Of a stretch of DNA of 56,846 bases, positions 1 to 56,846 are shown in pieces. Source of the DNA: an uncultured Candidatus Saccharimonas sp. Its GTDB lineage: Bacteria; Patescibacteriota; Saccharimonadia; Saccharimonadales; OMJO01. Positions within the stretch are counted from its first letter, which is position 1. Every line of letters begins with the position of its first letter. The stretch covers positions 1 to 56,846 of the forward strand of contig CALRAM010000004.1 of the NCBI GenBank assembly GCA_943353165.1, written 5' to 3'. The position numbers were made by a program, and so were the translations under genes. Under the pieces are notes generated by a model, which did not search any database, had not been told where the DNA came from, and saw nothing but the letters and a program-made list of their open reading frames with translations.

Positions 1-1478
1 CCAAAAGAGATAGCAGTGGGGGATGATGAGCTTGTTGAAGGTCCGTCAATATAATTCCATTTACTCTGCCAGCCCGTATTATCAAACCAGTTCTGCCATA
101 GTCGCCCATCACTACCTCTAGCAAACACATTTATTTTTCCAGGCACTTGCGTGACTGTAGCGGGGGTTCTGCCAAGCCAGACACCTAGTGGAGCGCCCAG
201 AGTTGACCAGGGCCTCCAAGTGGTGGCGTCGTTTTTATACCAACTGTGCCACAGACTTCCATTTCTAGTTTCGAAAACATCCATATGGCCTTCGCCAAAA
301 GAAATACCGGAAGGAGCAGAAGATATAGTGTTAGGCACATCAATATAATTCCATTTACTCTGCCAGCCCGTATTATCAAACCAAGTTTGCCACAGCCTGC
401 TGTCGTAGCCACGAGCAAATGCATTAATTTTACCGGACGACTGGCTAATAATTGCAGGCTCCCATTTGATATTTGTTATATAAACAGATTTTCCAAACCA
501 ATCATTAAACATTCTCCAAAAATTTCGGTTACCATATGCGGAGCAATCGTCTCCCGTGCCATACAAATTGTTAAGTGCTGCTGCGTTTGGTTGATAAGGG
601 GTGTAGTTATAGAGCGCAGCCGTAGCCTGGGTCTGCGGGATGATGTTAGTGCCTCCACAACTTGGATTGTTTTCTTGATATGAGATAAAGCTGTTTCGTC
701 CGATTGCATAGTTAAAGTCACCTGGATCCTTTACGTACTTCTGGAACTGACGGGCACCGTAATAGATCTGTTTGAAAAAGCCCTCAAATTGGTCATAACA
801 GCCATTCTGGTTGGCGTCTACATCAGCTTCAAGTGGGGAGTCTGGACAACCCATTCCAGTTGCCTTGGTGTACTGTAACAGCCACGGCCAGTCGTCAGTT
901 ATAAGGCTTTGTTCTTTCTGTAGGGTTATGAGTATGACCTGCGGGTTAATATTACATGCCACAGCAACTTCTTTAATGATTGTCGCAGCGGATTTCACTC
1001 CAGCACCCACGCTACCGGGGCAGTATGCATCAGGACCAATACCGGGGATATTTTGGGTAAAATCCTTCAGACAGGTATAGGGCGCGGTAGCTCCTTTAGT
1101 GTATTTTCCTTGTGCAGTGCGCCAATTATCGTAACGCTGGCCGTAGGTCGCTCTTGATGTGGTCACTGAAGGATCTGCAGGCTCTGAATCATTACCGTAG
1201 AAATCAACTCTACCTGTTAAGGAATTGTATTTATAAGTATGTGATTGTACTCCGTTTACATCACAAGACGAGAGCTTGGCGTTTAGGAAATTCTGAATTT
1301 CTTGCGTATTAATAGAGTTGGGGTTAAAGAATATTGAATCGTCGATGATCCGAGCAGGGTTCCAGTCGCTGGCAGTAACCGCGCTGGCTTTTAGGGGTGG
1401 CAAAAAAATCGTTATTAATGGAGTAAAGCTTAAGCTAAGAGCAGTGAAGAGACAAATAGAACGTACAATACTTTTCAT
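1..1478 (-). CDS. secreted protein, C-terminus cut by the window edge. It has a signal peptide, an N-terminal globular domain of uncertain function, and W-rich beta-propeller-type repeats (PLL/tectonin/DUF346-like).
   Basis: Absent from the supplied ORF track because there is no stop inside the window. Own translation of the minus strand from ATG (1478..1476) gives MKSIVRSICLFTALSLSFTPLITIFLPPLKASAVTASDWNP...ILITLQKEQSLITDDWPW..., and the frame stays open down to nt 1. Repeats: GKINAFARGYDSRLWQTWFDNTGWQSKWNYID and GKINVFARGSDGRLWQNWFDNTGWQSKWNYID. The start overlaps the stop of the upstream gene (TGATG). Confidence 0.8.
   Translation of the reverse strand, partial: MKSIVRSICLFTALSLSFTPLITIFLPPLKASAVTASDWNPARIIDDSIFFNPNSINTQEIQNFLNAKLSSCDVNGVQSHTYKYNSLTGRVDFYGNDSEPADPSVTTSRATYGQRYDNWRTAQGKYTKGATAPYTCLKDFTQNIPGIGPDAYCPGSVGAGVKSAATIIKEVAVACNINPQVILITLQKEQSLITDDWPWLLQYTKATGMGCPDSPLEADVDANQNGCYDQFEGFFKQIYYGARQFQKYVKDPGDFNYAIGRNSFISYQENNPSCGGTNIIPQTQATAALYNYTPYQPNAAALNNLYGTGDDCSAYGNRNFWRMFNDWFGKSVYITNIKWEPAIISQSSGKINAFARGYDSRLWQTWFDNTGWQSKWNYIDVPNTISSAPSGISFGEGHMDVFETRNGSLWHSWYKNDATTWRPWSTLGAPLGVWLGRTPATVTQVPGKINVFARGSDGRLWQNWFDNTGWQSKWNYIDGPSTSSSSPTAISF
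46..383. repeat. exact 44-nt direct repeat (46..89 and 340..383) inside the CDS, reflecting near-identical propeller blades
   Basis: tcaatataattccatttactctgccagcccgtattatcaaacca occurs twice, 294 nt apart. It encodes WFDNTGWQSKWNYID on the minus strand. Confidence 0.9.
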
Positions 1479-2047
1479 CATTGGATCTCTAAATTAGTGG
1501 AAGGGGATGTGCCGATAGCTTTAGAAGAGGAATACGATAGAGTAATCGACCAATTGCCTTTACTAGGAAAGTCAGAGGAGCTGAGTGTAATTAGTTTGCA
1601 GTTGGTGTTGGCCACATTAATAAAGCCAGCAGAAGTCTTAGTGAAAGTTACCGTGCCTTTCGTAAAAGTTGCTGTGCACGTGCCTCCGTCTTCGGCGATG
1701 CCTGAAACAAATCCACGCAATTCAGCCTGAGAGGCGCTGGTTATAACCGGATTAACGGCTCTTTTACCATCAACAGAAGTCTTTGGAGTGGTGACTGGAC
1801 CTTCAGCCATCTGTCTTTTTGCGTCGGCGGTGGCCTCTGCTTCTTGTTTTCGCTGTTCAGGAGTCGGCCCAGACGGTTGGTTTGTTTGTGGAGCGGGTCT
1901 CCCTGGCTTAATAAAATTAATTACATTTGTTTTTTCCAGCACCAGTATTAAAAGTGCCATAGCCATAAAAAAGGCCAAACCCCAGAGCAGTTTTCTGAGT
2001 GTTAAAATGGACCGCTTCATCCGTGAATTCTTGCGCTTTATTTTCAT
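1478..2047 (-). CDS. hypothetical membrane-anchored protein (N-terminal TM helix, Pro/Gln-rich linker, small beta-rich C-domain)
   Basis: 189-aa ORF. The basic N-terminus is followed by the hydrophobic stretch LLWGLAFFMAMALLILVL. It is translationally coupled to the downstream secreted protein. Confidence 0.65.
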   Translation of the reverse strand: MKIKRKNSRMKRSILTLRKLLWGLAFFMAMALLILVLEKTNVINFIKPGRPAPQTNQPSGPTPEQRKQEAEATADAKRQMAEGPVTTPKTSVDGKRAVNPVITSASQAELRGFVSGIAEDGGTCTATFTKGTVTFTKTSAGFINVANTNCKLITLSSSDFPSKGNWSITLSYSSSKAIGTSPSTNLEIQ

Positions 2048-2199
2048 ATGTTTATTTTACTACTTTTACGTAAGCATTTTATAATAATTATCCTAATTTG
2101 TACAGTAGCCATAACAACATTGGCGATGTGTGCGCTATAATAACTTCTTACTAAAGAAGCAACGGTGGACCCAATTGATGTCTGTTATAATAATGCGTA

Positions 2200-3246
2200 A
2201 TGATTATTGTAATAATAGCCGGAGGGTCAGGAACACGGCTGTGGCCGTTGTCTACGCCGGAGTATCCAAAACATTTATTAACAATAATCGGGGATAACTC
2301 ACTACTTCAAAATACCTTTGAGCGAGCAAAGCGTATTACGAGTGTAGATAAAATCTATATTTCTACAGAAGCCAGCCATTCGGACCACGTAATTAAGCAA
2401 CTGCCAGAGTTAAAATCTGATCAAATTATTATTGAACCAGCGCGCCGCGATACCATGCCGTGTATCTCTAACGCATTGCAGTTTATAGGCTCTAGACATG
2501 GCGTTGATGAGCCAATCGCATCTATTCATGCGGATCATCACATTCGCGATGTAAATGGATTTGCTGAAGCAATCAAAAGAGCAGGTGCAATTTCACAGAA
2601 GCATAATCGGATAATATTGCTCGGGATGGAGCCAACACACCCGGATATCAAATATGGCTACATACAAAAAGGGGATGTTTTCGATAACGGAACTCTGGCC
2701 CATGAAATAAAGAGCTTTAAAGAAAAGCCGGCACATCCAAAGGCTTTAGAATATTACGAGAGTGGTGAATACCTGTGGAATATGGGATATTTTGTTGCGC
2801 CATATAGGGTTTTTGCGGAAACTATTAGAAAGTTTGCTGATAAGCATTGGATACAGCAGCTGGATCGGCTGGCAAATGAAACTAGTAAATCTAAAAGAGA
2901 CGCCATATATTTAGACTTTAAAAAGGAAGCTATCGATACAGCACTCATGGAAAAAGTTCCTGATCTGCTGGTTATCCCTGGTACTTTTGACTGGATGGAT
3001 GTTGGGTCGTTTGATGATGTTCATAAAGTAAGCGCCCAGGACCAGAATGGCAATGCAGTAAAAGGTGACAACGTACATGTTTTGGATAGTGCACAGGTAT
3101 ACGTTAGAAATGACACTGGCAAACCCGTAGCGGTAATTGGCATGGACAATGTGGTTATCGTGAATACTGAACACGGCGTGTTGGTTATGCGCACCGACCA
3201 ATCACAAAAAGTTAAAGACATTGCAAATAAGCTGAAAGGAAAATAA
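2200..3246 (+). CDS. manC: mannose-1-phosphate guanylyltransferase (NTP-transferase family)
   Basis: N-terminal IIAGGSGTRLWPLS nucleotidyl-transferase signature. 348 aa. ATGA overlap with the next gene. Confidence 0.85.
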   Translation: MIIVIIAGGSGTRLWPLSTPEYPKHLLTIIGDNSLLQNTFERAKRITSVDKIYISTEASHSDHVIKQLPELKSDQIIIEPARRDTMPCISNALQFIGSRHGVDEPIASIHADHHIRDVNGFAEAIKRAGAISQKHNRIILLGMEPTHPDIKYGYIQKGDVFDNGTLAHEIKSFKEKPAHPKALEYYESGEYLWNMGYFVAPYRVFAETIRKFADKHWIQQLDRLANETSKSKRDAIYLDFKKEAIDTALMEKVPDLLVIPGTFDWMDVGSFDDVHKVSAQDQNGNAVKGDNVHVLDSAQVYVRNDTGKPVAVIGMDNVVIVNTEHGVLVMRTDQSQKVKDIANKLKGK

Positions 3247-4001
3247 TGAAACGAAAAATAATAGCATTTGACCTAGATGGGACACTGGCAGAAAGCAAAT
3301 CAGCATTAGCTGACGAAATGGCTGAAATCCTAAATGAGCTACTTGCACATTTCCAGGTTTGCGTAATTTCTGGAGGTAAGTTTGAGCAGTTCGAAAAACA
3401 GCTACTAGATAACCTGAAGGCCGACCCAATCAAACTGGAAGCGCTACATTTGATGCCGACCTGTGGTACTCGATACTACAACTACAATGTAGTAGAGGCA
3501 AATTGGCGTCTAGTATATACGGAAGATTTTACCAAAAACGAAAAAAATAAGATTATAGATGCCTTGAACAAGGCTTTGGATAAAACAGGCATGAGAGAAG
3601 AAAAACTATGGGGTGAAATAATAGAAGATAGGGGTAGTCAAGTTACTCTATCGGCGCTGGGGCAAGAAGCGCCAGTAGGTGCCAAAGAAGCATGGGACCC
3701 TGACCAGTCAAAAAAGGAAAGACTGAGAAAGGAAATAGCCGAATTAATACCCGAGTTCGAAGTGCGAGCAGGCGGCACGACATCAATAGATATTACGAAG
3801 CTTGGCATAGACAAAGCCTATGGCATGAAAAAGTTAATGGAGATGCTTGAAGTTAGCAAAGAAGAGATCCTGTTTTTTGGAGATAGACTAGCTGAGGGCG
3901 GAAATGATTATCCTGTAATGGCTATGGGTATTGATTCGCTGGAAGTATCGCACTGGCAGGATACGGCCCTGGCGTTAAGGGCGATATTGGCAGTTACTTA
4001 G
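3246..4001 (+). CDS. HAD-IIB hydrolase, phosphomannomutase-like
   Basis: HAD motifs FDLDGTL (I), VISGG (II) and FFGDRLAEGGNDYPV (III/IV). Coupled to manC. Confidence 0.8.
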   Translation: MKRKIIAFDLDGTLAESKSALADEMAEILNELLAHFQVCVISGGKFEQFEKQLLDNLKADPIKLEALHLMPTCGTRYYNYNVVEANWRLVYTEDFTKNEKNKIIDALNKALDKTGMREEKLWGEIIEDRGSQVTLSALGQEAPVGAKEAWDPDQSKKERLRKEIAELIPEFEVRAGGTTSIDITKLGIDKAYGMKKLMEMLEVSKEEILFFGDRLAEGGNDYPVMAMGIDSLEVSHWQDTALALRAILAVT

Positions 4002-5157
4002 CGGGGTTTTGGTGCGACTGTATATAGTTCGACAGTTGGGCTTGGAAGGTTTTGGTGCTGAACTTTTCTGATTGGTTGACGATATCTGTGCGAACGAAAC
4101 GCAGTGATTGGAACTTTGAAATGGCTCCAACCAGGCTGTCTACAGTTTGATCTGCAAAGAATACACCAGTTTTGCCGTCTATGACATAGTCTAGCGCCCC
4201 GCCCCCACGGTAGGCGATGACAGGCGTACCCGATGCCATGGCTTCGACTGGGGCGATGCCAAAATCTTCTATGCCAGGAAACAGGAATGCTTCGGCCGAT
4301 TGCAGATAGTGGGGAAGCTCGGCGTCTGTGACATTGCGCAGAAAAGTGACAGATTTGCCAGCCAACTTTTTCAGTTTTTTGTGTTCTGGACCGTTGCCTA
4401 TTACTACCAATGGGAGGTTCAGCTGGGTGCAGGCAGCGACCGCCAGATCTATACGTTTGTATGGGGTTTGGCGGCCAGTTATGACAAAACCTTTGCGTTT
4501 GTTTGGCAGGTCATGTTTTAGGACTGGAGTCTGAAACCTCTTTGTGTCGACCGGTGGATGTATGACTGTAGAATCACGGCCATAATATTTTTTTATTTGC
4601 TGCTGAATGTGCGTGGAAATGGCAATTATATAGTCTGGACGTTGAGCTGCGGCGTAGTCCCATTTGCGTAGTGGCTTTAGCAGTATTTTTAGACCCAAGC
4701 GAGCAACAGGGTCCAGCCGCCCAAACCCTGGGTTTGACAAATACTGTTCGTAGCGACTCCAGTAGTAATGTGTTGGCGCGTACATATAGGCGACGTGAGT
4801 TGTTTTGGGCGCTGGTTGGTTCAATATAGACGCCATCCAACTACGGCGCTTTACACGGACGCCTTTGGCCTCTGCGCCACTAGATGAAATGACGAGGTCG
4901 TAAGCGGACAGATTCAAGTGCGAGAACCACATCATTCGTAGATATGGTATGTATTTGCGGAGAGCCGAAAAAGGCCAGTATTGGAGGTAGCCGGTAACTA
5001 GTTTGCCGTCTAGCTGTTTTTGCCATCCAGCGGTGGCGTACGATGCGTAAATGGGCGCTTCTGGATACATATGATGTAGTTCTAGGATAACTTTTTCGGA
5101 GCCTCCGGATAGTAGCCAGTCGCAGATAATCGCTACTTTTTTGGGGTCGTCTTTCAT
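3994..5157 (-). CDS. glycosyltransferase family 4
   Basis: C-terminal GT-B motif FLFPGIEDFGIAPVEAMASGTPVIAYRGGGALDYV. 387 aa. Confidence 0.85.
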   Translation of the reverse strand: MKDDPKKVAIICDWLLSGGSEKVILELHHMYPEAPIYASYATAGWQKQLDGKLVTGYLQYWPFSALRKYIPYLRMMWFSHLNLSAYDLVISSSGAEAKGVRVKRRSWMASILNQPAPKTTHVAYMYAPTHYYWSRYEQYLSNPGFGRLDPVARLGLKILLKPLRKWDYAAAQRPDYIIAISTHIQQQIKKYYGRDSTVIHPPVDTKRFQTPVLKHDLPNKRKGFVITGRQTPYKRIDLAVAACTQLNLPLVVIGNGPEHKKLKKLAGKSVTFLRNVTDAELPHYLQSAEAFLFPGIEDFGIAPVEAMASGTPVIAYRGGGALDYVIDGKTGVFFADQTVDSLVGAISKFQSLRFVRTDIVNQSEKFSTKTFQAQLSNYIQSHQNPAK

Positions 5158-6587
5158 GATGCTCCGTTGCCAGATAGCACCGCACGCAGAGTTTTGAGCA
5201 GGATACTAATATCTAGCCAAAAACTCCAGTTTTGGACATAGTAGACATCTAGGCGTCGGCGTTCCTCGAAGCTGATGTTGCGACGTCCAGATATCTGGGC
5301 CAGTCCAGTCAAGCCAGACTTTACGCTGAGTATAGTGTGTCTTTTTTTGTACTCCTGTAGCTCGCTGGCTACTAGCGAACGCGGGCCTACCAGGCTGATG
5401 TCGCCCTTTATGACATTTATCAGCTGAGGTAGTTCGTCCAGACTATAGCGACGCATAAACTTGCCGAATGGTGTTATGCGGAAGTCGTCTTTTAGTTGGT
5501 TGCCGTTTTTTCTGTACTGGTCCAGTAGCTCGGGTTTGCCGACCATATCGAATACTTCCTGATCGGTCTTTCCATCGTATTTGGCGTAGTGGGAACGAAA
5601 CTTGTAAACCTTGAATACGGTGTCGTGACGGGTTAGTCTATTCTGCTGCTTGCCACGCATCAGGACTGGACCATTCAAATCAGTCAGCTTTACCAGGACG
5701 GCAATTATCAGCATCAACGGCGATACGACTATCAAAAACAGACCACCTGCCAACAGGTCAAATAAGCGTTTGGCTATCCGTCCCCAACCTATTAGGGCTG
5801 TTTGGTGAACGGTAATCATAGGAATACCATTTGCAAATAATTCGACGGCCATTTTGCCTACATACAGGTCGCTATTTCCGGGAACAAACCTGTAGGATAT
5901 GTGGTTTTGTTGAGCATATTGGAGGATGGCATCGTTTTTAGACTGGTCTGCGTATAGCTGGGTCTGGATAATGCTCTGGAGAGATTCTTTTAGGTTATGA
6001 GTGGCTTCAGAAAATGAAGAGAAGTTGGTAAAATCTCCAGAATGGCGTCCAACTATTCCCAGAACTCGTTGCCCTGTCAGGGCTGTGTTTTGGATGGCAG
6101 AGGCGACTACCAGCGACTGGTCGGAATCTCCTACGATAAGTACGTTTGTTACCCAAATACCATATGAATAGAGTAATCTTTTGAATATCCTAGCCAAGGA
6201 CCTAAATAGCAGCAAAAACCCAAACCCAAGCACCAAGGCATAAACTGTGACCAAGCGTGATGGAAACAGCTTGCCGTTTGTCAGAAAATTGTATCCTATC
6301 AGAACCAATATACCCATTGTTGAGCCAACAAACAGGCGACCTAGTTCCGAAAAACGTTTTTCGTAGACATCTGACAGGTACAGTCCAATAAAAGAATGAA
6401 CGGCAATCCATAGAGGCAACACATAGGCCAAACTCGTAAAGTAAGTGCGGGCCGAAATGAGGTCGTTTATGGGCCGATGGTCGAACTTTACACGGAGTAT
6501 ATAGGCCAAACTAAAGGCTGCCAAAAGGGCTACGAAATCTCCGATTATCAACAAAAGGGCATAGGCGAAAGAAGCGTTGTTTTTCAT
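5154..6587 (-). CDS. polyprenyl-phosphate glycosyl-1-phosphate transferase (WbaP/bacterial sugar transferase family)
   Basis: Multiple N-terminal TM helices. C-terminal DELPQLINVIKGDISLVGPR and RLDVYYVQNWSFWLDISIL motifs. ATGA overlap with the GT4 gene. Confidence 0.9.
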   Translation of the reverse strand: MKNNASFAYALLLIIGDFVALLAAFSLAYILRVKFDHRPINDLISARTYFTSLAYVLPLWIAVHSFIGLYLSDVYEKRFSELGRLFVGSTMGILVLIGYNFLTNGKLFPSRLVTVYALVLGFGFLLLFRSLARIFKRLLYSYGIWVTNVLIVGDSDQSLVVASAIQNTALTGQRVLGIVGRHSGDFTNFSSFSEATHNLKESLQSIIQTQLYADQSKNDAILQYAQQNHISYRFVPGNSDLYVGKMAVELFANGIPMITVHQTALIGWGRIAKRLFDLLAGGLFLIVVSPLMLIIAVLVKLTDLNGPVLMRGKQQNRLTRHDTVFKVYKFRSHYAKYDGKTDQEVFDMVGKPELLDQYRKNGNQLKDDFRITPFGKFMRRYSLDELPQLINVIKGDISLVGPRSLVASELQEYKKRHTILSVKSGLTGLAQISGRRNISFEERRRLDVYYVQNWSFWLDISILLKTLRAVLSGNGAS

Positions 6588-6638
6588 ATAATAAGTATAT
6601 TATATAACACCGCTGATAATTGGCTAAACTCTACGATG

Positions 6639-8327
6639 TTACCAGGTGACACCTGAACCCTGTGTGTAGGTGCTACCCAGAATAATAATGTAGTCTGGCT
6701 GAGGAGTTGTGGTCCCACTGTTGCTGGTGCTGTTTGACGGCAAGTCTGTAGCAGGCACTACACCGTTTGGTAGGTCATGGGTAATGCCGGTGTTGAATCT
6801 GACGCTTAGATAACGGTCCGTGTAGGGCTTTGCGTCTTTGGTAATTTTGACTATTAGGGTTTGAGATTGCGTGTTGTTGCCAGTGCCTTTTGTCAGCACA
6901 TTGTAGCCATAGCTGGATAGTATATCGCCCACAAATGTTGCTATGCCGGCCGAGCCACCTGCATTGTAGATGGCTATTTTGGGAGATTCTTTGCGTATCA
7001 GGGGGTCTATCATGTTTTTTCTGGCATAGGCACGGATTTGGCTGTAGTCTGACTGACCAGCTTTTGGCAACACAACCGACAGGCCATTTATGTTCCCCGT
7101 AGTTATCAGTGGGCCGTCTGGCTTTGCTAGGTCCAAAGAAATTATGCTGGCGTCCATCATAGATTTTGTTCTTTCGTACAGGGTTCGCGCTTCGTCTAGG
7201 GACAGGTCTGTTCTAATGTTCTTTTGGACGGCATTGGCCAGGCTATTTAGCCGAACAGGATTGGCTATGATACCGGTGCTGGTGGCCTTTGTGCGCATAG
7301 CAACCAGCAACTGCCTCTGGTGTTCGTTTCTGTCAAAGTCGCCCCGAGCACTACCATGCCTGGTACGTGCAAACTGCAATGCTTTGTCTCCGTTCATATT
7401 TTGCAAACCAGCAGGGAACCTCCAACCGGCGAAGCCATCGTAGATTGCTTCTGTCAGCGTGATGTCTACGCCACCCAGAGCGTTTACTACATCACGAAAT
7501 GCCTTGTAATCGGTCAGCACGTATTTGTGAATCGGTACTCCAGCGACTGTTCGAACAGCATCTATACTGGAACGGATACCATCATTTTCTGCATCTTCTT
7601 TGGATTTGCCTTTGTAGGTGGACCGCATCTTTGCGTTGCTGTAGGCTGCATTTATCTTCATGTTTTGGCCGTCTATATTTACCCATGTATCTCTGGGTAT
7701 GCTGAGCAACGAAGTAGTTTGGTTTTGGAGATCGATGCTGGCAATGATAATAGTATCTGTCAAATCCGGGGCCTCGTTCTCTACACCACCACGCCCCAGC
7801 AGTAGTATATTGAATCGGCCATCGCCTTCGGTTTTTAGTAGGTCGGGATTTATATTTTTGCTCAGTGCAGAGGAACCAGAGTTGCCTACATTTTTAGAAA
7901 ATACAGAGTCAAAAAAGCTACGAATTCGTAGACCAAAGACTCCACCCAGTACCAATAGTATGGACAGCAAAAAAATAAATATTTTTAGCTTTAGAGAACG
8001 GTTTTTCCACCAATTCCAGATGCGATGTTTGCGTTTTTTCTTTTCTTTGGGGGTTGGCTGGTCAGCGACCACGTCAAAAGTTTTTTTGTCTAGTGTAGAG
8101 GTAGTGTCAAAATTTCCTAACAAGCGACGGGGTTCATCGGAATCTTTAGATGGTTCTGTATTGGGCGCACGACGCATTCTGTGGCGTGGAGTGGGCGGCG
8201 TGTCAAAATTTCCCAGGTTACCATTTCCCCTATAATAACGGGGTGTTTTTAGAGGGCTATCTGTCTGCAAGATACCGTCTACGGACGTGTTTATTTTTCT
8301 TTTTTTGGAACTTTTTTGGGGTCGCAT
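6639..8327 (-). CDS. LytR-CpsA-Psr (LCP) family glycopolymer transferase with a disordered N-terminus and a LytR_C-like C-terminus
   Basis: FNILLLGRGG...DLTDTIIIASIDL...LLSIPRDTWV core, a single TM helix, and a repeated LGNFDT motif in the N-terminal tail. Confidence 0.88.
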   Translation of the reverse strand: MRPQKSSKKRKINTSVDGILQTDSPLKTPRYYRGNGNLGNFDTPPTPRHRMRRAPNTEPSKDSDEPRRLLGNFDTTSTLDKKTFDVVADQPTPKEKKKRKHRIWNWWKNRSLKLKIFIFLLSILLVLGGVFGLRIRSFFDSVFSKNVGNSGSSALSKNINPDLLKTEGDGRFNILLLGRGGVENEAPDLTDTIIIASIDLQNQTTSLLSIPRDTWVNIDGQNMKINAAYSNAKMRSTYKGKSKEDAENDGIRSSIDAVRTVAGVPIHKYVLTDYKAFRDVVNALGGVDITLTEAIYDGFAGWRFPAGLQNMNGDKALQFARTRHGSARGDFDRNEHQRQLLVAMRTKATSTGIIANPVRLNSLANAVQKNIRTDLSLDEARTLYERTKSMMDASIISLDLAKPDGPLITTGNINGLSVVLPKAGQSDYSQIRAYARKNMIDPLIRKESPKIAIYNAGGSAGIATFVGDILSSYGYNVLTKGTGNNTQSQTLIVKITKDAKPYTDRYLSVRFNTGITHDLPNGVVPATDLPSNSTSNSGTTTPQPDYIIILGSTYTQGSGVTW

Positions 8328-8446
8328 GTATGCTAGATTATAGCACGACTAGCCCGACTTTGGGTGTCTATAAAATCAAAAAAGCGTAGGTTTTTTGGCA
8401 AATCTAGTATAATTGGAGGTATAAACATAATCCTTTTTAGTTATTC

Positions 8447-8881
8447 ATGAATAAAATCAAAAAAACCCGCCAAAAAGTTAATCTTGTGCAATTGACACAG
8501 TATCTGATTAGTGGCGGTGCGTTTTTCTGGTCTGGCTACCTGATGTTTTTTTTGTTGGACAAGCAATTTGGCTGGAGTTTGTGGTGGGCAAAGCTGTCGG
8601 CAAATGTGGTAGGCTGGCTAGTCAACTACACCTTGCAGCGCTACTGGGTATTTAACAATCCTAAACTGGCAAAACATCAGACTGAGGTTACTAGACGCTA
8701 TGCTTTGATAACTGTTGTAAACTTTTTGCTGGATTATGGCATAGTGGCTTCGCTGAAGTACGCTGGTTTGACTCCGTATATTGGGCAGTTCATTGCGGCG
8801 GGCTTCTTTACTGTTTGGAATTATTTTTGGTATCGGTTTTGGGTTTTTCCTACTAAATATTCATCCGCGGGAAAAAGATGA
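8447..8881 (+). CDS. GtrA family membrane protein
   Basis: 144 aa, 4 TM helices, with YLISGGAFFWSGY...RYWVF... typical of GtrA-like proteins. Confidence 0.8.
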   Translation: MNKIKKTRQKVNLVQLTQYLISGGAFFWSGYLMFFLLDKQFGWSLWWAKLSANVVGWLVNYTLQRYWVFNNPKLAKHQTEVTRRYALITVVNFLLDYGIVASLKYAGLTPYIGQFIAAGFFTVWNYFWYRFWVFPTKYSSAGKR

Positions 8882-9327
8882 ACGAAAAGCCTATAATGCC
8901 AACCAAGAAACAGCGAGAATTGCTGACATTTATAGAGGCATTTATAGTTCAAAACAGCTACAGCCCTAGCTACCGCGAAATTATGAAGGGATTAGACTAC
9001 ACATCCGTGGCAACAGTGTCGTTACACGTAAATAGTCTGATAAAGCGCGGACATTTGCGAAAAAGAGAGCACTCAGCCAGGTCTCTGGAAGTAGTATCGC
9101 CCTCCGAAAAACCAAAAGTTTCTACAAATCAGATAAAACCAGCCGAAGAAAAATGGTTGGTAGACAGAGTAGAGCACTATTTTCGAGAACTAGAGTCCGC
9201 CAAACCACCTAATGTCGCCAAACTGGACGAACTATATGTACTGATAGGTGCTATGAAGGTTTTGGGTATGGACGGTGCTGTCACATCTTTTCTGCCTCGA
9301 CTAAAGGCATTGAAGGCTAATAAATGA
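8878..9327 (+). CDS. LexA-type winged-helix DNA-binding protein lacking the S24 peptidase domain
   Basis: The N-terminal sequence TKKQRELLTFIEAFIVQNSYSPSYREIMKGLDYTSVATVSLHVNSLIKRGHLRK matches the LexA DNA-binding domain. The C-terminal ~70 aa have no Ser/Lys protease motifs. ATGA overlaps on both sides. Confidence 0.75.
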   Translation: MNEKPIMPTKKQRELLTFIEAFIVQNSYSPSYREIMKGLDYTSVATVSLHVNSLIKRGHLRKREHSARSLEVVSPSEKPKVSTNQIKPAEEKWLVDRVEHYFRELESAKPPNVAKLDELYVLIGAMKVLGMDGAVTSFLPRLKALKANK

Positions 9328-10121
9328 GTATAATTGAGGCGATAATACTAGGTATAACCCAGGGACTGACAGAGTTTATACCCATTTCTAGTTCCGGGCA
9401 TCTGATTTTTATGCGACACATATTGGGTGTTTTTGGCAATGATTTGGCGTTTGATGTTGCTTTGCATATAGGTACAATATTGGCGCTAGTAGCAGTTTTT
9501 TATAAAGATATTTGGGAATTGTTCTTGGGATTGTTGGGCAAAAACGACAAAAGAAAACTGGCGTTGCTGCTAATAATCGCTACTGTACCTGCAGTTATCT
9601 CTGGAGTTTTGTTGGAAAAAGCAGCAGAGTCCACCTTTCGTTCGGTCAGGCTAGTAGCTGTGGATATGATAATAGCGGCGTTTTTTATACTCTGGGCAGA
9701 GAGTTTTGCTAAGAAACGAAAAAACCGTACAAAGCTAGAGAATACCAAAACCAAGCAGGCTATAATAATAGGTTTGGCCCAGGCTGCGGCAGTCGTGCCA
9801 GGTATATCACGTTCGGGTGCAACAATTACTGCTGGACTTTTTGCTGGCATGGACAGAGTAGCCGCTACCAGGTTTTCATTTTTGCTGGCCATCCCTATAA
9901 CGACAGGCGCAATATTAAAAGTTTTGGCTGACGGTGGCGGGCTGGCGCAAGGCAACAATCAAACTGGCTTGGTTGTAGTTGGCATAGTTTCGGCGTTTTT
10001 GAGCGGCCTTTTTGCCATCAAGTTTTTGCTGAACTATTTGGCAAAACATTCTCTGTCCGTTTTTGCGTACTATCGAATAGCCGTTGGACTGGCTGCAATA
10101 GCCATAGTTACAATACGCTAA
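9324..10121 (+). CDS. uppP: undecaprenyl-diphosphate phosphatase
   Basis: GITQGLTEFIPISSSGHL and SRSGATITAGL motifs. 265 aa, polytopic. Confidence 0.93.
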   Translation: MSIIEAIILGITQGLTEFIPISSSGHLIFMRHILGVFGNDLAFDVALHIGTILALVAVFYKDIWELFLGLLGKNDKRKLALLLIIATVPAVISGVLLEKAAESTFRSVRLVAVDMIIAAFFILWAESFAKKRKNRTKLENTKTKQAIIIGLAQAAAVVPGISRSGATITAGLFAGMDRVAATRFSFLLAIPITTGAILKVLADGGGLAQGNNQTGLVVVGIVSAFLSGLFAIKFLLNYLAKHSLSVFAYYRIAVGLAAIAIVTIR

Positions 10122-11173
10122 GTCTTTTCTACGGTAACGGATTCGTCTGATAAACCTAATCTGTAGGCCAGAGTAGAGCGTTGCCATTCCTGTACCTTGT
10201 CTATATCTGATTGGTTTTTTACCACAGTAACTTCGCCTATCTCTACTATGGGGTCATCTCTGTCCCACAACACTATAGGCAAGGCCAAGCCATGTTTTAG
10301 GACATCTGTAACTCCTCTGGAAACTTTGCCCAGCCTTATGGATTCTGGCCGATGATCATCGCCCAATTGTACTAGGTCGGTGGCGCCAGATATGGCCCAG
10401 TTAAAGTATTTGCCTGTAGCATGTCGACCCAGCCGATGAACGCGCGAGGAGGGGTCTACTCCTAGCCATTCACGTATGTTTGTGCGCATATTTTTGTTGT
10501 TGGTTTCTATCAGAGTTTCCAGGTCTATTTGTTTTGCATCTGGGTCTAATTGTTGCCTCAATTTTTGGTTAGCTCTAAAAGTTTCTGTCAGGTTCATAAT
10601 GGTTCTGGTGCGTGGAAAACTCATAAAAACGTGGCCAGCTTTTTGAGCTACTTCGCTGGCTGCCATACCAAACGCTTCTATGGTAGTTACCCCTCGGCTG
10701 ATACCTAGGCCGTTATTTTCCTGCCAATTATCGTGCTGAGTGGCCTCTGCCCAGCTGACAGCAAACTCCGCCACATCTATCATTTTCTGGTGCGTAGTCA
10801 GGTGGAACTGATGGCGCCCCTCTTTTCTGTGTAGTTCTGACATGCTGACTAGCGGGCGTTGCCTTTTGAGTTCGTCTACTATGGCGTGATGCATATTTTT
10901 GGCAGCTATATCGGATAGCTGGTTTATGCCCAAAGGTCCGTCAAATTTTGCTGGCGCTGGATACAGATGGGTGGTTTCTAATAGTTGCGAAGGGCTGGCG
11001 GCAGCATCGAACAGCATTGGGCTAAAAAGTCCTCCTGATGACTCGATATGTTTGACGGTAGTTTCGGCTAGAGCTTCGTGTATTGATAGCCTGTCGTCAT
11101 AGGTAAGTTCGGTGTAGTTAAAAGTTGCCATAGTGCGACAAGCATAGCGTGTATCTCTGTTATATTCAAGCAA
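10118..11173 (-). CDS. hypothetical soluble protein with no recognisable domain
   Basis: 351-aa ORF with an alternative start MATFNY at 11131. Divergent from the riboswitch-controlled gene. No motif I can assign. Confidence 0.65.
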   Translation of the reverse strand: MLEYNRDTRYACRTMATFNYTELTYDDRLSIHEALAETTVKHIESSGGLFSPMLFDAAASPSQLLETTHLYPAPAKFDGPLGINQLSDIAAKNMHHAIVDELKRQRPLVSMSELHRKEGRHQFHLTTHQKMIDVAEFAVSWAEATQHDNWQENNGLGISRGVTTIEAFGMAASEVAQKAGHVFMSFPRTRTIMNLTETFRANQKLRQQLDPDAKQIDLETLIETNNKNMRTNIREWLGVDPSSRVHRLGRHATGKYFNWAISGATDLVQLGDDHRPESIRLGKVSRGVTDVLKHGLALPIVLWDRDDPIVEIGEVTVVKNQSDIDKVQEWQRSTLAYRLGLSDESVTVEKT

Positions 11174-11235
11174 ATAATACTACAGCATTCGTAGTAAAAG
11201 CGTGATATTCTGAGAATGTATTTAACAATCAAAAT

Positions 11236-11393
11236 GCTGGAATCCTGTGAAATTCAGGAACTGTGCCGCAACGGTTTACCCTGAGCTTGTCGAAGGGTTA
11301 AAGTCCGATACAGCTGTAATTAATCTCCCGGGCAGGAGTGATATAGCGACTGTGCGATAACCTGCCAGGGAAATACCCGAAGCAGGTTTTTTT
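11236..11393 (+). promoter_or_regulatory. cobalamin riboswitch-like aptamer (compact form, ~11236..11314) plus antiterminator/terminator expression platform (11331..11393)
   Basis: GCUGGAAUCCUGUGAAAUUCAGGAACUGUGCCGCAACGGU closely parallels the conserved Cbl core (E. coli btuB leader, from memory: GGGAAUCCAGUGCGAAUCUGGAGCUGACGCGCAGCGGU). A B12-box-like AAGUCCGAUACAGC is closed by pairing with 5' GCUG. GGCAGG(11331-36)/CCUGCC(11361-66) competes with CCUGC(11361-65)/GCAGG(11382-86) plus U7, which runs into the AUG at 11394. Confidence 0.75.
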
Positions 11394-12752
11394 ATGGAAG
11401 CGATTCATTCAACAGAACAATACTACCCTTTGGAGCATAGGGGTGTAATATCGGCTGCCGAACTATTTGACCGCTCAGATATCGAGGCTGACGCGTGGGA
11501 TATGATAAAAAGCAGAAGAGATTTGCCTGTAGTTGAGACATCAGAACGCGAGCGACACGACAATGCTCGGACTGCCCTCATGGAAGCCCTGACGGCATCT
11601 GGGCATTTGTCTAGGGTAGAGATTAGTGGATCGGTAGAGGAGATAAACGCACAGGTCGTCGGCCGACTATTGAATGGCTGGGACGAGGCTTTGCCAGTAC
11701 ACGAAAAAATGCGTCGTTTTGCAGAACTTTGCGAAGAACTAACTATCCATAAAGTTCATTTGTCCATAGTATCTGGCGATCTACCTCCAGGAACCGCTGT
11801 CAGCGTTATCTCTGACTACCCAGGGGCCATGACAGATTATGATGCCACATCGCTGGGCTACAGGTCGGTAAACAAAAAGGGGATGGTGCGTTCTACTGGC
11901 TTGCGTCAGGAGTCTGACGGCAGTTTTACACGAGTCATAGAACAGGTAAGTCGTAGCAACGGTACATGGAATAGTACCTACGAGTTTATGAAGTCCAGCG
12001 GAATAAAGACGGCAACTGGTTACCCGGACATTGTGGCGTTACAGACACCTTTGATTTACGCGGTAGAGGATTACGCGGACGGTGTAGTGGATTTGGTGCG
12101 TCGCCTAGATATGCATACCGGACAAGGCGTAACATATGGCGATCCTGAAGGTCAAAAAAAACATCCAGCATACGATCAGCTACGCTCTGAATCAGCCAGA
12201 AGGGAACGCGATATACAAGGATTTGTAGGTGACTTGGCAAAACTAGAAGAACAGCTAGATATTTTGCAACGCAACGGGATGACTGTCAACGAACGCAACA
12301 TTATTTTCAAAGAAGAAGTAGACCGAATATTGACCGCTATTTGTACGCTGGAACCAAACTATGCAACCGATACATACGGCAAAAAAGCAGAAAAATATTT
12401 TTATGAGGCTGCCGTTCTGGTTTCTAGAGGAGAAACTGGCCTTGCCCAACAACTACTCGATTCTACTAGTCACCTAAAACAGACGGTTACATTTTGCGGT
12501 ATGTCTATATCTTTAGAAGTCGCCAAAGGAATGGGATTGTGCGTAAATAGTTATGGTGAAGCAGTGGAAAAAGGCAAGGAGTCGTGGCAGTGGAAGAGCG
12601 GTGTCTGTCAGGTAAAATCTTGCCCTACCAGACCAGGCAAAACTACTGTTGGCCCATGTAGTGTTTGCAAAGGCTGTCAGGCTCGGTTTGACAAAGGTAT
12701 AAATCCAACAGCATCAAAACCAATTCCAAAAAAGCCGCAGTCCAGATTATGA
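11394..12752 (+). CDS. hypothetical soluble protein with a C-terminal Cys-rich zinc-ribbon-like module
   Basis: 452-aa ORF directly behind the riboswitch terminator. C-terminus is WKSGVCQVKSCPTRPGKTTVGPCSVCKGCQARFDKG. ATGA overlap with nadD. Confidence 0.7.
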   Translation: MEAIHSTEQYYPLEHRGVISAAELFDRSDIEADAWDMIKSRRDLPVVETSERERHDNARTALMEALTASGHLSRVEISGSVEEINAQVVGRLLNGWDEALPVHEKMRRFAELCEELTIHKVHLSIVSGDLPPGTAVSVISDYPGAMTDYDATSLGYRSVNKKGMVRSTGLRQESDGSFTRVIEQVSRSNGTWNSTYEFMKSSGIKTATGYPDIVALQTPLIYAVEDYADGVVDLVRRLDMHTGQGVTYGDPEGQKKHPAYDQLRSESARRERDIQGFVGDLAKLEEQLDILQRNGMTVNERNIIFKEEVDRILTAICTLEPNYATDTYGKKAEKYFYEAAVLVSRGETGLAQQLLDSTSHLKQTVTFCGMSISLEVAKGMGLCVNSYGEAVEKGKESWQWKSGVCQVKSCPTRPGKTTVGPCSVCKGCQARFDKGINPTASKPIPKKPQSRL

Positions 12753-13345
12753 AAAAAATAGGAATATACAGCGGAACCTTTGACCCCATACATAATGGGC
12801 ATATTAGTTTCGCGCGGGAGGCTATGAACAAATACGGTCTGGATAAAGTTTTTTTCCTGCCAGAGCCTAGGCCACGCAGAAAACAGGGAGTCAAGGCTTT
12901 TAATCACAGGGTAGAGATGCTTCGTTTGGCACTTTTACGACAACCCGGAATGGGCACTGTGATACTAAAACATTCCAGGTTTTCTGTACAATACACCTTG
13001 CCGTTACTGTTGGATAGGTTTGCGGGTACTCGAATGTATCTGTTAATCGGCGAAGATACATTGGATCATCTGGTGGATTGGCCAAATGTAGAGGCGCTGC
13101 AGGTGGTTAATCTGATAATTGGCGTCAGGACAAAATCTGTTGCCGAAGTTTGTAGCACTGTTGAAGCTATATGCATAACCAAAGGCGTTGTATTTCGCTA
13201 CAATGTATTTCAAGCCCAAAACTCTGATATTTCATCTAGTTATGTCAGAAAAGAATTGCGTCACGGCAAAAAACCAGCAGGCCTGAACAGCAGTGTCCAG
13301 AAATACATATCGGCCAACAATCTCTATTCTATTTCTGGCGAATAA
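12749..13345 (+). CDS. nadD: nicotinate-nucleotide adenylyltransferase
   Basis: IGIYSGTFDPIHNGHISFAREA (the (H/T)xGH nucleotidyltransferase motif) followed by FFLPEPRPRRKQG. 198 aa. Confidence 0.88.
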   Translation: MKKIGIYSGTFDPIHNGHISFAREAMNKYGLDKVFFLPEPRPRRKQGVKAFNHRVEMLRLALLRQPGMGTVILKHSRFSVQYTLPLLLDRFAGTRMYLLIGEDTLDHLVDWPNVEALQVVNLIIGVRTKSVAEVCSTVEAICITKGVVFRYNVFQAQNSDISSSYVRKELRHGKKPAGLNSSVQKYISANNLYSISGE

Positions 13346-15012
13346 TGGCTTTGTAGATAGAGCAGATGTTTGTCTCGGTATTTTTTGAACTCGCTCTTTT
13401 TTAGGCCATTTTTGCGTATAAAAGAACCAATTCTTTCGCTACCGATATAGTGCGGTAGAACTACGTAACTGGCACCCAGCGTATACAGTTCGGCGGCTTC
13501 TTGGACGGAGTCGGCGTGCAATATGACTACAGCTTCTGGGTTTATATCGGCCATCAGTTTGGACAAAAAGACATTTGTTTCGTGGGTGCTGATAGTCGAT
13601 ACGATTAGTTTGGCAGTGGCGGCTCCTGCTTCTATTAACAGCTCGGAATCTGTAGCATCTCCATACAAATAGGGGAACTTGTGGTTTTCTAGTATTTCGA
13701 TAACCGCAGGGTCGTAGTCTATGACAACATAGCGTTTGCCTAGACTCTGAAAAACCTTTAGGAAATCATGACCACCTTTTTGGTACCCAAAGAGTATCAG
13801 TTCACTCCGTTGGCGGGTTTCGTGCTCTCCCCTAACTTTGCGTTTTTCAAAAATAGACAGAGGAGTTTTTAGTAAGGTATATATTTTTTCTGAATATATT
13901 ATCAGGTAGCTGGAAATAGTTATAGTCACAAGTGCAACCATGGTAGTAATACTGACCAAGTTGCTAGAGATTAGTCCATTGCGATTGCCTACGATTACGA
14001 ACACCAATGAAAACTCGCTTATTTGGGCCATTGTAACGGCAGTTTTGAAACTAGTCCTTTTGGTATAACCCATGATACCCATGATGAACATGATTAAAAG
14101 CGGTTTTATGACTATAACTATGCCCGTGGCAACCAGGATAGCAGGAACGATAGACCCAAAATCTTGAAAGGTCAGCCTGGTTCCCAGAGCTATGAAAAAA
14201 ACCACGATGAAAAAGTCACGCAGTGGACGAAGCCGGGCGCTTATCTCGTGAGTGTAAGGCAGGGAAGCCAACGCCACTCCAGCCAGCAAGGCACCGATCT
14301 CTATGCTAAAACCCGCTCTTTCAAATAGTGCCGCACTGCCAAAACCCCAGCCTAGCGCAAACAAAAACAGCACTTCTTGACTGCCAGCTATCTGTTTGCT
14401 AAGTTTTGGCAAAACAAAGTTTCCTATCAGGATTAGGGGTAACGCTATGGATAATCCTTTTAGGGCCAGCAAACCCAGCTCTGATGGCGAAAAACTACCA
14501 GTATTTTGGCTAGTAACGAACAGCAAGGCTATGGTAGCCAAGACGTCTTGGACTATCAACATTCCAGTCGAAACTTTGCCATACAAACGGTTTTGTTCTT
14601 TTAGGTCGCTGAGTAGTTTCAGGATGATAATGGTGCTACTAAAAGACAGCGCCACGCCAAAAAATATGGAATCCATACGATTGAGTCCCAGTAGTGAACC
14701 GCTGCCCCAGGCAAATAGTGTTATCAGCACAACTTGGACTAGACCACCCAGGGTAGCTACTTTGCCGACTTCTTTGATGACCTTGGGATTTAAACCCAGG
14801 CCGATGATAAACAGTAGTAGGGCTATCCCAATTGTTGAAAAAACTTCTATGGTTTCTGTGGATTTAACTAGATGCAAAACTGAAGGGCCAACGATGATGC
14901 CCGTCAGTATATGGCCTATTATCAGAGGCTGTTTGAGGGAGCGCATGATGATGGCTATCCCGGCGCCAACGGCTATGATTAGGCTTAGTTCGGCGAATAG
15001 GTTTTGGTGCAT
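13324..15012 (-). CDS. cation:proton antiporter (CPA2/Kef-type) with a C-terminal RCK/TrkA-N domain
   Basis: 562 aa with ~12 TM helices, then ILFGYQKGGHDF...VVIDYDP Rossmann-like RCK. The 3' end overlaps the nadD 3' end by 22 nt (convergent). Confidence 0.88.
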   Translation of the reverse strand: MHQNLFAELSLIIAVGAGIAIIMRSLKQPLIIGHILTGIIVGPSVLHLVKSTETIEVFSTIGIALLLFIIGLGLNPKVIKEVGKVATLGGLVQVVLITLFAWGSGSLLGLNRMDSIFFGVALSFSSTIIILKLLSDLKEQNRLYGKVSTGMLIVQDVLATIALLFVTSQNTGSFSPSELGLLALKGLSIALPLILIGNFVLPKLSKQIAGSQEVLFLFALGWGFGSAALFERAGFSIEIGALLAGVALASLPYTHEISARLRPLRDFFIVVFFIALGTRLTFQDFGSIVPAILVATGIVIVIKPLLIMFIMGIMGYTKRTSFKTAVTMAQISEFSLVFVIVGNRNGLISSNLVSITTMVALVTITISSYLIIYSEKIYTLLKTPLSIFEKRKVRGEHETRQRSELILFGYQKGGHDFLKVFQSLGKRYVVIDYDPAVIEILENHKFPYLYGDATDSELLIEAGAATAKLIVSTISTHETNVFLSKLMADINPEAVVILHADSVQEAAELYTLGASYVVLPHYIGSERIGSFIRKNGLKKSEFKKYRDKHLLYLQSHYSPEIE

Positions 15013-15045
15013 ATATATGTCCTATTGTAGCAAGTGTTTATGGCT

Positions 15046-16422
15046 TTAGAAAAAAGATACTATTGCGGCTATGCCTGCTACAGCCATTATTAGCGTTATC
15101 GCCCAGCCCAATGCAGTGGTCAAGGGCTTGTTTGTCCAGTCACCCATGACCTTTTTATTGCTACTGATACGGACTATCAAAAACAGTATTATAGGTGCAA
15201 CCAGACCGTTTCCAATAGCTGAATAGATTAGTGCTTTTATGGGGTCAAGTCCTATAAAGTTTAACCCCAAACCAATTAGCATAGATATTATGATGATTCC
15301 ATAAAAAGCGTGTGCTTGGTTTAGTTTGTTGTTTAGTCCTTGTTTACGCCACTGCATACTTTCGGCAATTGCGTACGAACTAGCGCCTGCCAAAACAGGT
15401 ATAGCCAACAAACCAGTTCCAATAATACCAACAGCAAACAGCCAATAGGTTGCATCGCCCGCAAAAGGTCGAAGCCCCTCTGCTGCCTGTGCGGCAGAAG
15501 TTATATTGGTAATTCCATTTGGAAACAAAATAGCACCACAAGCAGCAATGATAAAGAACATGACAATATTGGACAAAAACATACCCGACCAAACGTCTAT
15601 ACGCATATTTTTGACAGCTTCTTTAGTGGTGCCTTGTCTCTGAACTATGGTGGTGTTGCCTTCGGCTATTTGATTTTCGACTTCCTGAGATGTTTGCCAA
15701 AAGAAGAGGTATGGAGAGATAGTGGTTCCCAAAATGGCACAGACTAACAGTATCTGATCTCTGTCTAGTTTTATGTGTGGCACAAAGCTACTGCGCAGAA
15801 CTTCGCTCCAGTTCAAATGGGCCATAATGGCCGAGAAAATATAGGCCACTAGTACCATGGCTAGCCATTTCAGATATTTGGCATATTTTTCATAAGGTGT
15901 AAATATTTGCATACCTAGGCTGAGTCCAGCAAAAGCTACCACCAACGCGGCATAGTTAACTCCTGGTGCTAGCAGTTGCGCACCTTTTGCCATAGCGCCC
16001 AAGTCTGCGCCAATGTTAAAAGAGTTGGCGGCAAATAGCAAAGCAGTGCAAATAAAGATAACTTTTCTGGGGTAGTGGGCTCGGATGTTTCCAGCCAAAC
16101 CTCGACCAGTAACAAGGCCTATTCTGGCGCACATCTCCTGGACGACTGCCATCAGAGGAAAAGTAAAAGAAGCCATCCATAGCAAGCCAAACCCATACTG
16201 CGCACCAGCCTGAGAATAAGTTGCTATGCCAGAAGGATCATCGTCCGATGCACCAGTAGTCAGCCCGGGTCCAAGTTTGTGCCAATACGCTCTGGTGTGT
16301 TTTACCACGTTACCTGTCGGAATTTTATCTTTTATAGATAAAGAAGTTGCAACTGCATTGTCCAGTGCTGCCGCCGGTGCCTCGCTAATTTTTTGGAATG
16401 TATCACGGTTGTCTTGTTTCAT
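15046..16422 (-). CDS. NRAMP-family divalent metal transporter
   Basis: GPGLTTGASDDDPSGIATYSQAGAQYGF motif. Polytopic. The track ORF extends to 16455, but a TTGTCA-N16-TATAAT promoter abuts that ATG, so MKQDNRD (16422) is the more likely start. Confidence 0.85.
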   Translation of the reverse strand: MKQDNRDTFQKISEAPAAALDNAVATSLSIKDKIPTGNVVKHTRAYWHKLGPGLTTGASDDDPSGIATYSQAGAQYGFGLLWMASFTFPLMAVVQEMCARIGLVTGRGLAGNIRAHYPRKVIFICTALLFAANSFNIGADLGAMAKGAQLLAPGVNYAALVVAFAGLSLGMQIFTPYEKYAKYLKWLAMVLVAYIFSAIMAHLNWSEVLRSSFVPHIKLDRDQILLVCAILGTTISPYLFFWQTSQEVENQIAEGNTTIVQRQGTTKEAVKNMRIDVWSGMFLSNIVMFFIIAACGAILFPNGITNITSAAQAAEGLRPFAGDATYWLFAVGIIGTGLLAIPVLAGASSYAIAESMQWRKQGLNNKLNQAHAFYGIIIISMLIGLGLNFIGLDPIKALIYSAIGNGLVAPIILFLIVRISSNKKVMGDWTNKPLTTALGWAITLIMAVAGIAAIVSFF

Positions 16423-16744
16423 ATTTATATAACCAACAGGACTATTGTATATCATAATTATAATCTTTAGAATTATGTTGACAATACGCTATTGGTTATG
16501 AGAATATGTTATTACTTCAAGTGGCTGCAAACAGGTACAGTTACTAGAAATACAAAAACAATTAAAAACCAAAAGTTAGTGCGAGAGCTATATGATTAGG
16601 TGGGAAAAAAGGGGATAGGCTGTATGCCTGTAAAAATAAAAATAATTCATCAAAGGAGTTTTAAAGTGGAAGTCAAAGTCCGTCGCCCAAGCTGGCAACA
16701 ATTTATAAACTACTAATACATAGGCTTTAATGTCTGAGTATTTT

Positions 16745-16770
16745 AAAGAGCCAGAGAAATCTGGCTCTTT
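16745..16770. terminator. bidirectional intrinsic terminator hairpin
   Basis: ttttAAAGAGCCAGagaaatCTGGCTCTTTaaaa, a 10-bp stem flanked by T4 and A4, 30 nt downstream of the DsbA-like gene. Confidence 0.75.
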
Positions 16771-16799
16771 AAAATAGCTAATTTTGCCCCGAGGTCTAA

Positions 16800-17471
16800 T
16801 TAAGTCTTTTTAGTGGCGGCTATGGCAGCGTCTATGATTTTGCTAAAGCTGTCCAGGTCACGGGGACTGTCTATTTTTTTGCCGTTCAAGACAAATGAAG
16901 GCGTGCCTGTTAGGCCAAGTTTATTACCAGCATCTTTGTCGGCATTTATCAGATCATTTACCTCGGCGCTGCTCATGTCTGCCTTGAATTTTGGTACATC
17001 TAGCCCTAGGTTTTGAGCATATTGTTCAAAGAAAGAAGCAGGCGAATTGGTAGCAGTCCATTCTGTGTCGCGGACTTTTCCTTCGGTGTCCTTCTGGTGG
17101 CCTCGCAAAAATAGTATATCGTGCATTTCCCAGAATTTGCCTTGTTTGCTGGCTGCTTCTGCTGCGCGGTGTCCGGCCAAAGCGTGTTGGTGGATTTGGG
17201 TTAGAGGAAAATGGCGGAACTGAAAAAATATTTCCTTTTGGTATTTTTCGTATAACTGTGTAACTAATGGTTCATATTGCCAGCAAGCAGGGCATTCAAA
17301 ATCGCCGTATTCTACCAAGGTAACTCCGCTCTTTCCTTCGCCTTTTATATGGTTGGTGGGCTGTACATTACTGGAGTTTGTAGTGCCAGCCTGTTTATTT
17401 TTGTTGAACCAAAATACGCCACCAAAACCAATTATCAACGCCACCAAAACCAGAGTAAAACGAGTATTCAT
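16800..17471 (-). CDS. DsbA-family thiol:disulfide oxidoreductase (membrane-anchored or secreted)
   Basis: CPAC active site (FECPACWQY), thioredoxin fold, N-terminal TM/signal. Preferred start MNTRF is preceded by GAAGGTG. The track ORF runs to 17513. Confidence 0.85.
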   Translation of the reverse strand: MNTRFTLVLVALIIGFGGVFWFNKNKQAGTTNSSNVQPTNHIKGEGKSGVTLVEYGDFECPACWQYEPLVTQLYEKYQKEIFFQFRHFPLTQIHQHALAGHRAAEAASKQGKFWEMHDILFLRGHQKDTEGKVRDTEWTATNSPASFFEQYAQNLGLDVPKFKADMSSAEVNDLINADKDAGNKLGLTGTPSFVLNGKKIDSPRDLDSFSKIIDAAIAATKKT

Positions 17472-17561
17472 GTATGCACCTTCTTCTTTAGTTTGCTGGA
17501 TATATAATACCAATCATTGATTGCTTTTGTAAATCACAAGGGTAAACCGTATTATATATAC

Positions 17562-18629
17562 ATGAATGCGATCATAGACTTTATTCTGGCATTACTGGTT
17601 GTGATATCTGTCAGTTTACAAAAAACATATTCAGAAATTCCGGTCAAAGAAGTAAAAAGGCGCGCGAGAGCCGGCAACAAATTATACAAAAACATATACC
17701 GTGCAGCCAGTTATGGGCAGAGTTTGCGAGCGCTTTTGTGGCTCTTTACTGTAGCTTTTAGCGCTGTTTTCTTTGTTGTAGTTGGCCGTAACGCACCTAC
17801 TTGGTTTGCTTTTAGTGCTAGTGCATCACTGATTTGGGCGGCTTATGTTTGGCTACCAAACAGCCCAGTTTCTATCCTAAGTCAGCGGATTGCGGTTTGG
17901 TCTGCCCCAGCATTGGCTTTGCTTTTGAACCATATGCACCCTTTTCTGCATCGTATAAACAGTATTTTTCGGGGAAGTAATAGTATTCCGATACATACTG
18001 GCCTGTACGAAAAAGTTGACCTCATAAACCTACTGAAACAGCAACAAGCACAGACAGATAACAGGATAGATAGTGCTGAATTAGAAATAGCTATTAGCGC
18101 GCTGAATTTTGGGGAACAATTGGTCCGAAAACATCTGACTCCCCGGAGAATAGTCAAAACAATCAAACTAGACGAATCTGTTGGTCCGATTCTGATGGCA
18201 GAACTCCATGCTAGCGGACATTCCAGATTTCCAGTACACGACGGCAAAAAAGACAATATTGTTGGCACGCTGTATTTGCGAGATTTGGTCAGCGCGAAAG
18301 CTACTGGAACAGTAAAAGACATTATGAAAGCAAATATTAGTTATGTTCACGAGGAACAAAATCTATACGATGCCCTGCAGTCTATCATAAAAACCCACCA
18401 CCATTTGCTGGTTGTAGTAAATAGTTTCGAGGAATATGTAGGCATAATTACGCTAGAGGATATAATGGAACAAATAGTGGGCAAGCCTATAATAGACGAA
18501 TTTGACCAATACCAAGATCTGCGCGCAGTAGCTGCCAGGGCAGCAAAGCTAGACCTAGAAGAGCACCAAAAAACTTCGGCGGACGACCCAGAAGATGTTA
18601 CAATAACATCCGATGAAACAACTAAATAG
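17562..18629 (+). CDS. CNNM/DUF21 plus CBS-pair domain membrane protein (hemolysin/CorC-like)
   Basis: N-terminal TM region, then a CBS pair (TPRRIVKTIKLDESV...FPVHDGKKDNIVGTLYLRDL...GIITLEDIMEQIVG). The track ORF starts at 17517. Confidence 0.82.
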   Translation: MNAIIDFILALLVVISVSLQKTYSEIPVKEVKRRARAGNKLYKNIYRAASYGQSLRALLWLFTVAFSAVFFVVVGRNAPTWFAFSASASLIWAAYVWLPNSPVSILSQRIAVWSAPALALLLNHMHPFLHRINSIFRGSNSIPIHTGLYEKVDLINLLKQQQAQTDNRIDSAELEIAISALNFGEQLVRKHLTPRRIVKTIKLDESVGPILMAELHASGHSRFPVHDGKKDNIVGTLYLRDLVSAKATGTVKDIMKANISYVHEEQNLYDALQSIIKTHHHLLVVVNSFEEYVGIITLEDIMEQIVGKPIIDEFDQYQDLRAVAARAAKLDLEEHQKTSADDPEDVTITSDETTK

Positions 18630-18729
18630 CAGTTTTATGAATATAAGGGCTGGCGGCTAAAGGCGAAAACCATACTGGAAAAGCCCTTGATTTTAGCCCT
18701 ATAAACTATAATAAAAAAAGGTCATAAAG

Positions 18730-20052
18730 ATGAGAATAATTAGCGTAAATGTTCCCCAGCACATTGGCAAGGATATAAAAATCCAAGGCTGGCTACACAA
18801 AAAACGATTACTGGGGGGCATAACTTTCATAAATGTTCGCGATCGGGGCGGTATAACGCAGATAGTCGTAAAGAACAAAGAAGAAGTAGAAAAGCTCCGA
18901 GGTCTTCAGCTGGGGACTGTTTTGTTCGTGCAGGGAACTGTGGTCGCCGAACCCAGAGCGCCAGGAAGCGCCGAAATTCACGATGCTAAATTGACCGTAA
19001 TCGTGCCTGTTGTGGACGAACCACCGATAGAAATCGACAAACCCATCAGCCATAAAAGCGAGCACCTAGAAACACTGTTTGATAATCGGGCTATCAGTCT
19101 ACGGAATATTCAAGAACAAGCTATATTCAAGACAAAAGACGTAGTTTGTCAGATTGTCCGAAAGTATTTTTCTGCCAACGATTACACAGAAATTCATACG
19201 CCAAAACTACTAGCCGAAGCCACAGAAGGCGGGGCAGAGACATTTACCCTAGATTATTTTGGCAAACAAGCCACTCTGGCCCAAAGTGCTCAATTTTATA
19301 AGCAAATGATGGTTGGTGTCTTTGAGCGAGTTTTTGAGATTGGCTCTACTTATCGTGCAGAACCAAGCGCCACGACCCGTCATATTAGCGAGTTCATGAC
19401 GATAGATTGCGAAATCGGTTTTGTGGATTTTGAGGAGCTTCAAACCATATTGGCAGAGCTCATCACAGCTGTCGTCAACGAAACTTGGGAAAGTTGTCAG
19501 CCGTATTTCAAATCCTGGAATGTGCCAAAAGCCCAAATCCCTGAAAACACAGATGACATACCTCGTATAACCATAGCCGAAATTCACGACATGTATTTCA
19601 AGGCCACCAAAACAGATTATCGTGGAGAAGAAGACACCAGACCGGATGAAGAGCGGTGGATTTGTGAATGGGCCAAAAACAATAAAGGCAGCGACTTGGT
19701 TTTTGTTACAGGCTGGACGTCTGAGGGAAAAACATTCAAGTTTTACCATAAAGCCGACGAACAAAACTCGAAGGTAGCTCAGCGTGCAGACTTGTTGTTT
19801 CGTGGTGTAGAAATAGTAACGACTTCTATGCGCCAACACGAATATAAAAAGCTGATATCACAGCTAGAGGCTATGGGTGGAAACCCCGAAGCTGCCGGCT
19901 ACAGTGCATACCTGAGCGCTTTCAAATACGGAATGCCGCCACACGGTGGTTTTGGGTTGGGTCTAGAGCGACTGGTGGAAAAATTGTTCAAGCTAAACAA
20001 TGTCAAAGAAGCTTCATTGTTCCCTAGGGACATCAACAGGCTTGCTCCCTAA
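18730..20052 (+). CDS. aspS: class IIb aspartyl-tRNA synthetase, archaeal/short type (possibly non-discriminating; Asn specificity is not excluded)
   Basis: OB-fold N-terminus. Class II motifs FRAEPS..TRH and GMPPHGGFGLGLERLV. 440 aa. Confidence 0.85.
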   Translation: MRIISVNVPQHIGKDIKIQGWLHKKRLLGGITFINVRDRGGITQIVVKNKEEVEKLRGLQLGTVLFVQGTVVAEPRAPGSAEIHDAKLTVIVPVVDEPPIEIDKPISHKSEHLETLFDNRAISLRNIQEQAIFKTKDVVCQIVRKYFSANDYTEIHTPKLLAEATEGGAETFTLDYFGKQATLAQSAQFYKQMMVGVFERVFEIGSTYRAEPSATTRHISEFMTIDCEIGFVDFEELQTILAELITAVVNETWESCQPYFKSWNVPKAQIPENTDDIPRITIAEIHDMYFKATKTDYRGEEDTRPDEERWICEWAKNNKGSDLVFVTGWTSEGKTFKFYHKADEQNSKVAQRADLLFRGVEIVTTSMRQHEYKKLISQLEAMGGNPEAAGYSAYLSAFKYGMPPHGGFGLGLERLVEKLFKLNNVKEASLFPRDINRLAP

Positions 20053-20076
20053 AAAATACCTAAGCGAAGGCCAATA

Positions 20077-20403
20077 ATGACTCAAAAAGACAATCAGCTA
20101 GTAGTTCAGGGAATCAGCTCTGGAGAGGTAACCGCAGACCCGCAGAGCATAGGAGCTGGTGGAGCATTGCAAAATGCTGTCACTTCTCAGTTGAATACTG
20201 ATTATCGGGCTGATTTTTCTAATTTGTCTACAGGTAATGGGTTGATAATGACGTCTGGCTGTCAGACAGAATGTTCGCAGGTAGCAGGCACAAACAACGC
20301 GCTGGTTTCTAAGACAGATTTTTCTATGGACTGGGGATTTGGATTGTTGTTTGTTGGGGCAATACTTGTAATAGTTTTTGCCAAAAGAGTCCTGACTAAC
20401 TGA
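20077..20403 (+). CDS. hypothetical protein with a C-terminal TM anchor
   Basis: 108-aa ORF with a GAAGG RBS. C-terminal WGFGLLFVGAILVIVFA. Confidence 0.55.
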   Translation: MTQKDNQLVVQGISSGEVTADPQSIGAGGALQNAVTSQLNTDYRADFSNLSTGNGLIMTSGCQTECSQVAGTNNALVSKTDFSMDWGFGLLFVGAILVIVFAKRVLTN

Positions 20404-20453
20404 GTCAAATTATTTTGATTTTTGCACCGTAGAGTTTATGCTATAAATAGCCT

Positions 20454-22220
20454 ATGAATGAAGATTATAACCCCAAAGAAAGTCCAACAAAAATACAAAA
20501 ACCATCTAGTTATTTAGACGAAGATAAAGATATAGATCTAAAAACAGACCAGATGGTTGACGATATTGTAGCCAAAGAAGGCGACGACTTATTGGTCGCC
20601 GAAGACGAACGGGTTACCAAGGCTTTTAGTCCAGAAAAAGCCGACTGGAAGCAAAAAATAAAAGATTTTTTCAGACGCTGGTGGCAAAACCCTGTCGCTA
20701 AAAAATTTACAATTGCTGGCGCTGCATTAGTGTTCGTATTATTGTTTGTGATTCCGTTTACTAGGTATTTCATACTAAATACTATCGGCATACGCAGTAG
20801 TTCCACTCTGCGTATTTTGGACGACAGCACACAGCAGCCTTTAAATAATGTGTCGGTTAATTTGCGCGGCAAGTCTGCCCAAACAGACAAAGAAGGCAAG
20901 GTTACTCTAAAGAACCTAAAACTAGGTAGCACCACTATGGTAGTAGAAAAACGAGGCTTTGCTAAAATTTCTAAGAAGATTGTTTTGGGCTGGGGAAGTA
21001 ACCCTCAAGGTATTATAAAATTATCTCCCCAAGGTACACAATTCTCTTTTAGCATCACAGACTATCTGTCCTCAAAACCAATACCAAAGATAGAAGCCAC
21101 CAGTGGCGAAGCTAGCGCATTATCAGACGAAAAAGGAATCATAAAGCTAACACTAGAAAAACCCGAAGATACAGTTCAGGTCAGCATAAAGGCAGAAGGT
21201 TACCGCGAAGAAAAAATAACATTTAGTGGGCAAACAAAGGACGTTCAGAATGTCAAAATGGTGCCAGGTAGAAGCCATGCCTTTATCAGTAAACGCTCTG
21301 GCAAATACGACCTCTACAAGATAGACATAGATGGCAAAAACGAGCAAATAGTTATGGCGGGCACCGGTTCAGAGCGTAGCGACATAGACTTGGTGATGCA
21401 TCCCTCGGATAATCTGACAGCAGTTGTTTCTACCAGAGACAAAGTCTACAACAACGACGGCTATCTGATGAGCACGCTAACTATAATTGACCTGACGAAC
21501 TCCACGACTACAAAAGTAGATGCATCAGAACGTATACAGATAGTAAATTGGACAGGCAATCGGCTGATATACGTAAAGGTTGTCGCCGGAGCTAGTGCTG
21601 CAAATGCGGCACGCAACCGCCTGATTAGCTATGACTACAAAACAAAGGCCAGCATAGATATAGCCAGCGCCAATTATTTTAACGACATACAGGTCATAGG
21701 CGGTAAAGTTTACTACGCAGCGGCTGCATCATATCTACCCGGAAGTAGTCTGGGACTTTATCGAGTAGATGGCGACGGCTCAAATAAAAAGACAATACTA
21801 CAGCAAGAAGTAAACAACTTGTTTAGGTCAGAGTATAAGAAACTAGACATAGCCGAAGGCGCGCAATGGTTTAGCTATAACATTCCTAACAGTTCAGTGA
21901 CAAAATTGGCAGGCGCACCCTCTAATCCTGAAAACCGCGTCTATATGGACAGTCCTGATCAAAAACACAGTATTTGGGTAGACAAAAGAGACGGAAAAGG
22001 AGTATTGATAAATCTGGATATTGATGCCGCCAAAGAGTCAGTACTAAAAAACCAAAACGGTATAAAAAACCCGGTATATTGGCTAAACAACAACACATTG
22101 GTTTATAGATACAACAACGGCCAGGAGACCGCCGACTATGCCATAAGTATAGACGGGGGCGAATCAAAGAAGATAAAAGACTCTACAGATACCGGAGGCA
22201 TAGACAAGTGGTACTATTAA
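20454..22220 (+). CDS. membrane-anchored surface protein with two carboxypeptidase-regulatory-like beta-sandwich domains and a TolB/PD40-like beta-propeller region
   Basis: 588 aa with a TM helix at about residues 85-105. Patterns such as RILDDSTQQPLNNVSVNLRGKSAQTDKEGKVTL, DLYKIDIDGKNEQ and LYRVDGDGSNKK. Confidence 0.7.
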   Translation: MNEDYNPKESPTKIQKPSSYLDEDKDIDLKTDQMVDDIVAKEGDDLLVAEDERVTKAFSPEKADWKQKIKDFFRRWWQNPVAKKFTIAGAALVFVLLFVIPFTRYFILNTIGIRSSSTLRILDDSTQQPLNNVSVNLRGKSAQTDKEGKVTLKNLKLGSTTMVVEKRGFAKISKKIVLGWGSNPQGIIKLSPQGTQFSFSITDYLSSKPIPKIEATSGEASALSDEKGIIKLTLEKPEDTVQVSIKAEGYREEKITFSGQTKDVQNVKMVPGRSHAFISKRSGKYDLYKIDIDGKNEQIVMAGTGSERSDIDLVMHPSDNLTAVVSTRDKVYNNDGYLMSTLTIIDLTNSTTTKVDASERIQIVNWTGNRLIYVKVVAGASAANAARNRLISYDYKTKASIDIASANYFNDIQVIGGKVYYAAAASYLPGSSLGLYRVDGDGSNKKTILQQEVNNLFRSEYKKLDIAEGAQWFSYNIPNSSVTKLAGAPSNPENRVYMDSPDQKHSIWVDKRDGKGVLINLDIDAAKESVLKNQNGIKNPVYWLNNNTLVYRYNNGQETADYAISIDGGESKKIKDSTDTGGIDKWYY

Positions 22221-22305
22221 CAGCTGAGAAAAAATTTTAAAACTAAATATTTTTTCTAGAATATACAGCTTATGCTAGAATTAATATCAGAGGAGATAAA
22301 TTAAT

Positions 22306-23016
22306 ATGATAAAAAGAATAAGATTTATAATAAGTATGATTTTCGTGGTGCCAATTGTGGCACTAACAAGTAACGCGCTGGTTAGTGCCAGACAGGGCGA
22401 TAGTGGTTCTGAAGCTGTATCTAATACAACTGCCGTAGTAGCATCACCTGATAACGAAACAGAAACAGAAATAGTCAAACCAGATGACGTAGACTTGCTT
22501 CGTCGCCTTACGGATAGAAAAACTAGCCTAAAGACAAAACTTACCACAGCAGAACAATCCAGGCTAAAACTAAAGTGCGTGCCTTCCCAGACAGGATCAA
22601 TAAAATCGCTCTCTGGTCGCATTAAAGGTATAGAGACTAGTCGAAGACAAACACACAAAAACCTGCTCGATAGATTAGATAAACTAGTCGAAAAGCTAAA
22701 AGTCAAAAACGTAGATACTACCGAACTAGAAGCAGAGATAGTGGTACTAAAAACCAAAATAGCAACCTTTGATGCTGATTTGGTGTTATACAAACAAGCA
22801 ATTACGGACTTAAAGAGTATGGACTGTGTAGCTGACCCAGTATCTTTCAAGGCATCATTGGAAACTGCTAGGACCCTAAAGCAAACCGTTGCCACAGATA
22901 GTGAGTCTATAAAAAGCTACGTAAACGATACCATCAAACCAACCCTGAAAATCATCCGGACTGCACTAGAAACAGCCGAAAAAGTTGAAACTAACAAAAC
23001 AGATGGGACTCAATAA
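22306..23016 (+). CDS. secreted coiled-coil protein (hypothetical)
   Basis: 236 aa with a signal-like N-terminus (RFIISMIFVVPIVALTSNALVSA), GAGGAG RBS, and heptad-rich sequence. Confidence 0.65.
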   Translation: MIKRIRFIISMIFVVPIVALTSNALVSARQGDSGSEAVSNTTAVVASPDNETETEIVKPDDVDLLRRLTDRKTSLKTKLTTAEQSRLKLKCVPSQTGSIKSLSGRIKGIETSRRQTHKNLLDRLDKLVEKLKVKNVDTTELEAEIVVLKTKIATFDADLVLYKQAITDLKSMDCVADPVSFKASLETARTLKQTVATDSESIKSYVNDTIKPTLKIIRTALETAEKVETNKTDGTQ

Positions 23017-23018
23017 TA

Positions 23019-23576
23019 ATGGATACTTCAAACGAACCAAAACCAACAGAGCCAGCAATGACAGCTACCACTCCAATCGTCAATGTCGGTGTACCTTCGC
23101 CTACAGATGTTACTATGGGACCTAATTTTTCGGCTAGTGGCGATGTAACTATGCCTAGCCCCAGCCAGACTATTTCGCCAGAAGGACCCGCAGCCGCACC
23201 TGTGATGCCACCATCAGAGGGACCAGAAGCTCCTGCGATGCCTGCAACCGCCGCGCCAGGTCAAGGTGCTCCGACAGTTCATAACCCAATGGCAGCCCAG
23301 CCACAAGGCGTAGGAGCTCCTAAAAAGAAAAAACCAATCTTGGTCATAATAGTAGCCATTTTGATTGCTCTAATTTTAGCGGGAGTGGCACTTTTAGCTA
23401 TGAACAATTCCGAAAAGAAAACAACTACAGTACCTGTAGTTGGGGTTGTAATAGTCGGCGCTACTTCCACGGACGTGACTGATGCTACCAAAGAACTAGA
23501 CGCCGCAGTGGCGTCAGCCAATGACTCCGTAGATTTTGGCATCTCTGATCTTTCAGATACTGCCCTCGGCCTATAA
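23019..23576 (+). CDS. Pro/Ala-rich single-pass membrane protein (hypothetical)
   Basis: 185 aa. P/A-rich N-terminal half, then KKKKPILVIIVAILIALILAGVALLA TM helix. Confidence 0.6.
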   Translation: MDTSNEPKPTEPAMTATTPIVNVGVPSPTDVTMGPNFSASGDVTMPSPSQTISPEGPAAAPVMPPSEGPEAPAMPATAAPGQGAPTVHNPMAAQPQGVGAPKKKKPILVIIVAILIALILAGVALLAMNNSEKKTTTVPVVGVVIVGATSTDVTDATKELDAAVASANDSVDFGISDLSDTALGL

Positions 23577-23612
23577 TATTATAGAAATTGCACCTAAGTC
23601 AGTTGCTACGTA

Positions 23613-24902
23613 CTAGTTGATCAGAAATTGTTGGCGTAGCCATTCATCGAGGGAACCGCTACCCCCAGCCGTCAGACAAAGAACGGTAACACCTGAATCA
23701 GCTTGGGCTTTTATGGCATTTTTTAGATTTTCGTCTAGTTGACTGGGAGTTCCCTGACCCGGTACACTTAACAAGTTAACTATATCTTGGGGCGTCAATA
23801 TGGCTTGCTTTGGGTCTTCACGCGCCAGATAGGTCGGTACTACATATACTTTCTTTGCACCATCAAACAAATGTCGGAGATCTTCTTTTATAAAATTTTG
23901 GCGCAGATTGTGTAGACCTTCGTATACCACAACAAAATTATTGCCTGCAATTTCGGATACTAGCTGCAATGCTCCACGAATCTTTTCAGGTGTGTGAGCG
24001 TAGTCGGTGTACACATTTGCGGCTATTTGTTCGAAACGCCTCGATATGCCCGGAAAAACATCCATATAATCGATTAGTTCATCAATAGGCTCGGCTGTAA
24101 TGGCATGAACCGCCTGTATGACTTGCCATGCGTTCTGGCGATTGACCACTCCGGGCAAAATAATGCTTTCTATAGACGGGTCAGTTTTTTCTAATACCAG
24201 GAATTTTTCGGCTGCTACCAGCTTTATTTTATCAAAGTCTGGTTGCCAAAAAATAGTCCACTTCGTTTGTTCTATAAACTGCCCAAAAGCTGATTCGTAT
24301 TCTTGTCTGGTGGGGTAAATGTCCGGGTGGTCCCAATCTATGCCAGTAATTATGCTCATAAATGGATGAAAAGCTAAAAAGTTTCGGTCATATTCATCGG
24401 CTTCGTAGATAAAGAATTTGGAGTCGGCTCTGTATTCGCCCATTTCGCCAAAACCAAGCTTTGTTCCTACAGAGTAGCTGATTGGTTTGCCTATTTGCTT
24501 GAATAGCCATACCAACATCGCAGTAGTGGTGGTTTTGCCATGAGTTCCAGCAACGGCTATCATCTTTAGGTGTTTGTCCGCCATTATCTGGTTTATGATC
24601 TCGTCGCGTTTGGTGATTTTGATATTGTGGGATTTGCAGAAAACTATTTCTGGTGCGTCGGGGTTTTCTATGGTTAGGGCAGAGGTGTGGACAAACCAGT
24701 CTATGGGTTTCAGGGTGTGCAGTTTCTCTATGGACTGGGCGTCTTGGCCGATTGATATCCTGTCTATGCCATGGGCTTGTAGGTATCGTACATAGCCAGA
24801 ATCTTTGATGTCCGACCCAGAAACTTCATAGCCTGCTTCTTTGGCTATTAGGGCTAATGGTCCTATGCCGGTGCCTCCTATGCCAGAAAAATATATATGC
24901 AT
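23613..24902 (-). CDS. murC: UDP-N-acetylmuramate--L-alanine ligase (Mur ligase family)
   Basis: MHIYFSGIGGTGIGPLALIAKEAGYEVSGSD Rossmann N-terminus and AVAGTHGKTTTTAML P-loop. The track ORF (to 24998) carries a 32-aa hydrophobic extension judged spurious. Confidence 0.85.
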   Translation of the reverse strand: MHIYFSGIGGTGIGPLALIAKEAGYEVSGSDIKDSGYVRYLQAHGIDRISIGQDAQSIEKLHTLKPIDWFVHTSALTIENPDAPEIVFCKSHNIKITKRDEIINQIMADKHLKMIAVAGTHGKTTTTAMLVWLFKQIGKPISYSVGTKLGFGEMGEYRADSKFFIYEADEYDRNFLAFHPFMSIITGIDWDHPDIYPTRQEYESAFGQFIEQTKWTIFWQPDFDKIKLVAAEKFLVLEKTDPSIESIILPGVVNRQNAWQVIQAVHAITAEPIDELIDYMDVFPGISRRFEQIAANVYTDYAHTPEKIRGALQLVSEIAGNNFVVVYEGLHNLRQNFIKEDLRHLFDGAKKVYVVPTYLAREDPKQAILTPQDIVNLLSVPGQGTPSQLDENLKNAIKAQADSGVTVLCLTAGGSGSLDEWLRQQFLIN

Positions 24903-24964
24903 AACGACTATTATAATGATAAAAAGCAAAAGTCTATAACAACTGACGTATAATCTTAAGCATA

Positions 24965-25468
24965 ATGAGCAAAAAGCCCACAATAAGTTTTTGGACAAAA
25001 ATTAGAGAGCTGAGTTCTTGGTATTTTGTCTTTGGTTTAATAATCAGTTTGACCGTGCTGGTGTTCGGTCTGAGGCACAACAATACTGTGGCACTAAAAC
25101 TCAAAGAAGATGTTGTTCTGGCAGACAAACAGGACAAAGACATAGAGGGCGCTCTGTTAAGGCTGAGAACCTATGTATATGGCCATATGAACACCAACCT
25201 TGCAGACGGTTCAAATGCTATAAAACCACCCATTCAGCTAAAGTACGAATACGAAAGGTTGCTGGCAGCTCAGAGTGCTGTCGCTGCAAAAGGGCAGCTT
25301 CCACAACAAATACCTGACTCGCTGTACAAGTTCGATTTTGTTTCTCCGATTTGGAGTCCAGATGTAGCCGGTTGGAGTATGTTATTGTCTATAGTTTTTG
25401 GTCTGTTGTTGGCCAGCAGGTTGATCCTGGAGTATTGGTTGGGTCAAAACATCAGGCGCAGCCAATAG
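24965..25468 (+). CDS. hypothetical 2-TM membrane protein
   Basis: 167-aa ORF with a TATAAT box 10 nt upstream of the ATG. TM helices near both ends. Confidence 0.6.
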   Translation: MSKKPTISFWTKIRELSSWYFVFGLIISLTVLVFGLRHNNTVALKLKEDVVLADKQDKDIEGALLRLRTYVYGHMNTNLADGSNAIKPPIQLKYEYERLLAAQSAVAAKGQLPQQIPDSLYKFDFVSPIWSPDVAGWSMLLSIVFGLLLASRLILEYWLGQNIRRSQ

Positions 25469-25584
25469 CCAGCTGGCTTATTAGTACTAATAAGCTGATA
25501 TGTGGCTACGCAGTTCGAGGTGGTGTGGCCTATGTTTAAGCAGAAATGGTTATTGCCTGAACACACCAGTTTAGTGTCTAGAGT

Positions 25585-26199
25585 CTATTGTTTCTTGGTT
25601 GTTACAGGAGCAGGGGTAGTGGTAGGAGTGGCCGCTGTCGGAGTACTACACTTTTGACCTGTTGGATTGGCAGCCACGTATTTCTTTATGGCTCCCGGCA
25701 CAGTGTTTTCGTTGCTTTCGTCTTGGAGATTTTCCCAAAAGATTATTTGGTCGCGGTTGATTTGCATCTCGTTCTGGGGACGGTGCAGCTCGCAACCTAG
25801 TGGCACTAGTTCGGGTGCAGAAGCAGCAGCGTTATCTGTACCGTTTGGTTGTACTTGGGGACTGGTTCGCAAATAAAAGATACTAGATAGGCGCATGTAT
25901 TTGCCGTTCATGCTATCAACACGACCAAAGTACACCTGACCGCCTGTCAAGAATATTGCTTGGTAGCGGTCTTTTTTGACTAGTTCGCTTTCGGTCTTTT
26001 TTGGACCAAAAACAGTGCCAATTATGATAGAAACTATCAGGATAGCTCCGGAAACCAACAGAACAGTGTACAGTAATTTTATCCAATGCGGTTGATTGAA
26101 ACGTTTGCCCTTTTTGTTGGCAGGTAATCCATGCGACGTCGGTCCAACGTTTTGGTTACTTGTTTGATTTTGCCCCGCACTCTTGTTTGTCCAGTCCAT
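25585..26199 (-). CDS. hypothetical membrane-anchored protein
   Basis: 204 aa with a strong RBS (AAGGTGGAG). One TM helix (LLYTVLLVSGAILIVSIIIGTVF) and a Thr/Pro-rich C-tail. Confidence 0.68.
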   Translation of the reverse strand: MDWTNKSAGQNQTSNQNVGPTSHGLPANKKGKRFNQPHWIKLLYTVLLVSGAILIVSIIIGTVFGPKKTESELVKKDRYQAIFLTGGQVYFGRVDSMNGKYMRLSSIFYLRTSPQVQPNGTDNAAASAPELVPLGCELHRPQNEMQINRDQIIFWENLQDESNENTVPGAIKKYVAANPTGQKCSTPTAATPTTTPAPVTTKKQ

Positions 26200-26397
26200 A
26201 TAAAAACTCCACCTTTATTTAAATATCAATGCCCCTAGTTTATACATAAGCACAGTATAGCGCAAGTGTTTAGGACAAAAATTATTATTATATGTTGGGT
26301 TAAAAAACCAAAAATTATTCTATAGGGGTTGACAACTTAAAACAGTTGAGTGTATGTTAGGAGTACATAACTAATTACAAGAGGGAGATTGTACGAT

Positions 26398-26595
26398 ATG
26401 GCATTTACAAAAGTAAACTCAAAAGGTGTGGAATACCACCTAAATTCAAAGCTAGTAACGCTACGAGGCGGAAAACAGCAAACTATTTATTACTTCAGCA
26501 AGGATCACCGCCCAGAGGCATCTGACCTACCAGCTGGTATGAGCGTCAACGAGAACCCACGAAACGGTTTCTTGACTGTCAAACGCGACCGATAG
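26398..26595 (+). CDS. small hypothetical protein (65 aa)
   Basis: GAGGGAG RBS 10 nt upstream of the ATG at 26398. A TTGACA...TATGTT promoter-like sequence is upstream, and a strong terminator follows immediately. Confidence 0.65.
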   Translation: MAFTKVNSKGVEYHLNSKLVTLRGGKQQTIYYFSKDHRPEASDLPAGMSVNENPRNGFLTVKRDR

Positions 26596-26619
26596 TATTC
26601 TGTAAAATTACAGATAGAA

Positions 26620-26655
26620 GCACTCGTCCTTTTTAGGACGAGTGCTATTTATATT
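26620..26655 (+). terminator. intrinsic terminator
   Basis: GCACTCGTCC-ttttta-GGACGAGTGC, a 10-bp perfect stem followed by a T-rich tract. Confidence 0.85.
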
Positions 26656-26706
26656 ACAGGCAATTGATACGTTGCACTATAACCACAAGTGTGATATAGT
26701 ATCAGC

Positions 26707-27087
26707 ATGAACGAACAATCTCCCTACGATCCTCGTAAAGACGAACTGATGGACGTGCATTATTCAAATATCAGAGACAACCAGATAGGTGGCGATACAG
26801 ATGGTATTAGCCCTGAGCAAGCCGAAGATATCGGTTACAAAAGCGCCGAAAATACGGCTGATATTATACAAAATTTACCACCAAATACACCTACATTTAC
26901 AAAAAAAAATAAAAACCCAAGAAACACAAATCCTTTACGTGGCGAGTCCGAAGCCGATACAGAAAAACCGATTTATTTTGAACCACCAGTAATGCTGAAC
27001 CCAGAGGAAAAACATACTGGCCAGCAAGGTGTTGAAATGGCCAGAAAAGTGCTTAAGGACATTAACCCAGACAATTCGGGTAGCTAG
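26707..27087 (+). CDS. hypothetical acidic, low-complexity protein
   Basis: 126-aa ORF. A TGTGATATAGT -10-like box ends 6 nt before the ATG, so the mRNA may be leaderless. Confidence 0.5.
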   Translation: MNEQSPYDPRKDELMDVHYSNIRDNQIGGDTDGISPEQAEDIGYKSAENTADIIQNLPPNTPTFTKKNKNPRNTNPLRGESEADTEKPIYFEPPVMLNPEEKHTGQQGVEMARKVLKDINPDNSGS

Positions 27088-27122
27088 CTATAGTTTAAAG
27101 GCATTGAAGCAAGGAGAATAAA

Positions 27123-27986
27123 GTGAATGACAGAGCTATGCCTGAAACAGAGCAAATGAATCCAGAAGTTATCGAAAAGCCTCTTGAGTCCATGAGTTTA
27201 CAGCTGTCGTTGCGGGGCGCTATAGAGCGCAGGTACGACAAATACGGCTGGAAAATTCCTGCCCCAGAAGAAGAAGCCCTGGAGCTGATAGCGCACAGGA
27301 CTATAGTTTCTGGTGTGTATTCTTCAAAGATTCATTCACCAGTTTTTTTAAGCAGCAACCCCAATAGTAAAGATTCTCCTGCCAACCCCAGCCAGTACGA
27401 AAACATTATTTTTCCTCCTTCTGAATATGCTCTGTTGCCCAGATCGCCTATCGCCCTAGTAAAAGATGCACGCAGCAAGAGCCAGCGTTCGCGACAAAAC
27501 AGCGACAAAAAAGATTTGGACAACATAGCTGGCATAAAGTCTGGTATTCATGTGCTAGAAAATTATATGCCAAAGCTGGACAGACTAGAGAATCATATTA
27601 TATTGCCAGAGATTAATGCCCTGAGATCACTCCAAAAAGTTTTGAAAGGAAATCCAAACCTGCGTCGGTACAAGAGAACCAATTTTGCATTGATTATGAC
27701 TGCCGCTCAGCTATCTTTTGAAAAAACACTGCGAGTTGCTGGCACTACTCATGGCTGGACAGAAGACCAGATGTTTTTAGCAAAAGACGCATTGGACTAT
27801 CAACTGCACGGTGGAGTACCTGGGATAGAACAGGGCAGTCATGATTTTGGGCAACGCCTAAACGCATGGACAGGCTATACTCGATTGGTTGGCAACTACG
27901 CAGTCAGACGGTTGCAGGCCACGCGACTAGCCCGCGAAAATTTGACATCTGAATTAGAAGCCCAAAAAAGTAACGGAGCTAGTTAA
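27123..27986 (+). CDS. hypothetical protein with no recognisable domain
   Basis: 287-aa ORF. GTG start preceded by an AAGGAG RBS. Confidence 0.62.
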   Translation: MNDRAMPETEQMNPEVIEKPLESMSLQLSLRGAIERRYDKYGWKIPAPEEEALELIAHRTIVSGVYSSKIHSPVFLSSNPNSKDSPANPSQYENIIFPPSEYALLPRSPIALVKDARSKSQRSRQNSDKKDLDNIAGIKSGIHVLENYMPKLDRLENHIILPEINALRSLQKVLKGNPNLRRYKRTNFALIMTAAQLSFEKTLRVAGTTHGWTEDQMFLAKDALDYQLHGGVPGIEQGSHDFGQRLNAWTGYTRLVGNYAVRRLQATRLARENLTSELEAQKSNGAS

Positions 27987-27996
27987 ACTGCCCAAA

Positions 27997-28941
27997 ATGA
28001 TTGACCTACCTAAACCTTTTTTTGTTTTGGCTCCTCTGGACGATGTGACAGACACTGTTTTTAGGCAGATGGTTGGCAGTTGCGCTGCCCCAGATTTGTA
28101 TTTTACAGAGTTTGTAAATGTCGACGGACTACAGAGTCCAGGCAGGGAAAAACTACTAAAAAAGCTACGCTTTGGTCCACAGGAAAGGCCGTTAATTGCG
28201 CAATTATGGGGCAAAATACCAGAGAACTTTTATAAAACTGCGCAGGAAATAGTGGCAATGGGTTTTGATGGTATAGATCTAAATTTTGGCTGTCCAGAGA
28301 AGTCAGTAGTCAAAAACGGCTGTTGCATAGGGATGATAAATAACAGAGAGCTAACAGGGGAGATTATCAAAGCCGTTAGGGAAGGGGGCGCGCCTTTGCC
28401 TATATCTGTAAAAACCCGACTAGGACTAAAAGAGATAGACTATACATGGCACGAGTTCCTATTAAAGCAATCACTTAACATGTTAACTATACATGGCAGA
28501 ACAGCCAAAGAAATGAGTAAAGTTCCTGTCCATTGGGATTCTATAGAACATATCCGTCAACTTCGCGATAAGCTGTCCCCTACTACTTTGATTGTTGGTA
28601 ACGGAGATGTTTTGACTCGTCAGCAAGGCGTTGAATTGGCTAAAAAATACGAATTGGACGGCATCATGATTGGTCGTGGAGTGTTTCATGACCCATATGT
28701 GTTTGCCAGTTCTGGGACTGGCGAGAGCCCTTGGATCACAAAATCAAAGTCGGAAAAGATAGCACTATACAGGAAACATGTACAACTATTTGCCAAAACA
28801 TGGCAGTTCGGAGAGCGGCCTCTACCCACCCTAAACAAATTCTGCAAGATTTATATAAATGGTTTTGACGGCGCCAAGGAAATGCGCGAAGAGCTAATGT
28901 CCGCAAAATCTACAAAAGAACTCCTTACATTACTAAGGTAA
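27997..28941 (+). CDS. tRNA-dihydrouridine synthase
   Basis: FVLAPLDDVTDTVFR, DGIDLNFGCP and KTRLG TIM-barrel Dus motifs. 314 aa. Confidence 0.9.
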   Translation: MIDLPKPFFVLAPLDDVTDTVFRQMVGSCAAPDLYFTEFVNVDGLQSPGREKLLKKLRFGPQERPLIAQLWGKIPENFYKTAQEIVAMGFDGIDLNFGCPEKSVVKNGCCIGMINNRELTGEIIKAVREGGAPLPISVKTRLGLKEIDYTWHEFLLKQSLNMLTIHGRTAKEMSKVPVHWDSIEHIRQLRDKLSPTTLIVGNGDVLTRQQGVELAKKYELDGIMIGRGVFHDPYVFASSGTGESPWITKSKSEKIALYRKHVQLFAKTWQFGERPLPTLNKFCKIYINGFDGAKEMREELMSAKSTKELLTLLR

Positions 28942-28943
28942 TC

Positions 28944-28952
28944 TGGTATAAT
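28944..28952 (+). promoter_or_regulatory. extended -10 promoter element (TGgTATAAT) for the downstream tRNA
   Basis: tctGGTATAATc lies 31 nt upstream of the tRNA 5' end. The same TGGTATA(A/T)T box recurs at 31202 and 54971. Confidence 0.55.
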
Positions 28953-28983
28953 CTTCTCTGTTAACTGTTTCCTGGTTAATTAT

Positions 28984-29059
28984 GGGGGTGTAGCTCAGTG
29001 GTTAGAGCAGTCGGCTCATAACCGATTGGTCGAAAGTTCAATTCTTTCCACCCCCACCA
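28984..29059 (+). tRNA. tRNA with CAT anticodon, most like tRNA-Ile2 (lysidine-modified); elongator Met is not excluded
   Basis: The cloverleaf folds by hand: acceptor GGGGGTG/CACCCCC, D arm GCTCAGTGGTTAGAGC, anticodon arm GTCGG-CTCATAA-CCGAT, T arm GAAAG-TTCAATT-CTTTC, encoded CCA. The anticodon arm CGGCTCATAACCG resembles known Ile2 tRNAs. A hairpin-plus-T-tract terminator follows (29062..29090). Confidence 0.9.
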
Positions 29060-29144
29060 AAAAAATCTCATCTTTGATGGGATTTTTATTTTGGCGCTAA
29101 GTCCTTCTGATGTTGTCTTTGACTGTTATAATATTAGCTGTCAT

Positions 29145-29603
29145 ATGCTAGAAAAAATAAAATCAATAACAAGCCATTCATTTCTACACAACTTCAAGGA
29201 CATTCATTTTATTGGATTATGTATAATTGGCGTCATAGTTCTGTCGGTAAGCTGGAGCGGTGCAGGAATCATCGATACAAACTATAAACTCCAGCGTCAG
29301 ATATCTGAATTGCAACAAAAAAATGAAGTAATCGAATTGCAAAACCAGAATCTGAGTCTGGGCAATCAATACTACAAGACAGACCAATATCTGGAGCTCC
29401 AGGCCAGACGCCAGTTTGGCAAGGGTGCTGCGGGAGAAACTTTGGTGCTAGTGCCCAAAAGTGTAGCATTGTCGCGTACAGTTGATTTGTCTAAAAGCTC
29501 CAGTCAAAAGCCGGATCAAGGCGTAGAAAAACCATTTTATCAAAGGAATTTCGAGGCTTGGATGGACTTTTTCTTTAGGCTCCAGAGGTCTGCTAATAGT
29601 TGA
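29145..29603 (+). CDS. septum formation initiator (FtsB/DivIC/FtsL-like)
   Basis: TM helix plus leucine-zipper-like QRQISELQQKNEVIELQNQNLSL, followed by DQYLELQARRQFGKGAAGETLVLVP. The track ORF starts at 29091, inside the tRNA terminator. Confidence 0.75.
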   Translation: MLEKIKSITSHSFLHNFKDIHFIGLCIIGVIVLSVSWSGAGIIDTNYKLQRQISELQQKNEVIELQNQNLSLGNQYYKTDQYLELQARRQFGKGAAGETLVLVPKSVALSRTVDLSKSSSQKPDQGVEKPFYQRNFEAWMDFFFRLQRSANS

Positions 29604-29663
29604 ATGTTTGCATAGTTTTGGCGCTATTAGTGGATACCTTAAAAAGGAGCGTTTTAATCAATA

Positions 29664-30263
29664 CTAAAGAGTTGCAGCTTGGGCTATTTGTATGAGTACT
29701 CGCTGTGCTGATGCGTCATTGTATGTCAACGCATTAGTTGGCTGACTAATACCGAATGTATATATTTTTAGGCCCTGCCTAACAGACAATACAAAATCTC
29801 TGCTATTTGATATAGCTGCGTCTTTGGCTGTGTAACTAGCGCTATCGCCCAGCCCATCTACAGATCCGCCATCATTGACAACGTATTTTTGTGAAGCATC
29901 TAGATTGGCCTGATTGGCGTATGTTCCTAGGTCTATGGTGAAACTATTGGTAACCGTTGCCCCTGCTACAAATGGGTATACACATGTCTGAGCCTTGTCT
30001 CCCTTGCCAATATCTACTATTCCCGTGTCACTTGGACCTTGCAGGTTATTTGCCGGTTCTCCTAGTAATGATTTGACGGTTGTTTTGGAAACTCCAAAGC
30101 ATGCACCGGATTCTTTAGCAATTATAGTAGCGGGCTTATCATTATTTTTGCTTGTAGTGCTTTTGCGACCCATAACTGTCCAGCCGACTATACCCAGAAC
30201 ACCTATGACTACTACTGCTATTATGATTTCAATTGTTGTAAATCCTGACTGCTGTTTTTTCAT
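29664..30263 (-). CDS. type IV pilin-like protein (prepilin N-terminal cleavage/methylation domain)
   Basis: MKKQQSG|FTTIEIIIAVVVIGVLGIVG class III signal. 199 aa. Confidence 0.85.
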   Translation of the reverse strand: MKKQQSGFTTIEIIIAVVVIGVLGIVGWTVMGRKSTTSKNNDKPATIIAKESGACFGVSKTTVKSLLGEPANNLQGPSDTGIVDIGKGDKAQTCVYPFVAGATVTNSFTIDLGTYANQANLDASQKYVVNDGGSVDGLGDSASYTAKDAAISNSRDFVLSVRQGLKIYTFGISQPTNALTYNDASAQRVLIQIAQAATL

Positions 30264-30365
30264 ATTGCGATACCTTTTTAGTTATGCTTTAAAGTATAGG
30301 ATTATTATCTAGCAATTACTAGTATCAAAAACAATACACATGACGGCGTGGCGGGTGTCTGATTT

Positions 30366-30559
30366 TGGTAGCGGCCGTTCGACTATGAGGCCCGAGTCTC
30401 ATCGCTCAGGCACGAATAGGGGCAGGACTCGGTCACCTCTGGCGACCCCAGAAAAACATCTTTGCAAACCAGTTTGCAAGAGTTTGTTCCCGTCCATCCC
30501 GCCCCCGGCGGGATTCCCCTGCGACCTTTTAGCGTCGCTGATTCGAGAACTAACCATGA
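30366..30559 (-). other. GC-rich structured non-coding segment carrying the 3'-half blocks of tRNA-fMet (AAGGTCGCAGG / GAGTCCTGCCCC / CGCTACCA) separated by 87-nt and 45-nt hairpin-rich insertions
   Basis: Direct comparison with the intact tRNA at 30597..30671. Blocks are at 30518-28, 30419-30 and 30366-73 (plus coordinates). The inserts fold into hairpins, e.g. ATCCCGC-CGGGG-GCGGGAT and GGTCGCC-AGA-GGTGACC. The ORFs here are spurious. Confidence 0.6.
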
Positions 30560-30592
30560 CCAAAACAAAAGCCCATCCTAAGATGGGCACTT
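30560..30592 (-). terminator. intrinsic terminator after tRNA-fMet
   Basis: Minus strand: GCCCATC-TTAG-GATGGGC followed by TTTTGTTTT. Confidence 0.8.
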
Positions 30593-30596
30593 GTTT

Positions 30597-30671
30597 TGGT
30601 AGCGGGGGCAGGACTCGAACCTGCGACCTTGTGGTTATGAGCCACACGAGCTGCCACTGCTCTACCCCGCG
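30597..30671 (-). tRNA. initiator tRNA-fMet (CAT)
   Basis: Minus strand: CGCGGGGTAGAGCAGTGGCAGCTCGTGTGGCTCATAACCACAAGGTCGCAGGTTCGAGTCCTGCCCCCGCTACCA. It has an unpaired 1:72 position (C:U) and high similarity to bacterial initiator tRNAs. CCA is encoded. Confidence 0.9.
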
Positions 30672-30694
30672 ATATTGTTGGACTATAGTTGAAA

Positions 30695-30801
30695 GGTTCG
30701 GCGGGAAAGTAGGGTCGTTGGCTCATAATGAGCGATTGACTCACGATGAGCTGCCACTGCCCCGCCTGTCTTTCCGACAGGACGGACAGGTCTACCCCGC
30801 G
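30695..30801 (-). other. tRNA-fMet-like 5' mosaic: CGCGGGGTAGA + 30-nt hairpin insert + GCAGTGGCAGCTC + divergent tail containing GCTCATTATGAGC
   Basis: The 11-nt and 13-nt blocks (plus the 5-nt upstream flank AATAT) are identical to the intact tRNA 130 nt downstream. The insert is CCTGTCCGTCCTGTCGGAAAGACAGGCGGG (30761..30790). It lies directly behind a TTGACT-N17-TAAAAT promoter. Confidence 0.6.
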
Positions 30802-30836
30802 ATATTAGTATTTTGTTAGTTGCAAAACCTTGTACA

Positions 30837-30865
30837 ATTTTAGCAAACAGGGGTAAATAAGTCAA
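30837..30865 (-). promoter_or_regulatory. sigma70-type promoter of the tRNA-fMet locus (TTGACT-N17-TAAAAT)
   Basis: Minus strand: TTGACTtatttacccctgtttgcTAAAAT. The spacer shares TTTACCCCTGT with the tRNA-Lys promoter. Confidence 0.65.
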
Positions 30866-30891
30866 ATAGACAAATCAGGCTAACAATCTAA

Positions 30892-30939
30892 TTGACATAT
30901 AAGCAAAAGCGTGTATAATAGCTAGTGTTGTCATGACAA
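30892..30939 (+). promoter_or_regulatory. consensus promoter TTGACA-N16-TATAAT followed by a perfect 12-bp palindrome TTGTCATGACAA (putative operator)
   Basis: TTGACA at 30892-97, TATAAT at 30914-19, palindrome at 30928-39 around the predicted transcription start. Confidence 0.65.
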
Positions 30940-30968
30940 AATAAAAAACTAAAAAAAGGGCATTAAAA

Positions 30969-31049
30969 ATGAGCGAATTATCATACGAATTAGCGCAGAC
31001 TACTAATCAGGAAATCCTGGCAGTAGACTCGATAATCAGCAAAATTTAA
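30969..31049 (+). CDS. 26-aa small ORF (MSELSYELAQTTNQEILAVDSIISKI); could alternatively be a non-coding sRNA
   Basis: Found by eye, as it is below the ORF-track cutoff. It is bracketed by the consensus promoter and a terminator. The RBS is weak (AAGGG). Confidence 0.4.
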   Translation: MSELSYELAQTTNQEILAVDSIISKI

Positions 31050-31066
31050 TAAATTTCTGCATACAA

Positions 31067-31100
31067 AAAAAGAGCCTCCAAAGCTGGAAGCTCTTTTTTA
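31067..31100 (+). terminator. intrinsic terminator
   Basis: AGAGCCTCCA-aagc-TGGAAGCTCT followed by TTTTTT. Confidence 0.75.
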
Positions 31101-31235
31101 AATTTTTTGGAGTTTTTCTTTGCTACTAAATATAGACCTTATTTTTTAAAACAACAAGCTTATGTTTGTAGTCAAAAAAACTAGCCAGATGTAGTATTTT
31201 GTGGTATATTCACCTCTGTTTACAAGTATAGATAT

Positions 31236-31312
31236 GGCGGCGTAGCTCAGATGGTTAGAGCGCAGGACTCATAAGCCTGAGGTCACTGGTTCAATTCCAG
31301 TCGCCGCTACCA
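31236..31312 (+). tRNA. elongator tRNA-Met (CAT)
   Basis: GGCGGCGTAGCTCAGATGGTTAGAGCGCAGGACTCATAAGCCTGAGGTCACTGGTTCAATTCCAGTCGCCGCTACCA. The cloverleaf folds. It resembles Gram-positive elongator Met tRNAs. An extended -10 TGGTATATT lies at 31202. Confidence 0.88.
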
Positions 31313-31318
31313 AAAAAC

Positions 31319-31350
31319 ACCCGACTTTTTTAGTTGGGTTTTTTTATTTT
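31319..31350 (+). terminator. intrinsic terminator after tRNA-Met
   Basis: ACCCGAC-tttttta-GTTGGGT followed by TTTTTTTATTTTT. Confidence 0.75.
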
Positions 31351-31458
31351 TAAAACCGTAGAAGTCAGCTATACGTAAAGTGCCAAAAAGCTTAAAAAGT
31401 TTTGCCTGTGGGCTCCATAGTGTATGATAGGGCAATATCAAAGAAGGAGAACCAAAAA

Positions 31459-31695
31459 ATGTCAGGTGAAAAGCAAAGACAAAAGCAAGTAGAAAAAAAT
31501 TCAAACGAGCGAACGCGCGAAGTTAGCGCCCAGAATGTTGGCGAACAGGCTGTGGCAGGCGCCAGCCCCGAAGCTCAGAAATCTGCCGAAGAACTCAAAA
31601 ACGATATTGACTCTTTGTTGGACGAAATAGATTTAGTATTAGAAGAAAACGCCGAGGAGTTTGTGCGCAGCTACCTACAACAAGGTGGCGAATAG
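31459..31695 (+). CDS. pup: prokaryotic ubiquitin-like protein Pup (C-terminal GGE)
   Basis: 78 aa, AAGGAGA RBS 8 nt upstream. The C-terminal half DIDSLLDEIDLVLEENAEEFVRSYLQQGGE matches the Pup hallmark (M. tuberculosis ...DDLLDEIDDVLEENAEDFVRAYVQKGGQ). The N-terminal half is disordered and charged. The track ORF (31402) has a spurious 19-aa extension. Confidence 0.85.
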   Translation: MSGEKQRQKQVEKNSNERTREVSAQNVGEQAVAGASPEAQKSAEELKNDIDSLLDEIDLVLEENAEEFVRSYLQQGGE

Positions 31696-31696
31696 T

Positions 31697-32209
31697 TTAT
31701 AGCCAGCGAATAATTTGGGCGTTTGGTATTTGTTCAGTGTTGTTGAATTGATACTCTGGCTGGAGCAGGCTACGCATTGCTCTACCAAAAGATCCGTGGC
31801 TGACGACCAAAACATTTTGGGCCGGCATAGTGTTCAGCCAGTCTAGGGTCTTTCTGGCTCTATCGATAATATCGGATACCGTTTCTACGCCTTCTACATT
31901 GTCTATGTCCATGTATGGGTCGTATTTTTGGCCTTCTGCTTCACCAAAATGTCTCTCTATTAGAGTGTCGTTGGTTTGGATTTTGGCCAGAGGATAGTTA
32001 ATCTGTTCGGCAATAATCTGGGCTGTTTCTATGGCTCTGCCTTGGGGCGACGAGACTATGAGGTCAATTTTTAGAGTTTCAACTTTTTGGCTGGCTTTTT
32101 TGGCTTGGAGCCTGCCCTCTGCGGTCAGCGGTGTTTCGGTTGTTCCAGCGCGCAAACCCAACATATTCATTTCTGACAGGCCGTGCCTAATAAAGTAAAG
32201 TTTTTTCAT
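31697..32209 (-). CDS. histidine phosphatase family protein (phosphoglycerate-mutase-like)
   Basis: LYFIRHGLSEMN (RHG motif) and VVSHGSFGR (second His). 170 aa. Convergent with pup, with a 1-nt gap. Confidence 0.82.
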   Translation of the reverse strand: MKKLYFIRHGLSEMNMLGLRAGTTETPLTAEGRLQAKKASQKVETLKIDLIVSSPQGRAIETAQIIAEQINYPLAKIQTNDTLIERHFGEAEGQKYDPYMDIDNVEGVETVSDIIDRARKTLDWLNTMPAQNVLVVSHGSFGRAMRSLLQPEYQFNNTEQIPNAQIIRWL

Positions 32210-32227
32210 TACTGGTAAGATTATAAG

Positions 32228-33115
32228 GTGAAAATAGATTTACAACCAGGAACATACATAATAGCCGTTTCGGGTGGCGTGGATTCTATGGTTTTGCTAG
32301 ACATTTTGCGTCAAAAAAAAGGCGTCAATCTAATAGTTGCGCATTTTGATCACGGAATACGCCCAGAATCCATAATCGACCGTCAGCTAGTTGCGCAGGT
32401 GGCCGGCCAACACGGGCTGTCTTTTATCTATGACAATGGATACTTAGGAGCTGGAGCTAGCGAAGACAAAGCCCGAATAGCGCGTTACAAATTTCTGGAA
32501 TCTGTCAAAGCTGCCAGCGGGGCCAGAGCCATCGTAACCGCCCATCACGCAGACGATGCTATGGAAACTGCCATATTGCAAATCCTGCGCGGTACGGGAC
32601 GACGGGGGTTGTCGTCGCTAGCATCCAACAACGATATAGTCAGACCGCTACTACTGGTGTCAAAAGCCGACATTTACGCATATGCCAACGCTAACGGCAT
32701 AGTTTGGAACGAAGACAGCACCAATAAAGATATTTTGTATGCCAGAAACAAAGTTCGTCACGATATTGTTCCTAAATTTTCTGCCAAAAACAAAGAAAAA
32801 ATACACAAAATCATAGCCAGCGCTCACCAGACAAACAAAGAAATCGATGAGTTGTTGGATTTGGCATTGCATATGCAGGATTCGCAAACTACTCTGGACA
32901 GAAAATGGTTCATATCGTTGCCTCATAATGTTTCTACCGAGCTGGTAGCCCATTGGTTGCGTCGCCAAAAAATTCGTGGCTTCAATCGCCGACAGCTAGA
33001 AAAGCTGGTTGTATCTATGAAAACATTACCAAAAGACCACAAAATAGTTGTAAACAAAACTCACGCCGTAGAGATAAAGTCCAAGATATTAGCACTCATT
33101 AGGCTAGAGCGCTAG
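32228..33115 (+). CDS. tilS: tRNA(Ile)-lysidine synthetase
   Basis: IIAVSGGVDSMVLLDIL PP-loop and HFDHGIR. GTG start. 295 aa. Confidence 0.88.
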   Translation: MKIDLQPGTYIIAVSGGVDSMVLLDILRQKKGVNLIVAHFDHGIRPESIIDRQLVAQVAGQHGLSFIYDNGYLGAGASEDKARIARYKFLESVKAASGARAIVTAHHADDAMETAILQILRGTGRRGLSSLASNNDIVRPLLLVSKADIYAYANANGIVWNEDSTNKDILYARNKVRHDIVPKFSAKNKEKIHKIIASAHQTNKEIDELLDLALHMQDSQTTLDRKWFISLPHNVSTELVAHWLRRQKIRGFNRRQLEKLVVSMKTLPKDHKIVVNKTHAVEIKSKILALIRLER

Positions 33116-33143
33116 CAATCTTAAAAAGTACTCTGTATAATAG

Positions 33144-35018
33144 ATGGCTATGGACAAGAAATCTTTTAGACCAAAATCAAAAGCGCCAGAACCAAAAAAG
33201 CGCAATGCAAAGAATATCGGGTTTATTTTATTATTAATGCTGTTTGGTTTTATAGCATTTTCTGCATATGGTCAGCCATCCAAACTAAAGGACATATCGT
33301 TATCTGATGTCATAAAACAAGCCAACGCTGGCGATTACAAAAAAATCATCGCCAAAGGTGGTAGTCTGGAAATAATAAAAAAGGGCGAAGATAAAGCCAG
33401 CCTAAAATCGCATATAAATTCGCAGGTTAGCCTAAAAGATGAGGGCGTTGATTATTCAAAGGTTACCGTAGATTATCAGCCAGAATCCAGCACAGGTTCT
33501 ATGTGGCTACAGATAGGTGGAACTCTACTAATTCCGCTATTGATGTTTGGAGGTATATTTTATCTACTGCGTAGCGCTCAGGGGCAGGGAAACCAAGCTA
33601 TGAGTTTCGGCAAGAGCAAGGCACGGCTGTATGGCAATGAAAAAGACAAGATATCGTTTAAAAATGTTGCCGGCAGCGACGAAGCCAAGCAGGACCTACA
33701 GGAAGTCGTGGAGTTCCTGAAATATCCCAAAAAGTTTGAATCGGTCGGCGCAAAGATACCTAAAGGAGTATTGTTGGTTGGTCCTCCCGGAACAGGCAAA
33801 ACTATGCTGGCCAGAGCTGTAGCCGGCGAAGCCGATGTGCCTTTCTTTAGTATTTCTGGATCAGAATTCGTAGAGATGTTTGTCGGTGTTGGTGCCAGTA
33901 GAGTACGTGATTTGTTTACAAAGGCAAAGAAAAATGCACCTTGTATCATATTTGTAGACGAGATTGATGCCGTCGGACGACGAAGAGGTAGCGGTATGGG
34001 TGGCGGACACGATGAACGCGAACAAACCCTAAACCAGATATTAGTAGAGATGGACGGCTTTGAACAAGGCACGACTGTAATAGTGTTGGCAGCCACCAAC
34101 CGTGCAGATGTGCTGGATCCGGCATTGCTGCGACCAGGCAGGTTTGACCGTCGCGTAGATATTGATCTGCCAGATCGTAAAGACCGTGAAGCAATCTTAA
34201 AAGTACATTTTGACAAAAAGCCATTAGCCAAAGGTGTTGACCTAGACGCGCTAGCCGCAAAGTCTGCTGGATCCTCTGGGGCAGATTTGGCAAATATAGC
34301 AAATGAATCAGCTATATTGGCAGCCCGCCATAACAAAAACGAGATTACCCAGAGCGATGTAACTGCTGCATTTGAAAGAGTAGCCATAGGACCCGAACGA
34401 AAGAGCAAGGTGATGAGCGATCACGAAAAAGAGGTGACTGCCTATCACGAAGCAGGACACGCTTTAGTCGGTCATGTGTTGCCAGATAGCGACATGGTCC
34501 ACAAAGTTACCATTATTCCCCGCGGTGGAACTGGCGGTGTGACTTGGTTTATTCCGCCAGAGGACAAGAGCTACCACAACATCATAGAATACAAAGATGT
34601 ATTGGCTAGAATGCTAGGTGGCCGTATAGCAGAAGAAGTCGTATTTGGACCAGACCGCGTAACTACAGGTGCCGGCAACGACCTCCAGAAAGCATCTGAA
34701 CTGGCACGAGAGATGATAACCAATCAGGGCATGGGAACAAAACTTCGGGATCAGGTTTTTCACGTAGAAGACGGGATTATGATGGAGCGAATTATGCACG
34801 AACGCCAGTATAGCGACGAAACAGCTAAAGAGATAGATGATGAAATCGAAGCTCTTATAACTGAAGCCGCCACCCGAGCTCGAATAGTCATAAAGGCTAA
34901 CAGAGAAAAGCTAAATGAACTCCAAAAACGCCTCCAAGAAAAAGAAACAGTCGAAGCCGAAGAAGTGTTGGCTGTTCTAAAAGGCTCCATTATGCCAAAA
35001 GCAGCAGCACTTTATTAG
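33144..35018 (+). CDS. ftsH: ATP-dependent zinc metalloprotease FtsH
   Basis: Two TM helices, Walker A GPPGTGKT, Walker [13 protein letters not shown], and the HEAGHA zinc site. Confidence 0.97.
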
Positions 35019-35072
35019 TTTTTGTAAGTTTGGGGCTATTTTAGAATACGATTTCTCTTTATACTAAGAGGA

Positions 35073-36665
35073 ATGAAAAGACTTCTTAATCGTGCCAACA
35101 AGCGTGTTAGTTTCAGCAATGCAGCAACGTTGTTGATAGTTGTGGCCTTGTTTGGTCAGTTACTGGGGTTTTTTCGTAATCGTTTGGTCAGTACCAACTT
35201 TACAGTAGTAAATCCAGGTAGCACTGACGCTTTTTTTGCCGCATTTCTGATACCTGACTTCTTTTTTCTGACTATAGCGGCTGGAGCCTTGGGTGTAGCA
35301 TTTGTGCCTGTCCTGGCAGACCAGCTGCGTCGGGGTGACGAAAAAGGTTTGTGGGAAATAACCAATAGTTTGCTGAGTTTGCTGACTATAGTGATGCTGA
35401 TTGTAGGGGTGATTATTTTTGTATTTGCTGGTCCGTTACTGAGTCATGTTGTGGCCCCTAGTTTGTCGCCACAGCAACTCCACGACGCCACACTGATAAT
35501 GAGGATCATAGCACTGAATCCACTATTGTTTACGCTCTCTGGTATTTTGACTAGCGTACAGCAAACATTTGGGCGATTCTTTTTCTATGCGATTGCCCCG
35601 TTGTTTTATAACTTATCTATCATAGTTAGCGTTTATCTGTTCAAGGATAATTTGGGTATAGTAGGATTGGGCGTTGGAGCTTTTATAGGTGCAACATTAC
35701 AACTATTGGTAGCTATTTTAGGTCTTTGGGGTCTAAAATTTAGGTACAAACCCAGGATAAACTTCAAGTCCATCGGGCTAAAGCAAGTCCTACATCAACT
35801 GCCGGCGCGGTCGATTGATTTGGGTATAGACTCTATCAATAGTATCGTGGAAACTAACCGGGCAAAGATGCTAGGCGATGGGCCTGTCAGCTATTATCAC
35901 TATGCCAACACACTCCAAAACGTTCCTGTCATGTTGTTTGGCACTGCCATAGCAACCGCCGCTTTTCCTAGATTGGCAGACAAGCTTTCGCAGAACCGAC
36001 CGGACTTGTTTCATGCAGACTTTTTCAAGGTTCTGCGTATTATGATATGGATTGCTATGCCTGTGTCGGTTCTATCGTATTTTACCAGAGGCTATATGGC
36101 TAGATTGCTCTACGGTGGTGCTGCCCGTGATGTAGCCCAAATATTTGGATATTTGTCTTTGGCAATATTCTGTCGAATTATTTACACCATGTTGTCACGA
36201 TATTTTTATGCACAAAAAGACACCAAAACTCCACTGTTCGTTTCGCTTTTTGCCATCGGCTTGAACATCATTCTAGTTATCCAGCTAGCCAAACCATCGG
36301 CTTATGGTATGACTGGTTTGGCAATGGCTCAGTCGATAGTCGCCTTTGTAGAGGTAGTACTGCTGGGTACTATTATGTTGGCCCGCGATCCAGATTTGTT
36401 CAATCGTGCCTTTTGGAGTGCTTGTGCAAAAATTCTATCGGTTACCGGATTTACGGTCGTTACTGCCTTTACGATGGTTTCTCTACTGCCACTGGGGTTG
36501 AGCGACAAAGGCTTTGTAACATTAGGTCTAAAGCTGTTTACAATTTTGGCAGTCACTATGTCTGTACATATCGGAATGTCCGCTTTGTTTGGACTAGAAG
36601 AGTCAAAATTGGTCTTGAAAAAGCTTCGCCAGTTGATTTGGCGTCCTGTTCGTATATTAGAATAG
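35073..36665 (+). CDS. murJ: lipid II flippase MurJ (MviN family)
   Basis: 530 aa, ~14 TM helices, with a typical N-terminus (LLGFFRNRLVSTNFG-like) and the MOP-superfamily pattern. Confidence 0.88.
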   Translation: MKRLLNRANKRVSFSNAATLLIVVALFGQLLGFFRNRLVSTNFTVVNPGSTDAFFAAFLIPDFFFLTIAAGALGVAFVPVLADQLRRGDEKGLWEITNSLLSLLTIVMLIVGVIIFVFAGPLLSHVVAPSLSPQQLHDATLIMRIIALNPLLFTLSGILTSVQQTFGRFFFYAIAPLFYNLSIIVSVYLFKDNLGIVGLGVGAFIGATLQLLVAILGLWGLKFRYKPRINFKSIGLKQVLHQLPARSIDLGIDSINSIVETNRAKMLGDGPVSYYHYANTLQNVPVMLFGTAIATAAFPRLADKLSQNRPDLFHADFFKVLRIMIWIAMPVSVLSYFTRGYMARLLYGGAARDVAQIFGYLSLAIFCRIIYTMLSRYFYAQKDTKTPLFVSLFAIGLNIILVIQLAKPSAYGMTGLAMAQSIVAFVEVVLLGTIMLARDPDLFNRAFWSACAKILSVTGFTVVTAFTMVSLLPLGLSDKGFVTLGLKLFTILAVTMSVHIGMSALFGLEESKLVLKKLRQLIWRPVRILE

Positions 36666-36683
36666 TTAGTCGCCTCTGTTATA

Positions 36684-38474
36684 ATGGCACTCATGCACCA
36701 GGAACACATAAGAAATTTTTGTATCATAGCTCATATTGACCACGGCAAAAGTACCTTGGCTGATAGATTATTAGAATTGACAGGAACTGTAGAAAAACGA
36801 GCCATGAAAGCTCAGCATTTGGACAAGATGGACTTGGAGCGAGAAAAAGGCATTACTATAAAGCTTGCACCTGTTCGTATGAAGTACAATGATTACGAGC
36901 TCAATCTCATAGATACTCCTGGGCATGTAGATTTTAGTTATGAAGTTTCCAGAAGTCTTCAGGCGTGCGAAGGGGCAGTATTGGTGGTAGACGCCAGCCA
37001 GGGCATTCAGGCACAGACGCTGGCCAATGTATATTTGGCGCTAGAAGCTGATTTGACGATTATACCCGTATTAAACAAAATTGATTTGCCTGCCGCTGAT
37101 GTAGATAGAGTTAGTGCAGAGGTTGTCAGTTTGTTGGGCTGTAACAAAGATGATATTTTGCACATTTCTGCAAAAACAGGACAGGGTGTTCCAGAAGTTT
37201 TGGACAAAATAGTTATGTCTGTCCCAGCTCCAAAAAATAGCAGCGCACCGACCACCCGAGCCCTGATATTCGACAGTTATTACGATGATTATCGGGGGGT
37301 AATATTGTATGTCAGGGTTGTGGATGGATTGATAGCAAAGGGTGATCAAGTGTCTATGCTGGCTACAGGTGCGAATGGTATAGCTTTGGAAGTTGGTGCA
37401 CTACGGCCCGAGATGTCTGCTACGAATGTGCTGAATACGGGAGAAATAGGCTACATTGTTACCAACCTAAAAAGCACCCGCGAGGCGCGCGTTGGCGATA
37501 CGGTTACATTGTCCAAAAATCCAGCTACAGACATGCTACCCGGCTACAAAGATGTAAAGCCCTTTGTTTATGCCGGATTTTTTCCAGAAAGTAACGAATT
37601 CTATCAGGAGCTAAAAGACGCTATAGAAAAACTCAGTCTTAGCGACTCTGCCCTACAATTTCAGCCAGAAAATTCACCCGTATTGGGCTTTGGTGTTCGT
37701 ATAGGGTTTTTGGGGCTGTTGCATATGGATATCGTCCGCGAACGGTTGATCCGTGAATACGATTTGTCTTTGGTAGTAACTAATCCATCTACTGACTACG
37801 AGATTTCTCTGTTAAACGGCGACCAGCTAGACATAAAGAGCGCGGCAGATTTGCCAGACCCAGCCAAAATACTAGAGATACGCGAACCATGGATAAAAGG
37901 CGAAGTAGTCTGTCCCAAAGAATATGTCGGGGCGGTTATACAGTTAATAGTGGGCAAGCGTGGGTTGCAGAAAAACCTGGGCTATGTAGATGCTCAGCTG
38001 GCTCTGGTAACATTCGAGGCGCCTTTGGCGAATTTGTTGACAGATTTTTATGACCAACTAAAGAGTATCACCAGTGGATATGGCTCGTTTAACTATGAAT
38101 TAGACAGTTACCGTGCCGAGGATCTGGTCAAGCTTGATTTTTATGTGGCCGGCGAGCGCGTGGATGCACTTAGCATCATGGTACATCGCAGCGAGGCGCA
38201 GGGTCTGGGCAGATCAGTGGTTGCCAAACTAAAAGAAGTAATTCCTCGTCATAATTTTCAGGTGGCTTTGCAGGCTGGAGTGGGTGGCAAATTTGTAGCC
38301 CGCGAAGATATTAGTGCATACCGCAAAGATGTTACTACGGGTTTGTACGGCGGTGATGTGTCCAGGAAAAAGAAAGTTTTGGCCAAGCAAGCAAAGGGCA
38401 AAAAGCGTATGAAACGCTTTGGTCGTGTAGATATACCTGCAGAAGCCTTTACCGTATTGCTAAAGCGCGACTAG
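36684..38474 (+). CDS. lepA: translation elongation factor 4
   Basis: IRNFCIIAHIDHGKSTLADRLL, DTPGHVDF and NKIDLP GTPase motifs. LepA-specific C-terminus ...GKKRMKRFGRVDIPAEAF. Confidence 0.97.
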   Translation: MALMHQEHIRNFCIIAHIDHGKSTLADRLLELTGTVEKRAMKAQHLDKMDLEREKGITIKLAPVRMKYNDYELNLIDTPGHVDFSYEVSRSLQACEGAVLVVDASQGIQAQTLANVYLALEADLTIIPVLNKIDLPAADVDRVSAEVVSLLGCNKDDILHISAKTGQGVPEVLDKIVMSVPAPKNSSAPTTRALIFDSYYDDYRGVILYVRVVDGLIAKGDQVSMLATGANGIALEVGALRPEMSATNVLNTGEIGYIVTNLKSTREARVGDTVTLSKNPATDMLPGYKDVKPFVYAGFFPESNEFYQELKDAIEKLSLSDSALQFQPENSPVLGFGVRIGFLGLLHMDIVRERLIREYDLSLVVTNPSTDYEISLLNGDQLDIKSAADLPDPAKILEIREPWIKGEVVCPKEYVGAVIQLIVGKRGLQKNLGYVDAQLALVTFEAPLANLLTDFYDQLKSITSGYGSFNYELDSYRAEDLVKLDFYVAGERVDALSIMVHRSEAQGLGRSVVAKLKEVIPRHNFQVALQAGVGGKFVAREDISAYRKDVTTGLYGGDVSRKKKVLAKQAKGKKRMKRFGRVDIPAEAFTVLLKRD

Positions 38475-38477
38475 TAT

Positions 38478-38945
38478 TTATTTTCCAGATTGGAGGATTT
38501 CTAAATCTCTAATTATTTGGGCGGCGTGTCCTAGGGGCGTAACTTTGGGGTAATTTTTTACGATATTACCAGACGGGTCAATTATAAAGGTGCTGCGTAC
38601 AGCGCCGACATATAGTTTTCCGGCTATACTGCGTTTTGCCCATTCATTATAGGATTTTATGGTTTTGGATGTTGTATCGCTCAGTAGCGTGAAGTTGAGG
38701 CTATGTTTTTGGGCAAATTTTTTGTGACTTTCTACGGAATCTTTGCTGATCCCAACAACAACAGCATTGCCATATTCTGCTATGGCATCGCGTTCGTCCC
38801 GAAAAGCGCAGGCTTCTGCGGTACAACCGGGAGTGCCATCACGCGGATAAAAATATAACACTACCCATTTACCTGCAAAATCTTTTAGGCTATGTTTTTT
38901 GCCGTTCTGGTCAGGTAGTAAAAAATCAGGGGCTAGTTTGTTCAT
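38478..38945 (-). CDS. bcp: peroxiredoxin (Bcp/PrxQ type)
   Basis: APDFLLPDQNGKKHSLKDF...YFYPRDGTPGCTAEAC. Preferred start is MNKLAPDF. The track ORF runs to 38993. Confidence 0.9.
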   Translation of the reverse strand: MNKLAPDFLLPDQNGKKHSLKDFAGKWVVLYFYPRDGTPGCTAEACAFRDERDAIAEYGNAVVVGISKDSVESHKKFAQKHSLNFTLLSDTTSKTIKSYNEWAKRSIAGKLYVGAVRSTFIIDPSGNIVKNYPKVTPLGHAAQIIRDLEILQSGK

Positions 38946-38984
38946 ATGCTTTCTCGTAGGTGTTATTTCTGGTATAACTGTAGC

Positions 38985-39719
38985 ATGAATCAACTAAAAT
39001 ATCTGACAGAGTTTCGTTCAGTTCTAAAAAATTATCGGGTTTCCAACCAAAAAGAGGAACTATTTTCTGGGCTAGATCTGGTTCTGTTAGCCGGCGCCTC
39101 TTCCAGTGGTAGGAACACTATAATTCGTCAGTTGTTAAAGACGGAAAAATATAAATTTATCGTTTCCGACACGACACGTACTCCACGCGTAAACGACGGC
39201 AAGCCAGAGCAAAACGGCGTAGAATACTGGTTCAGGTCAGAAACAGATATGCTCAAAGATTTGCAGGCAGGAGAGTACCTAGAGGCAGCGATAATCCACA
39301 ACCAACAAGTTTCTGGAATCAGCCTCAGAGAACTAGAAAAATCCAAAAAATCCGGCAAGGTAGCCATAACAGACATAGAAATTGTTGGAGTAAACAGCAT
39401 TATGCAGGCAAAACCGAACACATTGGCTATTTTTGTGGTGCCACCAAGTTTTGATGAATGGTACAAGCGCATAAATGCTAGAGGACAAATGGATCCCACG
39501 GAGCGCAAAAGGCGTTTACAAACATCACTGAACGAATTCAACAGCGCGCTTGATCAGCCATATTATGTCTTTGTGGTAAACGATAAATTGTCCGACACCG
39601 TAGCGGAAATAGACAAACTGGCTTTTGGCAAAGAACCGGACCTAGCTGCACAGGCAAAAAACAGAGAATTGATAAAACAAATTTGTGCAGAGACAGCCAA
39701 CTACCTAAAAACCATTTAA
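38985..39719 (+). CDS. guanylate kinase-like P-loop kinase (divergent)
   Basis: GASSSGRNT P-loop, SDTTRTPR, GVEYWF. Preferred start is MNQLKYL. About 40 aa longer than canonical Gmk. Confidence 0.72.
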   Translation: MNQLKYLTEFRSVLKNYRVSNQKEELFSGLDLVLLAGASSSGRNTIIRQLLKTEKYKFIVSDTTRTPRVNDGKPEQNGVEYWFRSETDMLKDLQAGEYLEAAIIHNQQVSGISLRELEKSKKSGKVAITDIEIVGVNSIMQAKPNTLAIFVVPPSFDEWYKRINARGQMDPTERKRRLQTSLNEFNSALDQPYYVFVVNDKLSDTVAEIDKLAFGKEPDLAAQAKNRELIKQICAETANYLKTI

Positions 39720-39803
39720 CCTAGCTAAGGCTACAACTCACTCAGGGCTTCAAAGAAAAACAGCTAAACTATACCTATAAGCCAGACCAGCCAACAAGCC
39801 GGA

Positions 39804-39830
39804 CTGGCACTCTTGCCCTCTGAGCGCCAA
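39804..39830 (+). promoter_or_regulatory. CIRCE-like HrcA operator upstream of hrcA
   Basis: CTGGCACTC-N9-GAGCGCCAA. Compare the canonical TTAGCACTC-N9-GAGTGCTAA. Confidence 0.7.
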
Positions 39831-39852
39831 AGTGATATAGTTTTATTTAGTT

Positions 39853-40557
39853 ATGACAGATAGACAGCACAAAATTTTATCTGCAATAGTGGAGCAGTAT
39901 GCAGAGGTAGCTAGTCCTGTTGGTTCTAGTTTGCTAGCAAAGGTTTTCGGAGTTTCATCGGCCACTATTCGGGCAGAAATGGTAGAGTTGGAGCGAAATG
40001 GCTACATACATCAACCGCATACTAGCGCTGGCCGTATCCCTACCGATAAAGGGTACAGGATGTATGTAAATAACGTTGGAGAGCATAAAGAGACAAGCGA
40101 TCAGCGTAGGGCTTCTAGGGCTTTGACGGCACGGGTTGAAGGTGGAGGTTTGCCCGAGCGGACTATCCGTAACGCCGTAGATACACTGGTTGAACTGACT
40201 CACAATTTGGGCATGGCAACACTGGGCGACCAGCTATATATGAGCGGCCTGTCTAATCTGTTTGGTCAGCCCGAATTTATTGACGGTACTCAGGTTCAAC
40301 AGGTAGCTAGACTGCTAGATAACTTAGAACCATGGCTCAGAGAAGCAGCTCCAAATGAACCCCTCAGCGTTTATATTGGTGCCGAAAATCCTATCGGCCG
40401 CAACGCCGGCGCCAGTCTGATAATCAGTCGATTTCGCAGTCCATATAGCGACCGTAGCTACATAGGAGTACTAGGACCTACGCGTCAACAATACAGAGAT
40501 GTAATGCGTTTGGTCAGCCAAGCGGGCAAGGCTCTAGAGGAAGCCCTCTATGAATAA
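39853..40557 (+). CDS. hrcA: heat-inducible transcription repressor HrcA (short form, 234 aa)
   Basis: N-terminal wHTH: RQHKILSAIVEQYAEVASPVGSSLLAK...SSATIRAEMVELERNGYIHQPHTSAGRIPTDKGYRMYV. Confidence 0.88.
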   Translation: MTDRQHKILSAIVEQYAEVASPVGSSLLAKVFGVSSATIRAEMVELERNGYIHQPHTSAGRIPTDKGYRMYVNNVGEHKETSDQRRASRALTARVEGGGLPERTIRNAVDTLVELTHNLGMATLGDQLYMSGLSNLFGQPEFIDGTQVQQVARLLDNLEPWLREAAPNEPLSVYIGAENPIGRNAGASLIISRFRSPYSDRSYIGVLGPTRQQYRDVMRLVSQAGKALEEALYE

Positions 40558-40816
40558 AGTTATAGATCCGCGGTTTTTTGAACAGCCTGGGTTTTTGACC
40601 CTTTTTAACGCGTGGAGCGATGTTTTTGAAAAATCAGACGGAGATTATGTCTTGTCTGCTGATAGAGCGCTTGCTATAGTCGAAGATGTCAGCCTTCAAG
40701 TCGAGATTTCTAATCAAGTGGAAAAAGCTGCGTTAATCAGTCTGGAAAGTGTGGCTTGTCGCTACGCTCAGGAAGTTATATTTCAAGCAAATGAGGTAAA
40801 TCATGAACTCCAATAA
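40550..40816 (+). CDS. hypothetical 88-aa protein inside the hrcA-grpE operon
   Basis: The ORF overlaps the hrcA stop by 8 nt and the grpE start by 14 nt. No recognisable motif. Confidence 0.55.
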   Translation: MNKVIDPRFFEQPGFLTLFNAWSDVFEKSDGDYVLSADRALAIVEDVSLQVEISNQVEKAALISLESVACRYAQEVIFQANEVNHELQ

Positions 40817-41261
40817 ACCAAAAAAACTATCAAAAACTGCTAGCGAAGTAGCTGTTCTGACAGAAGCCCTGCAACGAGAGCGAGCCGACGCTATGAATAT
40901 TCGCCGACAACACCAGGATCAACTAGCCAATCTAAAGACAATCATTAGGGCAGATGTCGTAGTCGGCCTTTTGCCAGTTATAGACAACTTTGAGCGAGCT
41001 CTAAAACACGTGCCAAAAGAACTAGAAAAAAATGATTATATAAAAGGCATCAATTCTGTGGTGTCGCAGTTCGAAAACACCCTAAAAACTATGGGGGTAG
41101 AACGCATCAAAACCGTTGGTCAACCTTTTGACCCAGAACTCCACCAAGCAGTTAGTGCTGAAGACGGTGATGGCGAAGAAATAGTCAGCGAAGAGCTTCA
41201 GGCAGGATACAAAATAGGCAAAGATGTTATCCGGCATGCTATGGTCAGGGTCAAGAGATAA
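40803..41261 (+). CDS. grpE: nucleotide exchange factor GrpE (compact, 152 aa)
   Basis: LLPVIDNFERAL, FDPELHQAV and GYKIGKDVIRHAMVRV motifs. Confidence 0.92.
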   Translation: MNSNKPKKLSKTASEVAVLTEALQRERADAMNIRRQHQDQLANLKTIIRADVVVGLLPVIDNFERALKHVPKELEKNDYIKGINSVVSQFENTLKTMGVERIKTVGQPFDPELHQAVSAEDGDGEEIVSEELQAGYKIGKDVIRHAMVRVKR

Positions 41262-41536
41262 TGGCCACGATTTTGGGCAATTTGAGCGAGTACATAGACA
41301 CAATCCCTATGCCTATGAACATGAGCGAATATAACTTGGCAGCCAATTCTGAAAAAATAGTAGATATGTACAGCACCGTGGGGGCATATATAATGCAATC
41401 TCTAGAGATAGACCCAAATATAGAAAAAATAGATATATTATTGCAACTAAAAGACGAGAAAAATATCGTCAGATATAGATGCGATGTGCCCGAAGAGTAC
41501 GATATGGTAACATATAGCGAAGATTACGAAGACTGA
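41261..41536 (+). CDS. hypothetical acidic 91-aa protein
   Basis: TAATG overlap with grpE. No recognisable motif. Confidence 0.55.
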   Translation: MATILGNLSEYIDTIPMPMNMSEYNLAANSEKIVDMYSTVGAYIMQSLEIDPNIEKIDILLQLKDEKNIVRYRCDVPEEYDMVTYSEDYED

Positions 41537-41657
41537 AAACAATATATCTTTTTTGCTATACTACAGAGCTATAAACGGACTGGGCTTTGCAACGATAATG
41601 TCTTTTGGTGTTTTGGCACAATATTATATAATATATTAGTAAACGAGGTGATTTCAG

Positions 41658-42377
41658 GTGACAGAAATAATGATAGAGTCCCAACTAGCATCATTGGCGC
41701 CACTTGTCAGAGATTACACGCCTGCCAATAATGTCCTAGAACATCTAGGTTCTGTAGATATTGTGACCCTCAGTGGGACAGCTGGTGCAGGCAAAGACAC
41801 ATTGCGCAATCTGATGCCCTACCCAAAAGTAGTGTCTCTGACTTCCAGAGATAAAAGAGAAAACGAGACAGAGGGCCAGGACTATAATTTTTATAATACA
41901 TCCCAGAAAATGGACGAATTAGGCGAGGCATTGGCCAACAACGAGCTGGTGCAGGTAAAACTTGGTCCTACTGGACATTTATACGGTAGCATGGCGAATG
42001 CCTATCCTAGTCGGGGCATAGCTCTGATGGACTGTGTGGCCAGTCAGGCCCAAGAGTTCCGCGATCTAGGCTTTAAAAGTTGCAAAAATATTTATATTAC
42101 CCCAGTCAGTTTCTCTGAACTATTGGCCAGACTGACAAAGCGAAATTCAGAGACACCAGGTAGTTTGATAAAAAGATTCATAGAAGGAGTAAGCTCTTTA
42201 GAAACGGGTTTATCAGACCCAGAGTTTATGTTTGTGCTAAATGACAACCTTGGCGTTGCCATAGACCATACTATGGATATTGTTCAGGATATGGACGTGC
42301 CTAGTTCTAGGCAAAGAATTGCTAGAAATGCTGGCGCAGCGGTCCTAGGCGATATGCTGGAATATATAGATTTATAA
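41658..42377 (+). CDS. second guanylate-kinase-like P-loop protein (divergent paralogue)
   Basis: GTAGAGKDT P-loop, SLTSRDKRENETEGQDYNF, GHLYGS. GTG start with GAGGTG RBS. Lies between grpE and dnaK. Confidence 0.68.
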   Translation: MTEIMIESQLASLAPLVRDYTPANNVLEHLGSVDIVTLSGTAGAGKDTLRNLMPYPKVVSLTSRDKRENETEGQDYNFYNTSQKMDELGEALANNELVQVKLGPTGHLYGSMANAYPSRGIALMDCVASQAQEFRDLGFKSCKNIYITPVSFSELLARLTKRNSETPGSLIKRFIEGVSSLETGLSDPEFMFVLNDNLGVAIDHTMDIVQDMDVPSSRQRIARNAGAAVLGDMLEYIDL

Positions 42378-42428
42378 CCAAAATATCACCCAGCTAGCCA
42401 CGCCGCCACCAGCCTAGAAACTATTTTA

Positions 42429-42455
42429 TTGGCACTCTTGACATGAGAGTGCCAA
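42429..42455 (+). promoter_or_regulatory. CIRCE-like HrcA operator overlapping the dnaK promoter
   Basis: Perfect inverted repeat TTGGCACTC-N9-GAGTGCCAA. The spacer contains TTGACA (42438-43), and a TATGAT -10 is downstream. Confidence 0.8.
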
Positions 42456-42530
42456 TTTTAGTATGATATACTTGTCATTGCATTAAAAGTGACAAGTCGA
42501 TAGAAAAGTTATAAATAAGGAGAATCAAAA

Positions 42531-44504
42531 ATGGGCAAAATAATAGGAATCGATCTAGGAACAACTAACTCAGCTATGGCTGTTATGCAGTCTGGAAAAG
42601 CAGAGATTATCGCTAACAGCGAAGGCGCACGCACTACACCTAGCGTAGTCGCACTAAACAAGGCCGGCGAACGTCTAGTGGGTCAGGTAGCTCGTAGACA
42701 ACAAGTTACAAATGCCAAAAACACTATTTATGAAGTAAAAAGACTGATTGGTCGCAATTGGTCTGACAAGGAAGTGCAAAAAGACATAAAGCTAATGGGC
42801 TATGAAATGGTCAAATCTGGAGCTAGCGTAAAGGTAAAGATGGGCGACAAAGACTACAGCTCCGAAGAAATCAGTGCTATGATCCTGAGCAAATTAAAGG
42901 CCGATGCCGAAAGCTTTTTGGGCGAAGCCGTTAGCGAAGCTGTCATAACTGTTCCTGCCTATTTCGATGATTCACAGCGCCAAGCTACAAAGGATGCTGG
43001 CAAAATTGCCGGCCTAGAAGTAAAGAGAATTATAAACGAGCCTACTGCTGCTGCGCTAGCTTATGGGCTAGACAAGGGCAAGAAAACAGACGAAAAGATA
43101 GCAGTTTATGACCTTGGTGGCGGTACGTTTGATGTGTCTATCCTAGAGTTAGGCGACGGAGTTTTTGAAGTAAAGAGCACAAACGGCGACACGCATTTAG
43201 GTGGCGCAGACTTTGACAGGTTAGTCGTCAATTATCTGGCCGATGAATTCAAAAAAGAACACGGCGTAGATGTCAGCGATGACAAGGCTGCAATGCAACG
43301 CCTGCGAGACGAAGCAGAAAAAGCCAAAATTGAGCTCTCTTCTACGAATGAAGTAAATATCAATCTGCCGTTTTTGACTGCTGATGCAGATGGTCCAAAG
43401 CACTTCGAGCACAAACTTACACGCGCCAAACTAGATAGTCTGGTAGGCGAATTAATAGCCAAGACTGCTATTCCTTGCGAAAAAGCTCTGAAAGATGCTG
43501 GATTAAAAGCTAGCGATATTGATGCTGTTGTATTGGTAGGTGGAATGACTCGTATGCCTGCAGTCCAAAAAATGGTCAAGCAAATCTTTGGCAAAGACCC
43601 CATGCAAGGCGTCAACCCTGACGAAGTAGTTGCCGTTGGTGCTGCTATCCAAGGCGGCGTATTGCAGGGCGATGTAAAAGATGTTTTGTTGCTAGATGTA
43701 ACGCCACTATCTTTGGGCATAGAAACTCTGGGTGGAGTCACTACCAAGCTAATAGAACGCAACTCGACTATACCTACTAGCAAGAGCGAAGTTTTCTCTA
43801 CAGCTGCCGACAGCCAGCCACAAGTAGAAATACATGTGCTTCAGGGTGAAAGAGAAATGAGCACAGACAACAAATCTCTGGGCCGTTTTGTGCTGGATGG
43901 CATACCGTCTGCTCCACGTGGAGTCCCACAGATTGAAGTTACTTTTAACCTAGACGCCAACGGTATATTGAATGTAACTGCCAAGGACAAAGGTTCTGGC
44001 AAAGAGCAAAGCATAACTATCCAAGGTAGTAGCGGTTTGTCGAAAGACGAAGTAGAAAAAATGGCCAAAGAAGCCGAAGCCCATGCCGAAGAGGACAAGC
44101 AAAAACGCGAATCTATAGACGCCCGAAACAACCTGGACAGTAGTGTCTATCAAGCAGAAAAGATGAAGAGTGACAACAAAGAAAAGCTCTCCGAGGAAGA
44201 CTCAAAAGCCATAGACGAAGCAGTAGAAAATGCCAAAAAAGTGATTGCAGATGACAAGTCCGACAAAGAAGCCCTAGAAGCTGCCGCCAAAGAACTGAGC
44301 GAAAAGATTATGCCAATCGGCTCCAAAATGTACGAAGCTGCCGCCAAAGAAGAGGCTGAAAAAGAAGGCAACAAAGAAGATGGCGATAACCCTTCGACAG
44401 GCTCAGGGTCTTCGGACAAGTCCTCGAAAGACGAACCAGTAGAAGGTGAAGTCGTCGATCAACCAGAGGCAGAAACCAAAAAATCACAGAAACCAAAAAA
44501 ATAA
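42531..44504 (+). CDS. dnaK: molecular chaperone DnaK (Hsp70)
   Basis: [20 protein letters not shown] and [11 protein letters not shown] motifs. 657 aa with an extended acidic/Lys-rich tail. Confidence 0.98.
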
Positions 44505-44567
44505 TAAAGCGACCTATTCCGTCGCCAAATTAGGCGCGTTTGTTGCATAAATGGTAGGCTTAAAAAT

Positions 44568-45656
44568 ATGAGTAAAAGAGATTACTACGAAGTGCTGGGC
44601 ATAGCAAAGACAGCCAGCGCCGATGAAATAAAGAAAGCCTTTCGAAAGGCAGCCATAGAACACCATCCCGACCGGGGAGGCGAAGAAGTCAAATTCAAAG
44701 AGGTAAATGAAGCCTATGAAGTCCTAAAAGACGCTTCAAAGCGCCAGCGATACGACCAGTTTGGGCATGCTGGAGTTGGCGGAAATGGTGGTGGCGGAGC
44801 TGGTGGCTTTGGTGGCGGCGGACAGGAAATGCACTTTGATTTTGGCGATTTGGGTCTGGGTGATATATTTGGTAGTTTTTTTGGTGGCGGACAAGGTCAA
44901 CAACAACAGCGCCCTAGCAGAGGCCGAGATGTTGAAACGAACTTTGAAATATCTTTTGAAAAGGCTGTTTTTGGCACAGAAGTAGAAATAAAACTTGACC
45001 TAGAAGATAACTGCGAACACTGCAAAGGTACCACAGTAGAACCGGGTCACGATTTAAAGAATTGTGCTAAATGCAATGGAGCTGGTCAGATAAGCACAGT
45101 AACCAAAACTATTTTTGGAAATATCCAACAAGCCGTGGTTTGTCCTGACTGCAAAGGTCGTGGCAAGGTTCCTGAAAAAGTTTGTACTGTCTGTAACGGC
45201 AAAGGCACAAAACGCAAAACCCAAGAAGTTTCCCTGAAAGTTCCAGCCGGAATTGACGATGGCGCTACAATCAGACTGCGCGAACACGGAGAAGCCATAG
45301 CCCAGGGGCCAAAAGGTGATTTGTACATAAATATTCGCGTCAAACCACACAAAAAGTTTACTAGAGAGGGCGACTTGATACTGAGCGAAGAAACTGTCGG
45401 TATGGTAGATGCGGCGTTGGGTACAGAAATAAATATAGATACAGTAGACGGGCCGGTAAAGATGAAAGTTCCGGCTGGTACTCAGAGTGGGACAGATTTT
45501 AAGCTAAGCAATCATGGGGTGCATCACCTAAAAGGCAGTACACGGGGCGCTCATATCGTAACTCTGAATGTGGAGACCCCGTCAAAGTTGTCTAAAAAAC
45601 AGACAGAACTACTAGAAGAGTTCAAAGCTTCTGGTACTAAAAGCTTCTGGAAGTAA
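44568..45656 (+). CDS. dnaJ: co-chaperone DnaJ (type I: J domain, G/F region, 4x CxxCxGxG)
   Basis: DYYEVLGI...HPD, a Gly-rich linker, and CEHCKGT/CAKCNGAG/CPDCKGRG/CTVCNGKG. Confidence 0.97.
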   Translation: MSKRDYYEVLGIAKTASADEIKKAFRKAAIEHHPDRGGEEVKFKEVNEAYEVLKDASKRQRYDQFGHAGVGGNGGGGAGGFGGGGQEMHFDFGDLGLGDIFGSFFGGGQGQQQQRPSRGRDVETNFEISFEKAVFGTEVEIKLDLEDNCEHCKGTTVEPGHDLKNCAKCNGAGQISTVTKTIFGNIQQAVVCPDCKGRGKVPEKVCTVCNGKGTKRKTQEVSLKVPAGIDDGATIRLREHGEAIAQGPKGDLYINIRVKPHKKFTREGDLILSEETVGMVDAALGTEINIDTVDGPVKMKVPAGTQSGTDFKLSNHGVHHLKGSTRGAHIVTLNVETPSKLSKKQTELLEEFKASGTKSFWK

Positions 45657-45664
45657 GCTAGATT

Positions 45665-46339
45665 CTAACTTCGATATTTGTCATGTTGTTGGTGCTGGAT
45701 TTTTTTGACTGCGCGCATATCCACGTCAGCTTGATCTATTAGTTCTTCTAGGCTCATACTTGATGACCACAAACTTTCGCCTATGGCAGCGGTGACACCT
45801 AGGTTTGAAAACTCAGAGCGTACTTCAAAGAAAGTGTTAGTTTTTTCTCTTAACCGGCTAGTTATGCTAGTCAGTCGTTCCTGGGGGCTGATTATTTTTT
45901 CACGATGGGGAGATAGATCGCAGAGTACCACAAACTCATCTCCACCAGCGCGGCCAATGTCCGACTCGCGCAAAGTTGAAGTCATTAGTTCAGCAAAGTC
46001 TACTAGTAGGTTGTCGCCAGCAGTATGTCCCAGAGTATCGTTTACTTTTTTTAAGTTGGTCAGGTCTATGAACAACAGTCCGATATCTTTGTTTGTTTTT
46101 TGGGCGTCCATTATTCTTTCTTCAGCCATCTCTTCCCACTTGTATTTGTTCCATAGTCCTGTCAGTCCATCGTGGCTTGCCCGGTAATTTTGTTGGTCGC
46201 GTTCCATAGAAATCCTTTCCAAAGCACCAAACAGTACCTGCGGATGGCTAACTTCCATACAGAGTGATCTGTCTGCGTTACAGTATTGCTGACAGATTTC
46301 GTTTGAAATAATTGGACAATTTTCTGGATTTATATTCAT
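45665..46339 (-). CDS. GGDEF-domain protein (putative diguanylate cyclase) with a Cys-rich N-terminal segment
   Basis: DGLTGLWNK...FIDLTNLKKVNDTLGHTAGDNLL...RAGGDEFVVL. N-terminus CPIISNEICQQYCNADRSLC. Confidence 0.85.
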   Translation of the reverse strand: MNINPENCPIISNEICQQYCNADRSLCMEVSHPQVLFGALERISMERDQQNYRASHDGLTGLWNKYKWEEMAEERIMDAQKTNKDIGLLFIDLTNLKKVNDTLGHTAGDNLLVDFAELMTSTLRESDIGRAGGDEFVVLCDLSPHREKIISPQERLTSITSRLREKTNTFFEVRSEFSNLGVTAAIGESLWSSSMSLEELIDQADVDMRAVKKIQHQQHDKYRS

Positions 46340-46435
46340 AAGTTTTTTTCAAATTGTTTGGACATCTCCTGTCAACAATTGCACTCCTTTAATTAAAGTG
46401 TTTGTGATTATGCTAATCATCGTTACAATTATTTC

Positions 46436-46549
46436 ATGGGCCACAAATCAACCAAACAAAGTGGATTTATTCCTATGCTAATAATCATAGTTTTATTTGT
46501 GGCATTGGCAGTATCCTTGGCCTATATTAGGGTACTGAAAGCCAAATAG
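46436..46549 (+). CDS. possible 37-aa single-TM peptide (MGHKSTKQSGFIPMLIIIVLFVALAVSLAYIRVLKAK)
   Basis: Found by eye in the 284-nt intergenic region. No clear RBS. Confidence 0.3.
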   Translation: MGHKSTKQSGFIPMLIIIVLFVALAVSLAYIRVLKAK

Positions 46550-46623
46550 CAATTGTAGTTGCAAAAAATACATTAAAATGTTAAAATACTGCTAATTATT
46601 TGTAACAGGAAAGCGGCAAATAT

Positions 46624-47103
46624 ATGAGCTCGAAGTCCACATTACCTATTATAGGTAGAACAGAAAAGGTGTTTTTCCCCGCACTTCAGGCAGGTCCCAT
46701 AAAAGCCAAGGTGGATACAGGTGCAGACCTAAGTAGTTTGTGGGCTACTGCTATAAAACTTGTGGACGAGGGTTTGACTTTTGTAGTTTTTGGCAAAAGT
46801 TCCCCAAATTACACAGGCAAAGTTGTTGTAGTACCAAAAGGGCAGTATGCAGTCACCACAGTGGTCAGTTCGTTTGGGGAAAAACAAACCAGGTATGTCG
46901 TAAAGCTCCAAATAAAGATCGCCAACAAACTAGTTCTGGGTACTTTTACCCTAGCCAACAGGTCGCGCAGTACATACCCAATTTTGCTGGGCAGAAAACT
47001 GATTAGTGGCAAGTTTCTGGTCGATGTATCATCTAGTAGTTCGGGCAAAAGGCCTGCAACCTCAAAGATTTCAGCCAATAATAGTAAAGAAGTAAGGAAA
47101 TAA
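46624..47103 (+). CDS. RimK-associated retropepsin-like protease (DUF785, 'ATP-dependent zinc protease' family; RimB-like)
   Basis: IGRTEKVFFPALQAGPIKAKVDTGADLSSLWA pattern. Lies immediately upstream of rimK. Confidence 0.8.
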   Translation: MSSKSTLPIIGRTEKVFFPALQAGPIKAKVDTGADLSSLWATAIKLVDEGLTFVVFGKSSPNYTGKVVVVPKGQYAVTTVVSSFGEKQTRYVVKLQIKIANKLVLGTFTLANRSRSTYPILLGRKLISGKFLVDVSSSSSGKRPATSKISANNSKEVRK

Positions 47104-47105
47104 TT

Positions 47106-48020
47106 ATGAAAATAGCAATTCTCAGCAACGGACCTGGAAACTACTCTACTAGACGCCTAAAAGAAGAGGCCGAGCTACGCGGTCACGAAGTTCGAGTCAT
47201 AAAATACCGCGAATGTTACGCCACCATAGAAAAGAGCAATCCAGAGATAAACTACCATGGCGAAAAGTTAAAAGACTTTGACGCTATAATTCCGCGCATC
47301 GCAGCCTCGTACACGAGGTACGGCGGAGCTATTGCTAGACAGTTCGAGATGCAAGGCGTTTTTACCACAGCTAGCTCCATAGCTATCGCAAGGTCTAGGG
47401 ACAAACTGCGCAGTATGCAACTGTTGGCTAGGGCAGATGTGGGTATCCCAAAAACTGTTTTCTCTCGTGGTGTTACGCCCGACGTAGATGATTTGATAGA
47501 GAGTTTGGGCGGTACCCCAGTCATCATAAAATTAGCCAGCGGAACACACGGCAACGGTGTGGTATTGGCAGAAACCAAAAAGGCAGCAAAATCTGTTTTG
47601 CAGGCTTTTTATGTTATGGACGACGACGGTACGAATATCATGCTCCAAGAATTTGTAGAGGAATCCGCCGGAACCGACATTCGCGTGTTGGTGGTTGGAG
47701 GCAAAGTAGTAGCCAGCATGAAGCGACAGAGCTTGGACGACGATTTTCGGTCAAACTTGCACCAAGGTGGTGAAGGCGTTATGGTAAAACTCACAGACGA
47801 AGAACGCAAAATTGCCCAGCGTGCCGCCAAAGCTATGGGCTTGTCTGTTTGTGGAGTTGACTTGATGCGTAGCAACAGAGGTCCATTGGTACTAGAAGTA
47901 AATTCTAGCCCCGGTTTTCAGATAGAAAAAGTAACAGGTCGAAATGTGGCCTTGGCAATCATAGAATATATAGAACAAAACGCCAACAAAAGCCGTCGAC
48001 GCGACAGAGTGGGCGCCTAG
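47106..48020 (+). CDS. rimK: RimK-family ATP-grasp alpha-L-glutamate ligase
   Basis: MKIAILS...RSRDKLRSMQLL...PVIIKLASGTHGNGVVLAE...DIRVLVVGGKVVASMKR...GVDLMRSNRGPLVLEVNSSPG. Confidence 0.93.
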   Translation: MKIAILSNGPGNYSTRRLKEEAELRGHEVRVIKYRECYATIEKSNPEINYHGEKLKDFDAIIPRIAASYTRYGGAIARQFEMQGVFTTASSIAIARSRDKLRSMQLLARADVGIPKTVFSRGVTPDVDDLIESLGGTPVIIKLASGTHGNGVVLAETKKAAKSVLQAFYVMDDDGTNIMLQEFVEESAGTDIRVLVVGGKVVASMKRQSLDDDFRSNLHQGGEGVMVKLTDEERKIAQRAAKAMGLSVCGVDLMRSNRGPLVLEVNSSPGFQIEKVTGRNVALAIIEYIEQNANKSRRRDRVGA

Positions 48021-48069
48021 TATTTTCTAGCGTGTTAAGGCTTTAGCATTTTAGTGATATTATAGGTTG

Positions 48070-48555
48070 ATGGACAGCTATATTATATTGGCAATTTTAG
48101 TGGGCATACCGATAGTATCGGCTGTATTATTTCGTATTAGCGGTATTTTGCTCTTTGTCGGAGCGGCTACGGGAATACTTCTGTCGCAGTACATTGCCGA
48201 AGACACCAGCATAGTACTCAATTCGTTTACCAACAACTCCAGCTTTGACCAATATATAAAGTTGGGGTTATTGCTACTGCCGGTGCTGTTGGTGATTGTT
48301 TTTTTAAGAAAAACAGTCAGTGCTGGGCAGCTGGTACTCCACATTGTACCCATTGTGGTAACCTCTGCAGCATTAGCCACAGTTGCTATGCATTTAATGC
48401 CTGGCGGTGTTGCCTATAATTTGTTACAAAATCCTTTTGGCAAAACAGCCAACACCAGTCAGAACATTTTGATTTCGGCATCTGCTTTGCTGACTTTGAT
48501 TTTGGCATTGTTGACAGCCAGGCACCGTGGAGGTCGTGGCAAACATCACCGATAA
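48070..48555 (+). CDS. hypothetical polytopic membrane protein
   Basis: ~161 aa with 4 hydrophobic helices and a basic C-tail RHRGGRGKHHR. Confidence 0.6.
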   Translation: MDSYIILAILVGIPIVSAVLFRISGILLFVGAATGILLSQYIAEDTSIVLNSFTNNSSFDQYIKLGLLLLPVLLVIVFLRKTVSAGQLVLHIVPIVVTSAALATVAMHLMPGGVAYNLLQNPFGKTANTSQNILISASALLTLILALLTARHRGGRGKHHR

Positions 48556-48686
48556 GTCCAGAATTTTTTTTCAATGAACAAATCCAATAAAAAGAAAGAA
48601 AAATTACAATACCTCTAGTGGCTATCATTGGCGTTTGGTCATTCAAGCATGAATCAAAGATTAATATGGTCAAAGTTTAACCACTG

Positions 48687-49634
48687 CTACTTTGAAAAAG
48701 TTTTTTTAACAAAAGCCGACATACTTTGCCGTGTGCTTGTTAGTAGCTTTCTTGCTAGAGCAGTATTAGATACTAGACTTATTAAAAGAGCCCCTGCACC
48801 GATAGACAGCAGTACCCATCCATAACTCCTGGTTAGTCGGCAGAAATTGTCGATAAGGTTATTGGCTAGAGCATTAGCAGGATCTGATTCTGTTAGAAGA
48901 GACGAACTTATCATAGGGCCGCCATAGGATATTGCCAGAACTATAGCGCCAGAAATGCCGAAAGCAAAACAGTAAGTTTTCAGAAGCCTTGCAAAGTTTT
49001 TGATATTCAACAAGAGCACACTTAAAATGCCGATTATTATGACCCACAACAAAGCGTTGGTGATGGTAGAGATAATCTTAAAGATCGATTGTAGCTTTAC
49101 TATTAATGCTAGAGGAGAATTCGGATTTTCAGCAATGTCCAAAATTCTAATTGTATCTGGTACAGATTTTATAAACTGTGATGTTGTGTCTGCTAGTCCC
49201 TGGGGTAGACCGACTGCAGGCAGGTACTGCTCGGCCTGCGATTTGAAGGCATATGTATTGAAGACTATTTTTTTATCTACCAGTTTAGTATCTTCGCCCG
49301 ACAAATTGTACATTTTTATTATTGCTGGCTCGGCAACCTTTGCTACATTTTCTGGAGTTACGATTGTGTCCGTAATTTTTGCGATAATTGCTCGTTTAAT
49401 AAAGTTGTTTTTAATGTTATCAGGTAGGTTATCGTTAAGCTCATTTTTAGCAATTTGTGCTATGTTATCAAAAGCGTGTGATTCCTTTAGAAAAAAATAA
49501 CTTTTTGCACCGGTAGTAAAGTTGTTTCTAATAACAAACGCAAAACTAACCAGAACAAGAGTAATCGTTAGTATAAATAAGACTACTCTGTTCCAGCCAG
49601 AATACGTTCTTTTAGTTTTTAAACCACCTGCCAT
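48687..49634 (-). CDS. hypothetical membrane protein (N-terminal TM helix, extracytoplasmic domain, C-terminal 3-4 TM helices)
   Basis: 315-aa ORF with consistent hydrophobic segments. Confidence 0.62.
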   Translation of the reverse strand: MAGGLKTKRTYSGWNRVVLFILTITLVLVSFAFVIRNNFTTGAKSYFFLKESHAFDNIAQIAKNELNDNLPDNIKNNFIKRAIIAKITDTIVTPENVAKVAEPAIIKMYNLSGEDTKLVDKKIVFNTYAFKSQAEQYLPAVGLPQGLADTTSQFIKSVPDTIRILDIAENPNSPLALIVKLQSIFKIISTITNALLWVIIIGILSVLLLNIKNFARLLKTYCFAFGISGAIVLAISYGGPMISSSLLTESDPANALANNLIDNFCRLTRSYGWVLLSIGAGALLISLVSNTALARKLLTSTRQSMSAFVKKTFSK

Positions 49635-49640
49635 AAAAAT

Positions 49641-50177
49641 TTATTTTGATTTGGTCTTTGGGTATAAGACAAGTCCCATGATACCTAGGGCTATACCGAC
49701 AATAACGGTGTAGATACCAATTACATTTACTAGGTCTAGGATTGCAGACAGTGGGCTTTTTAATACATATATTCCAAATAATACTGATACGAGGCCTACT
49801 AGCACAAAAAGCAGGCTACTACCTCTATCCTTGGTAATGATCCCAAGGTAGGTATCTACTACACCAGATACTATTAACCAAATCGCGATTAGGAAAGCGA
49901 TAATTTCGCCTGTTAGCTCTGGTCTTGCAACTAGGAAAATTCCTGCCACAACTCCAACTAAGCCCAAAACTACATGTACCAGCGATCCCTTGCTGGACTT
50001 TTCGTAGGCTGGCTCAAAAAAGGTTGATATACCTGTCAGTAGAATGTTAAGTGCAAAAGCATAAACCAAAACTAACAATGTGGCGCCAGGCCACACAAGC
50101 AGCGTTAAGCCTAGTCCAATATTGACTATTGCTCTAATTAATATTGCGTTCTTCGTTGGTAAAACTGCGATCTCCAT
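49641..50177 (-). CDS. HdeD/DUF308 family membrane protein
   Basis: 178 aa with 6 TM helices and repeated G-x-hydrophobic periodic helices. Strong RBS AAGGAGGTG. Confidence 0.72.
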   Translation of the reverse strand: MEIAVLPTKNAILIRAIVNIGLGLTLLVWPGATLLVLVYAFALNILLTGISTFFEPAYEKSSKGSLVHVVLGLVGVVAGIFLVARPELTGEIIAFLIAIWLIVSGVVDTYLGIITKDRGSSLLFVLVGLVSVLFGIYVLKSPLSAILDLVNVIGIYTVIVGIALGIMGLVLYPKTKSK

Positions 50178-50265
50178 AATTACACCTCCTTATTTAATAA
50201 CTTTAGTGTAAACCTTGACTGATACTATTTGCAAGCATTAAGCAAACTAGCTAGAAAATTTTTGC

Positions 50266-50430
50266 TTCATTGGAGGCCCAGCGAGGCTCGCCCACATTCT
50301 GCCGGCCCAGAACTTTCATACTAGCAACAAGTTACTAATCTGAAAGATTCTCTTGCGACCCGCCACAGGCGGGTCTCACTCACCACACGCTTCGCGTGCC
50401 GCGAGTTCAAATCTCTGCGAGATCTCTCCA
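50266..50430. other. structured non-coding spacer containing tRNA-Lys-derived pieces
   Basis: ttcattggagg-cccagcgaggctcg (50266-90) repeats the tRNA-Lys 3' end plus 5 flanking nt (50461-86). On the plus strand, GCGTGCCGCGAGTTCAAATCTCTGCGAGATCTCTCCA (50394-50430) is an inverted tRNA 3'-half look-alike. Also contains the hairpin GACCCGCC-ACA-GGCGGGTC. Confidence 0.55.
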
Positions 50431-50470
50431 ATGAAAAAACCGCCCATAAAGGACGGTTCTTTCATTGGAG
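50426..50470. terminator. 20-bp hairpin (bidirectional terminator) that includes the last 5 nt of tRNA-Lys
   Basis: CTCCAATGAAAAAACCGCCC-ataaa-GGACGGTTCTTTCATTGGAG. On the minus strand the core AACCGTCC/GGGCGGTT is followed by T6. Confidence 0.7.
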
Positions 50471-50541
50471 GGCCCAGCGAGGCTCGAACTCGCGACACGC
50501 GGCTTAAAAGGCCGCTGCTCTACCAGCTGAGCTATGGGCCC
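50466..50541 (-). tRNA. tRNA-Lys (TTT)
   Basis: Minus strand: GGGCCCATAGCTCAGCTGGTAGAGCAGCGGCCTTTTAAGCCGCGTGTCGCGAGTTCGAGCCTCGCTGGGCCCTCCA. Clean cloverleaf, with CCA encoded. Confidence 0.93.
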
Positions 50542-50554
50542 GACGGTCTAGGCT

Positions 50555-50583
50555 ATTATGCTACAACAGGGGTAAAAATACAA
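50555..50583 (-). promoter_or_regulatory. promoter of tRNA-Lys (TTGTAT-N17-CATAAT)
   Basis: Minus strand: TTGTATttttacccctgttgtagCATAAT. The spacer shares TTTACCCCTGT with the fMet-locus promoter. Confidence 0.55.
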
Positions 50584-50662
50584 GCCTAACTATTTTGGTT
50601 TATGGCTATGCTTTGGATTGGGCGTGGTAATTGCTACTCTGATGACAAACTACGGGGAAAAG

Positions 50663-52114
50663 ATGATAAAAAAGGTACAATTTAGGCGTACAACTTTGAT
50701 AGGTATGTTTTCAGTGGCTGTCGTATTGGGCGTGGCATCGGCAAATTTTGGCTTTTTTGTGGGCTCTAGCTATGTTATTGGGTTGTTTTTGGTATCTTTG
50801 GCTGTTATCAAAAAGAGAGGCTTTTTGGCATTGTTGTGCGTATTGATACTGGGTCTTGCTATTGGTAGCTGGCGTGGGGCAAATTTTTTACGATTACTAA
50901 ATCCTGTTAATGATTTGTATTCAAAACAGGTAATTTTGACAGGTATCGCACAAACTGACGGGGTTTATAGCAGTAATTCTCAGCTTAGTTTTGATGTCGG
51001 GCAGATTTCTATCTCTGACCCTATCCAAGCACAGGTTCCAGGAAAGATAAAGGCTGAAGGCTTTGGTATAAATGCTGTATATAGGGGAGACAAAGTGCAG
51101 GTAGAAGGCAAACTGCAGGACAGTATGGGGTCGCGTGTTGGTCGCGTCAGCTTTGCTACCATCAAAGTCATAGACCACAACTCTAGCCCAATAGAATCTG
51201 CTAGGCATGGGTTCAATGCCGGTATGTTTTCGGCACTACCAGAACCGCAGGCGTCATTTGGATTAGGGTTGTTGATAGGCGAAAAAACCACACTACCCAA
51301 AAGAGTTACCGATAATTTGTCTACAGTTGGGTTGACGCATATCATAGCCGTGTCTGGCTATAATCTGACAATCATTGTAGTAGCTGTCAGGCGGTTAATG
51401 TCCAAGCGGTCAAAATACCAAGCGGCCATGACAGCCGTTTTGCTGATAGGTTTGTTTGTTCTGATGACGGGATTTAGTGCATCCATAGTTAGGGCAGGCA
51501 TAGTTAGCATGTTAAGTATAGCGGCGTGGTATTATGGACGGTCTGTTCGGCCAATTCTGTTGATATTTTTTACTGCCGCCTTGACCGCACTCTGGAATCC
51601 GCTTTATGTCTGGACTGATGCTGGTTGGTACCTGTCATTTCTAGCTTTTTTTGGCGTATTGGTGTTGGCTCCGCTCATCGCCAATCGTACAAAATGGCGC
51701 CGAGCTCATAGCGTCATAGGTCTGCTGATGATAGAGAGCTTGTCTGCTCAATTGATGACAGCGCCTTATATCTTGTTTACCTTTAAACAGATTTCGTTGT
51801 TGGCACTTCCTGCCAATATATTGGTGGTGCCTTTGGTGCCGATAGCTATGTTTTTGTCGTTAATAGCTGGAATCGCAGGAATGATTATTACACCAATCGC
51901 TGGCTGGTTTGCCTGGCCGGCAAAAATCGTACTGACTTATATATTGGATTTGGCAGCCTTGTTTGCCAGAGTTCCAAACGCCGTCCTAAAACGCACACTC
52001 AGTGTGGGTGGGCTGACTATGATCTATGGATGTATGGTTTTGATAATTTTAGCATTGGCTAGGGCTGTAGCCAATCGTGGTACAATAACAGATAGTGATA
52101 CAGGTAATTCATAG
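50663..52114 (+). CDS. comEC: ComEC/Rec2 family competence channel protein (no metallo-beta-lactamase domain)
   Basis: DUF4131-like N-terminus plus the competence domain (GLTHIIAVSGYNLTII...SASIVRAG). Preferred start is MIKKVQF after GGGGAA. The track ORF begins at 50618 (TTG). Confidence 0.85.
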   Translation: MIKKVQFRRTTLIGMFSVAVVLGVASANFGFFVGSSYVIGLFLVSLAVIKKRGFLALLCVLILGLAIGSWRGANFLRLLNPVNDLYSKQVILTGIAQTDGVYSSNSQLSFDVGQISISDPIQAQVPGKIKAEGFGINAVYRGDKVQVEGKLQDSMGSRVGRVSFATIKVIDHNSSPIESARHGFNAGMFSALPEPQASFGLGLLIGEKTTLPKRVTDNLSTVGLTHIIAVSGYNLTIIVVAVRRLMSKRSKYQAAMTAVLLIGLFVLMTGFSASIVRAGIVSMLSIAAWYYGRSVRPILLIFFTAALTALWNPLYVWTDAGWYLSFLAFFGVLVLAPLIANRTKWRRAHSVIGLLMIESLSAQLMTAPYILFTFKQISLLALPANILVVPLVPIAMFLSLIAGIAGMIITPIAGWFAWPAKIVLTYILDLAALFARVPNAVLKRTLSVGGLTMIYGCMVLIILALARAVANRGTITDSDTGNS

Positions 52115-52125
52115 GGGTATGGTCA

Positions 52126-52878
52126 ATGTCAGGACATAGCAAATGGAGCACAATAAAACGGCAAAAAGGCGTCAAAGATGCAGCCAGAGGCGCAGTTTTT
52201 ACTAGACTGGGTAACCTGATAGCTATAAGCGCGCGTGGTGGTACCGATCCATCGATGAACTTTTCGCTCAGGCTAGCAATAGACAAAGCAAAGGCCGCCA
52301 ATATGCCACTCAGCAACATAGAACGGGCCATAGACAGGGCAAAGGACAAGAACGCTGCCGAACTTCACGAGGTTTTGTACGAAGGCTACGGGCCAGGCGG
52401 AGTTGCTGTCTTGGTAGAGTGCGCCACGGACAATATTCATCGGACATATCCAGAAGTACGGCTGGCTTTTAGTAAACACGGTGGAAATATTGCAGAAAAA
52501 GGGTCGGTTGCTTTTCAGTTTGACCACAAGGGAATGATACGGGTCAAAGGTAGTGGCGACGAACTGATGATGCAAGCCTTAGAGGCAGGAGCGACAGATA
52601 TGCACGAAGAAGGCCACCCCGCTACGGACTCAGGGTCACGGGAGTCTGTCATTTATACAGAGCCAAAATCTTTGGCAAAAGTTCGCGATATTTTGCGTGA
52701 TGGAGGCGTAGATATTTTAGAAGCAGAGCTGACCTATGTGCCAAACAGCACAGTATCTATCGGCGACGTTGCGACAGCAGGCAAAATCATGAGGATGATG
52801 GAACGGCTAGAGGATTTGGACGATGTAACGACCACCCATGTCAATTTTGATATTCCAGAGGAATTCCTTGGCAGCTAA
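52126..52878 (+). CDS. YebC/PmpR family DNA-binding regulator
   Basis: MSGHSKWSTIKRQKGVKDAARG signature. 250 aa. Confidence 0.95.
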   Translation: MSGHSKWSTIKRQKGVKDAARGAVFTRLGNLIAISARGGTDPSMNFSLRLAIDKAKAANMPLSNIERAIDRAKDKNAAELHEVLYEGYGPGGVAVLVECATDNIHRTYPEVRLAFSKHGGNIAEKGSVAFQFDHKGMIRVKGSGDELMMQALEAGATDMHEEGHPATDSGSRESVIYTEPKSLAKVRDILRDGGVDILEAELTYVPNSTVSIGDVATAGKIMRMMERLEDLDDVTTTHVNFDIPEEFLGS

Positions 52879-53353
52879 TCGTCGAATTATCGGTATAGAC
52901 CCAGGTACAGGTATATTGGGTTTTGGGGTTATAGAGATTGATGCTAAGAAAAAGGCACATCTGGTAGACGCTGGAGTTATTCGTACGCCCATAAAGGAAG
53001 ACGATGCCATTCGGTTGTCGACTATTTATGACGAACTGACGGATATCATTACCAGTACAAAACCAACCCATATGTCCGTAGAAAAGCTGTTTTTTTCTAA
53101 AAATGTAACCACTGCGATGACTGTAGCGCAGGCTAGAGGGGTTGTCCTGCTGTGTGGCCAGCAAAATGGGCTAGAGATTTACGAATACACGCCGTTGCAA
53201 ATAAAGATGGCAGTTACGGGCTATGGCAAGGCCGACAAAAAGCAAGTTCAGGAAATGGTAAGAGTCATATTGGGGTTAAAAGAAGTGCCAAAACCAGATG
53301 ACTGTGCCGACGCCATAGCGGCGGCGCTGACACTTGCTCAGAGTGTGGCATAA
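52838..53353 (+). CDS. ruvC: crossover junction endodeoxyribonuclease RuvC
   Basis: IIGIDPGTGILGFGVI...VEKLFF...DCADAIAAAL. The real start may be the in-frame TTG at 52868, which would reduce the 41-nt overlap with yebC. Confidence 0.92.
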   Translation: MSILIFQRNSLAANRRIIGIDPGTGILGFGVIEIDAKKKAHLVDAGVIRTPIKEDDAIRLSTIYDELTDIITSTKPTHMSVEKLFFSKNVTTAMTVAQARGVVLLCGQQNGLEIYEYTPLQIKMAVTGYGKADKKQVQEMVRVILGLKEVPKPDDCADAIAAALTLAQSVA

Positions 53354-53362
53354 TATAGGCAT

Positions 53363-53944
53363 ATGATAGCAACACTTTCTGGCAAAATAGCCGAAAAACT
53401 GGGGGAACTAGTCGTTATTGACATTAACGGTGTGGGCTATGGTTTGCTGATGCCAGCCGAAGATTATGCAAATACTCCAAAAGACAAGGAAGTCAAAATC
53501 TATATATATGAACATATACGCGAAAATATTCACGACCTTTACGGATTCATATCAACAGACAGAAAAGGATTATTCGAACAGTTGCTAGGAGTAAACGGTG
53601 TAGGTCCAAAGATGGCGTTAAATATTTTGGGTATTGGTACAGCCACCGAACTGAGGTCTGCCATAGCAGGCGCCGATACCAAGTTTATCCAGGGCGCAGT
53701 CGGAGTAGGAAAGCGAGTCGCCGAGCGAGTAGTCATAGAGCTAAAAGACAAAGTAGGTTTGCTAGCTAGCACCCGAGCAGACGCCTTGTTGATGGGTTCA
53801 GAGGCAGGCAAACAAGACGATGCCGTCCAGGCATTGCTGGCACTTGGTTATGATTTGCCCGACGCTGTAAGTGCTATGGTGGGTATAGACGAATCCTTGT
53901 CCACCGAAGAAAGAATAAAACAAGCACTAAGGAATCAGTCCTAA
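53363..53944 (+). CDS. ruvA: Holliday junction helicase subunit RuvA
   Basis: MIATLSGKI...GVGYGL...[16 protein letters not shown] HhH motifs. Confidence 0.94.
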
Positions 53945-54978
53945 TGATAGAGCGTATAGTTACTGGCAACGTCGTAGAAGACCCTGTAGAAATAGCCATG
54001 GAAGTTAGTTTGCGACCTCATGACTTTGCAAATTATATCGGCCAAAATCATCTAAAGAAAAATTTGCAGTTGGCAATTACTGCCGCCAAAAAGCGTGCAG
54101 AACCACTAGACCATGTCTTGCTGTATGGTCCACCAGGGCTGGGCAAAACCACTATGGCAACTGTCATCGCCAACGAAATGGGCGCTACGATTCGCGTTAC
54201 CAGCGGACCAGCCATCGAGCGTTCGGGCGACCTAGCTAGTATCCTGACAAATTTGCAGGACGGTGACATATTGTTTATCGACGAGATTCACAGACTTCAC
54301 AGAACAGTAGAGGAAGTTTTGTATAGTGCCATGGAAGATTTCAAGCTAGATATTATGATAGGCAAAGGTCCGAGCGCTAGGAGCCTGCGCCTAGATTTGC
54401 CAAAATTTACACTGATAGGAGCAACTACACGAACCGGTTCGCTGGCATCTCCACTGCGCGATCGTTTTGGTATGATTCATCGTCTAGAGTTTTACAAACC
54501 AGATGAAATTCAGCAGATTATTTTGCGTGCCGCCAAAATTCTAAATGTTGGCATAGACGAAGAGTCAGCCAAAATCTTGGCCACCAGAGCCAGGCTGACT
54601 CCACGAATTGCCAACAGACTACTAAAGCGAGTCCGCGATTATGCAGATGTAAATGGTGATGGCATCGTAGATACGAGCATTAGCCAAAAAGCCTTGGAAC
54701 TACTAGAAATAGACGATATGGGACTAGACCCAGCCGACCGTATGTTTCTGAATGCCATTATAGACAATTACAATGGCGGGCCAGTGGGTGTAGAAACTCT
54801 GTCGGCCTTAACTTCTGAAGAAAGAGGAACGATAGAGGACTTCTTTGAACCGTATCTGATGCAAATCGGGTTATTGGAACGCACTCCTCGTGGTCGAAAA
54901 GTTACCCCAAAGGCCTATAAACACCTAGGCAAAAAGGGCCAAGAATCCGACAAACCAGACCAGACTAATCTGGTATAA
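53944..54978 (+). CDS. ruvB: Holliday junction helicase subunit RuvB
   Basis: [30 protein letters not shown], and the RTPRGR sensor. Confidence 0.97.
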
Positions 54979-54979
54979 T
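54971..54979 (+). promoter_or_regulatory. extended -10 box TGGTATAAT ending 6 nt before the next ATG (possible leaderless start)
   Basis: ctGGTATAATcatattATG. Overlaps the ruvB stop codon. Confidence 0.4.
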
Positions 54980-54985
54980 CATATT

Positions 54986-55708
54986 ATGGAACCACAACCG
55001 TTACCAAAAGACGATCGAATAGAAAATCTGCTAGAAGGCGAAGTAAAGATTATAGAAGTAAAGAGGCACCCTTTTGGGTTGATAGCGTTATATTTTCAAG
55101 TCATAGTTGGTGTTTGTCTGGCCTTTGTTTTAATATTGTTTCTGTCCCACAATATTTTTTCTGAGCTAAGTTCCTATGCCAGTATAGTTTCAATTGCCGG
55201 CATTTTGGTGCTGGGTTTGGTGCTGATAATATTGTTGATATCGACCTATTTGTACAATCAAAACAAACTGATTATCTCGACCAAAAACCTAACCCAAATC
55301 TTGCAAAAGGGTTTGTTTAACCGCGAAGTTTCCGAGCTGTCTATGGCTAATGTAGAAGATGTATCGGCAGAAAAAAAAGGCATATTTCAGACACTACTAA
55401 ATTATGGCAATCTGAAGATAGAGACAGCAGGTGCTATTAGTAATTTTCATTTTCCATATTGCCCTAGGCCTAGTTATTATGGAAAAATAATTTTGGACGC
55501 TCGTCAACGCTACATAGACAACGATCCTGATGCTGCGAAGAGAGCCAATGAAAAGCTAAACACCCCCAAAGTGCCTGCGCCGTCAGATGTATCCGAAGCT
55601 ACGCCTGCACCTGCACCAGTATCTGCACCTACAGCCTTATCTGTAGACCCCGAACCAGAAGTCCCCAACACCGCCCCGCCCGACAGAGGTCAACAGCCGT
55701 TAGTTTAG
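54986..55708 (+). CDS. membrane protein with a bacterial PH (YdbS/YdbT-like, DUF304) domain and a Pro/Ala-rich tail
   Basis: EGEVKIIEVKRHPFGL, then 2 TM helices, then ...SMANVEDVSAEKKGIFQTLLNYGNLKIETAG. Confidence 0.72.
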   Translation: MEPQPLPKDDRIENLLEGEVKIIEVKRHPFGLIALYFQVIVGVCLAFVLILFLSHNIFSELSSYASIVSIAGILVLGLVLIILLISTYLYNQNKLIISTKNLTQILQKGLFNREVSELSMANVEDVSAEKKGIFQTLLNYGNLKIETAGAISNFHFPYCPRPSYYGKIILDARQRYIDNDPDAAKRANEKLNTPKVPAPSDVSEATPAPAPVSAPTALSVDPEPEVPNTAPPDRGQQPLV

Positions 55709-56179
55709 GTTTTGTTTTTGGTATATTTCGCCAGATTCTAGGGTTGCCGATAGACTGTATTTTGTGCACTCTATAGATGTATTGTTGCAGTTGCCGTCAT
55801 TCGCCGCTTTTACCTGATATACGTAGCAATTACTCTTTGTCTCTAACGACATACCAACTGTGCCCTTTGTGTCGTAACATTTGGTAGTGCTATTCCATCG
55901 GGGGTCTTTGAGGGTGTTATCTTCTAGTCCTTTAGTGTTTGTGGCTCGCCAATTAGGATTGTTAAATTCTGACAATGAAGGGTATTTTGTCTTTGCCACA
56001 AAATATTTTTCCACTTGGGCTTGTAGCAAGGTGATGTCGCTCTTGCGTTCGTCGTCTCTACGTTTTGTCTGGATGTCCGTAAAGGTTGTGGCCACCAGAG
56101 TGCCCAAAAAGCCTATTACCACTACCACTACTAGCAGTTCTATTATAGTAAAGCCCTTTTCTGCTTTCTTTTTAATCAT
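55700..56179 (-). CDS. type IV pilin-like protein (prepilin N-terminal methylation motif)
   Basis: MIKKKAEKG|FTIIELLVVVVVIGFLGTLVA. 159 aa with C-terminal Cys residues. Confidence 0.85.
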   Translation of the reverse strand: MIKKKAEKGFTIIELLVVVVVIGFLGTLVATTFTDIQTKRRDDERKSDITLLQAQVEKYFVAKTKYPSLSEFNNPNWRATNTKGLEDNTLKDPRWNSTTKCYDTKGTVGMSLETKSNCYVYQVKAANDGNCNNTSIECTKYSLSATLESGEIYQKQNLN

Positions 56180-56349
56180 TTAGGCCAAACTTTCTGTTGT
56201 TTTTTACGGCAATACCAGTATTTATAAAGCTAATGTCTATTATAAGCATATGCCCAACTCCGTCAAGCAAAACAAAACCCTTACGCCTATTATAAATGTA
56301 GCTATAGTGCTATGCTTTAGGTAATAGATATTAATTTGTGGGGAGTACA

Positions 56350-56846
56350 TATTGTTATCATGAAGAAGTTTTTTCAATCACTACTCGCAACGCTCGTCGC
56401 TTTTAGCTCGATACTACTAATGCCAATACCAAAGGCCATGGCAGCTGTAGATATATGCACCTGGAACGGATCTGTCAGTGACTCATGGGCTAATGGTGCC
56501 AATTGGTCTGGCTGTGATGCTTCGGGTTTCCCAGAAAACGGCGACAGCGTTATATTCGATAACACTGCTGCAAATATCACATCCATCAATGACATCGCAT
56601 CGCTAACTCTAGCTAATGTCAGCATCATAGGCTCCAGCACTACTCACACTACCGAAATCGGCAGCGGGCTTACTTTCAGCATTGATGACAGTCTATCTAT
56701 TGATGCTAGCAACGTGACAATAGCCAACAATATTATTTTCAACAACTTAGACAGCGGCGACGGCATAAGAGTAAATACTATTGGCCTAACAAACATAGAG
56801 ATCAGCAGCAATTTAACACTTAATTCGCCATATGGTCATACTTTCG
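56350..56846 (+). CDS. secreted surface protein N-terminus (beta-helix/autotransporter-associated-repeat-like), truncated by the window edge
   Basis: Not in the ORF track. ATG at 56350 follows a GGGGAG RBS. MKKFFQSLLATLVAFSSILLMPIPKAMA|AVDICTWNGSVSDSWANGANWSGCDASGFPENGDSVIFDNTAANITSIN..., open to the end of the window. Confidence 0.75.

Follow-up and report, generated by a model that had tools for sequence, protein, structure and literature searches.

The leader of a two-gene operon in a genome of Saccharibacteria, comprising the orphan gene X452 and a NadD-like nucleotidyltransferase gene, very probably contains a class-II cobalamin (corrinoid) riboswitch acting as an OFF switch, as judged from conservation, covariation and folding of the sequence. 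The switch-off of X452 would most likely proceed by premature transcription termination. The RNA belongs to a known kind, being a lineage-specific member of the cobalamin riboswitch clan. What is unusual is its strict tie, throughout Saccharibacteria, to an orphan protein with an unmatched fold, together with the implied importance of B12 status for these reduced epibionts; of the RNA and the regulated gene X452, it is the gene that is the novel lead.

The element was studied within the window, i.e., the whole stretch of 56,846 nucleotides that was analysed (GC content 43.8%). The host, as the first-pass annotation had supposed, is an organism with a reduced genome, a member of Saccharibacteria. 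All the strings quoted in that annotation were found in the window together with their coordinates: the 40-nt core GCUGGAAUCCUGUGAAAUUCAGGAACUGUGCCGCAACGGU at 11236-11275, the hairpin ACCCU/AGGGU at 11278-11298, AAGUCCGAUACAGC at 11301-11314, GGCAGG at 11331-36, CCUGCC at 11361-66, GCAGG at 11382-86, the U7 tract at 11387-93 and the ATG at 11394. The btuB leader of E. coli, as quoted in the same annotation, is exact: it occurs with 100% identity in every one of 5426 complete genomes of E. coli, where the segment carries a "riboswitch" annotation. A direct comparison bore out the proposed likeness to the btuB cobalamin core, the window being identical at 27 of the 37 ungapped positions, and one mismatched pair in P4 is compensatory. 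The features of the locus are collected in Table 1. A simple sigma-70 scan found no full promoter upstream of the leader; a cGTGaTAnnnT element, represented in the window by the putative extended -10 element, precedes the aptamer by the same distance in most orthologs, and transcription would start near 11218-11222.

Table 1. Positions of the leader elements and neighbouring genes in the window
Feature	Position	Strand	Remarks
Divergent upstream gene	10118-11131	minus	No family match
Putative extended -10 promoter element TGaTATTCT	11203-11211	+	Predicted from sequence
Candidate riboswitch leader	11221-11393	+	5′ leader of the two-gene operon X452 + NadD-like
P3 5′ strand GCUG	11236-11239	+	Pairs with 11311-11314; sole closing helix of the four-way junction
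J3/4 GAA	11240-11242	+	Rfam alignment; shorter than the RF01689 consensus GGGAAAu
P4 hairpin UCCUG/CAGGA with loop L4 UGAAAUU	11243-11259	+	T-loop consensus; 4 of 5 pairs covary
P5/L5 UGU-GCC-GCA	11262-11270	+	Proposed kissing-loop strand UGCCG, 11264-11268
P6 CGG/CCG	11272-11307 (strands 11272-74 and 11305-07)	+	Encloses L6
Inserted variable L6 hairpin ACCCU/AGGGU	11278-82 / 11294-98	+	RNAalifold with covariation; 21-nt hairpin
Conserved L6 3′ segment UAAAGU	11299-11304	+	Match to RF01689 consensus
J6/3 AUA and P3 3′ strand CAGC	11308-11314	+	Rfam alignment, alignment A2, covariation
Single-stranded linker UGUAAUUAAU	11315-11324	+	Between aptamer and P13; equivalent of J1/13
P13 hairpin CUCC-CGGGCA-GGAG	11325-11338	+	Ten nt downstream of the aptamer; overlaps the antiterminator 5′ strand
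Predicted antiterminator UCCC-G-GGCAGG (11326-36) with CCUGCC-A-GGGA (11361-71)	11326-11371	+	Duplex energy -20.2 kcal/mol
Predicted intrinsic terminator, stem 11359-65 / 11382-88, U7 11387-93	11359-11393	+	Fold energy -15.7 kcal/mol
X452 (452 aa)	11394-12752	+	Cys-rich C-terminal module; Saccharibacteria orphan family
NadD-like nucleotidyltransferase	12749-13345	+	PF01467, 6.5e-16; NadD equivalog models below cutoffs

Conservation and structure of the aptamer

The loci of X452 relatives (23 from genomes and 17 from metagenomes, with 32-96% protein identity, plus one further locus) were compared. All loci with enough upstream sequence contain two invariant or nearly invariant blocks, CUGUGCCGCAAC and, further downstream, YCCCGAGCAGGAR; the former is unchanged in all of the 35 or more leaders. 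The covariance model R1, built from 31 leaders, detected one copy of the element upstream of X452 in each of the 38 loci with enough upstream sequence (38/38), as well as an additional copy truncated by a contig end. In the window R1 found exactly one copy, at 11221-11341. The element is kept even where the ortholog proteins share only 32-40% identity.

The search with Rfam models gave a more modest picture. At gathering thresholds, the scan of the whole 56.8-kb window returned four tRNAs only. In a permissive scan covering 11100-11450, the AdoCbl-II model RF01689 (clan CL00101, gathering score 36.5 bits) aligned over its full length to 11222-11320 of the plus strand with 30.6 bits (E=2e-5 in the local search space), 27 nt being inserted in L6 and model positions being deleted in J3/4 and J6/3; in the same scan RF00174 (Cobalamin) did not match the window. 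The first-pass annotation had proposed the class-II, or "AdoCbl-variant", type and had been ready to abandon the cobalamin call if no cobalamin model gave a hit above its gathering score. The window copy does lie below every gathering score, so that on this point the result went against the annotation. As to the type, RF01689 was the best and the only credible Rfam match, and its gathering score was passed by two orthologous leaders, L010 (39.4 bits) and L016 (41.1 bits). The cobalamin call thus holds despite the low score of the window copy, because the orthologs and the covariation described below support it. Apart from these two leaders, only the copy of the same RNA in front of the putative transporter genes in L020 (39.4 bits) passed RF01689, and most copies scored below; standard annotation therefore misses them, and it takes the lineage-specific covariance model to recover all copies. 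The apparent pass of RF00174 by the L008 leader (34.4 against 31.5 bits) turned out to be partly an artefact, as the P13 hairpin had been aligned onto the B12 box of the model.

The structure was examined on alignment A2, which was produced by MAFFT without structural input, and on which the class-II helices from the Rfam alignment and the P13 hairpin were drawn. Paired cells made up 96.9% on A2, whereas shuffles gave 78.1% and slid registers did not exceed 43%; double-sided changes were found in 11 of the 19 pairs, and the covariation score was 0.514 vs. 0.156 for the shuffles. The comparison of orthologous leaders, suggested as a check in the first-pass annotation, thus clearly showed that the helices are supported far above both the shuffled and the slid controls. 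Covariation on A2 was strong for P3, P4, P6 and the P13 hairpin. RNAalifold independently recovered the same helices, plus the variable L6 hairpin, without P1. The four-way junction P3-P4-P5-P6 is supported both by pairing on A2 and by RNAalifold, while P5 is uninformative for covariation because it is invariant. The minimum-energy fold of the single leader sequence mis-paired the aptamer and had an unremarkable z-score (-1.65); such a fold is uninformative here, since the RNA depends on tertiary structure.

The pairing of GCUG with CAGC, pointed out earlier from the letters of the window, corresponds to P3, where three of the four pairs show double-sided changes (for instance, GCUG/CAGC vs. 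ACCG/CGGU). Of the string called "B12-box-like" in the same place, the position was right and the identity was not: it represents the 3′ part of L6, the 3′ strand of P6, J6/3 and the 3′ strand of P3. In the middle pair of P6, G-C is found in 18 sequences and U-A in 12 (CGG/CCG vs. CUG/CAG). At J3/4, GGAA is nearly invariant in A2. The short hairpin, noticed from the beginning, is a peripheral insertion and was recovered by RNAalifold with covariation, and the length of the L6 insert among the orthologs ranges from none to about 170 nt. The L4 loop UGAAAUU agrees with the RF01689 consensus GUGAAAUUC; together with the match of the L6 3′ segment UAAAGU to the same model, this allows L4-L6 docking to be predicted at the sequence level.

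The closing part of the aptamer deserves a separate comment. Infernal draws P1 and J1/3 for the window with 4 of 6 pairs; this arrangement was dropped in the light of RNAalifold and of per-sequence duplex tests. In the latter, pairing of the linker with the 5′ flank amounted to only -1.0 kcal/mol in the window (p=0.55), and of 29 leaders only four, each of them deep-branching, had a significant P1 duplex. In the Infernal alignment of the L016 leader, the single closing helix is placed on P1, with J1/3 and P3 deleted. The negative P1 tests and the L016 alignment together lead us to conclude that in this family the aptamer is closed by a single uninterrupted helix, which in the window has a length of only 4 bp. 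For the length of the linker between aptamer and P13, a role has been described (PMC5028336).

The P13 hairpin, the proposed kissing loop and the expression platform

All cobalamin riboswitch classes switch via a kissing loop formed by L5 and L13, the latter being the loop of the downstream hairpin P13; L13 needs to be presented on a stem-loop, and in the kissing-loop helix one or more nucleotides are always left unpaired (PMC5028336, PMC7367189). In the leaders studied here, three of the four pairs of the P13 stem covary (CUCC/GGAG, CUUC/GAAG, UUCC/GGAA and AUCC/GGAU). L5 5′-UGCCG-3′ (11264-68) is complementary to L13 5′-CG[G]GCA-3′ (11329-34) with one base bulged. Among 32 leaders, L13 reads CGAGCA in 30, CGUGCA in one and CGGGCA in one, the latter being the window, so that the predicted bulge is the sole variable position. 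Both loops are otherwise invariant and hence uninformative for covariation; the L5-L13 interaction is consistent with these data. We therefore put it forward as a proposed interaction, in which the complementarity and the bulge would fit the published kissing-loop rule (PMC5028336).

That antiterminator and terminator exclude each other, and that U7 leads directly into the ATG, had already been noticed in the first-pass annotation, and this view is upheld by folding, duplex energies and compensatory changes. GGCAGG had rightly been taken for an antiterminator strand; what had been missed is its place inside the conserved P13 hairpin, the presumed kissing-loop partner of L5. The energy of the antiterminator duplex in the window was matched by 1% of the shuffles, and for 20 of the 32 leaders tested the energy of the duplex between P13 and the terminator arm was reached by no more than 5% of the shuffles. 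Compensatory changes maintain this pairing: GGGCAGG/CCUGCC in the window corresponds to GCAAG/CUUGC in L002, GUGCA/UGUAC in L011 and GCAGA/UCUGC in L026, L029 and L033. The predicted terminator has a 7-bp stem with an inner GGG/CCC hairpin, and its uninterrupted U7 abuts the ATG. A simple terminator scan of the leader found nothing, because the long structured loop exceeds 8 nt. Nearly all orthologs possess a stable hairpin that immediately precedes the start codon, and in about 22 of 33 a stretch of four or more T ends within 10 nt of that codon. The Shine-Dalgarno-like purines of the window are found only in the terminator 3′ arm GCAGG (11382-86), and throughout the leaders the hairpin 3′ arm (GCAGG, GAGGG or GGAG) is the sole Shine-Dalgarno-like sequence; besides terminating transcription, the hairpin should therefore hide the site of ribosome binding.

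In a co-transcriptional series of folds, P13 forms first (-4.1 kcal/mol) and is replaced by the antiterminator at 11368-11372 (-13.1, then -20.7 kcal/mol), the antiterminator being the minimum-energy fold once position 11372 has been transcribed. The enforced OFF state, with P13 and the terminator, has -19.5 kcal/mol vs. -21.9 kcal/mol for the enforced ON state, and so the choice is plausibly kinetic, set by whether P13 is held. Most probably, binding of a corrinoid would stabilise the kissing loop between L5 (UGCCG) and L13 (CG[G]GCA), with one purine bulged, and thereby lock P13, whose loop and 3′ arm would then be unable to invade the next segment. The terminator (11359-11388 and U7) could then form, halting transcription just before the ATG and burying the Shine-Dalgarno-like purines. 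When the ligand is absent, the weak 4-bp P13 is expected to open as the polymerase advances, so that UCCCGGGCAGG would pair with CCUGCCAGGGA as the antiterminator; this would block the terminator and leave the Shine-Dalgarno-like 3′ arm free for translation. On this model, a ligand-locked P13 would lead to terminator formation and to an operon that is OFF.

The regulated operon and the nature of the signal

X452 opens the operon, and the start of the NadD-like gene overlaps the X452 stop (ATGA), so that the two genes are probably co-transcribed; in most loci a NadD-like gene follows X452. A gene with a LexA DNA-binding domain is often found just upstream of X452. The X452 family gave no match in Pfam, NCBIfam, PHROGs, PADLOC or the PDB sequence profile. 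The AlphaFold2 model, based on an alignment of 113 sequences, is confident (pLDDT 92.9, pTM 0.90), and a Foldseek search with it revealed nothing at E<=0.001 in PDB (best 0.4) or BFVD. X452 has 147 close relatives, almost all from metagenome-assembled genomes of Saccharibacteria/Saccharimonadales, and a profile search of 1.84 billion representatives produced 462 relatives; ten distant ones were inspected, and no Pfam domain was found in them. Several acidic and several basic residues never vary in the family; a Cys-Gly located in a flexible loop and a cluster of Cys at the C-terminus are invariant as well. Neither Pfam, nor NCBIfam, nor Foldseek linked X452 to B12, and the statement of the first-pass annotation that no known transporter and no known B12-independent isozyme is encoded downstream agrees with the Pfam, NCBIfam, profile and Foldseek searches. 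Likewise, none of the approximately 37 larger ORFs scanned in the 56-kb window encodes a B12-dependent enzyme or a B12 transporter.

It is conceivable, if somewhat short of probable, that X452 has a B12-related function new to science, serving either as a corrinoid-independent substitute or as an enzyme that handles or activates corrinoids, with B12 switching it off. As a substitute, X452 would replace a corrinoid-dependent step of the lineage, e.g., in dNTP supply; as an enzyme, it would handle or activate the corrinoid alongside the co-transcribed NadD-like nucleotidyltransferase. In either case host-derived B12 would be the cue that turns X452 off. Saccharibacteria (TM7), which fall within the CPR, live as ultrasmall epibionts and can synthesise almost nothing for themselves. 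A conserved B12 sensor implies that corrinoids are physiologically important in these bacteria, and the searchable literature yielded no relevant report of a cobalamin riboswitch or a B12 enzyme in Saccharibacteria/CPR. The riboswitch also provides a functional handle, tying a widespread orphan with a confident, unmatched predicted fold to B12 status; unknown genes linked to such riboswitches are therefore candidate transporters or cofactor-handling enzymes.

The nature of the ligand is addressed by the L020 locus, which possesses a second copy of the same RNA type (39.4 bits with RF01689, 69.6 bits with R1). This copy, which has an identical core and P13, precedes genes for a secreted DUF4430 protein and a DUF6580 multi-pass membrane protein, which are located immediately upstream of X452's own riboswitch. 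DUF4430 is the C-terminal domain of transcobalamins (PMC4350170); a literature search on DUF6580 found nothing. The presence of the RNA in a classic B12-uptake context argues that the family senses a corrinoid.

This bears directly on another reading, in which the cobalamin fold has been kept and the ligand has changed, the RNA forming a variant subclass that senses a non-corrinoid. The low Rfam scores of most copies, the shortened J3/4 and J6/3 and the absence of J1/3 would be in line with such a change, which would also explain the unfamiliar regulated gene and the lack of a B12 link for X452; variant subclasses with new ligands are known in other riboswitch classes (PMC6847200). We nevertheless regard it as quite improbable, since in L020 the same RNA type stands before genes for a transcobalamin-like binder and for a membrane protein, the L4, L5 and L6 core agrees nearly base for base with the cobalamin consensus, and a kissing loop built from L5 and L13 is a design found specifically in cobalamin riboswitches (PMC7367189). 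Still less credit can be given to a chance resemblance or a decayed, non-functional relic. The sub-threshold window copy and the unremarkable z-score of its fold would be expected of either, but the presence of the element in 38 of 38 loci, including those with 32-40% identical orthologs, the strong covariation in five helices and the compensatory changes in the antiterminator effectively refute this explanation.

A different matter is the level at which a corrinoid riboswitch of this type would act. The same aptamer might work mainly on translation, the hairpin hiding the Shine-Dalgarno-like arm while termination is minor or absent. The only purine-rich sequence before the ATG falls within the hairpin 3′ arm in all leaders, about a third of the orthologs (among them L002, L009, L012, L026, L028 and L035) have no clear T-run, and the env8 class-II model riboswitch is translational (PMC5028336). 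However, in the window U7 follows the 7-bp stem directly and without interruption, and in most orthologs a run of 5-7 T occupies the corresponding position. The two modes are compatible, dual action being more likely than translational control by itself, which we consider unlikely. Premature termination by a corrinoid-responsive class-II riboswitch is the preferred reading.

Comparison with known cobalamin riboswitches

The closest relative in Rfam is RF01689 (AdoCbl-II or "AdoCbl-variant"; Cbl-IIa, e.g., env8HyCbl, PDB 4FRN). Common to both are the P3-P6 four-way junction, the L4 T-loop GUGAAAUUC, the L6 sequence UAAAAGU, the P5/L5 followed by ACGGU, the lack of a large P7-P11 extension and an L5-L13 kissing loop on a P13 joined by a short linker (PMC5028336, PMC6158498), the kissing loop of the window being a predicted one. 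Unlike Cbl-IIa, the env8-type class selective for HyCbl/MeCbl, in which P1 comes with a bulged J1/3 T-loop that contacts J6/3, the window RNA has neither P1 nor this T-loop and is closed by a single helix; its J3/4 is GAA instead of GGGAAAu and its J6/3 is AUA instead of AGcG; a hairpin is inserted in L6; and L13 has one predicted bulged base instead of two. Furthermore, L13 of the window contains no RBS and overlaps an antiterminator predicted to govern an intrinsic terminator.

The architecture appears to fit best the description of Cbl-IIb, the AdoCbl-binding class II, in having no bulged J1/3 and a short hairpin on P6, given that the Cbl-I peripherals and the Cbl-IIa J1/3 T-loop, as defined in PMC7367189, are absent. 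By that description (PMC7367189), J1/3 of Cbl-IIb members is short, paired or missing and P6 bears a short hairpin, and a class-II example without J1/3 comes from Enterococcus faecalis (PMC6158498); the Saccharibacteria family, in contrast, ranges from members with no P6 extension to members in which it reaches about 170 nt. With Cbl-I (RF00174, E. coli btuB) the window has in common the conserved core, as reflected in the 27 of 37 ungapped positions mentioned above, whereas the P2 module and the P7-P11 extension are missing and there is nothing between the 5′ end and P3.

As to the expression platform, the transcriptional cobalamin riboswitches of Firmicutes (B. subtilis yvrC/btuF; PMC7367189) likewise couple P13 and the kissing loop to an antiterminator/terminator before a poly-U tract, an arrangement that the window probably shares. 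The yvrC riboswitch differs in possessing a P2 arm and in its other peripheral elements. Unlike in yvrC/btuF, the U-tract of the window leads directly to the start codon, and a Shine-Dalgarno-like site coincides with the predicted terminator's 3′ arm.

Leader RNA in orthologous loci

The hairpin insert in loop L6 of the riboswitch aptamer was found to be longer in two of the orthologous X452 loci, L003 (3766-3904, 139 nt) and L004 (3704-3905, 202 nt), and the L004 leader was scored by the lineage-specific covariance model R1 as two separate matches. Locus L008 gave an above-threshold match to the Rfam Cobalamin model (RF00174) at 3800-3891 because its downstream hairpin P13, CUCCCGAGCAGGAG, closely resembles the B12-box region of that model and was aligned onto it, and we therefore regard this match as misleading. 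The aptamer of the metagenome contig L024 (Ga0194041_10002700) is identical to that of the window, and its proteins show 94-99% identity to those encoded at window positions 8900-14000 over the whole locus; the L024 contig and the window probably belong to one population.

The X452 protein and the region upstream of the leader

The X452 gene (window 11394-12752) represents an orphan family: its profile gave no match in four libraries, and its AF2 model, predicted with high confidence (pLDDT 92.9), had no match in PDB and BFVD when searched with Foldseek. The sole part common to many other proteins is a C-terminal Cys-rich module of approximately 60-100 aa. Searches of Pfam, NCBIfam, PHROGs and PADLOC were likewise negative for the divergent neighbour of the leader, and only the window's nearest relatives (L006, L010 and L024) keep it at this position.

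Most orthologs share a palindrome, AATACTACAT(G/A)TAGCGT, upstream of the leader; its spacing 5′ of the extended −10-like element (a putative promoter element) is constant. Its ACTACA is present in 18 of the 32 leaders, and the window carries the variant TACTAC-N7-GTAGTA. This motif overlaps, in part, where a −35 region would be expected and could serve there as an operator. A gene encoding a protein with a LexA DNA-binding domain, where no match to a peptidase domain was obtained, is syntenic and often lies immediately 5′ of the leader.

Coordinates of the features discussed
Feature	Location	Strand	Details
LexA-DNA-binding-domain gene	window 8878-9327		149 aa
Divergent neighbour of leader	window 10118-11131	-	337 aa
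Palindromic motif	window 11178-11196		orthologous loci: ~54-59 nt 5′ of P3
tRNA gene	window 28984-29056	+	Rfam gathering threshold
tRNA gene	window 30600-30671	-	Rfam gathering threshold
tRNA gene	window 31236-31309	+	Rfam gathering threshold
tRNA gene	window 50469-50541	-	Rfam gathering threshold
DUF4430 protein	L020 (2474-3651 region)		133 aa, secreted, transcobalamin-like
DUF6580 protein	L020 (2474-3651 region)		192 aa, membrane

Other RNAs and a second riboswitch

The four tRNA genes were the only matches in the window at the Rfam gathering threshold. In L015, a contig of a Saccharibacteria MAG, the model RF00028 matched a group I intron with 96.4 bits (1595-1830, minus strand), about 2 kb 5′ of the X452 leader. 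Locus L020 bears, besides the X452 leader, another riboswitch of this type, which precedes the genes for the DUF4430 and DUF6580 proteins (2474-3651). The searchable literature gave nothing on DUF6580; together with the transcobalamin-like DUF4430 protein, it makes a candidate pair for B12 uptake in Saccharibacteria.

Follow-up and report, generated by a model that had tools for sequence, protein, structure and literature searches.

Partial tRNA gene copies interleaved with hairpin-rich cassettes behind tRNA-fMet and tRNA-Lys in a Saccharibacteria genome

The tRNA-like blocks on both sides of the initiator tRNA gene of an uncultured Candidatus Saccharimonas sp. are partial gene copies interleaved with hairpin cassettes of an undescribed family, and not a second tRNA. 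The window, i.e., the whole stretch of DNA that was analysed (56,846 nt), contained one of these cassette types behind tRNA-Lys as well; strains differed by repeat-flanked insertions and deletions, and the cassettes carried compensatory changes. Our best explanation, which we offer tentatively and at somewhat below even confidence, is that the T loop and the 3′ end of the tRNA form a recombination hot spot, with small non-autonomous cassettes that were later reshuffled by homologous recombination and gene conversion.

Layout of the tRNA-fMet locus

All features of the locus lay on the minus strand, and the blocks matched the intact tRNA exactly (Table 1). The number of occurrences expected in the window was 0.03 for the 11-mer and 0.00 for the 12-mer, and each was found twice; CGCTACCA was weak by itself (5 matches vs 1.3 expected); the blocks and inserts of the locus are far above chance. 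Together with the promoter and the terminator, they were found where the preliminary description had put them, and the inserts fell, as it had said, in the D stem (between nt 11 and 12), the T loop (T54-T55 replaced) and the acceptor 3′ strand (linear nt 67/68). The genome had also been called AT-rich; its G+C content is about 44%, so it is not markedly AT-rich. The ORF over the locus runs antisense to the tRNA and gave no Pfam match, in agreement with its earlier dismissal as an artefact. The same ORF is present as a "hypothetical protein" in public collections.

Table 1. Features of the tRNA-fMet and tRNA-Lys loci in the window
Feature	Coordinates	Strand	Remark
Promoter TTGACT-17-TAAAAT, with TG extension	30865-30837	-	heads tRNA-fMet unit
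Element 1, 130-nt pseudo-tRNA unit	30806-30677	-	old tandem copy of tRNA gene unit
Element 1 head: AATAT+CGCGGGGTAGA	30806-30791	-	exact match to tRNA
Element 1 hairpin, 30 nt	30790-30761	-	insertion between nt 11 and 12
Element 1 block GCAGTGGCAGCTC	30760-30748	-	exact match to tRNA
Element 1 tail, 71 nt	30747-30677	-	holds palindrome GCTCATTATGAGC (30733-30721)
Intact tRNA-Met(CAT)	30671-30597	-	ARAGORN; Rfam RF00005, 63.8 bits
Bidirectional intrinsic terminator	30588-30571 (stem region 30600-30559)	-	stem reaches over tRNA ACCA end
Inverted copy of tRNA variable-loop, T-stem, T-loop segment (CTCGAATCAGCGAC, 14 nt)	30547-30534	-	pairs with following direct piece
Element 3 block AAGGTCGCAGG, direct copy of tRNA nt 43-53	30528-30518	-	exact match
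87-nt element 3 insert as first delimited	30517-30431	-
Type A cassette core, 86 nt	30517-30432	-	alignments, covariation; CM R2 139 bits
Type A hairpin P2	30514-30496	-
Type A hairpin P3 and outer helix	30490-30451	-
Type A hairpin P4′	30447-30431	-	conserved G.T wobble; shares C at 30431 with next 3′ piece
CGAGTCCTGCCCC, direct copy of tRNA nt 56-68	30431-30419	-	exact match; repeat D11
GAGTCCTGCCCC, element 3	30430-30419	-	true match begins one base earlier, C at 30431
45-nt hairpin insert ("type E"), acceptor 3′ strand	30418-30374	-
CGCTACCA	30373-30366	-	end of partial tRNA copy
tRNA-Lys(UUU)	50541-50466	-	second tRNA gene with type A cassette
Terminator palindrome including TCCA end of tRNA-Lys	50469-50427	-
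Second type A cassette	50410-50271	-	CM R2 64.7 bits, E ~1e-13, full length
Inverted tRNA-Lys piece	50410-50394	-	part of second type A cassette
Direct tRNA-Lys piece	50390-50378	-	part of second type A cassette
Lys-linked type A core, 87 nt	50377-50291	-
Copy of tRNA-Lys nt 56-76, 1-nt deletion	50290-50271	-

The intact gene encodes an initiator-type tRNA, with a C1xU72 mismatch and A11:U24, homologous to tRNA-fMet genes of the candidate phyla radiation (CPR). The earlier initiator call stands as to type; of the three canonical G-C pairs of the anticodon stem, one is missing. Its 5′ half is common to more than 120 CPR tRNA-fMet loci, and homologous promoters were observed immediately 5′ of tRNA-fMet in the related loci L092, L154 and L155. 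The locus probably has one functional tRNA-fMet, whose transcription would start from the promoter at 30865 and stop at the terminator at 30588-30571; this terminator is the centre of an imperfect palindrome of about 49 nt (30630-30582 vs 30577-30528, repeat I6).

Element 1 opens with AATAT and the 5′ 24 nt of the tRNA, which a hairpin interrupts; a diverged 53-nt remainder and an 18-nt spacer follow, and the tail has a palindrome at the anticodon-loop remnant. The 30-nt hairpin insertion was observed in this species only. Two tandem copies of the element were present in strain L153, the second without the hairpin, and a truncated copy in strain L002; the copy in the window is a recombinant with its head from L153 copy a and its tail from copy b. 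Element 1 is an old tandem pseudo-copy of the tRNA. The upstream part of the locus would represent decayed tandem tRNA units, whose 5′ 24 nt may be re-homogenised against the live gene and whose copy number may change by unequal crossing-over. Element 3 copies part of the tRNA 3′ half and is preceded by an inverted T-arm piece that tracked the host T stem in L117, L108 and L002; a second palindrome was centred on the P1 loop. Among the explanations offered at the outset, two hold in part: gene conversion of old duplicates fits element 1, and debris of site-specific integration at tRNA-fMet fits element 3 and a strain-variable island.

The same description had seen a single insertion-riddled tRNA around the intact one. 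Although the exact blocks follow the tRNA order and a promoter lies 5′ of element 1, it is very improbable that an expanded, split or processed tRNA-like RNA has elements 1 and 3 as its two halves. The terminator stands between the halves, the anticodon arm is absent from both, and the flanks vary independently between strains: sister strains have the same element 3 with an element 1 that is duplicated, cut short or otherwise different. Folding the two elements together gained only 6.6 kcal/mol and gave no acceptor stem. Neither element was scored as a tRNA by Rfam at E<=10, and ARAGORN detected no tRNA in element 1, element 3, the two joined or the blocks alone. A split or permuted tRNA was rejected on the missing anticodon arm, the cofold and the independent variation of the halves.

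Hairpin cassettes of types A and B

Two covariance models were built, one of type A (alignment A3) and one of the type B core (A2). In type A, 91% of cells were paired vs 33-48% in slid controls and double changes affected 25 of the 44 pairs (2-6 in controls), and in the type B core 93% of cells were paired vs 30-48%; these values derive from few sequences and a model-fitted alignment, and folded DNA would yield the same signal. The compensatory changes argue that types A and B are conserved structured elements, either RNA or folded DNA. The initial view that the inserts are structured and not the product of plain decay is borne out by these conserved families, and the relatives showed covariation and more than a plain tRNA between unrelated flanks. 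Type A homologues were found in L117, L108 and L155, the core measuring 85-99 nt in all of the five copies except that of L108, where it is larger, and L105 had a homologous, shorter insert at the place of the 45-nt insert.

The type A model further detected a second copy behind tRNA-Lys (full-length match, 50282-50418), so that the window holds two type A copies, each behind a tRNA gene. Pieces of tRNA-Lys lie on both sides of this core, split at the same T-loop position as in the fMet-linked cassette. The Lys-linked core agreed with the fMet-linked core of L155 at 88% of aligned positions and with that of its own genome at 74%, and the Lys-linked cassette was 99.8-100% conserved in strains L285 and L286.

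These conserved folds bear on a reading that we consider possible, if doubtful, namely that the host encodes the cassettes as structured RNAs linked to the respective tRNA as a trailer or by read-through, with the three-hairpin core displayed on a structure that imitates the T arm and 3′ end of the tRNA. The antisense segment could pair with the T arm of the tRNA itself or with the direct copy, and such an RNA would act in tRNA maturation, quality control or regulation. The strong compensatory variation of both cores speaks for it, as do the P4′ G.T wobble kept at the same position in all type A cores amid covarying neighbours, the sense-strand excess of G.T over A.C in type A (12 vs 3), and the CUUG/CUGG tetraloops on variable stems in type B. 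The core, moreover, outlasted the decayed tRNA-like 3′ piece in L108 and L154, the tRNA-Lys copy was invariant between strains, and no recombinase was seen nearby among the scanned window ORFs. On the other hand, a strong bidirectional terminator precedes the cassettes, with no promoter-like site between its end at 30571 and the type A cassette; some strains of a single species had type B and others lacked it, and tandem and decayed copies occurred within one locus. The T stem of the modules was often unpairable: the foreign 5′ half often blocks the pairing, so the tRNA mimic lacks conservation at the level of an RNA helix. In addition, type B has a C.A mismatch fixed on the sense strand next to covarying pairs. 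Sense and antisense folding energies gave no strand preference. When Rfam 15 was searched at gathering and permissive thresholds with the window locus and 10 related loci, only tRNAs were returned, which leaves the RNA reading without a matching family and removes a known Rfam family, an outcome foreseen in the preliminary description, as an explanation of the locus.

A further reading, which we regard as unlikely, invokes replication template switching at the terminator hairpin; it would have left the tRNA 3′ half partly triplicated in direct-inverted-direct order (tandem inversion duplications), with no mobile element and no function, and later snap-back events and decay would have formed the hairpins and kept them perfect. 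Template switching reportedly makes and maintains hairpins without selection on RNA (PMC8794818). The imperfect palindrome formed by the tRNA 3′ half, the terminator and the next 50 nt, the second palindrome at the P1 loop, the repetition of the palindrome layout at tRNA-Lys and the palindrome GCTCATTATGAGC at the anticodon-loop remnant of element 1 all fit it. However, template switching is unable to place the same core of about 86 nt behind two unrelated tRNA genes or into species with different T stems, and arm-to-arm copying should wipe out a wobble or mismatch fixed beside covarying pairs.

Other candidates were also rejected. A group I intron gave no RF00028 match at the locus, and group II intron ends, IS91 or Helitron-type ends, hammerhead or other small ribozymes, two-piece tmRNA, dif/Xer sites and an omega-RNA scaffold with guide were dropped for lack of matching features. 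As a separate observation, an RF00028 match was present in the elongator tRNA-Met of the sister species L008.

It is conceivable, at a probability well short of even, that the type A and B cores constitute a new class of structured element in Saccharibacteria, in which each copy, immediately behind a tRNA gene, homes to or forms part of the T loop in a copied tRNA 3′ half and includes a segment antisense to the T arm of its tRNA. Such a class would be either mobile, with a folded single strand serving to recognise the target, or a tRNA-specific RNA of regulation or processing.

Strain and species differences at the tRNA genes

Searching for homologues of the artefact ORF yielded three useful loci (L153, L154 and L155), and a second round returned only unrelated high-GC tRNA-fMet loci. 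The window has the order element 1, tRNA, type A, 45-nt insert; in L153 the order is element 1a, element 1b, tRNA, type A, 45-nt insert, island, and in L002 and L007 it is short element 1, tRNA, type A, type B, 45-nt insert, island. Differences between strains of the same species were confined to whole units. The island of about 3 kb in the sister strains sits right after CGCTACCA, between tRNA-derived GCTACCAA direct repeats, and the type B cassette is bounded by tRNA-derived direct repeats GTCCTGCCC; B was lost via two different junctions, one in the window and another in L153. An intact tRNA is here followed by same-strand 3′ copies that bracket inserted DNA as direct repeats, the pattern of attL/attR debris of tRNA-targeting integrative elements. 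Whole-unit strain differences with tRNA-derived repeats at the indels count in favour of the recombination hot spot, and so does the recombinant element 1.

Beyond the species, types A and B recurred just 3′ of tRNA-fMet in other Saccharibacteria, where element 3 had homologues without element 1. Tandem A/B units with decayed copies were found in L117, L144, L042 and L092, and several units are closed by an ACCA end and terminator of their own (module A of L117, B modules of L144 and L092), which again supports the hot spot. In the modules L155, L042a, L042b and L092a the 3′ piece was host-type and the 5′ piece had a foreign T stem or was diverged; this arrangement was seen in four of 14 modules and its reverse in only one, a small sample. 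These modules may be attR chimeras, which would fit the hot spot. The hot-spot reading is also favoured by features of CPR loci at large: same-strand 3′ fragments were common downstream among 120 CPR tRNA-fMet loci, L128 had a classical att-type repeat of 45 nt, and the unrelated locus L068 encoded an integrase N-terminal domain just after the tRNA (PF02899, 31.3 bits). In sister species synteny breaks exactly at tRNA-fMet and tRNA-Lys; the tRNA loci were absent from the same place, as judged from synteny via TilS and a DUF308 neighbour, which left no orthologous cassette for comparison. These breaks, and the presence behind tRNA-Lys of a core nearer to that of L155, likewise count for the hot spot.

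According to the mechanism that we propose, each downstream unit would start inside the tRNA T loop or 3′ end and comprise a replacement 3′ end with terminator, inverted and direct T-arm pieces and a small hairpin-rich cassette, closed by the displaced older 3′ end. Types A, B and E would be small non-autonomous units that enter or reshuffle via recombination at the T loop or 3′ end, sites of the class used by T-loop-specific tyrosine integrases, and every event would shift the older 3′ ends farther downstream. Units may then be deleted or duplicated as the repeated tRNA blocks recombine by homology, and gene conversion from the live gene could keep the blocks letter-perfect. We infer that the cassettes are mobile elements and not RNAs of the host, and that the agent is a site-specific recombinase encoded elsewhere.

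Several observations argue against this hot-spot reading. The units of 64-250 bp are too small for autonomy or for easy circularisation as duplex DNA. Neither the inverted tRNA pieces nor the direct-inverted-direct layout would be expected from simple integration, and an identical "body-less" cassette layout was found in four species. The fixed wobble and mismatch amid covarying pairs point to selection on a folded single strand, possibly RNA. Neither a recombinase nor a free copy was detected in the material scanned. A Pfam scan that covered 20 of the 38 window ORFs of at least 200 aa revealed no integrase or transposase, and inspection of translations showed no recombinase-like ORF of at least 80 aa beside the cassettes in L117 and L042 and no integrase in the L002 island. 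BLAST of the A+B region against phages and plasmids gave nothing relevant, and the INPHARED phages, PLSDB plasmids and IMG/VR yielded no free copy of attP type. Pattern scans of IMG/VR returned only unrelated phage tRNAs for the tRNA 3′ end, no match for the P2 hairpin, 120 chance matches for a loose P1 pattern (none confirmed by nhmmer), and, for the type A and B cores, matches confined to coding regions of GC-rich phages.

The locus is neither a hypothetical protein, as its deposited label has it, nor an exotic tRNA, for which it could easily be mistaken. The genomes of Saccharibacteria are tiny and contain few recognisable mobile elements, yet behind their tRNA genes, tRNA-fMet and tRNA-Lys at least, stand partial-tRNA arrays that are prone to turnover and carry cassettes absent from databases. 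If mobile, the cassettes show how DNA moves in reduced genomes and why synteny breaks at tRNAs; if RNAs, they represent a new tRNA-linked class. The covariance models make both readings testable on CPR genomes and metatranscriptomes.

Comparison with known systems

Integron attC sites and the attP(+) site of CTX phage are recombination sites on folded single strands. The cassettes resemble them in their imperfect hairpins with conserved irregularities and covarying stems, and an inverted plus a direct copy can rebuild a duplex target from one strand; the motifs are nevertheless unrelated and no link to an integron integrase or Xer was found, so the likeness is pure analogy. In Thermoproteales archaea, non-canonical introns transpose between tRNA genes. 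Related short inserts at the same non-anticodon site (the T loop) of different tRNA sequences are common to both, whereas in our bacterial host the functional tRNA genes are uninterrupted and the insert occurs only in partial copies. As regards MITEs and palindrome-associated elements of the IS200-IS605 type, two type A copies were present in 56.8 kb, both behind tRNA genes, with no transposase in the scanned window ORFs. With template-switch duplications the locus shares the direct-inverted-direct layout, the short-palindrome centres and the near-perfect hairpins, and differs in the core shared by two different tRNA genes (PMC8794818).

A study by Williams in 2002 reportedly distinguished sublocation classes of integrase crossover in tRNA genes. 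All cassette breakpoints lay at T-loop nt 53-59 or the 3′ CCA end, which are classical crossover sublocations. The tyrosine integrase of mycobacteriophage Ms6 crosses over in the tRNA T loop (PMC1762012). Unlike in such systems, no cognate integrase or free attP was found in the window ORFs scanned or in the phage, plasmid and IMG/VR collections, and the T-arm halves are separated by 65-100 nt here and not contiguous as in an attR.

The build-up of partial-tRNA arrays by serial site-specific integration at tRNA genes is an established process, which counts for the hot spot; it is known from the tycheposon islands of Prochlorococcus (bioRxiv 10.1101/2020.12.28.424599) and, with partial tmRNA, from the ssrA islands of Dehalococcoides (PMC3146451). 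The Saccharibacteria units differ from those arrays in their size (64-250 bp), in carrying neither integrase nor cargo except for the 3-kb island of the sister strains, and in fragments that are split in the T loop by a conserved hairpin core and accompanied by inverted tRNA pieces. As in those arrays, the intact gene is proximal and same-strand 3′ fragments are distal, older units are pushed outward by newer ones, strains differ by whole units, and tRNA-derived repeats bracket the islands.

Organization and strain variation of the tRNA-fMet locus

The intact tRNA-Met(CAT) was found to be of the initiator type, with a C1xU72 mismatch and A11:U24, and its 5′ half is common to at least 120 tRNA-fMet genes of the candidate phyla radiation (CPR). 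It lies between an upstream pseudo-tRNA unit (element 1) and a partial copy of its own 3′ half (element 3). The tRNA-identical blocks reported in the preliminary description proved to be exact and far more frequent than expected by chance; tRNA likeness was only faint in the 53-nt stretch of element 1, where CTCATTA survives as a remnant and CCCGCCGAACC forms the end.

Features of the window at and near its tRNA genes
Feature	Positions	Strand	Remarks
TG-extended promoter	30865-30837	minus	TTGACT-17-TAAAAT; ahead of all three elements
Element 1	30806-30677	minus	AATAT + tRNA nt 1-11, 30-nt hairpin, tRNA nt 12-24, 53 nt, 18-nt spacer
Intact tRNA-Met(CAT)	30671-30597	minus	ARAGORN call; Rfam tRNA, 63.8 bits
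Bidirectional terminator	30588-30571	minus	3′ of tRNA-fMet
Element 3, first block	30528-30518	minus	AAGGTCGCAGG; exact tRNA match
Element 3, hairpins	30517-30432	minus	86 nt
Element 3, second block	30431-30419	minus	CGAGTCCTGCCCC; exact tRNA match
Element 3, insert	30418-30374	minus	45 nt
Element 3, last block	30373-30366	minus	CGCTACCA; exact tRNA match
Next promoter-like site	30328-30301		assigned to type IV pilin-like gene
Artefact ORF	30340-30819	plus	159 aa; antisense to entire locus
tRNA-Lys(UUU)	50541-50466	minus	second type A cassette directly downstream
Type A model match	50282-50418		full-length; 64.7 bits, E ~1e-13
Elongator tRNA-Met	28984-29059		intron-less
Consensus promoter	30892-30919	plus	perfect TTGACA-16-TATAAT; divergent from tRNA-fMet promoter; ~320 nt upstream of tRNA(CAT)
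Hairpin/terminator	31066-31099		strong; between consensus promoter and tRNA(CAT)
tRNA(CAT)	31236-31312		
Pup-family ORF	31402-31695	plus	97 aa
C-rich motif, fMet promoter region	30837-30865		
C-rich motif, Lys promoter region	~50550-50580		
C-rich motif, tRNA(CAT) promoter region	~31200-31230		

It had been proposed that the flanking elements form one insertion-riddled, split or expanded tRNA-like gene bracketing the intact tRNA. Neither element was matched by the tRNA model, any other Rfam model or ARAGORN; the reading was rejected, since the anticodon arm is missing, no acceptor stem was formed when both elements were cofolded, a terminator separates the halves and the halves vary independently. 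The ORF across the locus was, as suspected, an annotation artefact; public collections list it as a called "protein", with variants of 149, 163 and 169 aa.

Strains of the window species, a Candidatus Saccharibacteria bacterium, were gathered as contigs with an identical neighbouring phosphatase (two types), plus a third strain through an ORF search; the nearest species-level genome shows 94% TilS identity. In the window and three strains (L001, L003, L004), element 1 and the tRNA are followed by a core unit of hairpin cassette family A and the 45-nt unit. L153 carries two tandem copies of element 1, then the tRNA, A unit and 45-nt unit as in the window, and finally an island of ~3 kb; its second copy lacks the 30-nt hairpin and differs by four point changes within the tRNA-like head. 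Element 1 of the window combines the head of one L153 copy (a) with the tail of the other (b). L002 and L007 have a short, different element 1 (CGCGGGGTAG plus ~40 nt), the tRNA, the A unit, an extra unit of cassette family B (GGTCGCAGGTTCG, 65 nt, GTCCTGCCCCC), the 45-nt unit and the island. A direct repeat, GTCCTGCCC, borders the type B indel, and type B is missing from the window and L153 via two different junctions. The island is bordered by GCTACCAA and inserted exactly behind the last CGCTACCA.

From these polymorphisms, which involve whole units, it follows that the two tRNA flanks evolve independently of each other. The flanks probably change through unequal crossing-over and repeat-mediated deletion, and conversion against the live tRNA gene offers the best explanation for the exact identity of the blocks.

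The island (L002:7878-10855; also in L007 and L153, absent from the window) carries genes for a membrane protein (193 aa), a YdjC-family protein (220 aa) and a further protein of 127 aa, and no integrase was seen among the ORF translations of the L002 copy. Elsewhere, in a sister Saccharibacteria species (L008:140-462), the anticodon loop of the elongator tRNA-Met is interrupted by a group I intron of ~245 nt (RF00028, 79.2 bits), whereas the window orthologue is intron-less; three of the at least 120 CPR tRNA-fMet loci end abruptly within this loop, a hint that they hold introns as well. A match to the Pup (prokaryotic ubiquitin-like protein) family in the window (PF05639, 70.8 bits) was unexpected for a Saccharibacterium. 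Rfam gave only weak, leader-like matches, all below threshold, between the consensus promoter and tRNA(CAT). A C-rich spacer motif, ACCCCTGTT or ACCTCTGTT, stands directly ahead of the -10 box in three tRNA promoter regions and is present in other Saccharibacteria loci.

Hairpin cassettes in other species and behind tRNA-Lys

A metagenome scan with the 5′ 24-mer of the window tRNA returned the at least 120 CPR loci, among which same-strand pieces of the tRNA 3′ part are common 3′ of the gene. Within the clade sharing the window's anticodon stem, this downstream DNA sorts into recurring types. Type A was found at tRNA-fMet in the window species and three others (L117, L108, L155), in the order terminator, ~12 nt, inverted T-arm 5′ half, 7-8-nt loop, direct copy to T54, three-hairpin core, and the remainder of the tRNA, C56 through the CCA end. 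Type B is carried by L002, L117, L154 and, twice each, L042, L144 and L092. Most type B copies have an inverted tRNA piece, and five (L117b, L042b, L092b, L144a, L154) a UUUA-loop hairpin (UUU in L092b) followed by a direct copy to G57; L002 lacks both piece and hairpin. In the type B core, GCGCA and CGAGCA motifs flank a stem with a CUUG or CUGG tetraloop, and tRNA sequence restarts at G59 past the core; hits of the type B model were confined to tRNA-fMet loci within this clade. A shorter homologue of the 45-nt insert occupies the identical acceptor-strand position in L105. In other CPR clades, T-arm copies are broken at nt 53/54 by a 19-nt hairpin (L040, L074) or 78 nt (L100), and L085 has 113-nt tandem units beginning in the T loop.

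The second type A cassette of the window, detected with a covariance model of type A, has the tRNA-fMet layout, and its terminator stem takes in TCCA of tRNA-Lys. Upstream of the 87-nt core lie an inverted piece of tRNA-Lys nt ~41-58 with two mismatches, then a GAA loop and a direct copy; on the downstream side follow nt 56-76 of tRNA-Lys, less one base. The core is accordingly a discrete unit, now lodged within the T loop of partial copies from two unrelated tRNA genes. The cassette is unchanged in two other strains, and the remaining two window tRNA genes have plain terminators. In one strain (ENA ERZ1305449), the ComEC-DUF308 spacer that houses tRNA-Lys and its cassette is ~150 nt longer; an extra cassette could be present.

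Two further arrangements were observed at tRNA-fMet loci. In a downstream type D (L056, L119, L145), the terminator is followed by ..GTTA..AGGTTCGAGTCCTGCC, and in L056 the unit is repeated ~600 nt on, so that the pair brackets an ORF for a small membrane protein in the manner of a miniature island. A conserved hairpin-rich leader, absent from the window species, lies between promoter and tRNA in one subclade (L117, L108, L119 and L135), ~140 nt upstream of the tRNA; a decayed 5′ piece of a tRNA may be part of it.

Structural conservation and origin of the cassettes

Pairing was kept in 91% of type A cells (33-48% with slid partners) with double changes in 25 of 44 pairs (2-6 in controls), values reached by none of 500 shuffles, and in 93% of type B core cells (30-48% in controls) with double changes in 8 of 14 pairs (0-3 in controls), on few sequences and with one alignment model-fitted, and folded DNA would give an equal signal. 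A G.T wobble is fixed in position in hairpin P4′ of every type A copy while neighbouring pairs covary, a C.A mismatch is retained in the outer stem of most type B copies, and G.T outnumbers A.C by 12 to 3 on the type A sense strand. The covariation, conserved wobble and tetraloops would suit a tRNA-linked structured RNA, the main rival reading, which we consider less likely than not. Against it, a terminator precedes the cassettes, a promoter is lacking, presence differs between strains and the module T stems are often unable to pair.

An imperfect palindrome, its ends well preserved and its middle decayed, is made up of the tRNA 3′ half plus the left arm of the terminator (30630-30582) and the next 50 nt (30577-30528). 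The inverted tRNA piece in turn pairs with the direct one, which gives both tRNA loci a direct-inverted-direct arrangement. A purely mutational origin through template switching would account for the palindromes, and one study reports that this process can maintain hairpins without RNA-level selection (PMC8794818). Such arm-to-arm copying should, however, erase fixed irregular pairs, and the shared core is left unaccounted for; we regard this origin as improbable.

We tentatively favour a recombination hot spot at the tRNA T loop and 3′ end, where small non-autonomous cassettes would gather, to be reshuffled later via homologous recombination and gene conversion. Consistent with such a hot spot, the indels and the island are repeat-flanked, and there are tandem and decayed copies, several of which (in L117, L144 and L092) own a CCA end and terminator; 4 of 14 modules combine a host-type 3′ piece with a foreign or diverged 5′ piece, one showing the reverse. 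Two tRNAs share the same core, and the similarities between cores are discordant, the Lys-linked core agreeing with the fMet-linked core of L155 at 88% of aligned positions and with that of its own genome at 74%. Sister-species synteny breaks at both tRNAs, and integrase-linked and att-type cases occur elsewhere in the CPR set (an integrase N-terminal domain directly behind tRNA-fMet in L068; a classical 45-nt att-type repeat in L128). Against it, no recombinase was found among the 20 of 38 window ORFs of at least 200 aa scanned with Pfam, whose domains were of housekeeping type, nor a free copy in INPHARED phages, PLSDB plasmids or IMG/VR; the units are tiny, and inverted pieces are not predicted from simple integration.

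The nearest known systems are arrays of partial tRNA or tmRNA genes from serial integration, as in tycheposons (bioRxiv 10.1101/2020.12.28.424599) and the Dehalococcoides ssrA islands (PMC3146451), together with T-loop-specific integrases, for instance that of Ms6 (PMC1762012). Features of the window loci without a described counterpart are the occupation of two tRNA genes with no recombinase found, the inverted tRNA piece alongside, and the conserved hairpin core between the T-arm halves.

Follow-up and report, generated by a model that had tools for sequence, protein, structure and literature searches.

A stand-alone Pup gene in a Saccharibacteria genome

The window analyzed here, a stretch of 56,846 nucleotides from an uncultured Candidatus Saccharimonas sp. 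(GCA_943353165.1 CALRAM010000004.1:1-56846), encodes a genuine member of the Pup (prokaryotic ubiquitin-like protein) family at positions 31459 to 31695 on the plus strand. The Pup itself is canonical, and what is new is the phylum in which it occurs and its orphan genomic setting. Pupylation is regarded as a defining trait of Actinobacteria and of a small number of other phyla. The pup gene usually lies embedded among the genes of its enzymes. The ORF begins with ATG and runs for 78 codons, and its C-terminal end reads ...EEFVRSYLQQGGE (also given as ...LEENAEEFVRSYLQQGGE) directly before a TAG stop codon. Against the Pfam Pup profile PF05639, the comparison proposed in the initial annotation, the product scores 73.4 bits (E = 2.8e-20, profile positions 9 to 69 of 69), far over the gathering cutoff of 27, and it scores 59.6 bits against the NCBIfam profile TIGR03687 (pupylate_cterm; cutoff 41.45). 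Both curated cutoffs are thus exceeded, and the claim that this 78-aa ORF has the diagnostic Pup architecture is borne out. The protein is small and non-globular, its 18 acidic residues outnumber the 9 basic ones, it lacks cysteine and tryptophan, and it terminates exactly in Gly-Gly-Glu (the PupE form, here as QQGGE). This GGE ending recurs in two relatives discussed below, L089 and L007, and is common among Pups in general (52 of the 117 retrieved, ~45%).

The start of the gene deserves some comment. A mechanical ORF call begins at a TTG codon at position 31402 and yields 97 aa, and most of the public gene calls give the 78-aa form. L089, a relative with 81% identity, has a 1-nt indel between ribosome-binding site and ATG, and as a result an in-frame TAG lies 10 codons before the start. 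Because the 19-aa N-terminal extension is disrupted in this way, we consider it spurious and the 78-aa reading right, as the initial annotation had maintained. A Shine-Dalgarno sequence, AAGGAG, is found at positions 31444 to 31449 on the plus strand, 9 nt before the ATG, and is invariant in the window, L089, and L007.

Conservation of the enzyme-binding segment

Codons 51 to 78 (DSLLDEIDLVLEENAEEFVRSYLQQGGE; positions 31609 to 31692, plus strand) correspond, by PDB alignment, column conservation, and AF2 prediction, to the two-helix segment that occupies the grooves of PafA and Dop and ends in the ligatable glutamate. The last 27 residues of Pup are known to form two orthogonal helices in the groove of PafA and Dop (PMC8599861), and this segment is present in the last ~27 residues of the window protein. 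Residues 51 to 78 align to the 28-residue Pup fragments crystallized with Dop (PDB 7OY3 and 7OXY) and to the PafA-Pup fusion 4BJR, and the longer stretch from residue 28 to 78 aligns to M. tuberculosis Pup as found in the Mpa-Pup complexes 3M9D and 7PX9, so the described likeness of the C-terminal half to mycobacterial Pup holds. In a comparison of 38 Pups, segment 51 to 78 retains all 11 invariant columns (D51, L54, I57, D58, L61, N64, A65, F68, Q74, G76, and G77) and eight of the 10 nearly invariant ones. The AF2 model, generated from a 38-sequence alignment, consists of helices only, with a pLDDT above 90 for residues 37 to 74 and of ~59 for the N-terminus. A model without a globular fold fits a Pup that folds on its partners only (PMC8599861).

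PafA phosphorylates the gamma-carboxylate of the C-terminal glutamate of Pup and transfers it to a substrate lysine, and the PupQ form requires prior deamidation by Dop (PMC8599861). The GGE terminus is, by this established biochemistry, the PupE form. Given that all invariant columns of the segment and the terminal GGE are kept, the window Pup should be a competent PafA substrate without Dop, in line with the earlier claim that its terminal glutamate makes it ligation-competent without Dop deamidation (PMC8599861).

One position departs from the family motif QKGG[QE]. Codon 75 (positions 31681 to 31683) encodes a glutamine in place of the near-invariant lysine, so that the window protein, together with P0002 (the Pup of L089), ends in QQGGE; among 232 other Pups, 231 have QK at this position, one has QR, and none has glutamine. 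In mycobacteria, di-Pup forms at the motif lysine, and Pup with the K61R substitution is ligated normally in vitro, which makes a glutamine at this position compatible with membership in the Pup family (PMC4783102). Since the di-Pup lysine is replaced, the window Pup probably cannot itself be pupylated at codon 75.

Immediate genomic surroundings

Directly upstream of pup lies a tRNA-Met (CAT) gene (31236 to 31312, plus strand), the third tRNA-Met within 2.3 kb, which was identified with ARAGORN and Rfam. The tRNA gene is followed on the same strand by an intrinsic-terminator-like hairpin and T-run found in the terminator scan (31319 to 31349; also given as 31319 to 31339), which isolates pup from the tRNA transcript and indicates that pup is a separate transcription unit. 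Downstream, a convergent histidine phosphatase gene of the His_Phos_1 family (31697 to 32209, minus strand) has its stop codon 1 nt past the Pup stop, and it is followed by tilS and ftsH (32228 to 35018, plus strand), a conserved anchor pair just upstream of which the Saccharibacteria-type Pups of two sublineages are located. The ORF, tRNA, Pfam, and terminator scans all confirm the described placement of pup between the tRNA-Met terminator and a convergent histidine phosphatase, with tilS and ftsH near. The further claim that the gene has its own promoter-like sequence and ribosome-binding site stood in part: AAGGAG is a clear ribosome-binding site, but the promoter is weak by consensus scan, and no canonical sigma-70 promoter was called directly upstream of pup. 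What is found there is a -10-like hexamer, TATGAT (31423 to 31428, plus strand), without a canonical -35; it is a candidate promoter element of the gene's own and lies in a conserved block, GGTGTATGATAGG, shared by the window and L089.

Lineage and soundness of the assembly

The initial annotation had raised the possibility of a CPR/Saccharibacteria-type organism, and the genes around pup leave little doubt of it. At identities of at least 90%, the cluster mates of FtsH, DnaK, TilS, and the histidine phosphatase are named Candidatus Saccharibacteria bacterium (NCBI MAGs), and the best 80 FtsH loci among GTDB species representatives (71 to 86% identity) are almost all from Saccharibacteria/Saccharimonadales. 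Pup is otherwise overwhelmingly actinobacterial, which would favor reading the gene as an artefact, i.e., as a chance ORF or as DNA of actinobacterial origin that ended up in a Saccharibacteria contig through mis-assembly or mis-binning. Against this, the exact Pup protein is encoded by 29 contigs (NCBI, ENA, JGI, and Logan) of up to 510,168 bp, and six independent contigs have an identical neighborhood of pup. Assemblies made independently in several projects thus have the gene in the same context, on contigs that reach 198 and 510 kb. Its GC content (46.4%, with 43.8% for the window) is like that of its flanks, and a diverged relative that has the same neighboring gene retains the ribosome-binding site and the block before it. 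A profile E-value of 2.8e-20 likewise speaks against a chance ORF. Mis-assembly is excluded for practical purposes, and the artefact explanation as a whole is effectively refuted.

A minor irregularity was seen in the MEHR18-2 scaffolds of the same species (L001, L002, and L005, ~11.7 to 16.5 kb), in which FtsH, MurJ, and LepA are not called at full length and a shadow ORF is called instead. A tblastn search still finds FtsH in these scaffolds at >99% identity, and the missing full-length calls are probably due to local assembly errors.

Partner genes in the window and in control loci

No Pup ligase or Dop, proteasome, or Mpa/ARC gene was detected by Pfam among the 28 window ORFs of at least 185 aa or in the Pfam record for 21.5 to 41.7 kb. 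The profiles PF03136, PF00227, and PF17758 have no match within the 57 kb, and the only AAA proteins there are FtsH and RuvB. By Pfam, the window contains sugar and cell-wall genes, transporters, an aminoacyl-tRNA synthetase, Dus, DivIC, a pilin, TilS, FtsH, MurJ, and LepA, as well as an HrcA-GrpE-DnaK-DnaJ set, RimK/RimB, ComEC, and RuvABC. When Mpa, Dop, PrcB, PrcA, and PafA of the canonical locus L090 were used as tblastn queries against the window and against Saccharibacteria loci totaling ~1.27 Mb, the AAA domain of FtsH was all that matched, in related loci, and the strongest matches listed do not include the window. Pfam and tblastn therefore agree with the earlier statement that ligase, depupylase, Mpa/ARC, and 20S genes (PrcA/PrcB) do not occur in the 57 kb.

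Candidates for a less obvious ligase were also considered. Seven window ORFs lack a Pfam family, and three of them (452, 351, and 287 aa) were rescanned at E <= 10, which gave no credible match; we rejected them as hidden ligases on this ground and because no PafA/Dop tblastn match falls in the window among the matches listed. The 351-aa (minus strand) and 452-aa (plus strand) ORFans are arranged divergently at positions 10118 to 12752, and the C-terminus of the 452-aa protein is Cys-rich. The RimK ATP-grasp ligase at positions 47106 to 48020 was rejected as a surrogate ligase, since it belongs to a canonical RimK/RimB pair, differs in fold from PafA, and lies 15 kb away. This pair, a RimB-like protease gene next to a RimK ATP-grasp glutamate ligase gene (46624 to 48020), is an observation of its own in a reduced genome.

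As a control, JGI metagenomes were scanned with a profile built from the Saccharibacteria-type Pups. The 80 Pup loci listed range from 48 to 73% GC (79 of them from 51 to 73%), and no additional Saccharibacteria-type locus is among these 80. Where the flanks are long enough, nearly all of the control loci encode Dop immediately before Pup and/or PrcB-PrcA-PafA immediately after it, in many cases together with Mpa. In contrast, partner genes are absent from the available flanks of the Saccharibacteria-type loci (the window, L001 to L006, L089, and L094 to L100), and likewise from those of L093. Neither in the window nor at any Saccharibacteria-type Pup locus recovered is pup linked to dop or pafA.

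Related stand-alone Pups and a co-located ORFan

The window Pup has counterparts. L007/P0174-P0176, P0178, and P0002/L089 are also stand-alone Pups, found on Saccharibacteria contigs of ~44 to 47% GC just upstream of tilS-ftsH, and they share with the window Pup a middle motif, A[VI].G[AVT][ST], as well as the C-terminal motif. P0177/L093 is set apart by a different context and a GC content of 57.6%. The gene order in the window is tRNA-Met, Pup, His_Phos (minus strand), tilS, ftsH; in the L007 and P0178 lineages it is NUDIX (minus strand), Pup, a 225- to 227-aa ORFan, tilS, ftsH. The L007-type Pups thus differ from the window Pup in being flanked by NUDIX and the 227-aa ORFan instead of tRNA-Met and His_Phos, and they are 49% identical to it. 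The P0178 protein ends in GGQ, unlike the window protein with its GGE, and this ending implies access to a Dop activity, as PupQ must be deamidated (PMC8599861).

The ORFan of the L007 and P0178 lineages begins 44 bp after Pup on the same strand (L098, 1166 to 1849; L095, 1407 to 2084) and is very rare, with three clusters in 5.8 billion proteins and four representatives in 1.84 billion. Pfam and PDB sequence searches give no match for it, its AF2 model (pLDDT 39.8) is unusable, and it is absent from the 57-kb window.

In L089, the pup gene (183 to 437) is known from a single 956-bp Logan contig and has an in-frame TAG at codon 25, where the window has CAG. The public gene call reads both TAGs as glutamine and continues past the true stop, giving an 84-aa product. 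The codon-25 TAG is either a very recent inactivation, i.e., L089 has a pseudogene, or a contig or read error; by the same token, pup is possibly dispensable in L089, or the contig is in error.

Distribution, origin, and selection

To survey the distribution of the gene, a Pup HMM was run on the six-frame ORFs of the best 80 Saccharibacteria FtsH species loci. Among the 62 related species loci with >1 kb upstream of tilS, only one has a Pup, namely L007, from an uncultured Ca. Saccharimonas sp. whose FtsH and TilS are 86% and 54% identical to those of the window. A profile search of 5.8 billion proteins, in which 7,893 of 8,000 scored candidates had E <= 0.001, added P0174-P0176 (L007 type), P0178, and P0177; the organism-named matches are all actinobacterial. 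L008, which is equally related, has NUDIX, His_Phos, tilS, and ftsH without a Pup. Pup in Saccharibacteria is thus rare and patchy, yet it occupies the same variable spot upstream of tilS-ftsH in two sublineages. Conservation in relatives, on which the initial annotation had made its reading depend, is supported by the L089 orthologue and by the further metagenomic relatives found.

The nearest relatives outside Saccharibacteria are P0093, P0004, and P0028, which lie in mpa-dop-pup-prcB-prcA-pafA-...-tatAC loci of 55 to 62% GC, and one of their PafA clusters bears the name Acidimicrobiaceae. Because the closest outside relatives are actinobacterial Pups in canonical loci, the gene was probably acquired horizontally from Actinomycetota by the ancestor of a small Saccharibacteria clade, and its host-like GC content suggests that the acquisition is old and not recent. 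The window Pup is 49% identical to the L007 type and 56 to 57% identical to some actinobacterial Pups, so that monophyly of the Saccharibacteria Pups is unsupported by sequence alone, and there may have been one or several acquisitions.

Between the window and L089, dN/dS is 0.17 overall, with 0.24 for the N-terminal half and 0.12 for the C-terminal half (dS 0.65), and the adjacent His_Phos gene, taken as a baseline, has a dN/dS of 0.14. All amino-acid variants seen within the species fall in the N-terminal half. The dN/dS values indicate that pup is maintained by purifying selection, which acts most on the enzyme-binding segment.

No stand-alone Pup was found in 50,697 phage and 72,556 plasmid records. 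The single "phage" match, MT835496.1, is a piece of 74% GC with mpa-dop-pup-pafA and was rejected as actinobacterial DNA, and the single "plasmid" match is a chromosome-sized Nonomuraea record. The former (L181, MT835496.1 37633-49716) is labeled "UNVERIFIED: Bacteriophage sp." in GenBank, comes from human feces, and is almost certainly actinobacterial chromosomal DNA.

Comparison with known pupylation systems

Actinobacterial Pups (M. tuberculosis Rv2111c and those of C. glutamicum and A. cellulolyticus) belong to the same profile family and length class as the window Pup, and, as in it, the N-terminal half is of low confidence (pLDDT ~59 in the window model) and the C-terminal half is helical. 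They also have almost the same PafA/Dop/Mpa-binding sequence, LLDEID.VLEENAE.FVR.Y.Q.GG. The differences are that the window Pup comes from Saccharibacteria and not Actinomycetota, stands alone after a tRNA-Met gene and not in an mpa-dop-pup-prcBA-pafA locus, ends in QQGGE and not QKGG[QE], and has a longer, lysine-rich N-terminal half.

Two other kinds of system are worth comparing. Corynebacterium has proteasome-less pupylation, with Pup, PafA, Dop, and ARC but no 20S. If its ligase is encoded elsewhere, the window species would likewise pupylate without a nearby 20S, and perhaps without any; however, proteasome-less Actinobacteria keep dop, pup, and pafA clustered, whereas the window pup is linked to none of these and its ligase is putative. 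UBact, which occurs in Gram-negative phyla, is also a Pup-like tag outside Actinobacteria, but it forms a sequence family of its own, and its gene lies next to those of PafA/Dop-like and Mpa-like proteins and of the proteasome. The window protein is instead a canonical Pup by profile and lacks such neighbors. Many Pup types occur without proteasomes (PMC4783102).

Full-text literature searches returned no paper on pupylation, PafA, or Pup/proteasome in Saccharibacteria, Patescibacteria, CPR, or epibionts, and the Saccharibacteria comparative-genomics literature that was checked is without pupylation, PafA, or proteasome terms.

Possible roles of the orphan Pup

Our preferred reading, which we hold tentatively and judge slightly short of evenly probable, is that the window carries a functional pup of the PupE form whose ligase and partner enzymes are encoded elsewhere in the same genome, i.e., a scattered pupylation system, possibly without a proteasome. 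The tag would be short and non-globular, and ~28 residues at its C-terminal end would make up two helices in the groove of a PafA-type ligase, which would phosphorylate the side-chain carboxylate of the terminal glutamate and join this residue to a lysine of a target protein, and the helical middle region could dock on the coiled coil of an Mpa/ARC-type partner. The enzyme-binding motif LLDEID.VLEENAEEFVR.Y.Q.GGE is almost unchanged in the window Pup, and so strongly conserved an interface suggests that enzymes of the PafA/Dop/Mpa type still "read" it; we infer that a PafA/Dop-type reader still exists somewhere, as we infer conjugation at all, the location of the ligase, and the horizontal origin of the gene. 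To our knowledge, every described Pup-bearing organism encodes its own PafA, and the window represents ~5% of a ~1 Mb genome; it is for these reasons that we look to the same genome for the ligase. Several observations weigh against a scattered system of the organism's own. Linkage is near-universal in the control loci and absent from the Saccharibacteria-type loci, although the transfer of a whole operon would lead one to expect some of it. The searched literature does not link pupylation or PafA with Saccharibacteria or Patescibacteria, the sole contig of the 81%-identical relative has a TAG at codon 25, and the near-invariant motif lysine is a glutamine here.

The same loss of linkage in every locus, set against the controls, would be expected if only the 230-bp pup had been captured from an actinobacterial host by an organism with no ligase of its own. 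In this second and rather unlikely scenario, Pup would enter the cytoplasm of the host during episymbiosis, where the PafA of the host would conjugate it or the PafA/Dop/Mpa of the host would be occupied by it, and host protein turnover would be perturbed to the benefit of the parasite, an outcome we regard as just as doubtful and propose by analogy with viruses, some of which carry ubiquitin genes. Selection keeps exactly the interface that PafA, Dop, and Mpa read, and the GGQ-ending relative P0178 needs a Dop. The lifestyle would also fit: Saccharibacteria are reported to be obligate epibionts with actinobacterial hosts (Actinomyces, Schaalia, and Ca. Phosphoribacter), the cultivated relatives of the window organism live on Actinobacteria, and a conjugation-type type IV secretion system is reported in Patescibacteria. 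It is chiefly the lost linkage and this reported lifestyle that lend the host-directed scenario what probability it has. A small unfolded Pup would suit translocation, and without its di-Pup lysine (QQGGE) it fits the role of a tag or decoy not meant to be pupylated itself (PMC4783102). On the other hand, Pup has no secretion signal, Saccharibacteria are not known to deliver proteins into hosts, an inter-bacterial Pup effector has no known precedent, and the phage and plasmid records contain no stand-alone Pup. Less likely still is that the protein is used without conjugation, as a free binding partner or regulator (e.g., with the 227-aa ORFan or an AAA+ protease), or is a slowly decaying relic. 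The ORFan 44 bp after Pup in the L007 and P0178 lineages, the nonsense codon in L089, and the patchiness among close relatives, with L008 lacking Pup, all point this way, but a dN/dS of 0.17 that is tightest at the C-terminal enzyme-binding segment, together with the kept GGE, is unlike a relic, and a mere binder needs no exact C-terminal GG[EQ]. The window species, moreover, has no such ORFan in the 57 kb, and for the ORFan itself neither a fold nor a family could be detected.

A conserved stand-alone Pup in an epibiont with a reduced genome is of interest under either of the two leading readings. If the scattered system is real and the unlinked ligase is the organism's own, protein tagging extends into the candidate phyla radiation. 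If there is no such ligase, the gene would represent a new kind of host manipulation through the host's own tagging system, and this Pup would be the first known to be encoded by a parasite, a counterpart of virus-encoded ubiquitin. Either way, a defined set of loci is gained, comprising seven protein clusters and, in one sublineage, the co-located 227-aa ORFan.

Other elements upstream of pup

The region directly upstream of pup (28984 to 31312) holds three tRNA-Met (CAT) genes in 2.3 kb and a 21-nt partial tRNA repeat (30656 to 30676 and 30786 to 30806), and in strain L003 three extra genes (YdjC and others) are inserted in this tRNA-Met cluster. The region is a rearrangement/integration hotspot. 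Adjoining the minus-strand tRNA-Met gene is a GC-rich stretch of ~230 nt (30335 to 30565) that public gene calls place within a 159-aa ORF. Rfam gives no match to it even at E <= 1, and its minus-strand fold has a z of -1.6; an undescribed structured RNA is one possibility, a remnant another. Between two of the tRNA-Met genes, a perfect 12/12 sigma-70 consensus promoter (TTGACA-16-TATAAT, 30892 to 30919) precedes an ORF of 26 aa (30969 to 31049, MSELSYELAQTTNQEILAVDSIISKI), behind which lies a 15-bp hairpin with a T-run (31066 to 31099). The whole (30892 to 31099) has the appearance of a compact micro-gene or sRNA unit.
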